DNA of 64,000 nt from Eledone cirrhosa (lineage: Eukaryota). This document shows positions 1 through 64,000 of the stretch, piece by piece. Each line of letters begins with the position of its first letter. The stretch's first letter is position 1. The stretch lies in the NCBI GenBank assembly GCA_964016885.1, contig OZ024742.1, positions 25,420,001-25,484,000 of the forward strand. Reading direction: 5' to 3'. Under the pieces are notes generated by a model. It saw only the letters and a program-made list of their open reading frames with translations. It was not told the origin of the DNA and ran no database searches. The position numbers and the translations under genes were made by a program.

Positions 1-1766
1 GCAAAGGCGACGCACTAGATAGAGGAAACTATAGAGGTATAAAGTTGATGGACCAGGTCATGAAAGTAACAGAAAGAGTTATAGCACAGCTGATTAGGGA
101 CCGGGTGAATATAGACGAGATGCAATTTGGGTTTGTACCAGGAAGAGGCACCACTGATGCCCTCTTCCTTGTGAGGCAATTACAGGAAAAGTACCTAGCT
201 AAAAGTAAGCCACTCTACTTGGCATTTGTCGACCTTGAGAAAGCCTTTGACAGAGTTCCATGTGCTGTAATCTGGTGGGCTCTTAGAAAACTAGGAGGAG
301 ATGAATGGCTTGTGAAAGCGGTACAAGCCATGTATAGGGGAGCAGTCAGCAAAGTTAGGATTAGCAATGAGTATAGCGAGGAATTTAGCGTACAGGTTGG
401 GGTCCACCAGGGCTCTGTTCTTAGCCCTCTCCTGTTCATCATAGTCCTGCAGGCAATAACGGAGGAATTTAAGACCGGATGCCCATGGGAACTCCTGTAT
501 GCTGATGACCTCGCACTCATAGCTGAATCTATGATAGAACTAGAGAATAAATTCCAAACCTGGAAGCAGGGACTAGAGAGAAAGGGTCTCAAAGTCAACA
601 TGACAAAGACTAAGGTCCTTGTAAGTAGACGAGAAAACAGAACCCAGATCCCCTCAGGGAAGTGGCCTTGCTCAGTATGTAGGAAAGGTGTAGGTAGGAA
701 CTCCATTCTCTGCCCCAAATGCAAACAATGGGTACACAAGAGATGTAGCGGGATCTCAGGAAGCTTAATTAAGAATGTAGGATTCACATGCAGCAGCTGT
801 GCTGAAACAGCAAGCAGCAAACAGCCACAGGAAACAAGTACCACCAATCTCTGGGAGGGCCCTGTAGAAACAGTAGACAGCTTCTGCTACCTAGGTGACC
901 GAATTAGCAACGGAGGTGGGTGTTCAGAAAGTACAATAACTAGGGTAAGAACGGGATGGAAGAAGTTTAGGGAACTACTACCACTGCTAGCTGCAAAAGG
1001 CTTCTCCCTCAGAATGAAAGGCAGACTGTATGATGCGTGTATCCGAACAGCGATGTTGCATGGTAGTGAGACCTGGGCGCTGATGGTGGAAGACTTACGT
1101 AGATTAGAGAGAAACGAAGCCTGCATGCTCCGATGGATGTGTAACAGTAATATACGTGAACGACAAAGCATAAATGAATTGAGAGAGAGGCTGAGCATAA
1201 GAGGAATCAAATGCTGCGTGCAGGAGAGGCGGTTGCGCTGGTATGGACATGTGATGCGTATGAAGGATGACAGCTGCATAAAAAGGTGCAGAGCACTAGA
1301 AGTTGATGGAAACCGCGGAGTGGGGAGACCCAAGATGACCTGGGATGAGGTGATAAAAGCTGACCTTACCCAATTACACCTCTCAAAGACAATGACACAC
1401 GACCGTAACTTCTGGCGTCACGCAGTAATACAGAGTACCCGACCTCCCATGGGTACATGCTGAAGCATATAAACAATATGCCCCCACCCCTCCCACCGCA
1501 AGGTGGTTGTGGAGGTGCCACGGCAAAAAAGCACCCAGCCCACACTGTAAAGTGGACGTGTAGGCGCCACGAAAAAGCACCCAGCACTCACTGTAAATGA
1601 GGTTGGTGTTAGGAAGGGCATCCAGCTGTAGAAATAAAGCCAGATCAGTTCCTGTATGAGCAAGGCATGGTCAGCCGACCAGACACTCACACAACAGGAC
1701 AACCCGTCTAACCCATGCTAGCGTGGAAGAACGGACGTAAAACGGTGATGATGATGATGATGATGA
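1..1766 (+). mobile_element. RTE-clade LINE, 3' part (RT ORF, 3' UTR, (GAT)n tail)
   Basis: RT ORF followed by a ~290 bp UTR ending taaaacggt(gat)n at 1738-1766. UTR pieces recur at 5190-5272, 9080-9230 and 12120-12430. Confidence 0.93.
3..1463 (+). CDS. Non-LTR reverse transcriptase (RTE clade), 5'-partial, with PHD-like Cys/His finger
   Basis: Frame open from position 3 (KGDALDRGNYRGIKL). Motifs QFGF, FVDLEKAFD, GVHQGSVLSP, LYADD, CSVC..CPKC..HKRC..CSSC, RRLRWYGH, GRPKMTW. Confidence 0.95.
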   Translation, partial: KGDALDRGNYRGIKLMDQVMKVTERVIAQLIRDRVNIDEMQFGFVPGRGTTDALFLVRQLQEKYLAKSKPLYLAFVDLEKAFDRVPCAVIWWALRKLGGDEWLVKAVQAMYRGAVSKVRISNEYSEEFSVQVGVHQGSVLSPLLFIIVLQAITEEFKTGCPWELLYADDLALIAESMIELENKFQTWKQGLERKGLKVNMTKTKVLVSRRENRTQIPSGKWPCSVCRKGVGRNSILCPKCKQWVHKRCSGISGSLIKNVGFTCSSCAETASSKQPQETSTTNLWEGPVETVDSFCYLGDRISNGGGCSESTITRVRTGWKKFRELLPLLAAKGFSLRMKGRLYDACIRTAMLHGSETWALMVEDLRRLERNEACMLRWMCNSNIRERQSINELRERLSIRGIKCCVQERRLRWYGHVMRMKDDSCIKRCRALEVDGNRGVGRPKMTWDEVIKADLTQLHLSKTMTHDRNFWRHAVIQSTRPPMGTC

Positions 1767-2003
1767 TACGTATGTATATATATATTTCTATATATGAGTC
1801 TATATATATATGTGTGTATGTATATAACTGTGAGATTGATCGGTTCTGATCAATTTAAGCGCTATTCAAGATCCACTATAAAAGCCACAAATCCTCGAAT
1901 AGTCACTTTTTTATTGTAAGTACAATAGTTGAGGGTGATTCTTACACTATGATGTATTATTCTGATTTAAATCTTGGCAATGGAAAAAGAAAAAAAAAAC
2001 ATT

Positions 2004-2007
<4 letters not shown>

Positions 2008-2057
<50 letters not shown>

Positions 2058-2571
2058 ACACACAATCACCAGATCTCCCACACAGACACACACACACAGA
2101 CACACACAATCACCACACTGCCCACACACACACAGTCACATACAGAGACACACACAATCACCACATCTCTCACACACATACACACACACAGTCACATACA
2201 GAGCCACACACAATCACCGCACCGCCCACACACATACACACACACAGTCACATATAGAGACACACACAAGCACCACACCTCCCACAGACATACACACACA
2301 CACAATCACATACATAGACACACACAAGCACCACACCTCCCCCCCACACACACACACAGTCACATACAGAGACACACACAAGCACCACTCCTCCCATACA
2401 CACACACACACAGTCACATACAGAGACACACACAAGCACCACACCTCCCACACACACACACACACACAGTCACATACAGAGACACACAAGCACCACTCCT
2501 CCCACACACACACGCACACACTGTCACATACAGAGACACACACAAGCACCACATCTCCCACACACACACAT
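2008..2571. repeat. CA-rich compound minisatellite (~50-55 bp units, cagtcacatacagagacacacacaagcaccac)
   Basis: Directly visible repeated unit embedded in (CA)n. Confidence 0.9.
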
Positions 2572-2862
2572 GTATGCCAGTAAAAATAATTCAAGGAAAA
2601 AGATGAATGGCTCATCATATTTTCCATACCTCGATACTTCATTGATTCTAAATTACTGTTGCTTCAAAACATTATTGATTCCCCTCTGCTTGTTCCCCTT
2701 TATTATGAGAGTCTATTACAAACAATGGCCTGCTTCAATAACTCTGATTATCGGCTGTCAAGAATATATTCAAAATGTTTTAAATTGGAAAAGTTTAATT
2801 TCAAAAAAACAAAGTCTCTCAGTTTTCATAGGGCATTTTATTCCAATCAAATAAAATGTAAA

Positions 2863-2891
2863 ACACACACACACACAACACAGACAGACTG

Positions 2892-2925
<34 letters not shown>

Positions 2926-3321
2926 CACACAGCACAGGCAGACTGGCACAGACACACACACACACAGCACACAGCACAGGCAGACTGGCACAGACAGACA
3001 CACACACACACACACACTGTCATACACACACACAACACAGACACATTGACACACACACACACACACACACACGTCACAGACACACTGGCATACACACACA
3101 CATACACACACACCACAGACAGACTGGCACACACACACACACAACACAGACACACTGACACACACACACACACACACACACCACAGACACACTGGCACAC
3201 ACATACACACACACACACACAACACAGACACACACAGACACACTGGCACACACACACAACACAGACACACTGGCATACACACACACACACACATACACAC
3301 ACAACACAGACACACTGGCAT

Positions 3322-3357
<36 letters not shown>
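2863..3357. repeat. CA-rich compound minisatellite (cagacacactggcacac variants)
   Basis: Directly visible. Confidence 0.9.
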
Positions 3358-3358
<1 letters not shown>

Positions 3359-3554
3359 ATCAATATTCAAGACCAAAACAATTTGTTGCTGGACATTTGA
3401 AATTTCCAGTCAGCCATTTTAAATAAAGAGTGTAAAACTTAAAAAACAGAATAAAATTTAACAATTCTACCTTTTTTTAAAAAAAATATTACAAATATAT
3501 TTCAAGAGGTCAAATTTTGTAGCCATTCATTCATGTAAAGGTATATACATTTTC

Positions 3555-3571
3555 ACATATGTATATATGTA

Positions 3572-3617
<46 letters not shown>

Positions 3618-3642
3618 TTGTGGTCTTGTTTTGCTTAACTAA

Positions 3643-3687
<45 letters not shown>

Positions 3688-3702
3688 ATATATGTATATA
3701 TG

Positions 3703-3763
<61 letters not shown>

Positions 3764-3885
3764 ATGTATATATATATATATATATATATATGGATGTATA
3801 AATTTGTTTTTATGTGTTTATGTTTGTGTAAATATTGAACATACATTTAAAATGAATGTGTCTATACATTTATACAACACACACA

Positions 3886-3942
<57 letters not shown>

Positions 3943-4136
3943 TATATTTATATCGATGTATAAATATATCTATGTAAGTGTATGTGTGTATCTTTTTATG
4001 TTTATATAAATATTTAATTTACATTTAAAATGAATGTTGTTAGGCATTTATACAACACAAGCACACATTATATATATATATATATATGACAAATATCTGC
4101 ATATATATATGTGTGTGTCTGTATTCATATGTTTGC

Positions 4137-4169
<33 letters not shown>

Positions 4170-4226
4170 TGTATGTATGTATGTATGTATGTATGTATGT
4201 ATGTATGTATGTATGTATGTATGTAT
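3555..4226. repeat. (TA)n/(TG)n/(TATG)n microsatellite cluster
   Basis: Directly visible. Confidence 0.9.
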
Positions 4227-4639
4227 GGAATTATACATGTAACGGATTTAATCAGCCATGAGTAATTTTTTGTAACTGGTGATGTTGAACACAGCTATAA
4301 TATCATGCGCCCACTGTAATAACGTTTGTGAAAGTGGTTTAAGATGCCATTTCATAATAGGAAACCATTCAGAATGGAAAACTGCAGCCATCACTTGTAA
4401 TCGAGTATGACGTGGTAGTATATACCATGCATTTGCTAAGTGCTTTTGGTAGACATGCAGTCACAGATGACCTCTTGCCCCATCCTACTAGATCCAGTGA
4501 GACATCAATGATATGGCAGCTGGAATGTTAAGTAAAGGAAGCTCCTCTAGCAATGGGCTGGTCATTTGTTTATTGACTTGGGTGGGATTCTACCTCAGAA
4601 TTCAGGATAAGTATTCAATCCCCTAACTGCTGCTTCTTC

Positions 4640-4900
4640 AAATTGAGAGATCACATCTCTGATACTATGGGCATGTGCTTAAAATGTCTCAGGACAGAAT
4701 TTCTGGACAGATTTTACTGGCAAAACCAACAGGCAGGAGACCCTGGTGTAGACCCTGAACAAGATGGTCGGATAACATCCATGATCTTGGCTGGTATTGC
4801 TTGGGGATCCAACCAGATTAGTTGGAGATGGTTGACAGAACCCGTTGGCTGGAGTGTTTGATGACTCTGCCTCCACGGCTGTCTCAGGAAAAGTAGGCCA
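4640..4900 (+). mobile_element. Decayed RTE LINE 3' fragment
   Basis: ggcaaaaccaacaggcaggagaccc...caagatggtcggataacatccatga is homologous to 51415-51600 (GRKPRSKPRARWLGNI) and to 50456-50700 on the minus strand. Confidence 0.65.
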
Positions 4901-5189
4901 ACAAGAACTCCCTAATCACTCCCTTGCTGTTGCATACTTAGAGCATTGCTCACATATCTGGGACAATTCTACTGTCAGACATGAATATATTACTTGGATT
5001 GAATTCTATGCCTGTAAGTTTTGTTTTGCTCTCATCTTAATATTCCGAGGACCATGTCTGACTACTTTGTAACTCTGGGTAGAGCAGTACTACTACCAAT
5101 AAGGGTTTAAAATATGTATGTCTATTTTGACAGCCAATAATTGTTGCCACTATTGCTATCCCTCTTTCTCTCTATATATAAACTGTATA

Positions 5190-5272
5190 TGCATCATCAC
5201 CATCGTTTTGATGTCCACTTTCCCTGCTAGACCCTTGCTAGCGTGGAAAATGGACATTAAATGATGATGATA
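5190..5272. repeat. Inverted pair of RTE 3' tails
   Basis: catcatc...gtccacttttccctgctag / ctagcgtggaaaatggacattaaatgatgatg, matching the 1715-1766 tail. Confidence 0.7.
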
Positions 5273-5316
5273 TATGTGTGTGTATGTATGTGTATTTAAA
5301 TATGTGTGTGAGTGTA

Positions 5317-5351
<35 letters not shown>

Positions 5352-6079
5352 ATATATAGTCTAACTCAAGACATGAACTGAAACCAAAATGTGTTAATGT
5401 GTTACTCCCCTAAAATATTAACGCATATATGTTCATTTCTGTATTTTTAGAATATCTTAATTTGGTATTTCAGTAATATCTGCCATATTGGGTTGAAATC
5501 AGTACTAGACTTATTGATTGGATTATCAGTAAACAGTATATCTATTGCTGCTTTAGTTTTTCTAACTTTTAATGTGGTTCTTCTTTATCTATAATAGCCA
5601 TTGCTATTCCCATAGCTGTATATGGTTTCATTTCTCACATTATGTATAGCCATTCCTGACTTTCACATTTACCTCTTTTCATTAGATTATTTTTCTCTGT
5701 AATTAATTCTTTTCTGACTTTCAAGATCCAGATCTGTATCCAGTTTCCAAATAAAGGGACCTTATTATAAACACACACAATATATATATGTTCCTTTATT
5801 ATGGCTAAGTAGTAAGTCTTGTTACTCTAGAGTTTCACCTCGGCTCTTGCAGGATCATTTTACTGAGTGTGTTTTATTGTGGCACCAGCACCAGCGAGGT
5901 TGTCATGCTTTAGGTTGTCAAATGAATTTTTTGGTAAGCTTTCTATGGCTAGATACCTTTGGTAATATTGAACTCAGATTGGACATGTGATAATAAATTC
6001 TGCATGAGATTCAGTTTAATTATCTACAGTTTCTGCCAGCTTTCAACTGAATTTCAGAGACAAGATAATAATGATCTCT

Positions 6080-6475
6080 CATTTTGGCACACGGTCAGTG
6101 TGCGACTAGTATGTTATTGTATCAACCCCGTAAGGATGAAAGTCAAAGCTAACTTCATCAGGATTAGATCTCAGGACTTAAAGAGCCATAACTATATGTT
6201 GTAAAGCATGTTGTCTGATGCTCTACCGATACTGCCAATCCACCACCATAATATTGATAATAATGGTTTCTGATTTAGGTACAAGGCCAGCAATTCTGCA
6301 GGAGGAAAAAGTCGATTAAATCAACCCAATGTATGACTGGTACTTTAATTTATTGACCCCGTAAGGATGTAAAACCAAGCTAACCTCAGCATGATTTGAG
6401 CTCAGAACTTAAATAACCATAACTATTTATCATAAAGCATGTTGTCCAATGCTCTACCAATCCACCGCCATAATA
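6080..6475 (-). mobile_element. Two tandem tRNA-derived SINEs (Meta/MESC-like central domain)
   Basis: Reverse complement of ggattggcagtatcggtagag...gagttcaaatc...gcctttcatccttacggggtcgata...aagtaccag. Confidence 0.8.
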
Positions 6476-7099
6476 ATGATAACTATAGCAAGTAATAACT
6501 GCTAACCTATCACTGATATATGTGTTACATTGAATACCTGTTCAATGGATAATGGAGAACTGCTTTGCTAAGCAAAAGCCACTGTTGAAAGAATTCTTTT
6601 ATTTCCTGCAGCTATTACTACCATTAGCCTCCACTTAACCATCTGGTGACAACTGGTTATTATAAGCTAACAATGGTATAATTGATTTCACAGGTATGGC
6701 TATACAACAATACTACATATAGGCATAGATAGACACTTATTCCCTCTCTCACTCTCGCCTTTCATTTACAGGTTTACAGCACAGCTTAATCAATAACCTA
6801 TTTGATAAAATCAGAATGACACACCATAATTGCATGTGTATAATCCAGTTTACTGTAATTTTTATGGATATTAATGGATCATTGTTGTAATCTTCAAAGC
6901 AACATCAAAACAACATTGTTAATTGATGTCTGCAGATAAAGATATTCTTAATCGAGTCAATTTAGCACAAATGACCTCCAGGTAGATTTCGCTGGGAATG
7001 ATGGCTGCTGTGATGCTATGAACCTAATTGTCATCTCGTATGTGACTTTCCTCTAAACCATTAATTCATTATTATAGTATATTTTAATATTATAGATAT

Positions 7100-7960
7100 A
7101 TAAAGGCAAAGGATTAGCAATGTCAGTAGAACGTTAGACTACATGCTGTGCCATAGAGTTACACCCCTTTATCATCTGAGTTCAAATCCCACCGAGGTTA
7201 GCTTTGCCTTTCATCCTTACAGGGTCGATAAAATGAAGTACCAGTAACATACTGGGGTCGATTTAATTCACTTTACCCTCCCCCAAAAAATGTTTGGCTT
7301 TGTACCTAAATCAGAAATCATTGGCAGTATCGGTAGAGAGTCGGATGCTATGCTTTGCAGATTAGAGTTAGGGCCCTTTATGTTCTGAGTTTAAATCCCA
7401 CTGAGGTTAACATCGCCTTTCATCCTTATGGGGTCGATCAAATAAAGTACCAGTAATGCACTGGGATAATTGCTGGCCTTGTGCCAATAGTAGAAACAAT
7501 TATTATTAAAACAGAGAATAAGGGCAGTGGATTGGCAGAATTGGTAGAATATTGGACACAATCCCACTGGAGGTTAGCTTTAACTTTATCTTTACAGGTT
7601 CGACAAAATAAAGTACCAGTAATACACGAAGTTTGATTTAATCAACTTTCCCATTCCACCAAATTTGTTGGCTTTGTCCCTAAATAAGAGCATTATTATA
7701 ATATAAGGGCAGTGGATTGGCAGTATCGGTAGAGGGTCTGACGCCATGCTTTGCAGCGAAGAGTTACGGCCCTTTATGGTTTGAGTTCAAATCTCGCCAA
7801 GGTTAACTTTGCCTTTCATCCTTACGGGGTCGATAAAATAAAGTACCAGTAATGTACTGGGTAATTGCTGGCCTTGTGCCAATAAACAATAAACAATAAT
7901 AAACAATTATTATAATATATAAGGGTGGTGAATTGGCAGTATCAGTAGAGCATCAGAGAA
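7100..7960 (+). mobile_element. Head-to-tail cluster of 4-5 copies of the same SINE family
   Basis: Repeated A-box-like tggcagtatcgg, B-box-like gagttcaaatc and gcctttcatccttacggggtcgataaaataaagtaccag. Confidence 0.85.
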
Positions 7961-9079
7961 GATGTTTTAATAAGCAGAGGTGGGTAGAATAAGAGTGGTG
8001 AGCAGTTATAGGAGACTCAAGTGTACAGGTTTAAAATATTGTGGTTATCAGTGGTTTTCAGCACAGTGGTTAATGCTCTTTTCGAGTATCTGAAAGATAC
8101 AAAGTTTTATTCGTCATAGCCACCTCTGCCAATTTTTCCCATCTACAGGGTTACTTTATCTGTTTTTTTTCAACTATTATTTATTGTGATTGACTATTAT
8201 TATAATCATTTGTGTTGGGACACACACATTTCAAATTTTGATTATACTTCCAATGTTAACTGGTTGGTTCACTGATTTTTTTTTTTTTCTCTCCTCATTA
8301 TGATCTGATTTCAAATCCCATTGGGGTCAACTTTTACATTTTACCCTTTCAGGGATCGATAAGATAAACACCAGTTACCCACTGGAATTGAGTCAACCCC
8401 TACAAATATTTGGCCTTGTGTCAATGTGGTAAATCATTATTAATTCATATTGTCTGTAAAGTTTGTGTGTTCGTGTTTTCATGCAATATCAAACTGCATA
8501 TAATTAACCTTGGATGTTGGCTAACTTCCCACAGCCTATATCTAGAGCTAATTATATATACATATAGATATATCTGTGTGTGTATAGCTGTGGGTATGAC
8601 AGAACGTGTGTGGTTATGTGATGAATGTGTAGCTGTGTGTATGATTCTGTGTGTGTGTGTTGGTATGTGTAGCTGTGTGTATGACAGTCAATGTCTGTGT
8701 GTGTGGTTATGTGACTTGATATATATGATGTGTGTCTGTATGTGTGTACCTGTGTGTATGACAATTGGTGTCTGTGTTTGTGATTATGTGAATAGCTGTG
8801 TGTATGACAGTATGTATGTGTGTCGTTCTGAGAATAGATATGTGTGTGTGTGTATGTGGACAGGTCTGTATATTTATGTATGTATATGTGTTTATGTGTG
8901 AGTGTATGTCTGTATGATTGTGTGTAACAAAGCCAAGTGTCTTTGAAGATAAATGTGTTTGTGTGTATGTGTGCGTATGTATGAGTGTGTGTGTGTTTGT
9001 AGATGTACTTTATGGGAGTGCCTGCATGTGTGTAAATGTGTATGTATATTTGTATAAGTATTAGTATTTATTATTTTTA

Positions 9080-9230
9080 TCATCATTTTACGTCCACTTT
9101 TCCCTGCTTGCAAGGGTGGGACGGGAACTGATTCTGGCTTGATTTCTACAGCTGGATGCCCTTCCTAACACCAACCTCATTTACAGTGAGTGCTGGGTGC
9201 TTTTTTGCCGTGGCACCTCCACGACCACTT
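9080..9230 (-). mobile_element. RTE 3' UTR fragment
   Basis: Reverse complement of parts of 1510-1750 (ctacagctggatgcccttcctaacaccaacctcatttacagtgagtgctgggtgc). Confidence 0.85.
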
Positions 9231-9269
9231 TGCAGTGGAATGATATGGACCCCAGTCCCTATCATCTCA

Positions 9270-9395
9270 TTTCTACAGCTGAGTAAACGTGAAATAAAGT
9301 GTCTTGCTCAAGGAAACAACACATCACCCGGTCTGAGAATTGAACTCACAACCTTTCGATTGCAAGGCCAATGCTCTAACCACTAAGCCATGTGG
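9270..9395 (-). mobile_element. tRNA-derived CORE-type SINE fragment
   Basis: Minus strand: tggcttagtggttagagc...gtgagttcaattc...gtttccttgagcaagacacttt. Confidence 0.7.
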
Positions 9396-10049
9396 TAAGA
9401 ATATATCTGTAAAGTCAAGTGTGTATATTCACCTGAGCCTCTGTGTAAGTGTGACATGCTGTGTAAGATGGCATCTGGTTTAGGGTTCTATGTCATCATA
9501 TGTGTCATTTATGATAGCCTGCTTTTGATCCAAGCCTTAAGAGAGAAACTGGGTAGAAGGAAACTGTGTGGAAGCCTGCCTGATAATATTTGCCTGTAAC
9601 TCAATAGGACTATCTTGTAAGGCTTATTCAGTTCAAGAATTACATTAAGGGTACCATGTTTGTTTCAAATGCTCTGCAACATATATGTTAATTAATGATG
9701 GCACATAGATTAGTGGTTAGTTTATTTGGCTCATAATCATAGGGTCGTGAGTTTGATTCTTGGCAGCATGTTGTGTCTTGTGTCTTTAAACAAACACTTA
9801 TTTTTAGTCGAGAAGAAAGATGTGTTCATGATTCCTGGCCACTGTCTGTCCTCTTACGTTGATAAAATTGTTTGTTACAAGTTATGTTCACCTTCAAAAT
9901 CTGTAAGTCAGAGATTACAGCAAAAAACTTTAAAAGATATTCTAGATTAGAAACAGACTGTACTTATATTGATACTTTAATATATCACAGGTTTAACTAT
10001 TGTATACACAACTTGAGCACTCATTGCCGGAAACAATGGTGGTCCAAAA

Positions 10050-10835
10050 CCTTTATGCCTTTATACCATTAAACAAATATTGATTTCATAGAACAGATAC
10101 AGGTCAATAGAACATAGCAGGAGTTAAGGTCTCTGACTCTTTAACCCTTATGCCTTTATACCATTAAACAAATATGAATTTCATAGAAGAGTTACAGGTC
10201 AACTGAACATAGTTGGAGCCAAGTTCCTTGACTCTTTAAGCAGACAATTTAACCTCTATATCATTAAACTAATATTGATTCTATTGAACGGCCACATATC
10301 AATTGTAAAATATCTACCGACTATTTAAGAAAATCTTTGTGTACATGGAGGTTACAAAAAAGATTCAACAACAGAATCTCCTAGCTGCTTTACTGTTCCC
10401 CTTGCTTCATATTTTTACTTTATATTGTTGGCCTTCCCTATTTAAATTTTTCAATTTATTTTATTATTTTTTAATTTTTATTTTTATATTCATTTATCTT
10501 GTTTTTTTTGTTTCTCAACTGTAAGAAGTACTGGATCCTTCCCTTAGTCTGTCATGACTTACTAGCTCTATACACACGTTTAAATTTATTTTTATATTCT
10601 GTCTATTTTGTCTTTTGTTTCTCAACTGAAAGAAGTACTAGATACTTCCCCTAGTCAGCCATGACTTACTAGCTCTATACAGATATTTAGAAGCCACGTT
10701 CTCTAAATCTTTAACCTTCATGTTTATATCATTAAACCAATATTGGTTCCATAGAATGACCAGAGCTCAACAGAACATACTAGGAACCAAGTTCTCTGAC
10801 TCTTTAAGCAGACACTTTAACCTTTATGCCATTAA
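10050..10835. repeat. Degenerate local tandem repeats (~95-105 bp units)
   Basis: ttatgcctttataccattaaacaaatat...tctgactctttaa repeated. aagaagtact..cttccc.tagtc..ccatgacttactagctctatac duplicated at about 10520 and 10630. Confidence 0.75.
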
Positions 10836-10842
10836 ACCAATA

Positions 10843-11029
10843 ATTGTTTCTACTTTAGGCACAAGGCCAGCAATTACCCAGTGCATTACTGGTACTTTAT
10901 TTTATCGACCCCCGTAAGGATGAAAGGCAAAGTTAACCTCGGCGTGATTTGAACTCAGATCGTAAAGGGACGTAACTATGCTGGAAAGCATGGCGTCTGA
11001 CCCTCTACCGATACTGCCAATTCACCGCC
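10843..11029 (-). mobile_element. Full-length SINE with target-site duplication
   Basis: Complete consensus flanked by attaaaccaataat at 10831-10844 and 11030-11043. Confidence 0.9.
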
Positions 11030-12459
11030 ATTAAACCAATAATAGAGTATCATATGACAAATAGATTTCACACCAGATTTGAATAACTTCCTATTATACT
11101 ACAAACATATTGTTTGTGAATCTTCTTTCTTAAAGATTAAATATTCTTCATTCAGTTCTTTTAATCTGAATTACCGGAATCTTAACGGAGAATATTCTGT
11201 TAAAATGCGATGTGACATTTTCACTTTGTTTTGTTTTCCAATATCTTTTCTATCAAACATCTAACAATTATAAAAATTAAAATCGATAATGAAGATAATG
11301 ATAATAATAATAATAATAATAATTAGATAAATAAATGTGAATAATAATGGCAATAACAAAATAAATAAAAATAATAACATTAATAGAAGAAGAAGAAGAA
11401 GAAGAAGAAGAAGAAGAAATATATAATTAAACATTTTCCTAGTGCTAAATGTGAATTTTGGTAAACATATTTCTTATTTACAGCTAATTCCTAGATACAT
11501 CCTAAACTGAAATAATTCCAAGATGATTAATAAAAATAAGAAAATATATATTAATATATAAATAACAAAAAACATAGAACCAAATAGATAAAAAAATAAT
11601 GAAAACAAAAGAATACCAGGAAAAATAATTTAAAAAAAAGGAACACATAACAATTGCAGAACAACAACAATAACAACAAATGATAAATGATAAAATATGA
11701 GGTGATGTTGCTGATAATGATGGTGAAACCTGTGGTGGCAGTGGTGATGGCGATGATGATGATTATTATGGTTATTATCATTGTGATTATGATGATGATG
11801 ATGATAATCAGTTTGATAAGAAGCAGTATATCTGAGAAAGAGAACAACAACAACAGCAACAATTTCATCCTCAAGGGTAAAATAACAACAGAAAAATGTA
11901 TTGCAACATCAATAATTACAACAACATAAACACATATTACTTGACCTCCACTAGTGCCCTTTCTTTATTTAGACCCATAACTCCAGAGGGAGCTGTAAAG
12001 GGACTATTAATGCCTCCCCAGTGTAACCAAGGACACATTGAGCATGGTAGTGTTGTATATACAATTAGCCCTCTCTATAAAGAGCCCATGCTGTTCACAC
12101 AATAACTAGCAGCCAGCCCTCCCTGTAAGGCGGTTGTGAAAATCACCCAGTCCATCCTGTAAGCTGGTAGTACTGGTGCCATGACAAAAACATCCAGTCT
12201 ATCATTAAGGTGGTTGTGTTGGGGTCACAATAAATCACAGTTAGTACATGCTATAAGGGGTGGTATTAGGAAAGGTACCCAGCTGTAGAAACAAAGTCAA
12301 AGAAATAAGAAAACAAAGCATAATATGCAAGATACAGTCACCTGACCAGCCTGGGCTCCGTATATCACAGCCCGTCCTCCAGAGGCAAGCGTTGAAAATA
12401 GATGTTAAACAGTTATGATGGTGACAATGAAACACACACAGACATTATATATGCATATA

Positions 12460-12735
12460 TATTCATTTTATTAAAGCTATGTAGTGAATCTTGTTACTCT
12501 GGAGATTCGCCTGTTCATCAGACATATATATATATATATATATATATCCGTATGTGATTAACAGCTGAGAGAAAGGAATACTCAATACCTAAGTAAAGTT
12601 ACTCTGGAGTTTTACTTGTTTATCACAGGGTCATCAGACAAGAGTTCTTGTGTGATGACCCTGTGATAAACAGGCAAAACTCCTCAGTAATAAGACTCAC
12701 TTTTTAGCCTTAATAATATTGAATATAGCATATAC
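12460..12735. mobile_element. Fold-back cluster of decayed HHR-bearing PLE-like ends (family P)
   Basis: Consensus of three copies: tcttgt-CTGATGA-c cctg..cagg c-GAAA-ctccagag-TA-acaaga. Each copy carries lesions. The 3' half also occurs at 5815-5840 (minus). Confidence 0.65.
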
Positions 12736-12843
12736 ATTCACTGATATACCCTTACATTATATACACATGCCTTTATCACAACCTGGTCCATAACGACACA
12801 GTAACCCTTAAACATATACATCTTTCTCCCCCGCCCATCTCTC

Positions 12844-12932
<89 letters not shown>

Positions 12933-13556
12933 TGTATATATATATATCTATATATGTATGTGTGTGTGTAATTATATACAAGATTACCATGTGTAAGTGT
13001 TTTAATGCATCTGTTTAGTTTTTAATATTCTTGTACAAACATGTATCAACTAATGTGCATATGCACATGTATGCACATGTGTTCAGTTCTATTAACATTA
13101 ACTAGATATATATAGTTGTCTTCTATAGCCACATGCAGTAAAAATTCCATATTTACACAGACCTAGACATGTACACATTTAATATAACCGTCTACACTTG
13201 CACCCACCTTCATTTTTAAATCTACACTCAGTTCCCTCGAATATGAACCAGTCCGCAATTTAAAAGACTACACCATTCACGTAATATGATAAACCAATCG
13301 TGTGTTTTTTTAACGTTAAGAAGTGAATTCTAATTCAGAGAAATAAATGAAAAGCAGTGTTATGAAGATTTGAAAAGACGTATTAATTTTTAATATCTGC
13401 ACATGAATAGCTTTAATGAATCCAGTCAATCTTCAACAACTATCTTGTCTTCAAAATATGTTTCTGGGAGACATTAGAGAAATCATAGTAATGCTTTATA
13501 CAGTTATACAGAATTCCTGAAGTAAGGTGTGTACTGAGCGCTATAATACTGTGATG

Positions 13557-13604
<48 letters not shown>

Positions 13605-13608
<4 letters not shown>

Positions 13609-14793
13609 ATAATAATAAATTTGAAGACTAAAATCCAAAGAGGGCTCGATAAGGATAAATATATATCAGATATATAAGAACCATAGAGCAAATATTTATT
13701 AAAATAACAGATTAAAGTTTAAGTAAAGAATCGCTGCTTTCACCCTTAACGGAATCTTCTGAAACTAAAAAAGTCAATCTGTGAACGCAGAAGTAAATAT
13801 TTCAAAAATGTTGCAACCGAAGGAAGACAGGAAGACGATACTTTGGTTCGTTGAAACGTTCCCTCACAAAGAACGAAAAAAGTTAAGTATATGTTATGTT
13901 TATACCATTACTTATTTGTATAAGTAAGTGTATATTACCTGTATGTTTTGTGAAGGTACGTATACTTTCTCGTACGTATATTTGCTTGTATATGTTATGG
14001 CATATATTTTATAAATACTGGTACATGTGCATTGTTATGTGTATACGTGAGTTTTGCGTCTGTGTGAGTATGCGGGTTCGTACGTATGTGTGCATATGTG
14101 TACTTTGTGTTTTGGTTGACGTCGTCCGCGAACATATGTGTTTTTACATGTAGGTATGTGTGTGCGCGCATTATAGTTATTTACGTATTTATGTGTGTAT
14201 ATTTATTTATATTATGTTACACAAAAATATATATATATTTTTATATATATTTTTATGTGTATTTGGTGTATACGTTGGTATGTGTGCGGGTACAGGCGTT
14301 GCGTGGGTTCTGTATGTGCGTGCGTGTTTTTTTTTTGTTTTTTTTTTGTGTACGTGCTCGTATTTGCTTACCCATGGCGAGTGTTTTGCGTATGCTTGTG
14401 TACGTATGTATATGGATGCGTGTATGTATATATTTATTTTCAATTACCTCTGTATTTTATTTACTTTATTCTTAACTCTGAAGCCGAGAATCACTCGGTT
14501 ACCTAAATAGAATTTTAGTCTACGACTTCAGTTATACCATAAACGTGGTTCTGTCTTTCCGTGTAATTGTTCCCCACCGCACCACATATGACGTATTATC
14601 TTCGTTTTTTTTCGTTCTTTACCATAGAACGATTCAACGAACCAAAGTATCGTCTTCCTGTCTTCCTTCGGTTGCAACGTTTTTTGAAATATTTACTTCT
14701 GCGTTCACAGATTGACTTTTTTAGTTTCAGAAGATCCCGTTAAGGGTGAAAGCAGCGATTCTTTGCTTAAACTTTCATCTGTTATTTTAATAA
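13605..14793. mobile_element. ORF-less element with ~160 bp inverted repeats carrying a U4A HHR (family B)
   Basis: 13695-13860 is the reverse complement of 14630-14793. Starts at a (TA)n tract. Fragments at 18467-18781, 38087-38253 and 45520-45601. Confidence 0.8.
14723..14773 (+). ncRNA. Type I hammerhead ribozyme, U4A core variant
   Basis: agttt-CAGAAGA-t ccc gttaa ggg t-GAAA-gca..tgc-TT-aaact. Stem I extends via cagattga, pairing with ttaatctg in the other copies (ttcatctg here). Confidence 0.65.
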
Positions 14794-14848
14794 ATATAAG
14801 TATGTATGTATACGTACATACATATATGTATACAGACGTACAGTAGCA

Positions 14849-14949
<101 letters not shown>

Positions 14950-15103
14950 TTACAGGTACACATACATATATGCACGTATCAGTTTAGCGGACGCTTATTA
15001 TAACGCCGCTTTGTTCGTTTGTGAACAAACTGAACAGCCTGAATTTATGCCGTACGGTGTTAAGGCAACCACGTCACCTTTTTTGTAAACACTGACACAG
15101 GAA

Positions 15104-15144
15104 CGATGTACTAGTTTCAAGCTTGTTAGCTATCATCAGCACCG
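15104..15144 (-). ncRNA. Minimal type I hammerhead ribozyme
   Basis: cggtg-CTGATGA-t agc taacaa gct t-GAAA-ctag-TA-catcg on the minus strand. Confidence 0.9.
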
Positions 15145-15355
15145 TATACCCTTCTGCCAGATAGTTGAACGTTCGAAAGTATATACTTTCCTTATGAAAT
15201 TAACGGCTAAGCAGCCTAATTTGCATATCGAGTGAGTTAAGACGGTCAGGCATACCGAAAACGATAAGTTGATATAAAATGAAAACGAAATTTCATTTCT
15301 CACTCTTAGTACGGCACTTACTAAACTGATACGTGCATATATGTATGTGTACCTG

Positions 15356-15401
<46 letters not shown>

Positions 15402-15638
15402 TGTTACTGTACGTCTGTATACATATATGTATGTACGTATACATACATAGTTACATTTAAGTAAGTGCCGTACTAAGAGTGAGAAATGAAATTTCGTTTT
15501 CATTTTATTTCAACTTATCGTTTTCGGTATGCCTGACCGTCTTAACTCACTTGATATGCAAATTAGGCTGCTCAGCCGTTAATTTTCATAAGGAAAGTAT
15601 ATACTTTCGAACGTTCAACTATCTGGCAGAAGGGTATA

Positions 15639-15679
15639 CGGTGCTGATAATAGCTAACAAGCTTGAAACTAGTACATCG
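15639..15679 (+). ncRNA. Minimal HHR copy with G8A lesion (CTGATAA)
   Basis: Identical to 16124-16164 except at core position 8. Confidence 0.75.
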
Positions 15680-15830
15680 TTCCTGTGTCAGTGTTGAACA
15701 AAAAGGTGACGTGGTTGCCTTAACACCGTACGGCATAAATTCAGGCTGTTCAGTTTGTTTACAAACGAACAAAGCGGCGTTATAATAAGCGTCCGCTAAA
15801 CTGATACGTGCATATATGTATGTGTACCGG

Positions 15831-15886
<56 letters not shown>

Positions 15887-16123
15887 TGCTACTGTACGTC
15901 TGTATACATATATGTATGTACGTATACATACATACTTACATTTAAGTAAGTGCCGTACTAAGAGTGAGAAATGAAATTTCGTTTTCATTTTATTTCAACT
16001 TATCGTTTTCGGTATGCCTGACCGTCTTAACTCACTCGATATGCAAATTAGGCTGCTCAGCCGTTAATTTTCATAAGGAAAGTATATACTTTCGAACGTT
16101 CAACTATCGGGAAGAAGGGTATA

Positions 16124-16164
16124 CGGTGCTGATGATAGCTAACAAGCTTGAAACTAGTACATCG
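16124..16164 (+). ncRNA. Minimal type I hammerhead ribozyme
   Basis: cggtg-CTGATGA-tagctaacaagctt-GAAA-ctag-TA-catcg. Confidence 0.9.
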
Positions 16165-16413
16165 TTCCTGTGTCAGTGTTGAACAAAAAGGTGACGTGGT
16201 TGCCTTAACACCGTACGGCATAAATTCAGGCTGTTCAGTTTGTTTACAAACGAACAAAGCGGCGTTATAATAAGCGTCCGCTAAACTGATACGTGCATAT
16301 ATGTATGTGTACCTGTATGTATATATATGTACGTATACATACATACTTATATTTAAGTAAGTGCCGTACTAAGAGTGAGAAATGAAATTTCATTTTCATT
16401 TTATTTCAACTTA

Positions 16414-16453
<40 letters not shown>

Positions 16454-16518
16454 TGACTGTCTTTTTTCGGATCTAGCTGTCGAAATGATCGGAGCCCAGC
16501 CGTCGGGGTTCTGACTCT

Positions 16519-16564
<46 letters not shown>

Positions 16565-16624
16565 GTATATTTTATTATACATAAATAGTGTATTAGTGGG
16601 TTAGTGAATATTGTAGCACTGTTA

Positions 16625-16990
16625 TATCACCCCAGTGTGTTACTGGTACTTTATTTTATCGACACCAGAAAGGATGTAAATCAAAGCTAACCTCGGTGGG
16701 ATTTGAACTCGGAACTTAAGAAGATGTATTTGTATGCCACGAATCATGTTGTCCAACGCTGTATCGATTCTGCCAATCCACCACCCTAACTTCTGATATA
16801 ACAATGGAAGGGAATTGACCTATTGTTTTATTAAATCGCCCCCAGTGTGTTACTGGGACTTTATTTCATCGGCATCGTTAGGATGTAAGGCAAAGCTAAC
16901 CTCGGTAGGATTTGAACTCAGAATATAAAAATACGTAGCTTTATGCCATGAAGCATTTTGTCCGACGCTCTACCGATATTTCCAATCCAT
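16625..16990 (-). mobile_element. Two tandem SINE copies (Meta/MESC-like)
   Basis: Same consensus as 10843-11029. Confidence 0.8.
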
Positions 16991-17504
16991 AATCATTTCC
17001 AATACTACCCATCCACATGTCATTTCTAATATAGTAAAATATTTCTCCCATCTAATACAGAAAGAAGTAGTCCCCCAATTCACTGCATTATCACCATTCA
17101 TCAGGATGTTATGGGTGCTTGTACGGGTTAGATGTGTTGTTGTCACAATCCAGTGCTAGACAACCATATCAGAGTTGGTTTGTATAGATGTGTGCCCTTG
17201 CTAATGTCGCCCACTTCATGGCATGTACCAAGTTTTTATTTTGTGGTACCACCATTATCACATGACAAGGTGGACCGGGTGCATTTTATTGTAGCCTCAG
17301 CATTAACATTTTACAGAGTGCACTGGCTTTATTTTGTTCTGGCACCAGTACTTCCTCTTTCTAGTGTGAGCCGAGTGCATTTTATTTTCGTGTATATATA
17401 TATATAATTGGTGTGGGATGCTTAAAGCGTCCGTAACCGGTAGGCCGTTTGAGCACACGATGCTCTTACAGAGCAGGGTATGATATCACATAAGAAACGG
17501 AGAA

Positions 17505-17806
17505 TCAGTGGTGTGACGAATACAATTTATTAAGGATATTACAATCGTTTCTTTGGCGACCAGCTCGAGGCTTGATCGATGTAATGATCGAACCTGACTC
17601 TAAAATCGCAAGATCCTCAGATACGTCTCGATTCTACGAAGCAGAGTTTCTAAATACATGGACACACTGCTTCGTAGAATCGAAACGTAACTGAGGACCT
17701 TGCGATTTCAGAGTCAGGTTCGAGCATTACATCGATCGTGCCTCGAGCTGGTCGCCAGAGAAACGATTGTAATATGTCTAATAAATTGTATTCGTCGCAA
17801 CACTGT
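17505..17806. mobile_element. Fold-back element with two HHRs (family C): 17535-17627 minus, 17684-17778 plus
   Basis: ~140 bp inverted arms. Consensus gacgtat-CTGAGGA-tcttgcga...tcgccaga-GAAA-cgattg-TA-atatgtc. Confidence 0.8.
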
Positions 17807-17851
17807 TTCTTATGTCATATATATATATATTTATATATATATGTATGTATT

Positions 17852-17920
<69 letters not shown>

Positions 17921-17999
17921 ATATTTATATATGTGTGGTTATGTATGTGTGTATATATATGTGTGTGTGTGTGTGCATCTCTCTCTCTATACATATATG

Positions 18000-18056
<57 letters not shown>

Positions 18057-18430
18057 GTCTGAAAATATCGGCCGTCGTAAAGAAAACAAAACAAAGTGTT
18101 TAATTATCTTTTCTTTGACATATCGTATCTGAAATCATATCTGTGATAGATCTTCTATTGTCGCTTTTGTCAGTTACACAATATACATAATATTGCTGAT
18201 TTTTTATTATTGAATCCATGCTAATATCTCCTGCAACATGTGATATTGGAGTATATCACTCAAAATCCACTCTCTTACAACTTTCCTTAATGCTAATAAT
18301 CTACTTATTTTACATTGCCAGCTAAGGTATACCAATATGTAATTCATATCTCTCTCTTTGTCTCTCTCTCTCTCTATCAAAGAACAACAAGCGATTGCTT
18401 GATGTAGTGTATCTCTATACAGGCACATAC

Positions 18431-18461
<31 letters not shown>

Positions 18462-18466
18462 AATAT

Positions 18467-18781
18467 ATAGTAATAATAATAAATTTGAAGACTAAAAACC
18501 AAAGAGGGCTCGATAAGGATAAATATATATCAGATATATAAGAACCGTAGAGCAAATATTTATTAAAATAACAGATTAAAGTTTAAGCAAAGAATCGCTG
18601 CTTTCACCCTTAACGGGAGCTTCACGAACCAAAGTATCGTCTTCCTGTCTTCCTTCGGTTGCAACGTTTTTTGAAATATTTACTTCTGCGTTCACAGATT
18701 GACTTTTTTAGTTTCAGAAGATCCCGTTAAGGGTGAAAGCAGCGATTCTTTGCTCAAACTTTAATCTGTTGTTTTAATAAA
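18467..18781. mobile_element. Family B fold-back fragment with HHR at 18710-18760
   Basis: agttt-CAGAAGA-tcccgttaagggt-GAAA-gcagcgattctttgc-TC-aaact, flanked by (TA)n on both sides. Confidence 0.8.
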
Positions 18782-18799
18782 TATATATATATATATATA

Positions 18800-20140
18800 C
18801 AAAGAACGGAGATCTCTCTAACACCAACAACTACAGGGGGATCTCACTAACGTCACTTGTGACAAAGACCCTCAACAGGATGATTCTTAATAGGATCCAG
18901 CCTGAGATGGAGAAGAAGCTCAGGGACAACCAGAACGGCTTCAGAGAGGGAAGATCAACCCCCATTCACATCCTGATGCTGAGGAGGATATTAGAGGGAG
19001 CTAGAGCAAAGTGCCTTCCTGCGGCCATGGTTTTCATTGACTTTAGGAAGGCCTTTGATTCTGTGGACCGTCACTGCCTGATGAAGATCTTACAGGCTTA
19101 TGGAATCCCCAAGAAGATAGTGGACCTGATATCACTGCTCTACACCAACACCAAAGCCCAAGTCATTACACCTGATGGGATGACAGTTCTTTGAGATACT
19201 GGCTGGAGTGCTCAAGGGAGATGCATTGGCTCCCTGCCTTTTTATCATCGTAGTGGACTATTGTATGCGCTTTGCACTGGAGAAATACCAGGACTCAGGC
19301 TTTACTGTAGCAGGAGACTTAAGGCGAAAAAGCAGGAGAGTTAAGGCGAAAAAGGTATCAGATGCAGAATTTGCTGACGACGTAGTTTTAATGACAAATA
19401 CAGTGAAGGAGACAGAAGATTTGATGCAGGAGGATGAGACTGTGTCGATCAGTGTGCGGCTGAGAATGAATTAGACTAAAAGAAAATATCTGGTAGAGAA
19501 TGTTGAGAAGCAAGAGGGGATCACTCATGTAGGCGGGAAGCCGTTAGAATTGGTTGAGGACTTCCTGTATTTGGGAGCAAAGATTGGAAATACGGAAGAT
19601 GATGTGGTTGAGAGGAAGAGCAAAGCCTGGGCGGCGTGCCGCAGCTTGAGATCGGTGTGGAAGTCTCGGACCTTCGTAAAGACCTGAAAATCCGCCTCTT
19701 CATTGCTGTAGTGGATTCTGTGCTGCTGTACGGGTCTGAGACTTGGACACTGACCAAGAAACTCACTCAGATGGTGGATGGGTGCTACACGAGAATGCTG
19801 AAGATGGCTCTGAACATTAATCAGTATACACTGAGGATGAAAAACTCAGAGCTGTATGGGAGACTCCCAAAAGTCTGCTCAAAAGTGACACAGAGGAGAC
19901 TGAGGTTAGCTGGACATGCTCACCGACATCCAGAGTTGACATTGCACTCAGTGCTCCTGTGGGAGTCCCTAAATGGACACACTGGAAGAGGAAGACCAAG
20001 GTTAACGTATGTTGATGCGCTAAGGACAGACACTGGTCTGTTGGAGACGCAGGACATGGCAGCGATAATGAGGGACAGAGACCGCTGGAGAGAAATCGTC
20101 CATGGATCTCGGGAATTTTACCCGCCCTAGAATAGAATAT
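18800..20140 (+). pseudogene. Decayed non-LTR RT (RTE/RTEX-like LINE), 5'-truncated
   Basis: NYRGISL, QNGFR, FIDFRKAFDS, FADD, LLYGSETW, RRLRLAGH, GRPRLTY across frameshifted ORFs. Ends tagaatagaat and is inserted next to (TA)n. Confidence 0.9.
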
Positions 20141-20352
20141 ATATATAAAATAGGGCATAAGTATCCTAGGAGAGGAGGAAGCAGAAAGGTACAAAGAGGT
20201 GCGATACAGATTACTAAATGCCAATAGCCGTAACGTGGTGTGCTCAATGCTTGGGTTAGCAGAGTTAAATATTAAAGGAGATTTAATATTTAGCGTATAG
20301 TTCAAGCAGAGCGGGAATAAGCAAATTTACTTACATTTATATATATATATAT

Positions 20353-20429
<77 letters not shown>

Positions 20430-20567
20430 AAAAGTATAATTTTCTACACAAAACGAAGGTTATAGAGAAAATTGAGGTTGGTAATGGCACATGGAATATA
20501 TAAGAGACAGAATACTTTTTTGTGAAAAAACATAATTTTATAAGGTAAGGAAATAATAAAGGGTATA

Positions 20568-20616
20568 AAAAATGACCGGTTTCGATGGGTCTGCAAAAGC
20601 CATCTTTTCAAATGTT
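20568..20616 (-). ncRNA. Minimal HHR, U3-A8 core variant (family E)
   Basis: aacat-TTGAAAA-gatgg cttttgcagac ccatc-GAAA-ccgg-TC-atttt. Confidence 0.65.
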
Positions 20617-20696
20617 GATTAATATTAAGAAAAATTAATATATATATATATATATAAGGTTTGGTGCTCTGAAATAACGATGTATACGGTAAAGGC

Positions 20697-20757
20697 GGAG
20701 AGTACGATGCTCTGAGGATCGCCAACATCCTGAAACAGAATCTGTCAGCATCTCTCC
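20697..20757 (+). ncRNA. Type I HHR (family D)
   Basis: ggaga gtac gatgct-CTGAGGA-tcgccaacatcct-GAAA-cag aat ctg-TC-agcatc tctcc. Stem II is weak. Confidence 0.7.
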
Positions 20758-20872
20758 CTTCTTTCGCCGAAAAAAGAAGTGACATAGTCACTATTTAAAA
20801 AATGATAGCGCAAGGTCTTCAAAATGTTTTAAATTAAACATACGGTATATTGCCAAATATACTATACATACA

Positions 20873-20937
<65 letters not shown>

Positions 20938-20943
<6 letters not shown>

Positions 20944-21098
20944 TTATATACAAAACACAGTAGAAAGGCAAAATAATTTTTCCTGTAGAAAATGTTGATG
21001 AGATATTTTTGGTGAAATTTCACCAAAAATATCTCTTCAACATTTTCTACAGAAAAAAATATTTTTAGTTTCTACTGTGTTTTGTATATAAATGTGTA
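20938..21098. repeat. ~160 bp near-perfect palindrome centred at about 21018
   Basis: ...gatatttttggtgaaa|tttcaccaaaaatatc... with arms extending to cacatttatataca / tgtatataaatgtg. Confidence 0.9.
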
Positions 21099-21099
21099 T

Positions 21100-21345
21100 A
21101 AGGCAATGCCCCAGCATGGCCACAGTCTAATGTGTGACAGCCATCAAGGCAGTGCCCCAGTACGGCCACAGTCTAATGACTGACTCCCATCAAGGCCGTG
21201 CCCAGCATGGCCCCAGTCTAGTGTGTGACACCCATCAAGGCCGTGCCCCATCATGGCCACAGTCTAGTGTCTGACAGCCATCAAGGCAATGCCCCAGCAT
21301 GGCCACAGTTTAATGCGTGACAGACATCAAGGCAGTGCCCCAGCA
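21100..21345 (+). repeat. 44-bp tandem repeat (~5.5 units) derived from a dispersed repeat tail
   Basis: aaggcaatgccccagcatggccacagtctaatgtgtgacagccatc units. The same motif is single-copy at 24610-24660 and 35960-36008. Confidence 0.85.
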
Positions 21346-21385
21346 TTCCCACATATACATCAACTCGTGTGTTACTTTTCTACAT

Positions 21386-21469
<84 letters not shown>

Positions 21470-21471
<2 letters not shown>

Positions 21472-21915
21472 GTGTAATGAGTTCAAATCTCAAGCATTCC
21501 TTTACAATGAAAATAGCTCAAAGAAAAGAATATTTCTGAGCCGTGTAATAAATATAAATCAATATATATGATGAAACACAGATACCAACATATCTTTGTT
21601 TATATTGCAAAAGGAATTAAGTTAGCTAGAATGAAATATACTAATTATAATATTACAGCCTGCCTACATCGATTTAAAATAATAAATCAACACAAACAAA
21701 CAGTATTGGCAAATGGCCATGGTGTTTAGACAAATTTAAATTTCAAAATCAAACCTGTTCCGTAGATAAGTTTAAACTTTAAAATCCAAATATGTTTCGA
21801 GATAAATAAGTGTAAGGATATCATGTCCCGCACTCTTCAGTAAACACCCAGAACTTAATTCCTTTTGCAATATAAACAAAGATATGTTGGTATCTGTGTT
21901 TCATCATATATATTG

Positions 21916-21922
<7 letters not shown>
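21470..21922. mobile_element. ORF-less element with ~70 bp inverted repeat and an HHR (family F)
   Basis: 21555-21623 is the reverse complement of 21852-21920. (TA)n on both sides. Confidence 0.75.
21721..21848 (-). ncRNA. Type I HHR with long stem III
   Basis: ggtgttta-CTGAAGA-gtg..-GAAA-catatttggattttaaag...ttttgaaatttaaatttg-TC-taaacacc. Confidence 0.75.
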
Positions 21923-21988
<66 letters not shown>

Positions 21989-21992
<4 letters not shown>

Positions 21993-22305
21993 ACATATTT
22001 ACCAATTTAAAGTAAGATTTAATACCCACAAACATAGTTTTAAAAATGCCGCATTAGCTAATACAACATCTCTAGCTGAAATAATTAATAATTATAGAAA
22101 GAGGAATATAGATTATGACCTGACCTGGAGTGTGCTCAAAAGGGCCACCCCTTATCAAAATAATAGATATGGATGTAGATTGTGTTCCCAAGAACTTTTT
22201 GAAATAATGAAATCTAAGGATATCCTATTAAATAAGCGACAGGAATTAATAATATCGTGTAATCATAAACTGAGAAAAACCTTTAAATATTATAAACCTA
22301 ATTAA
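21989..22305 (+). pseudogene. PLE GIY-YIG endonuclease C-terminal fragment
   Basis: CxLC and LNKRxE..S.C.H motifs typical of Naiad-type PLE endonucleases. Confidence 0.8.
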
Positions 22306-22539
22306 TATACATTTTCGAAATTAATATAAAAACATTTTTTAATTTAGTTAACAATAATTAATATTCTACTACTGATGAACTACATAATTTTACTTTCCTT
22401 CTTATAACTATCTTTTCCTAAAATTGATACCATTAAGTAAACATATATAATGTTTTAATTTCAGGTTATGATTCTATGTTCCTTGAAATCTCTATATATT
22501 TATTATTTCTCACTAATAAATTTAACTCCCCCCCACCAA

Positions 22540-22608
<69 letters not shown>

Positions 22609-23337
22609 TTTTTATATTTTTTTAATTTCCCCTCGTCTTTAACAGCACTCTTCAATTACATCTAACTCTTATTTATCATATCTATATGCATTAATATAAT
22701 TTTATCAATATAAATATACCCATCAATTAAATTAATTTATATTCTTTTCATAGATGTAAATTCCATATATATTTTTTTCACTAACACTTTTATCGTAAAA
22801 TTTTAGTCTCCTTAGATATTTACATTGGCATTATTCTTTTATAACAGCAACTTTTCGTGTACCTTTTACTGACCTGACTTATTTTCACTCCTAAAATAAC
22901 CTTTTCATTCTTCATACTCCTTCCATTCAAAACTGAAATCTGCCTTCTTCTACCCCTAAAATAAACTTCCATTACTACTATTTTACCATTTGGCCAATTA
23001 TTACCTTTCTATTGGTCAATTCAAAACCTGTTCCCAAACAGACCTACTATATTAAATCTTTGTTGGTTTTATTCAATGAACAAATATCATTATTTCTGAG
23101 GTCAGCATATGAACTATTTTCATCCCTAAAATAATCTTTCATTCATAATATTCTTTCCATCCAAAACTGAAATCTACCTTTCTCTACCCATAAATTAAGG
23201 TTCTTTTACTACTATTTTACCATCTTGACCATCACTATCTTTCTATTGGTCAATTCAAAACCTGTTCCCAAACAGACCTATTGTATTAAATCTTTGTTGT
23301 TTTTTTTCAATAAACAAATATCATTATTTCTGAAGAC

Positions 23338-23510
23338 AGCAATTACCCAGTGCATTACTGGTACTTTATTTTATCGACCCTGTAAGGATGAAAGGCAAAG
23401 TCAATCCCGCCGAGGTTGACTTTGCCTTTCATCCTTACAGGGTCGATAAAATAAAGTACCAGTAATGCACTGGGTAATTGCTGGCCTTGTGCCTAAAGTA
23501 GAAACAATTA
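23338..23510. mobile_element. 5'-truncated SINE with inverted duplication, TSD attatttctgaagacagca
   Basis: 23338-23404 is the reverse complement of 23416-23483. TSD at about 23323-23341 and 23507-23525. Confidence 0.85.
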
Positions 23511-23640
23511 TTTCTGAAGACAGCATATATAGGTGTAGGTATGTATATTCCCTCTGATAGTTTGTAAAATTTTTACATAGATCTATAGGATATGCATACC
23601 AACACTAACATATATATCCTAGAAACGATCGTAAAATGAT
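23507..23640 (+). ncRNA. HHR with ~105 nt domain II (family G)
   Basis: attattt-CTGAAGA-cag...cta-GAAA-cgatcg-TA-aaatgat. Internal pairing ggtatgtatat/atatgcatacc. Confidence 0.75.
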
Positions 23641-23711
23641 GAAGTTTTTAATATAAGGAACTGTTTCTTTGTTTATTCATTATATTATTAATTTATATAT
23701 ATATATATATA

Positions 23712-24601
23712 TATCATAAAACATGTCTATAGAATCACAAGATAAAATATATACTATTTCCACTCCCAATTAGCATAATTAACTATATAAAAAAAAGTCG
23801 AATAGACCAGGCTATACGAATGAGGCTTCTATAAAGGAATCTCCGACAAATAACCAAAACTAGCGCTTCGACAGCGTAATCGCCTAGATATAGTCAACTA
23901 AACAGAATTAGGTTTAAAATAAACTAGGAGAAAATAGAATACATTTAAATACCTCTACCATGGTTTCGTCCGTGTTTTGAGTTTTCCAATAATTATGTAA
24001 TAATTATATAAACTCGAGCGCCGGATTCTTCAGGAAGCTCGCTCATATCTAGACATTAAATTTTCCAAAGCGATCGCGCCAAGAATTCATTTCAAAGTGG
24101 TTAAAAATCGTGACGTAGTCGCGGTCAAGTTGGAAGAGGTGTGGTAGTTGCTTACGACTGGTGGCATTTTTGCTAGAAAGCACAGCACAATACAGCCAAA
24201 TTTATATCTCAACCTAGTGGGAGATTATTACATACAAAAGTTTACATATATATATACATATACATACACATACATATACGTGTTTTGCAACTGGTCACTT
24301 TGTGGCTCAATGAAAAATTAATAAATTAAACAATCAGAGCTATATATCATAAAACATGTCTATAGAATCACAAGATAAAATATATACTATTTCCTCTCCC
24401 AATTAGCATAATTAACTATATAAAAAATCGAATAGACCAGGCTATACGAATGAGGCTTCTATGAAGGAATCTCCGACAAATAACCAAAACTAGCGCTTCG
24501 CGTCGGCTGTAGTGGAATATTTATCGAATATTTCGACAGCGTAATCGCCTAGATACAGTCAACTAAGCAGAATTAGGTTTAAAATAAACTAGGAGAAAAT
24601 A
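23712..24601 (-). mobile_element. ORF-less 633 bp-period partial tandem element (family H)
   Basis: 23713-23936 is repeated at 24346-24601. HHR at 23951-24038. (TA)n at the left flank. Confidence 0.8.
23951..24038 (-). ncRNA. HHR with extended stem II
   Basis: gcttc-CTGAAGA-a tccg..gagttt..aaactc..cgga c-GAAA-ccatgg-TA-gaggt. Confidence 0.75.
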
Positions 24602-24655
24602 TATATTGCAAGGGCGGTGCTCCATCATGGCCTCAGCCGGATGGCTGAAACAGGT

Positions 24656-24701
<46 letters not shown>

Positions 24702-25481
24702 TATATATATATACACACACACATATTGACACCTACACAGTCATAAACACATGTACATTTTCTCTATAGTGAAGCAGTAACTTGATCTTTGAATGTACCA
24801 GTTATTTCCTGACCTGGACTTTCTCCGGAATGTATTATAGCAGAGACCTGTCTCCAACACGCCACCCACAAACTATCTTTCTGTTCCACTCCAGAACAAT
24901 TTTCGTGACTAATATTTACCTCAAACTTGGTAATTTGTTCCCTTGCCCGTTCCAAGCTCTTTCCGCAGCAAATATTTACCTCGGATCTCAAATAATCACA
25001 GCCCCCTCCACACTTGTTAACATTTCAGATTTTTTTCCCACATGCTCCCTGCTCTTATTACCCTTACCCGCTTATAATTAAACCTTTAGCATTTAAACCG
25101 GCCATATCCGGCCAGAATACTCCCACCTCTTTTTGTTCAAACTGGCTGTAACCAGCTGCTTATACTGATGTTAAGGTATTGGTTTCAATATTAATACCAT
25201 TCAAATCTCATAGATTTGAAACTATGTGAGAATGTAAGATAAAACCTTTACCACAAAAATACAATAGTATATATAAGTAATGTAAATACTAAAGTGTTTC
25301 TAAAACTTGGTATCTTTCAGACACTGACCAAGAGCATTAACCACTACGCTAAAAGCCCACTCATAAACATATATTAAGCCTGTACACTCGGGTCTCGAAT
25401 TTTGCTAATCTCTCTTCGGCGAAATTCTATTTTAAGTGGTTGCATTCCTTCGACAATTAATTTATTTTATACATTAAAAAT

Positions 25482-25512
<31 letters not shown>

Positions 25513-25562
25513 ATTGTACATTACAAAGCGAGTATATTACAAGAAATCCTCTACGTTATAAA

Positions 25563-25735
25563 ATAATTGTTTCTACTTTTGGCACTAGGCCAGCAAATGC
25601 CCAGTGCATTACTGGTATTTTATTTTATCGACTCCGTAAGGATGAAAGGCAAAGTTAACCTCGGCGATATTTGAACTCAGAATGGCAAGGGCCGTAACTC
25701 CATGCGTCAAATCATGGCGTCCGACCCTCTACCGA
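25563..25735 (-). mobile_element. SINE (Meta/MESC-like)
   Basis: Matches the family consensus. Confidence 0.85.
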
Positions 25736-26155
25736 AAATAATGTAGCTGAATGTCTCTGAGAATTTTGTTAAAGTTCAAAAGTTCACAAAATAACACTTG
25801 AACAACTGGCCATGCTTTCTGATCGAATCTGGGACCTAATTATGGCGAATCGAACACCTTAACCATTAGGCAACGCTGCATATATACACATGTGCACTGA
25901 TGTTACAATGCAACATTTAATAACAGCTGTATGGAAACAACTGTATTGGGTGTGATTATAGGGGAGCTGATGTATATATTGATTTCCTTCAATTTATAAA
26001 CAAAAATATATTCATTTAGGTGTAGGATAGTGTATGTATGTGTACGCATATATGTGTATATATCTAGGTATGTGTGTATGAACATATGTGCGTATATATG
26101 TATATATGTAACTTTGGGTGACTATGTATGTATATGTATCTATGTATGTATATAT

Positions 26156-26315
<160 letters not shown>

Positions 26316-26378
26316 ATGTATCTCTGTATGTATGTATATGTATGTATTAATGTATGTATATGTGGATGTATGTATGTG

Positions 26379-26427
<49 letters not shown>

Positions 26428-26683
26428 GTATGCATGTATATATTTGTGTCTATCAATCTATCTTTATCGAAACGCACATTCAGAGTCGCAGTATCACATG
26501 TAACTACGAGTGAGTGTATATATCATTCCCATACACAGCTATATGGGTGTGTGGCTGTATATATATAAATTTATACAAATGCACACACATTCATATATTG
26601 AGAAACATCTACATGTACACATTCACATATACGAACACACATAAATATATGGATCTCTCTCTCCCTTCCCCATCACTCTCTCC

Positions 26684-26785
<102 letters not shown>

Positions 26786-27559
26786 CTTTATAAGTGCATG
26801 CACACACATTCATATAGAGAGGAACACCCACATGCACAGTTGAGCAGATTTTCAACAGCTGGTATGCAAACTTTTAATTGATTAAATTTGCCCGTATATT
26901 TCTCTACCATTTGGGAATGTAGCTATTCCTTTATGGCGATTAATCCTTCTCAAAATAATCCATATTCAATCCAAGATCTTTCTCAGATTTTCAAGAAATT
27001 TCATCGTCTTTCTCCCTTTGCCAACTGGTTAAGAAGTTCACTTTGCAGCCACAAGGTCCTGAGTTCAATCTCATTTTATGGCGTCTTAGGTCATGTGTTA
27101 TTTTACCATAGCTATGGGTTGATCCATGCCCCGTTTTCTCTTTAGATATGCATAGATTTAATTATTTATCATCGAGTTATTATTTTCCAAAGCTGTTTAT
27201 ATAAAAAACAAACTCACTAGTAATGGGAATAAAATAGAATGGAAAACAAAAGAAATGAAAAGAAAGGCACAAAAGTATCAAGAAACGAAAAAAAAAAATG
27301 GGACAGGGAGAGAGGGACGGACACTACATCCCAAACTTAGCAGTGTCTCCGCCCACCCCGTAGAGTAAACAGCACTTACATTACTGTTGAGAATAGCTAG
27401 ACACCCCCACTGCAACAGCCAACCATCCTTACAGGGCTCCATCATCAATCGGACCACCGTCTTTCCGGTGAGTGAAATTGTGTGGAAACAGTTTGTAAGC
27501 CTGGACTGTACTGGTGGTAGTGGTGCTGGTAATACTAGTAGTGCTTATAGGATTATAGG

Positions 27560-27740
27560 ACTCTACAGGCAATTCACATTATCCAGCTTTGACACACTTT
27601 CTGTCCGGCTGAATCTCCCAGAGAATTTCTTCAAGAGGACGACAGGTGTCTGTGCAATGCTCACTTACAACTTACATCTTACATCATTTCACGTGCTGGC
27701 TATTCTGTTTATGAAACAGTTGGAACACGCTCATCGTCGC
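27560..27740 (-). mobile_element. Dispersed SINE-like repeat (also 40165-40350 and 54490-54690 on plus)
   Basis: Shared gacgatgagtgttcca...aaacag..agc...agattcagc...gtgt.acaag motif. Confidence 0.6.
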
Positions 27741-28064
27741 AATTACTGGAGATCCATTATAATGCCTTCATTTAAAATTTAATCTATGGAATTATGGATT
27801 TCTGTTGAATGACAAAGAATGTTCAGCGAGAAGTAATTTCAACATGGAGGCAACAACAACAACTACAACATGAAACAAAAAGGGGAATACGGCATTCAAT
27901 TGACATAAAGCAGTATTATAGCTATGGCTTTGTTATGATGTGTGTGTGTGTGTGTGTGAGTGTGTGTGTGAGTGAGGTGTGTGTATTTATGTGTTTATGT
28001 GTGTGTGTGTGTGTGCAGGTGTGTAAAGCACATATACACCTTCAGTTACAAACAAATGCACACA

Positions 28065-28125
<61 letters not shown>

Positions 28126-28315
28126 GCGCTCACACATACACACACCTACATACACACATACGTACAGTATATATATATATATTTATGTATGTGTGAGTGT
28201 TGAATCGAATATGTGGTAGGTTAGCTTTGAATACATATATGTACATTCATAATTATTTGTTCACACACAAATATAAACACCCTGACCAACAGTGGTACAT
28301 TCTATACACACATTC

Positions 28316-28353
<38 letters not shown>

Positions 28354-28357
28354 TATA

Positions 28358-28422
<65 letters not shown>

Positions 28423-28731
28423 ATGCTATAAAGGCCATTTGTCCCATTTCCACAATACGAGCTTTTAGAAAAATGAAGATATTATAGAAATAATACACAT
28501 CTATATTTCCACTTAAATTACATTGCAAGATATTTCTTTGATAGTATATTTATGAAGATTTCAATTTTGGGTAAAATAATTATTGAAAGAACAATAGCAA
28601 TTTAAATATATATAAAAAACCCTCTAAATAGGAAAAAATAATTTCAAATGAGAAATAATGTCATTTGATGGAATTATCTCCAAATGTATTATATATAATA
28701 TCCAGTATTGCATGTTTACATATATTTCTCC

Positions 28732-28786
<55 letters not shown>

Positions 28787-28952
28787 CCAAATATATAATT
28801 ATATAAATATATATATATAGATATGTAAATACACACATATCCAACATATCCAATTATGTAATTATATATAGATATATATTCTATTTATATGTTATATATA
28901 TATATATAATATATACTATATATATATAGTATATATAATGCATATAAATAGA

Positions 28953-28991
<39 letters not shown>

Positions 28992-29061
28992 TATATGTAT
29001 ATATATATATATTTATATATATATTTGTATACATGTGTTATACATATATACATATATATGT

Positions 29062-29122
<61 letters not shown>

Positions 29123-29138
29123 CATACACACAGACATA

Positions 29139-29169
<31 letters not shown>

Positions 29170-29188
29170 ACATATTTGTATACATATG

Positions 29189-29259
<71 letters not shown>

Positions 29260-29266
<7 letters not shown>

Positions 29267-29980
29267 ATACTTTGGGAGGGTCATGTTGCTAATAAGAAAA
29301 ACGCGCACCAGCTGTTTCACTCCAATTTATTATAAATTTAAAAATTTAAAAATTTAAAAATTTATAAATTTCCGGTTGGTTGGTTCCACAACCGGACGGT
29401 TGTTTATATATTGTCAAAGTTTTTTTGTCACACATTCTGTGACCTCTTCAGTGAGTGGGGATTCTTCTCTTTGTTTTGTGCCTCTCCTTTGTTCTGTCCT
29501 ACACCATCTTGTTTTTGTGTGTGTTGTGTGCCTATTTTGCGCATGTGTTACATTTGGGTGTCTGTGTGTGTTTTTATTTGTTTATTTACATGTTACTAGT
29601 TGGTTGTTTGTTCTATGTGTGTGTGTTTTCATTTTGTCCTTAATTGTAAGTTGTGATGTTGCTATTCCATTCATGTTTTCTATTTAATTTTGGATGGAGT
29701 TCATTTATGCTTATTGCCTCTGTGATTTGTATAAATATTGCGTCTTTTCTGTGTGTAGATTTTATTTTTATTTCCATGTTCTCTAATTTGCCCTTATGTT
29801 CTATTTTAGCATGTTGGTGGAGTACTGATGAATCTTTTCTATCTTGAAGCTCTCGCCAGTGTTCATTTAATCCTTCTCCTATACTACGTGCTGTCTCACC
29901 TATGTACACTATATCCTTATCTTTACATTGTCCTTCAGGGCATCTTATGCTATATACATAGTATATAGCATAAGATTTTA
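29260..29980 (-). mobile_element. 5'-truncated Penelope-like element (Neptune-like GIY-YIG plus 3' region with decayed HHR at 29413-29455)
   Basis: Endonuclease ORF, then UTR ending catgaccctcccaaagtataata at a (TA)n tract. Confidence 0.85.
29640..29975 (-). pseudogene. PLE GIY-YIG endonuclease fragment
   Basis: VYSIRC..C....YIGETARS....EH.....S.L.QH...H......I.EAI.I....P.LNRK.EW. Confidence 0.88.
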
Positions 29981-30137
29981 TGCAGGAAATCAGCATTGCG
30001 GGATCGAAAACACCTGATGTCTCATATTTATCTGTTACATCGTCCCTACAAGGACCTTACCCCACCGACTCCCCAGAAGATTCTATCTGTTTTGATTTTT
30101 ACTTCATATTTTAATGTTTATTTGTTGTTATGACCCT

Positions 30138-30362
30138 CTAGTTGGTGGTGTATGATATTTTTTCTTCTTCGTGGGGATTGGGTAATCCTCGGTCAGCGAT
30201 ACCAGAGGAGTCATCGTGCTTAGAAACTACCAGGTCCACTGGTACCCTCCATCGCTGGACGTCCCGTGCGAGCTCCTCTGCATCCTCCTGGATGATGTCG
30301 AGCTTTTGGAGATCTTCCTTAATCACATCCACCCATCTGGTGCGGGTCTGCCAAGGCACCAC
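30138..30362 (-). mobile_element. RTE-like LINE 3' fragment
   Basis: TRWVDVIKEDL...A.D.QRWR C-terminal motif. Confidence 0.6.
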
Positions 30363-30512
30363 TTATATAAATTAATTCAATAAGATAGGTCACATTAACT
30401 ATATCCCATCATCTGTTTATTTATCTTGTTTGCCTTTTTTATTTTAAGTAATTAATTAACTAATGTATTTATCCTTCACTGTTTTAGCGTAATTATTTCA
30501 CTTTCAATATCT

Positions 30513-30800
30513 CTTGGTGGCAAGTGGCTTAGTGGTAAGGGTGTTGGACTTACGACCATAATGTCGTGGGTTCGTTCCTGGGCTGGGTTGCGTGTTGTGT
30601 TCTTGAGCAAAACAACTCATTTCACGTCGCTCCAGTAAATTCAGCTGAAAACGAGTACCAGCAATAATAGCTGGGGGTTTAACCCTGCGATGGACTGGTG
30701 CCCTATCCAGGGGGATGTCTTGTACTCTCAGTCGCTTCATGTCACGAAAACTTGGATAAGCATTTGTCTGATGTGTCCATGAGCTTGAGGCAGACTTTAG
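30513..30800 (+). mobile_element. tRNA-derived CORE-type SINE
   Basis: tggcttagtgg A box, gggttcgttcc B box, gtgttcttgagcaaaacactc CORE-like segment, cccctgcgatggactggtgccctatccagggg-like segment. Confidence 0.8.
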
Positions 30801-31837
30801 CCAATATCTCTTCCATTCCTTTGATCCTTTCTATATCCCCGCCTCTTACACATGACAGCCGCCTTTGTCTTACTTTATATTTTCTCATTCTTCTCAATTG
30901 TTTTCATATATAAAGTTTGAGTGAATCCCATTAGTTTTTTTTATTCTGTTGCTTCTAGTAACCACAGCTCTTTCTCTGTTGTAATACAACGTTTAAAACT
31001 GATATATCTATACCGTTGTCCCTAGAATAGATTTCGTTTATTATCGTAGCTCTAACATATGAGAAGTAGACACCAGTCTAAGGAAGGCGGTGGTATTTTG
31101 CACTAATTGTTTACCGATTCTACAGTTATATGAATTAATGAAAATACATGGTAGCTTAACTATCATTGTTCTATAGTCAGTATCAATAAATGTTAATCTT
31201 CTAAATATATTATAAACATTACATATTCTTTCAGATTGTGAACTGTATTGAACTTTCTATTGAAAAGCAGGCCTGTATTGTCAGTAAAGATTGGGAATAT
31301 TAAAAAGCGTATGAAAAATCTCGTAGAAAGTTATTTTGAAAATTTCAAAGAATTCGTCTGTTATTTTAGATTATTTCAACATGCTTTTTGACAATAATTT
31401 CTTAAGAAACAAATAAAACAACGAAATGTGCTGTAAACAACGATGTATGAAATATCTCTATATTTACACAAGTTCAAAGTTATATAAGAAAATTCAATTA
31501 AAATCATGCATAATTCAATATTAAAAAAAAAATATCTATCACTTATTTCACAGGTACGTATTTCTTATGTTTATAACATCGTATCGTAACTAGGCGCAAC
31601 ATTTTCCTCAATGCACCAACTTCTGGTTTTAGATCTGGTGAAATTGGTAGCATAATTTCTGTCTCTGGAAATGAAACAGGTGGCTAACAAACCAACTTGT
31701 GTTCCTGAAAACTCTTTGATGTATTCCATCATTAAGAAAATTTACTTTGAAAAATGCCATTTCCGTAAATGTATCTTTAGCAACGACAAAAATACTCTTG
31801 AGATCAAGGCAAATATATGTTGCTGTTGTTGTTGTTG

Positions 31838-31888
<51 letters not shown>

Positions 31889-31945
31889 TTCTTCTTCTTC
31901 TTCTTCTTCTTCTTCTTCTTCTTCTTCTTCTTCTTCTTCTTCGTT
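31838..31945. repeat. (CAT)n(CTT)n microsatellite
   Basis: Directly visible. Confidence 0.95.
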
Positions 31946-32270
31946 TTATTATTATTATTATCATCATCATCATCGGCATCATCAACATCATACTTTATTT
32001 ATATTTACAGTTTCTATTTACTTTGAAACCTTTCACTATCATTTGATATTTTTGCGAAAAACAAAATGACAATAAAAGAAAGAAAGAAGCAAATAAAACA
32101 AAGCAGGAAATATTTTGACAAGTTTCTCTACTATTTTTTCTGTTATTCTCTCTTTATTTTCCGATATGTTTATAAATATATAAATAAAGTATTTATATAA
32201 TTTAACATACAAAACCAAACACAGGCATTTAAATAAAATGAAATATGATGAGGTGAAATAAATAAATTGG

Positions 32271-32313
<43 letters not shown>

Positions 32314-32796
32314 TAATTATTATAATAATTTGAAGTTTGTAATTAAAAATATTCCTGTATAAAGCATCTATCATTTACCAAAAACTGGTTGTTCTTGCTA
32401 AATGTAAAGATACACACGCGAAACAATATACAGCAGCGATATTATTGTAGAATGAGAAGGAATGTTGGAGTTTTTCCCACATTCAGAATACTTGGCTCAG
32501 AAAAGATGGATTACCCAAGGCTTATGGTAAATGACACTCGCTCAAGATGCCAAAAAATGGGATAGAACCGGGGATATAATGATTACAAGGCGAACTGCTT
32601 AATCTTTCTACAGATTGTGTAGAATAAATGTAAATAAAGTAAACATTTGGATGGATTGTCGCGTAACACCTGAAAGAATCGTAAGGGCACTGTCTTGATA
32701 TGAGGTGTTTGTATGGGACTTTATTTCTGGCAGAGCCCATCCTTCTCCAGGTCTGAATACATCTGTTGATTAGAAAAAAATAGAGAGTGAGAAAAA

Positions 32797-32962
32797 GACC
32801 AGCAATAACCCAGTGCATTACTGGTACTTTATTTTATCGACCCCGTAAAGATGAACGGCAAAGTCAACTTCGGCGGGATTTGAACTCAGATCGCAAAGGG
32901 ACGTAACTATGCTGGAAAGCATGGCGTCCGACCCTCTACCGATACTACCAATCCACCGCCCT
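32797..32962 (-). mobile_element. SINE (Meta/MESC-like)
   Basis: Matches the family consensus. Confidence 0.85.
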
Positions 32963-33344
32963 AGATAATAACCCATATATAGAGGCAGACATGGCTGTGT
33001 GGTTAAGGGGATTATTCTGTATCCATGTAATTCTGGGTTCAGTTTCAGCGTGCAGCATTTTGGGAGAATGTCTTCTACTCTAGCCTTAGGTTGACCAATG
33101 ACTTATTAATGGAATAGGTTTGAGGGAAACTGCAAATGTGTGTGTATAAGGGCATGTCTTTGCGCACGTTTGACATTACACCGTGTAATCAGCAGCTTCA
33201 AGATCAAGACACATCATCATCATCACGTACATTTCTCAAAGGCACCTGATTATTTAATGTAAATACTGAATTCAACATTGAGGTGATTACCTTTCTTTTC
33301 TTTCGTATGTGCTAATCTGCCCCCCCCCCTCTCTCTCTCTACAT

Positions 33345-33829
<485 letters not shown>

Positions 33830-34221
33830 GGAAAAAATGAAACGAAATTTCATTTCCCACTCTTAGTACGGCTGTTACTTAAATATAAGTATGTACACGT
33901 ACATACATATATGTATACAGACGTACAGTAGTATGTATATATATATATACATACATGCATACATATATATATATATATGAACGTATGTATTCACCGAACA
34001 TTTATTATAATGCTCGGTGTGTTTGTAAACAAACATCCCGTATTAAGCCGTAGTGTCTAGCAACCAACGTTGCTCGTTTGTTCAACACTGACAAAGGAAC
34101 GCTGTACTAGTTTCAAGCTTATTAGCTATCGATTAACCCACTCGATATGCAAATTGGGCTTCTCAGCCGTTAATATGCATAAGGTAAGTATATACGTTCA
34201 ACAATATGGCAGGAAGGGATA

Positions 34222-34262
34222 CGTTGCTGACGATAGCTAATAAGCTTGAAACTAGTACAGCG
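34222..34262 (+). ncRNA. Minimal type I HHR
   Basis: cgttg-CTGACGA-tagctaataagctt-GAAA-ctag-TA-cagcg. Confidence 0.9.
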
Positions 34263-34643
34263 GTCCTTTGTCAGTGTTGAACAAACGAGCAACGATGGTT
34301 GCTAGACACTACGGCTTAATACGGAATGTTTGTTTACAAACACACCGAGCATTATAATAAATGTTCGGTGAATCCATACGTACATATATATATATATACA
34401 TGTGCATGTATATATATATACTTACTACTGTACGTCTGTATACATATATGTATGTACGTATACATACTTATATTTAAGTAACAGCCGTGCTAAGAGTGGG
34501 AAATGAAATTTCGTTTCATTTTTACCGTTTATCGTTTTCGGTGCACCCGGCCGATTAACCTACTCGATATGCAAATTGGGCTACTCAGCCGTTAATATGC
34601 ATAAGTTAAGTATATACGTTCAACAATCTGGCAGGAAGGTATA

Positions 34644-34684
34644 CGTTGCTGACGATAGCTAATAAGCTTGAAACTAGTACAGCG
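34644..34684 (+). ncRNA. Minimal type I HHR
   Basis: Same sequence as 34222-34262. Confidence 0.9.
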
Positions 34685-35065
34685 TTCCTTTGTCAGTGTT
34701 GAACAAATGAGAAACGATGGTTGCTAGACACTACGGCTTAATACGGGATGTTTCTTTACAAACACACAGAGCATTATAATAAATGTTCGGTGAATCCATA
34801 CGTACATATATATATATGTGTGCATGTATGTATATATATATACACACTACTGTACGTCTGTATACATATATGTATGTACGTATACATACTTATATTTAAG
34901 TAACAGCCGTGCTAAGAGTGGGAAATGAAATTTCGTTTCATTTTTACCGTTTATCGTTTTCGGTGCACCCGGCCGATTAACCTACTCGATATGCAAATTG
35001 GGCTACCCAGCCGTTAATATGCATAAGTTAAGTATATACGTTCAACAATCTGGCAGGAAGGTATA

Positions 35066-35106
35066 CGTTGCTGACGATAGCTAATAAGCTTGAAACTAGT
35101 ACAGCG
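35066..35106 (+). ncRNA. Minimal type I HHR
   Basis: Same sequence as 34222-34262. Confidence 0.9.
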
Positions 35107-35310
35107 TTCCTTTGTCAGTGTTGAACAAATGAGAAACGATGGTTGCTAGACACTACGGCTTAATACGGGATGTTTCTTTACAAACACACAGAGCATTATA
35201 ATAAATGTTCGGTGAATCCATACGTACATATATATATATGTGTGCATGTATGTATATATATATACACACTACTGTACGTCTGTATACATATATGCATGTA
35301 CGTGTACATA

Positions 35311-35345
<35 letters not shown>

Positions 35346-35396
35346 AAAAGAAATCTAAAATGCAACTGGACTCTTTTTAAGAATATTCATTTCATT

Positions 35397-35434
35397 CCTT
35401 TACCAGTTTCACAGTTCTTATGTTTTTCAAAAGT
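35397..35434 (-). ncRNA. Minimal HHR, U3-A8 variant (family J, diverged)
   Basis: ctt-TTGAAAA-aca taagaac tgt-GAAA-ctgg-TA-aagg. Confidence 0.6.
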
Positions 35435-35466
35435 ACAATTGAGATGGAGGGTTTGTGGTTTGTCTC

Positions 35467-35519
<53 letters not shown>

Positions 35520-35522
<3 letters not shown>

Positions 35523-35720
35523 CTCTTTTACTCTTTTCTCTTTTACCTGTTCCAGGCTGCGACCATGCCTCTTCCAGTAACTCATCTCCTTCATTGTGGC
35601 AATCCTCTTGGTGTAGCTTCGTTGGATTGCCTCAATCTCCGTAGTTAGTTTGATACTATGGGGTGACCACAGTTGGGAAACGTTGTCCATTCGGCTTAGG
35701 ACCAATGTCCTCCATAGTAA
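35520..35720 (-). mobile_element. CR1-like LINE 3' fragment
   Basis: SQLWSPH..KL..EIEAIQR..TKRI..M..MSYW.R motif. Confidence 0.75.
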
Positions 35721-36514
35721 TGTATATATAATATAAGTGGCTATATATATACGAACATGCGTGTATATGTGTCCGTCTATGTTTAGGATTGTTTCTGTGT
35801 TAGATTGTTTCTATGTTTCGGATTGTTTCTGATAGTTTAACGGTCCTACAAATAAGTGATCGATAAAACATGTAACATAATTTAAACACACAGGCACGCA
35901 CACGCGTACAAATAAAGAAAGAAGCATGCATTGGGTTCGCTAAGATCAAATAAAATGATGGTGGTGTACTAGCATGGCCGCAGTCTAATGATTGAAACCT
36001 GTAAAAGTATATAGAATATGAAAATAAAGAATTGGAAATAAATAAATGAATAAACTGAATAAAGGTGGAAGGATTGGCTGATGCAGCGGTTATCGCTGGC
36101 TGTTCTCGGAAGTAATGCCTTTGTTATTTTCTCTGCCATGCACTTTTGAATTATACTGCTGTAGAGTCTGTTTCTCCACCCCTTCATGCCTTTAGCAATT
36201 TAATTTTGTTTTCATTTTGTCTTTCTTATATTGTAAACATATAATCCAATTGAAATTAGTTGAATATCTTACATATAGTTAAGAAATAGCTCCCGTAAGC
36301 AATATCTGGGTGGTATGTACATGAGTGGGAGATTTAGGAAATCTGTGGGTGAGTGGATGTCAAAATATTTCCAGCTTTGTTTTATTTATTTATTCTTTTG
36401 CTCTTTTCTTTTATTTTTTTGTCATTTTGTTTTTCGCAAAAAATATCAAATGATAGTGAAAAGTTTCAATGTAAATAGAAACTGTAAATATAAATAAAGT
36501 ATGGTAATGATAAT

Positions 36515-36735
36515 AATAGTGATTTCTGATTTAGGCAAAAGGCCATCAAATTGGGGGGAGGGGAAAAAGGTTTAAATCGACCCCAGTTCATTACTGGTAC
36601 TATATTTTATCGACCACGTAAGGATGTAAAGCAAAGTTAACTTTGACTGGATTTGAAGTCAGAAGGTAAAGGACTGTAACTCTATGCCACAAAGAATGTC
36701 CCACGCTCTAAAGATACTGCTAATCCACCGCCCTT
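36515..36735 (-). mobile_element. SINE (Meta/MESC-like)
   Basis: Matches the family consensus. Confidence 0.75.
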
Positions 36736-38005
36736 ATGATAATAATAATAATAATACATCGAAGAATATCAACAACAACATTAACAATATATATTTGCAT
36801 TGATCTTATGTATATTCATATATATGGGTCAGTATGAGTGGCGGGCGGTGACCAACTACTCGTCGACCGTCCCCAGAGTTTCAGTACATTTCGAAGTATG
36901 CATAGTTGTGTATGTTTTATGGGAAAGATAGAAGGTGGATGATATTTGTAGTGCGAACTGTTTCCGGTAGAAATTGTTACATGAAGCCCCCTCAAGTCAG
37001 GCACTCAACCACCGTCACACCACAAATATTATAGTCATGCAAACATTAAAATCTTACCGAAATTATAATGGTTTAGATAGCCTTCTTTCTTTCCTTACAC
37101 AAACACAGCCAGAATAAGTACAAACGAACGAACAAAAACGACAGTAACAACAACAATAACAACCATAATGAGCTAACATTAAGAAGACCAACAAGAACAA
37201 CTGTAGCAACAACAACAGCAGCAACAACAATGTCTGAAAACACAACAACAACAACAGCTATAATGAGGTAACATTAAGAAGGCCAGAAAGAATAATAACA
37301 ACAACAATAATGCCGATGGTAGGTTTAATTCTGGCCGATCAAGCCACCATTTTCAAGATTGTTATAACAAGTTAAGGTAGAAAGCCAAGCTTATTAAGTC
37401 AGAAGACTTCACACTGATTGACGAGTTTCTTGGACTCTTTCCAACCACTAAAACCACCAACAGATTTCAAATTGTCAAATCCATTCACTCGATTGGATTG
37501 CTTCCTTCCAAATTCCCAGATAAGTTCTATAGATATTTCGTAACAAATTCAGCGAGGAGGAAAACGTCTAGATTTTTAAACAACTCCTACAGCTCTGAGT
37601 GAAATTATAAATATACAGTACAATTACTGACTAGCGATATAGTGGTGGAGTTACATTGTTAGATAGTAGGATACAAACTCGAGCTATGATATATATATAT
37701 AGATATATATATAAATGCTCTACTTTTAGAACAGCTGAGTGCTAAGAAGATTTGTGTATAAAGTTAGTAGCTTTAACAAAACATTTGTACATTGTAGCTG
37801 TACAAATTCGTTCCGTCTCCATGAACTTATATGCAACTTAGGCCACATTTTATAGTCAAAAACGTTAAAGCTACTAATTCTACTTTCAAATTTCAATATT
37901 TCTTAGAGGGTTCTAAACCCCACTATCAGGCTAATATTTCTTTAGTCAAAAATGTGGCAATAGCTTCGATTTCTATTTCCACACTTGCTCGCTGTTTGAA
38001 AACAA

Positions 38006-38056
38006 ACTTATCTTGATGATTTCTTACGAATGAAACAGTTCTAGTCCTGTAGAAGT
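38006..38056 (+). ncRNA. HHR (family K, diverged, TTGATGA core)
   Basis: TTGATGA-tttcttacgaat-GAAA-cagttctagtcctg-TA-gaagt, homologous to 61171-61221. Confidence 0.6.
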
Positions 38057-38086
38057 AATTTTTATAATGAAGTGAATATATATATA

Positions 38087-38247
38087 TAGTAATAATAATA
38101 CATTTGAAGACTAAAATCCAAATAGGGCTCGATAAGGATAAATATATATCAAATATATAAGAACTGTAGAGCAAATTTTCTTCTGAAATTCAGAAGATCC
38201 CGTTAAGGGTGAAAGCAGCGATTCTTTGCTTAAACTTTAATCTGTTA

Positions 38248-38253
<6 letters not shown>
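38087..38253. mobile_element. Family B rearranged fragment with HHR (38188-38236)
   Basis: CAGAAGAtcccgttaagggtGAAAgcagcgattctttgcTTaaact between (TA)n tracts. Confidence 0.75.
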
Positions 38254-38295
<42 letters not shown>

Positions 38296-38760
38296 TATAT
38301 TTGCTAGCATTGATATGCATCTGTATGTATATAAATGTTACTAGATATTAATTCTTTATAATGATCTCCAAATTATTTGTCGAGCAATATTGGCCATGAC
38401 TGCTGCTATGGTAGCAGGCAGGCCGCTGTCTTATTAGCAAACCACTTTCCACTGATTGACCTCGATGTCACGTGATTGATTCTTTATGAATTTGCCACCG
38501 ACGCAGAGGCAGTGATTTTCTCAATGGCTAGGAATTCAGTCCACGCTTTGCTATTTTCTATCCACTGAATTATTTTTTAATAAGTTTCCAGAGTCCACGC
38601 TTTGCCTGGATACTTAGATGAGAATAGTATTCCCTGACGACGGAATAATTCTCCATGTTTTCTTCGGAAAATATATTTATTCCATTCCAGAAACTAATTA
38701 GTTGGAAGTGATATTTTAGTAAGTAAGTTAATTTTATAATTTTCTTATTTTATGTCTCTC

Positions 38761-38830
<70 letters not shown>

Positions 38831-38989
38831 CAAACGTCGTCTGTGAAGCTCGGATTTTCGAAATTATTAAGCGTGACAGTGGAGTGGTTAGGGTTGTCGG
38901 GTTGGTGGTGGAGGTTGTGAAGATAGTGGTGGTAGGGGTGGGTGCAAAAAGGTTAGTTGATATTTTAGAGTTTCAATATCATTTCTTTT

Positions 38990-39435
38990 CATTTTGCAGC
39001 AAAGAGTTACGGCCCTTGCCATTCTGAGTTCAAACCCCGCCGAGGTTAACTTTGCCTTTCATCCTTACGGGGTCGATAAAATAAAGTACCAGTAATACAC
39101 TGGGATAATTGACGGCCTTGTGCCAAACGTAGAAACAAATATCATTTCTTTTCATTTCCCCGATGTCGATAAATAAGTGCCACCCAGTAATGGGGTCGAC
39201 TCTTCTTTTATTCATCTTCATCATTTGTCCATTCTTTCTTGCATTATCTGGGCGTTGAATTGGCAGTATCGGTAAAGGGTCGGACAAGCTTTCTAGCATA
39301 GTTACGTGCCTTTACGATCCGAGTTCAAATCCCGCCGAGGTTAACTTTGCCTTTCATCCATACGGGGTTGATAACATTAAGTACCATTAATGTAATGTGT
39401 AATTGCTGGCCTCGTGCCAAAAGTAGAAGCAATTA
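38990..39435 (+). mobile_element. Two SINE copies (Meta/MESC-like)
   Basis: Matches the family consensus twice. Confidence 0.8.
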
Positions 39436-41105
39436 TCTGGAAGAAATCGGGTGCAATCTGACTTGGAGATGGATGGGCTGCGCCAGTTCGTGTATGAGAA
39501 TGGTGCCCCTACGACACTATCAGGAATTAAACCATCTTTGAATTAGCTGAAGCATATTAGCAACACAATATAATGTGTTATTTTGTTAACCAGGAATTGA
39601 ATCCCAACCTCTTTGCTTGATATTAGTGAATGCTTCTCTCATAATATATAAGTTCTCCTGAGTAATGCACAGATAACGAAGAAGAGCTAAATGAAATTAA
39701 AGAATAATCAACCAAAAAGAGTTGCTGATAAAATATAACTTTATTGAGCGAGTTATAAAAGTGAAAATTGGGGAAATTGTCTTTAATTTAGAGGCAGAGT
39801 TTATTCTAATTCTTTGGACTGAAGCCAGGAATCTTAAACAGATGAGAAAAACAAGAAAGATTTCATAAAACTTCTGCCTTATTTGACATTATATGTCAAG
39901 ACGAGGTGAAAATTATCATATATCCGAATATAACTATTATGTCTTCTCTTTGTCTGTTTATGTTGATATCTATTGTCGATCTGACGTATAATTCTTTACA
40001 TAACTCTAAAGCCCCGCTGTCGTTTGTCAAATACAAATAAACTGCCACATTAAAGAAATATTAACACATCATTTTAATATGTGAAGTATAACAGATGTTT
40101 GATTGTGAGGACTGGAATCATACGGGTTCTAAACCTGAATACTAGAATTATTTCCATAATAGATGGGACACCCATTGGTTTCGACGATGAGTGTTCCAGT
40201 TTTTCGATCAACGAAACAGCCAGCTCATGTAATTCCCGTGTAAATGGATGAACGTTCCACAAGCACGTATACTCTTAACGTAATTCTCAGGAAGATTCAG
40301 CGGGATACACTATGTTACAAGTTTGCCATTTGAATAACAGGTACAGTCCATTTGACAGCCTTCCAAACATTTTTCCTCTACCCATGTCATGGGCAAACCG
40401 AAATTATTGTAAACAACAGTTGTCAAAGTTCTCTGGAAGTTAAATTAATCCAGAAACTTTACCATCGAGAACTGAGCATTTTAACCTTTTGGGCATACTG
40501 TGTCCACATATTTCCACAATGAGTGTATCAGATAAACAATTATTATACCCTGATGAAGTCCACTCTAACCACCTCCACTGTATGTGTGTGTATGACAGCT
40601 CATATTTATGTGGTTTAGCTGGCCTCCTCCAACGTATATCTCGTTGGAGGTGCCAAATTTGGCCGATTACTACCAACTCATAACATTCTTTCACTACAAT
40701 CTCGTATTTAGTATTCCGTCCCTCCTATTAAACTTTTCTATAGCTTAGCAGTACCAGTGAGAGATTTGATGATTGTGGAAGGGGAATAGTAACCAGAAAT
40801 TGTTTTTTAAAAATATTTTTATACTTTTTATATTTTCTATATATTTACTCCATATAGATTTACTTATTGCTTTAACTCCCCCCCTCCTCTTCTAAGCATA
40901 CTTTTTTCAACCTTCTATCCTTAGAATCTGCTGTAGTTGTCACTTTCAACGCTTGACTGGGTTTCCTCCACTCCCTCTCCCTCTTTCTTCTACTAGCAAG
41001 TTCAACTGTCCCTACCTTCCACAAAATGCCATGATAGAATCATGTGTCTCAACAACAAACTTTTGACCAATGCTTGTGACAATCACTTTTACCATATATG
41101 GAATT

Positions 41106-41200
41106 ACCCCTGAGAAGTTCGGCTATTCATTTACCAGGATAAAAATGTTCATTTAGTCCAGAATTAGCCGTCGAAACGGCTTGAGCTCAGCCGTCGGGGT
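41106..41200 (+). ncRNA. HHR with full stem III and extended stem II, core CTGAGAA (family L, probably mutated)
   Basis: ccc-CTGAGAA-g tt cggcta..tagccg t c-GAAA-cggct tgagctc agccg-TC-gggg. The 3' half recurs at 16474-16509 and 44895-44912 (minus). Confidence 0.6.
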
Positions 41201-41208
41201 CCTACTTG

Positions 41209-41263
<55 letters not shown>

Positions 41264-41495
41264 AATTATATTTTAACGTTCTGCTTCTCTTTCTTCATTT
41301 TCTTCGATTATAATTTCTCTGCTTATCTTCGCACACTAAATATTAATGCTTCTAATGTTTAACCCCGTCTGTATAAGCATCGAGCACTAAAGCACTTGCT
41401 TCTGGCAATTAATTATCTGTATCGTCTCCTCCTATAACGTTTCTTCACTTCTTCTCTCTATATTTTCTCTCACGATACTATCACATTTTATTATA

Positions 41496-42096
41496 TACTA
41501 GCATTGAATCTCGGCGTTGCTCGGGGCCAATAAGTTACCAAAGTTAGGTTGCACCCTCCATTTTATGGTAGCACTTTTTTGTCTGCCAGGCCCTGGGTGA
41601 ATGAATTGCAGACCTGGACTGCCGAAGCAGGAGCTGCGCCAGCAGTGACAATTGTAGTTTCGCCTATGGATATTATCTCTGTGCAAAGAAGTGTTGAAAT
41701 TTATTGTTTCACAATTTATTATTTACTTGCGCAACACGTGCGTAGACGATGCCAGCTGAACAACAGAGCTGCGAAGGAGTTGTTCTGCATGGTTGTCTAA
41801 TGTGTGTTTTCTAAATTTAAGATTGTAGGGAGGGGTGTGATATGAGGGGAGAGTTAGCTGCTGTTTCTAGCAGGTTTAGTGACCTCATAGGGGATATTAT
41901 TGTGTATAGTAAATAAACTGATACTTCTTCCACGTTCGTTGAGAGATGTTTTAAAAAAGATTTAGCGCTATTTTTTTTGTTGTCGAATAAATTTTCTGTT
42001 GCTTTTGAATAATTTTTTTTTGTATGAAATGTAATAAGTTCTCTTCGATGTCATTGAAGTAAATACATGTTTGACTGTTCCACACTCAAAAACAAA

Positions 42097-42168
<72 letters not shown>

Positions 42169-42537
42169 CTCTTCTCTCTCTCTCCTTCATTTCTTTCTCT
42201 CTTATTTCTTCGACGTCCTAAAGGAAGTTTGTAAGGAGGGGGTTTAAGCATATATAAGAGAAAGTTGCACCATGTATGTAGTTTTATCGAAATTTAAGGG
42301 GGGTAGAGAAAGGCAATCAGATTGTTATTAGAGGGGTAAAGCGTCATGTATTTAGTTTTATTGATTATTTCCGTAATTGTGGGTGAGTTGGAAAAAAATA
42401 AATAGTCGGTGAACTAAGTTAGACCATTTACAACATTCATACAGACTTTGAGTCGAATCGGTTTGAAATTGTGCAAATGTATAAACATGGAACATGCACG
42501 CACACACAACAACAATCTGCCTTTTATAGATAATGAT
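41496..42537 (+). mobile_element. Non-autonomous Helentron/HINE-like rolling-circle element
   Basis: Starts tatactagc...cggcgttgctcggg and ends catacagactttgagtcgaatcggtt...cacacaca...gccttttatagataatgat, resembling DINE-1/HINE-type termini. Confidence 0.55.
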
Positions 42538-42544
42538 ATATACA

Positions 42545-43130
42545 TATTTCGTTTCTGAATTTGTTTAGCGAGATTCTTTATCTGAAATCGTGTGTTGAAA
42601 CCGATACTGTTATACTTTGGGAGGGTCATGTTGTCAATAAGAAACACACGCACCAGTTGCTTTCACTTCAATTTATTATAATAAATTTATAAATTTATAA
42701 ATTTATAAATTTCTGGTTGGTTGGTTGGTTTCACAACCAGATAGTTGTTTATATATTGTCATAGTTCTTTCGTCACACACTCTGTGACTGGGGATTCTTT
42801 TCTTGTTTTTTGTGCCTCTCCTTTGTTCTGTTCTACGCCATTTTGTTTCTGTGTGTGTGTACAAAATGGCGTAGGACAGAACAAAGGAGAGGCACAAAAA
42901 ACAAAAAACAAAGAAAAGAATCCCCAGTCACTGAAGTGGTCACAGAGTGTGTGACGAAAGAACTATGACAATATATAAACAACTATCTGGTTGTGGAAAT
43001 AACCAACGAACCAGAAATTTATAAATTTATAAATTTATAAATTTATAAATTTATTATAATAAATTGAAGTGAAAGCAACTGGTGCGTGTGTTTCTTATTG
43101 GCAACATGACCCTCCCAAAGTATAACGATA
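42545..43130. mobile_element. Fold-back of the Neptune-like PLE 3' end with HHR at 42927-42969
   Basis: 42605-42845 is inverted relative to 42860-43128 and homologous to 29260-29520. gtca-CTGAAGT-g gtcac..gtgac-GAAA-gaac-TA-tgac. Confidence 0.82.
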
Positions 43131-43219
43131 TATACATATATATATATATATATATGAAAAACACATATATATATATATATAGTGACGATTCAATTGCATG
43201 AACTCATAATCCTTTATTT

Positions 43220-43275
43220 ACTGCTATATATATTTCGATGATAGCCATTGAATGGCTATGACCTCATCCGGCAGT
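43220..43275 (-). ncRNA. Minimal HHR, CGGATGA core (family M)
   Basis: actgc-CGGATGA-ggtc atagcca ttcaa tggctat catc-GAAA-tatata-TA-gcagt, 40 nt from a (TA)n tract. Confidence 0.7.
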
Positions 43276-45099
43276 TAGTCAGTTCTTAGATATGGCAGCT
43301 CTGTGTTTATAGTGTTGATGGTATCAGAGCCTTGGGACATATAAGCTTGTTAGGAATAATTTAATGTTGTCAGCAGGAATAGTATTAATTCTCATTGCTC
43401 AGTTTGTAGATGCTAGTAGGGTTGGTATTTGACATCAAAGAGGCAGGTGGTGTTGTAAAGTTCAAACCGTCAGGCAAGATGACAATAGTTCCATATGACT
43501 GATTTTCACAAAAAGCATTCCTGGTCAGATATATATTCAATTAAGGTTAATGGTATGAAATAGATACTACAGGTCATTCTTAAATTGAGGAATTTATGTG
43601 GAGTGGTGCTACTGAAAATTATGGTTAGAGTAGAAAATTTACAAATAAAAAGACTTATGTAGGTTGGCTTGCACATACACTCACACCCACCTCCATACAC
43701 ACACACACACATCCACACATACAAATTGAGGAATTAATGTGGGGTGGTAATACTTAAAATAATGGTTAGAGTCAAATACTTAGATAGTTTAGAAAATTTA
43801 GAAATAAAAAGACTTATGTTGGTTGACTTTTACATACACTCACACCTACCCCTCAGACACACACACATCTACACACACAAATCCATACAGGTGTATATAT
43901 ATATATATATATGTACGCACAAGTGCATATATATATACAACAGAGGCCCCCAAACCCAAGTATAATGCAGACATAAAACTAGGTGGGTGTTATTTTTAAA
44001 GAAAAGTAAAGTGGGTGTTTGGAAAAGTTATTGTTTAGACTAGACAAAGGTAGAGTGTGATATATATCTTCACAGCAATAGCTTGGGGGTTTTGGAGCTT
44101 AGGCGAATCCCTTAGTACAGACATATATACCCACCCGCACTTTTATACTTCTGGATGCGAGTGTATGTCTATATACACATGTGCACTCATACAAGAGAGT
44201 ATATACAAATATACTCTTAAGCAAACACTCGAACATTTATCAATCCAACCTGGGGTATTAGTATTACGTTGCGTTCACATGAGTGTGTACATTCACGCAG
44301 TCCAAGTATACACACAAAATGCACGGTTGTGGGTACCCATTCATGCGTATAGGGTTAGTACCTTGGGATAATTGTTCTTCCTGTGTGGGCCGCTCTCGGG
44401 GTTCAATAAAAAGTGGTTTTGATAACTCCTAATCAGTAGAGGATCCCGTGGACCATCCACCATAGGGTCCACTATGGGTGGTTGTTGTTGTCCATTGGTC
44501 ATTGGTACGGGGTGTAGAGGACCTAGAGGGGGGGGGCGTTGTGGTTTATCCATATAGCTTGAGGAAAGTTCCCGTCCTTAGGTGTCTGCAGGCACCAAAT
44601 AAGTCGGCCCTTCTGTTTAATAGCTTGGTTCCGCCATGAAGTATCTCGAGTGTCTCACTAAGACAGAGGTTGCAAATACCGGACCCGCCTCTGTCTGGGG
44701 GAACCTTTCTAACCACGGACCAGACCAGAGAGTGCGGGTCTTTTCAAGTTTGAGCTTCCAGATCAATTCATATAGATCAATTCATATATATATATATGTA
44801 TATATATATAACGAAGGAAATGTGAAAAGGAACCAGATGGACCATAACGCACCAGAGTACTCAATACTTAGGTAGTAGAGTGGGTAATAGGAAAAAGTAT
44901 GACCCCGACGGGGTGTGTGTGTCTGTATCCATGTAACAAGGGTGTTACAGCTTGGTGCCAGTTTGGTCGTAACTCATTTCTACAGCTGAGTGAACTAAAG
45001 TGTCTTGTTCAATGAATCCCCCGGTCGGGCCTGTATCGTTCTCGCAGACACATGATTGAAAACACAATGCTCTAACCACAAAGCCATGCGCCTTGACGT

Positions 45100-45188
45100 G
45101 TATATATATGTATATATATATTCATACATGTGTGCATATATATATGTATACATACACACACACATACATATATATATACACACACACG

Positions 45189-45269
<81 letters not shown>

Positions 45270-45276
45270 ATATATA

Positions 45277-45375
<99 letters not shown>

Positions 45376-45416
45376 ACATACACACACACATACATATATA
45401 TATACACACACACGCT

Positions 45417-45509
<93 letters not shown>

Positions 45510-45520
45510 ATATATATATA
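45100..45520. repeat. (TA)n-rich tract with internal duplication
   Basis: Directly visible. Confidence 0.9.
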
Positions 45521-45999
45521 GTAATAATAATAAATTTGAAGATCCCGTTAAGGGTGAAAGCAGCAATTCTTTGCTTAAACTTTAATCTGTTATTTTAATA
45601 AATATATATATATATATATATATATAAAAACACCTTCATATATAAGGTGAGAGATGGAGAGGAAGAGATAGAATCACAATGACTATGCCAGGATGAAAAA
45701 GCGTATTTCAAATCCAGAAAGGTATTTTGTTGTGAAATCCAATTTTTCAACACTTCTCTAAACTCCATCTTATCTCAAGTTTAACACTTTAATTTAGCAA
45801 TCAATAATGTTTTTTCCAATTTAGGCTCAGAACTAGAGATTTAGGGGCGGCGAGAAAGCAGATTATATTTTGTTGATCCTGGAAAGCTCAATGGCAATGT
45901 TATCCACGGAGATATTTGAACCATGCAGTATAGAGCGGCATCTAAAGAGAAAAACGTCTAAAGTATGTCACGAGGCCGGAGGCCCTTAAGAGCGGTGCT

Positions 46000-46232
46000 T
46001 ATTCCGGTTTCTATAGCGTGAACCGTGTGAGTACATGGCTTTCCATTAGACCAGATGCCAGTCCATCGCTGGGGGAACTTTCAGTTATTGCGGGTACTCA
46101 TTTTCAGCCGCGTACACTAGAGCAACGTGAAATGAAGTGTTTTTCTAAAGAACACAATACAACCAATACCAAACCCATAAGTCGAAACTGCGACATTATG
46201 TTAGTAAGTCCAACACTCTTACTATTAGCCCC
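46000..46232 (-). mobile_element. CORE-type SINE, decayed
   Basis: Reverse complement resembles 30513-30740. Confidence 0.65.
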
Positions 46233-46797
46233 CCATCCGTCAAAGCTGTATGAAATACCAGAAATATTTCATCCAATGTTCTAACAATTCTGTGAACCAA
46301 CTGACCCTTTTAGTAGATAAAATCACTAACAGTCTCACATGTATTTACAATTAGATCCCAACCCGTCCCGCTCACTCGCTCTTGAGTTATTATTGTTTTC
46401 TGTGAAATAGTTCAAGGATTTCTATAGAAAATGTATGTTTGTTTACAATGTTGTATATAGCTGATGCTGACGCAACATAGCCAAATAATTTAGAAATTTG
46501 CTTCGTAAACCTTTCGTGCCGGATTCAATTTCACCACGAAACATCTTGATATGTGGCAAGTGTTAATTACCATGTCCACGAGTCTACCCTTGCTTTATAA
46601 GCGTAGTTTAAGTAGACTGAATCTGTTTCACAGCCTGTCGGATAGGCTGTACCTGTAATTCCAATGTACATACACGCACACAAATATATATTGAGAAATA
46701 TATGCTTATGCATACACTCAGAAAAATACATACCCATATTTTCACTATATACACGCGCGCGCGCACACACACACACACACACATACACACAGACACA

Positions 46798-46889
<92 letters not shown>

Positions 46890-47500
46890 CATTCACCCAT
46901 ACTAAAACACACACACACACACACACACATACAATGGAACGATAGGTTTAGCTGGTAAACGGAGAAAGCTTGAAACAATGAACTGTTGAAGAATTGTTGA
47001 AACAATAGACTTAATTTTCACCAGAACAGCAACAATATATCTGATGTTTTTAGTATTATCACAATTATCACAAATCATTTTTTTTTCGTGACGATATATT
47101 TGTATTGTAAGGTTTTTGATATGAAATCGTGTGTTGAATCAAGTATTGTTATATTTGGGGAGGGTAATATTGTTCTAATATTGCCTAAAACAGGTCCAAA
47201 ATAGTAAAATACTGTTGGTTTTTATTTCAGTATATCTTTATAAATAATTAGGTTAGCTGCCAATATTAGGACATTATGACCCTCCCCAAATATAACAATA
47301 TCCTTGTATTTTATTTTTTATTTTTTTGTGGAAGGCGTTAGAAGGGGGAACATATAAATAATTGTTTCTACTTTTGGCCCAAGGCCAGCAATTATCCCAG
47401 TGTATCATATAAGTAATAAAATAATATGTGCAAGATAAACTGAAACATTTTGCATCTTTTTCGATAGCAGATGCCACCCTCTCTCTCTTCCCCTCTCCAA

Positions 47501-47558
<58 letters not shown>

Positions 47559-47605
47559 CTCTATGTATATATATATATAAGACATACTTACATACATACA
47601 TAATT

Positions 47606-47669
<64 letters not shown>

Positions 47670-47671
<2 letters not shown>

Positions 47672-48095
47672 TAAAACAATGAAATAAGAAAAAAACAATT
47701 TGATTTGTTAGTTCTTCAAATACTTCCAAATAAGGACATGATACTAACATACTACTAATTCTGAATAAAATTATTATTGGTTTTGAAAACAGCTGGTGAT
47801 ATGCATGTAAGTAAATATTCTCTTTATCTGGTATTTTGTAACTAACCTTACATAGATCAATAACGGAGTATAGCTACAATGTATTATCATCACCTAGAAA
47901 CGATCGTAAAGCAGTGAAGTATATCTCTAATGACTTGATATTTTTATTTCATTGTTTTAACTTATATCATGACTCTGTTTTCCTTTTAATGTTTTATTGT
48001 TTTCCGGGATTTATCTTAACCTACAACATTTTCAACATATGAATTACATCGAGTTCTTCATGCAGACTAGACCCCACAACTTACCGTGGATATCT
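47670..48095 (+). mobile_element. PLE 3'-end fragment (family G') with HHR at 47774-47917
   Basis: TTGAAAA-cagctggtgat...atcatcaccta-GAAA-cgatcg-TA-aagcagtga. Downstream sequence is homologous to 59690-59870 (minus). Confidence 0.78.
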
Positions 48096-48281
48096 CTGTG
48101 TATATATATATATACACACACCTGTATATACATATATATAATATATATATATGTATGTACATATATATATATATATACATGTGTATATACATATAAATAC
48201 ACACATATCTACATATAAATACACACATATACACATATATATACACATGTGTATATATGTGTATATATAGATACACACACT

Positions 48282-48371
<90 letters not shown>

Positions 48372-48820
48372 CATATATATAAACATACATACACACACGC
48401 ATATATAGCTATCCATGTGCGTGTGTGTATATATATGAATATTGAGTGAAATAATTTGTAGATATTTTTTCATCTGTTTATCAGTATGTTGCACCAGATA
48501 AACGTTGAATACCTCATGTAAGTAAGGTTGAATTCAGTGTTTGTGTTGTGGTGGTGGTGGTGGTGGTGGTGGTGGGGGATGTTTCTGACAAGGGGAATAC
48601 AAAGGAATGCCGTCATACAGAGATGGAATGTTGGTATATTATTGTGAAAATAAAGGAGTTATATAGGAGAGTGATGATAGGGTCGTAGATTTGATAGGGT
48701 GAGGTCTAATGAGATGAGATGTGAGGTATTGGAAGAGAAGATAGAAGAGGAGAGTGGCAATAAGAGGGAGGGAGAGAGAGAGAGAGGAATTTGGATCTTA
48801 TATCTGATTCAGAAACAAAT

Positions 48821-49085
48821 AATTGTTTTTACTTTTGGCACAAGGCCAGCAATTATCAGTGTATTACTGGTACTTTATTTTATCGACCCCATAAGGATGA
48901 AAGGCAAAGTTAACCTCGGCGGTATTTGAACTCAGAATGGAAAGGGCCGTAACTCTATGCGTCAAAGCATGTTGTCCGACCCGCTACCGACACTGCCAAT
49001 CCACCGATTCAGAAACAAATAATTGTTTCTACTTTAGGCACAAGGCCAGCAAATACCAGTGCATTACTGGTACTTTATTTTTACA
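48821..49085 (-). mobile_element. Full plus truncated SINE sharing a triplicated 18-bp target
   Basis: gattcagaaacaaataat at 48806, 49006 and 49090. Confidence 0.8.
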
Positions 49086-49285
49086 CTATGATTCAGAAAC
49101 AAATAATGATTATATGATTGGTATATAATCATACACACAATAACACTCACTCGGACGTAGATATATGAATACGAAAAATCGCGCGCGCGCATATGTTTAT
49201 ATAAAAATACATGCAAACATATATACATATACACAACTCTCTTTCAACCTCTGTCTATATGTATATATATATACACATAATTATA

Positions 49286-49377
<92 letters not shown>

Positions 49378-49431
49378 TATACATATATATGTGTGTATAT
49401 ATAGTATATATATAAATGTGTGTATATATGA

Positions 49432-49462
<31 letters not shown>

Positions 49463-49489
49463 CGTGTGTATAAATTCAAATACAAACTG

Positions 49490-49542
<53 letters not shown>

Positions 49543-49657
49543 TATTTAAATATAATTGTAGGTCCTATATAATTCTAGGTGCACATGTATGTTTAATCAC
49601 AGAAAACTGATATATCTACATGTCTGTAGGATATAATGTACACATTTGCTTCATACT

Positions 49658-49738
<81 letters not shown>

Positions 49739-50047
49739 TTGTATATACACACACAGACACATGTTGTTTGTACCTCTGTAAGTATATACTTGTTTAGTGG
49801 TGTGAGTGGGTATGTCTGTATCATGCATCCATATTTTAACAAACATTTGCATACCTGCATATGCATATATGGATATTTATATCTTGAATGCATATTTGTG
49901 TGTATCTATATATATATAACTGTATGTATATTTCTAAAAACTGGTAATTCTCCGAGACTGTATCTTGATAATTCCATTTTCATCAAAAATATATCTATGT
50001 TATTAAGTTTGGTAAACACAAAGATGAATTATCTTAACCAAATTGAA

Positions 50048-50081
<34 letters not shown>

Positions 50082-50144
50082 TTTATTATTTAGGAACAAC
50101 AAGAAATCTAATACCAACTGTATCTGAGTCAAATATTTCTTCCT

Positions 50145-50330
50145 ATTGGATTGGCAGTATCGGTATAGGGGCGGACGCCATGCTTTAACGTATACAGTTA
50201 CGGCCCTTGCCATTCTGAGTTCAAATCAGCCGAGGTTAACTTTGCCTTTAATATTTGCGGGGTTGATATAATAAAGTACCAGTAATGTACTGGGTAATTG
50301 CTGGCCTTGTGCCAACAGTAGAAACAGTTA
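50145..50330 (+). mobile_element. SINE (Meta/MESC-like)
   Basis: Matches the family consensus. Confidence 0.85.
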
Positions 50331-50455
50331 TTAGTATTTGTCACCACTCCCGTGTTTCTAGACGCATTTTTTCCTTATAAAATATTGTTAAAAAACAGCA
50401 CAACCCCACCCTGTAAGCCAATAAGGTCTGGGGTTTTGTCGATCGTTGTATTTTG

Positions 50456-50486
<31 letters not shown>

Positions 50487-50700
50487 CTTTGCCCATTTAT
50501 TTATTCCCGAGGGTATCGTGGGGCAATGTTCTCAAAGACTCCTTCTAGCGGGTCGTATCAGAAACAACTGTCTCCAACTGATCCGACTGGATCCTCAAGT
50601 CACACAAGCCAAGCTCAGAGATGTTATCCAACCATCTTGCCCGGGGTCTAGCCGTGGGACTCCTGCTGGTTGGTTTTGCCATACAATCTCTCTAGCGATT
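50456..50700 (-). mobile_element. RTE 3' fragment with (GAA)n tail
   Basis: Minus strand translates ..RPRARWLDNISELG.. and ends in (gaa)n. Confidence 0.75.
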
Positions 50701-51409
50701 CTTTCCTGTTTTAATTAATTCGGAAAATAATCAAGAATCCATTGAGATTAATTTTCTCATTATTTAAAGTTGGTGTTTAAAATATAACTTAAAAAATGTC
50801 TAACATAAAATGATTATGGAAGGTTTTAACGTGAATATGAACACGCTGTAACGAGAAATTTTATATACAATAAAATACAGTTTCAGATGTATAGGTATCA
50901 GTGGGGCAAAAACTGCTGATATGGGAGGCGTGGTTTCAAGCTATCTTTCACGCAGAGGCAATCTTATCCAGCTGTTATATCTTCCTGTTTCACAGCATCT
51001 CCTTTTCTCTCTTTTCTATTTGTTGTTGTTATATGTGTAATTCTATATTATAAATTTGTAAATCTCTTTGGTATCTTCTTATTGTTTCCAGTAGGTGGCT
51101 CTGTTAGATACTTCTTCTTGGCAACACCGAGAAATTATTTTGGCAAGAAAACAATCGTTGATACACTTAGTTAAAGAATTACCATTACTGCTACTATAAG
51201 GAATATTGAATCATCTATGGCAATTAAATACAAAATTGTGCCATTTTGTTAAGAAGTACCAGTAATAGGCTGTGGACAAATGAATAAACTACAACGATTC
51301 CTTATAAGTTTGTGGTATTTGTATTCCAAAATATAGTTGCAATAGTAGCAGGAAAAACTTATGAAAATTCCCTGGTAGTTGGTGGCATTCTCTCATACAA
51401 GTAATATAG

Positions 51410-51612
51410 TTTTACGGGCTAAAACAACTGGCAGGAAACCTAGGAGTAAACCCCGAGCAAGATGGTTGGGTAACATCCATGAGCTCGGCTGGTCTCAACT
51501 GGATCAGATGGAGACGAATGCTTCTGAGAGGACCCGCTGGAGGGAATACTTGAGGACTCTGTCCCAACGACAACCCCCAGAAATAAGTGGGCGATGAAGA
51601 AAACGAAAAAGA
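51410..51612 (+). mobile_element. RTE 3' fragment
   Basis: GRKPRSKPRARWLGNIHELG...ERTRWRE. Confidence 0.7.
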
Positions 51613-52934
51613 AGTATGGTTAAATTTGACAGTTCGTTAAAAAACATGTAATTTTGTTAACTAAGGAATATTAGACCAACTATGTCAATGAGATACGAGG
51701 CCTCATATACCAGTAATACCATACAGAAGTATGAAAATCTGTGACTATCACTTTCGTTTTTGTACTATTTTGTCAAGATAAACTAAATTACTTTTCCATT
51801 AGTCATTCTATAGCTGATACTATCTGTCGGTCGCAACTCCAACGAGAAGGACCCATGTTTTGAACTTAGAAGACTGTATCGGATACTGCAAAACATACCG
51901 TTTGTTCTTTAACAATTCCACCAATCCAGTTTGCCTGGAATGTGTCTAGGAATTGACCTCGAAATGATGAAAAGCAAAGTTAATTTCGGTAAGACCTGTA
52001 TTCACAAGAGAGCAATGAGCCGTAACAAGTACTTATGCATTTCATCTGACACCCTAACAACTCTTTCAAGTTGCCCATCTTGTACCAGTCGTAAACATGA
52101 GTCATTTGAATCAACTACGACTATTGTTTGCAGTTTTGTGGCATTTCGTCAATGGGCGAAATCCTTATAGATTTGACTATAATTTACTCTATAATTTATT
52201 GTTTTTATATAGAATAGCAATAAATTGATCTGAATTGAGAAATCGGAATTTTATAGCTATACGGAAAATTGTCTTAGCGAATACCATTAAAAATATGACA
52301 GAATTGGATACACAAGTCTTGTAGATAATGGAAAAATATATTCGATATAATAGAAATAGAGAAGTGGTGAACTCTTTTGACATTGGGTTTGGAATAGAAG
52401 TAACAAAGGACAAAAGTAAAGTATCTGTAAAAATTCAAATATTAGCATAAAGGTTAAGAATCACTAAATTCTGTTAAAGAACTTTCGGTACTGAGTTAAT
52501 ATGTGTTTAGCAAGTTACCCGGAATTATAGCTTTGATGGTGGATATTTTCAGAATAATAATAGTAAAAGTGAAAAAAAAAAAATGAATAAAATGAATAAA
52601 AAACTAAAATCCAAACAGAAAACAATAAACGCTTATTTTCTCTCTTATCACGTGAGAAAAGTAGAAAAATATTTCAGACGTTTAAAAATGTCCTGACTAA
52701 ATGACATGAGCTAAGTACGAAGGTCAAGCTAAAGCAAATAACAATATTTGGGGTTAAGATGGTTGCACGAGATGGAATTCATTTCTTGTGGTGAGTGTTG
52801 GTAAATTTAAATATTCCTTACTATTTTGGAATACACGGTGATTGACAGGTGTATTTTAAGAAATATCAGAACGGATATATGTATGTGTGTATATATGCAT
52901 GAATGTTTATATGTATGTATGTATTGTGTGTATG

Positions 52935-53016
<82 letters not shown>

Positions 53017-55958
53017 GTGTATCTATGTATTGTGTATGTATACGTATATAATATGAGTGTGTGTGTCCATGTATTGTGTGTATGTATATGTATATGTATA
53101 TATATGTGTGTGTGTGTGTCTGTATGTGTCTCTGTGTGTATGTGTGTGTGTTGCAACATTAGTTTAACTTTCAACAAAATGGCCTAACTTTTAGCAACCA
53201 CACTTTAAATAAAGACGTAAGAGCTGTTGATTCCGGTCTCTGCTGAAGAACAGTTCTAGTTGTGATTTAGCTATAGATTAGCTCTGATCAAGCAAGCCTG
53301 TGATTAAAGACGTTCCATCCGTGACTAACCTGTCTTTTATTCAGATATATTGTATCTAGAGATAAAATCTTCAATGTGTCTTTCATTTTTTTAAGGATTG
53401 GAATTCTTTATTTTATTCTTCTTTTACTGGCTTCAGTCAATTGTCTTCGATCATGCTGGAGCACCAGCATCCATTTTGTCGATCATATCGGCCTCATTCC
53501 TTACTATGCAAGTGTGGTAAATACTTTCACGATCTCTTCTATTGTTGTTGATGTTGAACCCCTACTAGGAATCCCATATAGTATAAAATAAATAGGATGG
53601 ATTGGGGTCCCAATATGCAAACTAAACTACTAATTCTGTTTTCTATTTAAAATCAGTTGAGACAACCTAGAAAAATTACCAATTTTCCACCCTACCACTC
53701 TTATTCCACACACATGCACCTAGTATCTGGGACCCGAGACTATTTAGATAAGATGCTTGACTCTATTTTGACTCACAACAATATTTGGCTAACTAGTGTA
53801 TGGTGTTACATAGGTGAGAATGTACACACATATGTATATGTAAGTACAACGTCATTATCTACTAAACTTTGGTTTTGATTGTAGTTCTAAAGAGACGGCG
53901 TGATAGCGGGAGAACAAACAACAGAATCGATAACAAGAGAAAACTAGAACGGGAAGGAAACATTAAATAAAATACATTAAACTGAGAGAACAAAGATGAG
54001 TTTAAAATGAAATGAAAAGTTTTAAAAATACTATAAAAGAAAACCAAAACGACATTAACATCATCAACAGCAATAAAAACAAGAAATACCAATGACAACA
54101 ATAGTAATAAGAACAACATCTGAGACATACATAGAAAACATTGACAGATGCGTGGTTTGAACCTGTGTGAAGAGAGTAAATAAAGGAATTGGTTTTATTT
54201 ACTTTTAGATAAAAATTATTAGTGAAACCTATAGTAATGAATTTAAAAAAAGAGGAGAGGTAAGACTGATGTAAAAGGAGAGGTAAAACGGAAGAATGCA
54301 ACGGAATGAAAAACATACTAACAAAGAGTCAGAAAAAAAAACAGTGAGAAAAAGAAAAGAAAAAGCAAGAAGTGTGAGCATGAAAGGAAGATCAAAAAGA
54401 AAGAAAAGCAGAGAACGGGAAACCTTTAATGAACCTGACAAACATTGGTGACAGTATGTTTAAAAGAGACAGCAACAATGCCAATAATGGTAGGGACCTC
54501 CGTCGGTTTCGACGATGAATGTTCAATCTTTTCGATCATGAACTTAATTTATAAGTGGCTGTGTATACCGCAGACTTGTGTATCCATGACGTAATTCACT
54601 GGTGGGGGTGGAGGTGGGTGTTCTGCTTCACATAGGGTGTGACAAGGATGGCTCTTTGAATTGCAGATACAGTCCATCTGGCAGGCTTCAAGACAGTTTC
54701 CGTCTACCAAATTTCGCTCATGATATATAGGTTTACCTGAGGCAACATAATACAAGATCTAAAGGCCACGCCGTGAGTTCGAATCCCGAGTCCTAATAAT
54801 AACGAAGTGAACTATTTAAACATTCGGCGTTGCTGCGTCCGTTGTTCAGGATAATGTTAAAACGTATGATGGTCACGGTTAGAACGGCTTAGATCACATG
54901 GCAGTTGTAACAAAGGTAAGTCGGTACTATATAACACCACCACTACCACCACCACAATTATATCCCACCAATGCAACAACAACATCAATAACAACAACAA
55001 AATCACTCTATCCCACATATATATGAAATAACACTCCCCTCCTCTTACAAAAATCGGAATTATTCTGTTGACGGAAGTTAACATTTCCTGTATTAAGGAA
55101 ATGGTAAAAGGTACAATGGAATTTGTCTAATATGTTGTTTATTGTTTTTCTTTTTGTTGTTGCCATTGTTGTGGTTTGTTGTAATTTTGTTCAGGATCTG
55201 ATGTCAATTTTCAAAATGGTGCTGGCTGTTCTGTTGTTAATCGATATTTTTATTTTATTCTTTCTTTTCTATCTTTCGTTTCATTTCGTTTCTTTCTTTC
55301 CTTGTCTCTCCATTTCCTCGTCTAATCGCTTTGCTTCGATTTAAACTTCCATCTGTCACTTAATCCTTTTTTTACAGCCCTCGTTTTCTTGTATATAAAT
55401 GTATGTATCTACCTATGTATGTATATGCTTGTACTTGTGAATGTGTGTTTCTGTGTATTTATATATGTATATATGCATTTTGTGTGTATGTATATGTGAA
55501 AGTATGCATACATCTATGTATTTATTTATGTATATATATGTGTGTATATGTGAATGTTTGCTTCTGTGTATTTATATATGTATATATGCATTTTCTGTGT
55601 ATGTATATGTGAAAGTATACATGCACGTCTGTATTGATTTATGTATGTATATCTGTGTACATGTGAATGTATGTTTCTGTGTATTAATATATGTATATAT
55701 GCATTTTCTGTGTATGTCTGTATGTATGTATGTATGTATATATGTATGTACAGGTGAATGTGCTTATGTATGTTTGTATGTAGGTCAAAGCATGTGTATG
55801 TATATGTGAAAGTATGCATGTATGTATAAAAGTATGAATATAAATGTATGTGCATAAATGTACGTATGTATCGATAGATGTAGCAAAGATACATGCATAT
55901 ATGCGTGTTGGTGTGCTTGCCTAACGTATATATATATATATGTATATGTATTCATATA

Positions 55959-55989
<31 letters not shown>

Positions 55990-55991
55990 TC

Positions 55992-56050
<59 letters not shown>

Positions 56051-56056
56051 TATATA

Positions 56057-56096
<40 letters not shown>

Positions 56097-56294
56097 TATA
56101 TATATATGTGTATATATATATATATGTATTCATATATATATATGTATATATGTAGGCATATATATTTTCTAAAAGATATATATAATTTTTGTTTTCGTTG
56201 ACATTACTTCGGACACTGACAGAATAATTGCACTTTATATTTGAATCAACACAGTTCTATCGATTTGTGAATATATGAATTAGTTAAGGTGCGA

Positions 56295-56359
<65 letters not shown>

Positions 56360-56436
56360 AAATGAGGATGGAATACATTTGAAACTGGTTAGACTATTCG
56401 ATACTTGGCGTAGTAGAGAATGGTTATATTATACGA

Positions 56437-56622
56437 TGGATTGGCAGTATCGGTAGAGGGTCGGACGCCATGCTTTGACACATAGAGTTACGGCCTTTGT
56501 AATTCTGAGTTCAAATCCCGCCGAGGTTAACTTTGCCTTTCATCCTTACGGGGTCGATGAAATAAAGTACCAGTAATACACTGGTTAATTTGGTGGGTTT
56601 GTGCCAAAAGTAGAAACAATTA
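56437..56622 (+). mobile_element. Full-length SINE (Meta/MESC-like)
   Basis: ggattggcagtatcggtagagggtcggacgcc...gagttcaaatcccgccgagg...agtagaaacaattat. Confidence 0.9.
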
Positions 56623-56712
56623 TAAAGAGTTGTGAACGACGGCTGACCTGTTGCCGTTTCAACAGCTAGCTCCAGACTCTGGAAGAGCTCAACTGTCTGG
56701 CACCGATTCTAT

Positions 56713-56757
<45 letters not shown>

Positions 56758-56762
<5 letters not shown>

Positions 56763-57077
56763 AAAAAGGGATGAAATTGAAAATGCAACTGAAGTCTTAT
56801 TTTTAAAAAAAATATATATATTTATTTGGTTCCTTTACCGGTTTCGCAGTTCTTCTGCTTTTCAAAAGCGAGAAAAACCACAGACCCTCCATCTCAACTC
56901 ACCTTTTGAAAAGCAAAAGAACTGCGAAACCGGTAAAGGAACCAAATAAATATATATATTAAAAAAAAAAATAAGACTTCAGTTGCATTTTTGATTTCAT
57001 CCCTTTTTCTTTATACTTCCACTCGTGTAGGACACCTCGGTTATTTATCATTTTGTAAAAAAAACCTCACTTTCTAA
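56758..57077. mobile_element. Fold-back element with two U3-A8 HHRs (family J): 56832-56869 minus, 56902-56939 plus
   Basis: cctt-TTGAAAA-gca(g)..ctgc-GAAA-ccgg-TA-aagg. Arms 56758-56870 / 56900-57012. (TA)n on both sides. Confidence 0.82.
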
Positions 57078-57157
57078 TATATATATATATATATATATAT
57101 TAGAAAGTGAGGTTGTTTCGTACTGCCTCTCTGTTCTGTCCATGTTCAATTTTTTAT

Positions 57158-57452
<295 letters not shown>

Positions 57453-57654
57453 TCTACCTGGAGTTGCGACCGATAGATAGTATTAGCAATTGGAAAGACC
57501 AACGGAAACATTGTTCCCTCGGTCCGATTTGACGAAAGTCGTTCGTTCCTGTCGTTCCTATGTATATATGTAAATAAATATGTATATATATATGTAAATA
57601 AAAATAAACAAATAAATATATATGTATGTATATGTATGTATATATGTATATATA

Positions 57655-58167
57655 CACAGAGGTATCCTCTGTAAGTTGTGGGGTATATTCTGTATGAAGA
57701 ACTCAATGTAACCCATATGTTGAAAATGTTGAAGGTTAAGATAAATCTCAGAAAACAATAAAACATTAAAAGGAAAACAGAGTCATGATATAAGTTAAAA
57801 CAATGAAATAAAAAATCAAGTCCTTAGAGATATACTTCACTGCTTTACGATCGTTTCTAGATGGTGATAATACATTTTAGCTATACTCAGTTATTGATCT
57901 TTGTAAGTTTACAAACTATCAGATAGAGAGAATATTTACTTACATGCATATCACCAGCTGTTTTCAAAAGCAATAATAATTTTATTCAATAATAATTTTA
58001 CTCAGAATTAGTATCATGTCCATATTTGGAGGTAGTTGAAGAACTAAGGAATCAAATTGTAGATCAATAACTGAGTATAGATACAATGTATTATCACCAT
58101 GTAGAAACGATCGTAAGCAGTGAAGTATATCTCTAAGGACTTGATTTTTTATTTCATTGTTTTAACT

Positions 58168-58170
<3 letters not shown>
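57655..58170. mobile_element. Family G' PLE end (minus, HHR 57837-57976) with inverted partial copy at 58060-58170
   Basis: Minus: ttattgctt-TTGAAAA-cagctggtgat..atcaccatcta-GAAA-cgatcg-TA-aagcagtga. Confidence 0.82.
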
Positions 58171-58200
<30 letters not shown>

Positions 58201-58649
58201 GTAAATAAATATGTATGTATGTATATATATATGTATATATGTAAATAAATATGTATATATGTATGTATATATATATGTATATATGTAAATAAATATGTAT
58301 ATATATATGTAGATATGTAAATAAAAAAATAAACATATAAATAAATAAATAAAGGTACTAAATAAAGATGGCGTAAGCATACAATACAACGAGAGGAAAC
58401 ATAATAGCACCACTGACGATGTTGCAGATGTGCAACGAAAGAAATTTGTTAGACTATATTTATGTGTTTGTATCTATATTGTATCTGTATTTTGGACCGT
58501 TAGTCAGTCAATGGTAACATTGAGGACCGAATAAATTAAATTAACCGATATAAAAGACACAGAAGCGAAAACCAACCAAACAGTCAGTGTGTTCTGTTAT
58601 TAATTCTGGCAATATTATTACAACAATATGACCCTCCCCAAGTATAACA

Positions 58650-58681
<32 letters not shown>

Positions 58682-58686
58682 GGGTG

Positions 58687-58733
<47 letters not shown>

Positions 58734-58820
58734 GTGTGTATATATATATATATGTATATATATGTATATATATATATATGTGTGTATATGTATATATATG
58801 TATATATATATATATGTGTG

Positions 58821-58851
<31 letters not shown>

Positions 58852-59491
58852 GTATATATATGTATATATATATATATATATGTATATATATGTATATATA
58901 TATATGTATATATATGTATATATATGTATGTATGTATATATATATATATATGTATGTATGTATATGTATATATATATATATGTATGTATGTATATGTATA
59001 TATATATATGTATATATGTATATATATATGTGTATATATATATGTATATGTATATATATATATGTATATATGTATATATATATGTGTATATATATATGTA
59101 TATATATATATATGTATATATATGTGTATATATATGTGTATATATATATGTATATATATATATATGTATATATATGTGTATATATATATGTATATATATA
59201 TGTATATATATATATATGTATATATATATGTATATATATATATGTATATATATGTATATATATATGTATATATATATATGTATATATATATGTATATATA
59301 TATATGTATATATATATGTATATATATATATATTTATATATATGTATATATATATGTATATGTATATATGTATATGTATATATATATATATGTATATGTA
59401 TATATATGTTATATTATATATTTGTATATATATATGTATATATATATGTATATGTATATATATATACATATATATATATGTATATATATAT

Positions 59492-59522
<31 letters not shown>

Positions 59523-59680
59523 GTATATATATGTATATATATAGGTATATATATGTGTATATGTATATATATGTATATATGTATATATGTATATATATAT
59601 ATGTATATATATAGGTATAAGTATATATATGTATATATATATATGTATATGTATATATATATATGTGTGTATATTTATAT
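58650..59680. repeat. ~1 kb degenerate (TA)n/(TATG) tract
   Basis: Directly visible. Confidence 0.95.
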
Positions 59681-59684
59681 AGTA

Positions 59685-60804
59685 TGTAGATAAATCTACC
59701 AAAATTTACGGTAGTGTCCAATCTGTATGAAGAACTCAATGTAATCCAAATATCATGAAAAGAGAAGACGCATTCAAAAATGTTCGATGAAAATCACAGG
59801 AAAACAGAGTCAAGATAAATTAATAAAAACAATGAATAAAAACAAAGAACAAGTTCCTTATATTAAAAAAATTCATCATTTTACGATCGTTTCTAGGATA
59901 TATATGTGTGTTGGTATGTATATCATATAAATCTATGTAAAAATATTACAAACTATCAGAGGAAATATACATACCTTCACATATATATGCTGTCTTCAGA
60001 AATAATGAGATTTGTTTATTGAAAAAAACGAACGAAGATTTAATATAGTAGGTCTGTTTGGGAACAGGTTTTGAATTGAACAATAGAAAAGTAGTAAGAG
60101 GTCAAGTTGATAGAATAGTAGTAGTAGAAATTTATTTCAGGGATATAGGAATGCAGACTTATGTTTTGAGTGTAAAGAATACTTTGAATGAAAAGAATAC
60201 TTTGGGGATGAAAAGAGGTCAAGCCGGTGAAAGGCACACGAAAATTTGATGTTATTAAAGAATAATGTTAAAAACGAAGGAGAGTAAAATTTTAGGCTAA
60301 AGGTATTACTGAGAAATACCAATGTTATTTAAAACAAGGAATTTAGATCTATAACAAGAAATTAAATTAATTGATAGGTATATTTATAGGGATAAATTTA
60401 TATTAATTAATAAGGATGTGATATATAATAATTAGATGTTATTAAAGAATGCTGTTAAAAACGAAGGAAAAATAAAATTTTGGGATAGGTGTAGTAGTGA
60501 GGAATACCGATCTTATATAGACTACAAGGAATCTAGATTCATAACAGGAAATTAAATTAATTTATATGTATACTTTTAGGTATTAATTATTAATTTTAGA
60601 GGGAAATAACATTATGAAGTTCTCTGTATTAAAGTACTAATTATAAATTAACTAAATTAAAAAAAACTAATTATAATAATATGTAAAATATAAGTTTAAG
60701 GTGTATATTAATTAGGTTTATAATATTTGAAGGTTCTTCTAATTCTATGATTGCAAGATATAATTAATTCTTGTCGCTTATTTAATAGGATATCCTTAGA
60801 TTTC

Positions 60805-60807
<3 letters not shown>
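59685..60807 (-). mobile_element. Second 5'-truncated Naiad-like PLE copy with HHR at 59873-60008
   Basis: MKSKDILLNKRQELIISCNHRIRRTFKYYKPN. 3' region homologous to 22200-23697. tcattattt-CTGAAGA-...-GAAA-cgatcg-TA-aaatgatga. Confidence 0.87.
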
Positions 60808-60886
<79 letters not shown>

Positions 60887-60887
<1 letters not shown>

Positions 60888-61236
60888 GTTATTCCGGGTT
60901 GAATCGGAGGTAACCACAGTAAGTAAGGTACTCAATACATAGCAGAGTATAATAGTTTTAATATAGATGAGATTCTACAGGACTAGAACTGTTTCATTCA
61001 TTAGAAATCATCAGGAATCTGGGTATCAAAAAATAAATATGGTATTTATAGGTCTCTACAAGTGGTAGGAGAGGGTGGGGAGTGGGATGGGTGCAGGCAC
61101 CCATCCCACTCCCCACCCTCTCCTACCACTTGTAGAGACCTATAAATACCATATTTATTTTTTGATACCCAGATTCCTGATGATTTCTAATGAATGAAAC
61201 AGTTCTAGTCCTGTAGAATCTCATCTATATTAAAAC

Positions 61237-61240
<4 letters not shown>
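60887..61240. mobile_element. Fold-back element with two canonical HHRs (family K): 60970-61020 minus, 61171-61221 plus
   Basis: ~140 bp near-perfect arms around 61096. agattc-CTGATGA-tttctaatgaat-GAAA-cag ttctagtc ctg-TA-gaatct. Confidence 0.88.
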
Positions 61241-61273
<33 letters not shown>

Positions 61274-61387
61274 ATATATGTATATGTATATATGTATATG
61301 TATATATATATGTATATATATATATGTATATATATATGTATATCTCTATATATATTTATATATATATGTATGTATATATATATATAC

Positions 61388-61418
<31 letters not shown>

Positions 61419-61751
61419 ATATATATATACATATATATATATGTATATATATATACATATACATATATATATACAAATATATAATATAACATATATATAC
61501 ATATACATATATATATATACATATACATGTATGTATTTATATATATGTATGTATGTATTTATATATAGATATGTATGTATTTATACATGTATGTATGTTT
61601 GTATGTATGTATGTATGTATATATATATATGTATATATATGTATGTATATATATATATGTATATATATGTATGTATATATATATGTATATATATATGTAT
61701 GTATATATATATATATGTATGTATATATATATATGTATATATATATATATG

Positions 61752-61796
<45 letters not shown>

Positions 61797-61797
61797 G

Positions 61798-61828
<31 letters not shown>

Positions 61829-62153
61829 GTATGTATATATATATATATGTATGTATATATATATATATATGTACATATATATATATATGTATGTATATAT
61901 ATATGTATGTATATATATATGTATGTATATATATATATATGTATGTATATATATATGTATGTATATATATATATATGTATGTATATATATATATATGTAT
62001 GTATATATATATATATGTATGTATATATATATATATGTATGTATATATATATATATGTATGTATATATATATATGTATGTATATATATATATATATGTAT
62101 GTATATATATATATATATGTATGTATATATATATATATGTATGTATATGTATG

Positions 62154-62212
<59 letters not shown>

Positions 62213-62213
62213 G

Positions 62214-62250
<37 letters not shown>
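61237..62250. repeat. ~1 kb degenerate (TA)n/(TATG) tract
   Basis: Directly visible. Confidence 0.95.
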
Positions 62251-62254
<4 letters not shown>

Positions 62255-62498
62255 GTAGAACACTGGAAGGTAATATCCGTAGTGATAGAGCACTCAGTCC
62301 ATGGGACGAGTTAGGTAGAAGTGGTTACACAACAGTTAGTTCACCATATCGAGAACAATTGCGGATCCTCAGCTCGTAATGGGTATGGTTATACGGTTGT
62401 CCCTCCTGTTCCGTATAACCATGCCCATTTACGAGGTGAGGATCCGCTAAGGTGAAACAATTGTTCTCGGTATGGTGAACTAACTGTTGTGTTACCAC

Positions 62499-62503
<5 letters not shown>
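62250..62503. mobile_element. Fold-back element with decayed minimal HHR (family N, 62432-62469)
   Basis: Arms 62316-62396 / 62411-62503. Consensus cgag-CTGAGGA-tccgctaaggt-GAAA-caattg-TT-ctcg. Confidence 0.7.
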
Positions 62504-62592
<89 letters not shown>

Positions 62593-62594
<2 letters not shown>

Positions 62595-62790
62595 TAGAAA
62601 GTGAGGTTTTTTTACAAAATGAAAAATAACCGAGGTGTCCTACACGATTGAAAGTATAAAGAAAAAAAGATGAAATCAAAATGCAACTGGAGTCTATTTA
62701 AACAAATATATATATATTTATGTGGTTCCTTTACCGGTTTCGCAGTTCTTCTGATTTTCAAAAGTAGAGTTGAGATGAAGGGCTTGTGGT

Positions 62791-62795
<5 letters not shown>
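62593..62795 (-). mobile_element. Family J copy with U3-A8 HHR (62728-62765)
   Basis: Homologous to 56875-57077. ctt-TTGAAAA-tcagaagaactgc-GAAA-ccgg-TA-aagg. Confidence 0.8.
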
Positions 62796-62887
<92 letters not shown>

Positions 62888-63098
62888 GACACACACACAC
62901 ACATATATATATATGTATGTATCTATATACATATGTGTGTATGTATTTATATACATATGTATGTATGTATTTATATATATATGTATGTATTTATATATAT
63001 ATATGATATGTATGTATTTATATATATATATTATATGTATGTATTTATATATATGTATGTATTTATATATATGTATGTATTTATATATATATATATAT

Positions 63099-64000
63099 AA
63101 ATTGATGAGCAGAACAAACAAACATTAAACAATCCTTTAAATAAATTAAAAAATAATTTAAATATCTACCTGTTCATAATGCTATTACCGGCGGTTTCCA
63201 TCCACAAAAGATTGGAAATTCAGAGAATCTCCAATGGAAAGTAGATTTCATCAGATAGCTATTTCCTTTCTATAGGACATATGTCCCATGGTCCACAAAT
63301 ATAAGGCTAACTACCAGCTCGTATGAGTTATAGCCGTTAAAGGACCCATACGTGACCTGGCCACGAGAGCAAGCGGGAATATTACAGACATGTTGATGGC
63401 TTGGCTGCTAAAAAAATAGCAGTAAGCAACAACGAATTTTTTTCTCTACATAGATTGGAGAATATATAAAAATGAGGTAAATATCTCATTGAGTACTAAG
63501 TACACATTGAGATATATAGGGTGTCTATAATATAATTGTTGTTCTATGGTACTAATTAGAGATACCAGAACTATAAAAATTGATGATCTATGTAGAGAAA
63601 AAAATTCGTCGTTGCTTACTGCTATCTTTTTAGCAGCCAAGCCATCAACAAGTCTGTAATATTCCCGCTTGCTCTCGTGTCCAGGTCACGTATGGGTCCT
63701 TTAACGGCTATAACTCATACGAGCTGGTAGTTAGCCTTATATTTGTGGACCATGGGACATATGTCCTATAGAAAGGAAATAGCTATCTGATGAAATCTAC
63801 TTTCCATTGGAGATTCTCTGAATTTCCAATCTTTTGTGGATGGAAACCGCCGGTAATAGCATTATGAACAGGTAGATATTTAAATTATTTTTTAATTTAT
63901 TTAAAGGATTGATTAATGTTTGTTTGTTCTGCTTATCAATTTTTATAGTTCTGGTATCTCTAATTAGTACCATAGGACAACAATTATATTATAGACACCC
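63099..64000. mobile_element. Retrozyme-like element (family O): inverted 478 bp unit followed by a circularly permuted direct unit; HHRs 63181-63259 minus and 63782-63860 plus
   Basis: gctat-CTGATGA-a atctac..attgga gattc tct gaatt tccaat..gtggat g-GAAA-ccgccgg-TA-atagc. Confidence 0.88.

Follow-up and report, generated by a model that had tools for sequence, protein, structure and literature searches.

A dispersed 478-nt hammerhead repeat in the genome of Eledone cirrhosa, with two fixed ends and probably written by a Penelope-like enzyme

The DNA analysed, hereafter the window, is a stretch of 64,000 nucleotides from the 3.0-Gb genome of Eledone cirrhosa (contig OZ024742.1, positions 25,420,001 to 25,484,000, forward strand) and is rich in AT and microsatellites. 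At its right-hand end lies a repeat made of two head-to-head arms set in (TA)n, each arm containing a predicted type I hammerhead. Unit positions are numbered from U1 at window position 63586; U1-472 together with a 6-nt linker make up a unit of 478 nt, the length given in the original prediction. P1 and P2 denote the two putative start sites described below. The following features were identified.

62907-63098 (no strand): degenerate (TA)n microsatellite, the left target flank, read from the sequence; the P2 arm runs into it
63094-63455 (minus): inverted arm, segment A (U1-362); start site P2 (about U356-362) forms its outer end and overlaps the TA flank
63181-63259 (minus): type I hammerhead copy 2, identical to copy 1; predicted cut 63186/63185
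63456-63461 (minus): 6-nt linker U473-478, a seamless join between B's end and A's start; sibling copies have an equal 6-nt gap and short-read contigs bridge it
63462-63585 (minus): inverted arm, segment B (U349/350-472) of the preceding turn; contains a hairpin at U418-452 (63516-63482) and an unused P1 site
63585-63586 (no strand): head-to-head arm junction, gapless, about 1 nt shared
63586-64000 (plus): direct arm U1-415, continuing beyond the window to U472 (64057), which is start site P1, then (TA)n
63782-63860 (plus): type I hammerhead copy 1, from motif and computed fold; missed by Rfam
63866-63929 (plus): long AU-rich hairpin U281-344 predicted by computed fold only, its end just 5' of P2
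63935-63947 (plus): internal, passed-over P2 start site U350-362 (149 exact P2-to-(TA)n ends genome-wide)
63948-64000 (plus): start of the 'tail' of about 110 nt (U363-472), carried by the P1 end only (144 exact P1 ends genome-wide)

The segment order described in the original prediction, B-A on the minus strand and A-B on the plus strand, was borne out, the minus arm reading U349/350-472 (63585/63584-63462), linker (63461-63456) and U1-362 (63455-63094). The plus arm measures 472 nt, one turn minus 6, and the P2 (minus) arm about 491 nt, one turn plus about 13. Together they form an inverted repeat of 362 nt that is 98% identical, with mismatches at 7 of 362 A positions (one inside the TA overlap) and at 3 of 123 B positions; all ten differences lie outside the hammerhead, in agreement with the claim that each A holds an identical motif. 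Positions 63945-64000 had been taken as the reverse complement of 63518-63573; the pairing stands, but the exact partner is 63519-63574, with 1 mismatch. The element does pass the end of the window, as had been noticed, and stops 57 nt further on, at 64057, in (TA)n. Further units or an ORF were looked for beyond position 64000 and neither was found: the 8 kb downstream of the locus contained no third unit, no return to segment A and no RT or endonuclease frame. The locus itself has no tandem array and no ORF, and an RT plus GIY-YIG frame was likewise absent from the window. Contigs from three short-read runs of unknown kind span the B-linker-A junction; these represent at most one sample, possibly the assembly's own, and speak to the presence of the 478-nt family only.

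Copy 1 of the hammerhead has a 5-bp stem I formed by 63782-63786 with 63856-63860, CUGAUGA at 63787-63793, an extended stem II at 63795-63841, GAAA at 63843-63846 and a 3-bp stem III, with the predicted cut in GUA/AUAGC at 63855/63856. It is of type I, with an extra A after CUGAUGA and an unbranched stem II of 48 nt; where the original prediction had described stem II as branched or extended, only the extension holds, the computed fold giving 6 bp, a 5x5 loop and an 11-bp hairpin. The base of stem II consists of an A-U pair plus an extra G instead of G10.1-C11.1, and the 9-nt segment of helix III is self-complementary except for its central C. Rfam returned no hammerhead at the gathering score and none at E up to 10. 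Across 183 complete copies in the genome, stem II keeps its pairing through compensatory two-sided changes: pair 212/254 occurs as C-G in 90 copies and as U-A in 73, pair 224/242 is G-C in 99, G-U in 50 and A-U in 28, and the pair in the place of G10.1-C11.1 is A-U in 148, G-U in 12, C-G in 10 and G-C in 5. As the copies are not independent, these counts reflect a few selected changes in source elements and not 183 tests. A209, the extra base after A9, is present in 182 of the 183, and the sole common variant of the conserved core lies at N7, which we take to be a free position. The 96-nt hammerhead motif folds at a z of -1.8 only. For the whole unit (GC 34%, longest stop-free frame 65 aa), the computed circular fold of the 478-nt monomer reaches -116 kcal/mol against -94.7 +/- 6.0 for shuffled sequences (z -3.6; 0 of 40 shuffles), and the minimum-energy computed circle does not form the hammerhead. 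An intron-like stretch at U287-363 was considered and dropped, since the single copy deleted there (L067) ignores the splice sites.

Exact matches to the 27-nt hammerhead core numbered 232 genome-wide, against 0 for the reversed control, and these counts together with the long inverted repeat show that the anatomy is not due to chance. A DNA search for the unit gave 1875 first-look candidates, 40 of which were scored, and 198 distinct family loci were mapped. Private divergence of the copies has a median of 1.6%, and 46 haplotypes were distinguished among 117 tracks. The family is young and dispersed, the locus being one of its copies, and the genome-wide copies support the proposal of a retrozyme-like family with a permuted 478-nt monomer and a type I hammerhead. 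Whereas segment A does not recur downstream of the locus, partial tandems exist elsewhere, the longest arm in the family being 971 nt, so that only one of the two observations named as refuting the original prediction was made. Two exact cores in tandem were found at 12 loci, none of which has a third; with exact patterns, no master array of at least three units was detected in the first 100 of the 232 core matches or at these 12 loci. Terminal direct repeats were not visible in the arm maps of the family. Rare allele combinations at U426/430/445, in the hairpin U418-452 (window 63482-63516, minus strand), occurred in 11 tracks, only in the terminal monomer of P1 arms (11/132) and in 0 upstream monomers; possibly they are errors or re-priming just after the start.

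The outer ends of family copies enter (TA)n and sit at two fixed sites about 110 nt apart, P1 at U463-472 and P2 at U356-362. Each is preceded, about 10 nt to its 5' side, by a long predicted hairpin, and each carries a CUCAU...UUUUUAUA-like motif; the exact junction to the TA flank shifts by a few bases, and the inner 5' ends vary freely. The patterns used for exact P1 and P2 ends demanded (TA)n, whereas the core-match and DNA searches did not. The P1 set comprised 98 copies, being the first 100 of the 144 exact matches with one triplicated copy collapsed (two of the three L107 copies left out, as were nine loci outside the listed contigs). An inverted P2 arm was present in 59 of these and a very short P2 arm, recognised by eye, in 3 more, giving 62 P1+P2 copies; 5 had an inverted arm ending elsewhere, 31 were single, and there was no head-to-head P1+P1 copy, an absence with a p of about 1e-11 under free choice of ends. 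The P2 set (n=108), which overlaps the P1 set, held 57 P2+P1 copies, 5 P2+P2 rows corresponding to 3 real loci (L059 and a double count of L291 were discounted), 5 others and 41 single copies, the latter still including the duplicates L273 and L274. At the head-to-head junction the arms overlap by 0-6 nt in most copies (47/59), and arm lengths in two-armed copies are uncorrelated (rho 0.12, n 59). Twin priming of the L1 type with contiguous arms was ruled out, as the arms share sequence and meet at an inner junction that varies.

These end statistics already contradict an origin of the repeat as a DNA-level palindrome, be it through fold-back repair, a miniature inverted-repeat DNA transposon or an assembly fold-back, with the hammerhead incidental. 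A nearly perfect 362-nt inverted repeat inside a microsatellite-rich region is what such an origin might leave, but the outer ends are fixed and unlike each other, the inner junctions variable, and among the 98 copies 31 have a single arm, with 5' ends that are ragged; moreover, some of the ten arm differences at the locus are family polymorphisms, and stem II covaries. We regard a palindrome of this kind as extremely improbable. At polymorphic sites, the arms of one insertion differ in 50 of 881 comparisons (5.7%) compared with 35.8% between loci, and in a larger set in 5.0-7.1% compared with 36.4%. The common arm haplotype fits either one RNA or one source per insertion, between which it does not discriminate; conversion between the two arms could contribute too. 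P1 arms of two-armed copies stop at the P2 site in 9 cases against 4.26 expected (p 0.03, window chosen post hoc), as would be expected if both primers sometimes share one molecule.

A Neptune fragment given by a motif scan led to a young Neptune-type Penelope family with intact 784-aa frames containing RVT_1 and, at the C terminus, a GIY-YIG domain, in which all 150 endonuclease matches scored were at 98-100%. The clade label follows from a zinc-finger-like motif before GIY-YIG, as described in PMC8557442. Copies of this family have a (TA)n target, a 40-nt tail and a seamless end-to-start junction, and in 20 of 21 two-armed copies an end with the tail is paired with one lacking it. Since junction, tail pairing and target are shared with this autonomous family, permutation and inversion belong to the Penelope mechanism. 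Penelope insertions have been described with a partial tandem, an inverted 5' copy and a one-sided tail (PMC8557442; PMC3846280), and a Penelope element studied in vitro showed two internal start sites and priming on both strands, with a dimer predicted (PMC11167929). The B-A/A-B order at the locus follows from two fixed RNA start sites plus 5' inversion, the standard form of a Penelope insertion. The original prediction had reasoned that both junction orders require a tandem or circular template; a longer-than-unit or circular template is upheld, but the order is not evidence for a circle, because the autonomous Neptune family has the same seamless junction and end rule without a canonical hammerhead.

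Several observations concern the Neptune elements themselves. The young family (L194-L237; L226 = G000:C18:6376500-6385000) has many intact frames, with tandem copies at a 4.7-kb period in L224; a degenerate hammerhead (UUGAAAA...GCAAC CGG UA), and no canonical one, lies about 170 nt before the short end, and several truncated copies have a common start some 200 nt ahead of that end. In a second, older Neptune family (L317-L336), a minimal hammerhead of the U3-A8 core type is located about 200 nt before the end, the cut context GGUA/AUAG is the same as in the 478-nt unit, and an internal (TA)n precedes the tail. At L080:1221-1799 four TA bases connect a P2 end with the final 200 nt of a Neptune copy, through nested insertion or template switch; this was not counted as proof of a partner, because Neptune 3' pieces with an identical starting point occur at other loci too and have the same target. 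At L031:3619-5200 RT-like sequence follows an N-terminal GIY-YIG; this fragment is possibly a Naiad-type element.

Retrozymes are reported to be related to Penelope pLTRs (10.64898/2026.07.22.740005), and the unit might itself be the truncated 3' end (pLTR) of a hammerhead-bearing autonomous Penelope family. Most Penelope hammerheads are described as truncated single motifs or opposite-strand pairs 100-700 bp apart (PMC4209133), which agrees with that idea, as do the position and cut context of the minimal hammerhead in the second Neptune family. Long arms, however, return to U478 and not to an ORF (arm maps; 198 distinct loci), the Neptune coding pieces in the vicinity of copies were inserted separately, on the far side of (TA)n, and no stop-free frame in the unit exceeds 65 aa; we consider a pLTR fragment improbable. 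Compared directly, the 3' regions of the two Neptune families matched the unit no better than shuffles did, 52 and 78 of 200 shuffles scoring as high.

The 5' ends of the arms bear on the templates. Among single P1 arms, 9 of 31 begin at U269-282, the predicted cut site, against 0.87 expected (p 4e-7); the best of 478 scanned windows falls in this region, and a control window with the same ATAGC start gave 1 against 0.98 expected. The exact genome-wide count for cut-site 5' ends is 3 versus 0. Seven of the nine copies are about 200 nt long and two about 680 nt, as expected from RNA cut at the first hammerhead or only at the upstream one, and they span several haplotypes and thus do not represent one amplified sub-element. 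No excess at the cut site was seen in single P2 arms (3/41, 1.76 expected) or in P1 arms of two-armed copies (3, with 2.05 expected), and short TA overlaps favour some 5' stops as well. The pile-up of single P1 arms suggests that linear templates cut by the ribozyme are at least one of the routes used, and the excess of copies starting at the predicted cut site is likely to be a trace of ribozyme cutting in the living animal.

Other arms are longer than one unit (23 of 98 P1 arms and 7 of 59 P2 arms). It is unlikely that every copy arose by rolling reverse transcription of a 478-nt circle, the cut-site 5' ends being pauses at the ligation scar. Such a circle would account for arms of up to 971 nt in a genome with 12 two-core loci and none with three, for the agreement in haplotype between the two passes within one arm (28 of 356 comparisons differ) and for the stability of the computed circular fold, and circles have been demonstrated for coral, mussel and axolotl retrozymes (PMC7229834). 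P2 arms also tend to stop after one full turn, in 4 single copies against 0.71 expected (p 0.006) and in 3 two-armed copies against 0.52, but these windows were picked after looking and coincide with a TATAG overlap, and a second set of two-armed P2 arms gave 2 against 0.95 expected. A ligation scar should halt both passes alike, yet P1 arms halt at the cut site in 9 of 63 first passes and in 3 of 4 second passes (Fisher p 0.016, small numbers). Differences between upstream and downstream monomers are shared by siblings at U426 (L021, L023, L025, L151) and at U445 (L023, L025, L040, L045), which a linear two-unit source predicts, although both positions are hairpin hot spots. Comparison of same-monomer with different-monomer tracks (5.0% versus 6.0-7.1%) does not separate a circle from a linear source.

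Conversely, there may be no circle at all, the templates being read-through transcripts from partial tandems in the genome or from a hidden master array, whether or not a slow hammerhead cuts them, as in autonomous Penelope elements. The seamless junction at a 4.7-kb period in the young Neptune family, which lacks a canonical hammerhead, is in keeping with this, as are the length peaks at about 200 and 680 nt, and insertion in vitro did not need ribozyme cutting (PMC11167929). Linear copying, however, only shortens, yet arms cross two hammerheads, and exact matches revealed no source of at least three units, although the assembly could lack such an array or contain it in diverged form; an exclusively linear origin seems to us somewhat unlikely. 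We read the templates as a mix of linear and longer-than-unit RNAs, and a 478-nt circle is a plausible template at about even odds.

Taking these lines together, we interpret the repeat, with a probability of about 0.85, as a protein-free, permuted 478-nt hammerhead repeat inserted in (TA)n as two head-to-head arms with two fixed ends, likely written by a Penelope-like RT-endonuclease, probably of Neptune type. In the proposed sequence of events, the hammerhead would cut read-through transcripts at GUA/AUAGC; a Penelope protein, probably a dimer, would cut both (TA)n strands, and of the two 3' ends one would prime at P1 and the other at P2, on RNA from one source. Each cDNA would halt at a variable point and the two would be joined head to head with 0-6 nt of overlap. 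Templates would be mixed, comprising cut linear RNAs with 5' ends at the cut and longer-than-unit RNAs, the latter being, with roughly equal chances for and against, 478-nt circles released from two-hammerhead loci. At the locus each enzyme would have gone round the unit about once (472 and 491 nt), leaving the order A-B on one strand and B-A on the opposite one. A more far-reaching version is tentative, and we lean against it: that the copies record a whole life cycle, in which germ-line cutting sets the template 5' end, two-hammerhead loci release the 478-nt circle, and one dimeric Penelope enzyme binds a single RNA at two repeated signals 110 nt apart and copies it into both sides of the same break, both enzymes having completed one turn at the locus.

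On sequence grounds the 478-nt repeat is best classed as a putative new family of animal non-LTR retrozymes, that is, of non-autonomous Penelope-like elements. The unit shares with animal non-LTR retrozymes (PMC7229834; 10.64898/2026.07.22.740005) a short, non-coding, low-GC sequence (34% here), one type I hammerhead, head-to-tail repeats, a monomer with a stable computed fold and co-occurrence with Penelope-like elements, and its length falls within the 51-972 bp range of the 2026 survey (10.64898/2026.07.22.740005). Head-to-tail repeats with two complete hammerheads are found in the family (12 loci) but not at the locus, where the hammerheads are on opposite strands. In contrast to the retrozymes described in those sources, the family consists of dispersed insertions of one to two turns with inverted arms and not of long arrays, has an extended stem II without G10.1-C11.1 and shows no pLTR homology to the two Neptune families. 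In the same survey, in vitro cutting failed for 8 of 9 predicted retrozymes (10.64898/2026.07.22.740005).

Like Neptune-clade EN+ Penelope-like elements (PMC8557442; PMC3846280; PMC4209133), the insertions show 5' truncation, a partial tandem, an inverted 5' copy, a tail at one end and a microsatellite target, but the unit has no ORF and its tail is about 110 nt compared with the usual 30-40. The minimal hammerheads of Penelope elements (PMC4209133) are likewise of type I, with a helix I of 4-5 bp, which is 5 bp in the unit, a long helix II, an additional base following A9 and a helix III that is nearly palindromic, whereas the unit lacks the G10.1-C11.1 pair and has a helix II of 48 nt. In the Poseidon element PAc of the green anole (PMC11167929), too, two internal start sites downstream of the hammerhead define the tail, the target is AT-rich and both strands are primed. 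PAc differs in being autonomous; no reads were found that begin or end where it is cut, and in vitro it did not depend on cutting, while single P1 copies of the present family pile up there. Opposite-strand hammerhead pairs 100-700 bp apart, and circles as longer-than-unit templates, were noted or proposed in 2014 (PMC4209133). The retrozyme class, the architecture and the Penelope link are thus already in print, and what is gained is mechanistic detail and not a new system. Our literature search, to which most subscription journals were closed, came across neither an account of cut-site 5' ends nor one of counted end pairing, although supplements may bear on both.

If the interpretation is correct, a template 5' end set by cutting would distinguish the family from the one Penelope element studied in vitro. 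Retrozyme movement, the origin of inverted Penelope ends and hammerhead cutting in vivo are called open in published work, and the family offers countable footprints: a near-strict pairing of long end with short end, a common arm haplotype and 5' ends at the cut site. The unusually long tail (110 nt) makes the two start sites easy to separate, so that the 478-nt unit could serve as a test substrate in vitro.

Further hammerhead repeats occur in the same window, indicating that the pattern is common in such genomes. At 33824-35320 there is a hammerhead repeat with a 422-nt period, three tandem motifs (34227, 34649, 35071) and an inverted 5' arm, a layout of Penelope type. A relative of this 422-nt family (73-76% identical) is located at 14913-16402, with a period of about 480 nt and one inverted and two direct copies; in its middle motif CTGATAA replaces CTGATGA. 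Head-to-head hammerhead palindromes in (TA)n, belonging to two other families, were found at 17450-17820 and 60886-61240, the first with a long stem II. A short near-palindromic insert between (TA)n tracts at 62249-62503 includes a degenerate hammerhead-like stretch ending in GAAAC. Frames at 215-1417 and 19612-20130 resemble decayed LINE fragments, presumably of RTE type; those submitted gave no Pfam match. Downstream of the locus (L021:7198-9585) lies a 2.3-kb array of (AGT/GGT) type in which four frames are open for about 780-820 codons, probably a minisatellite.
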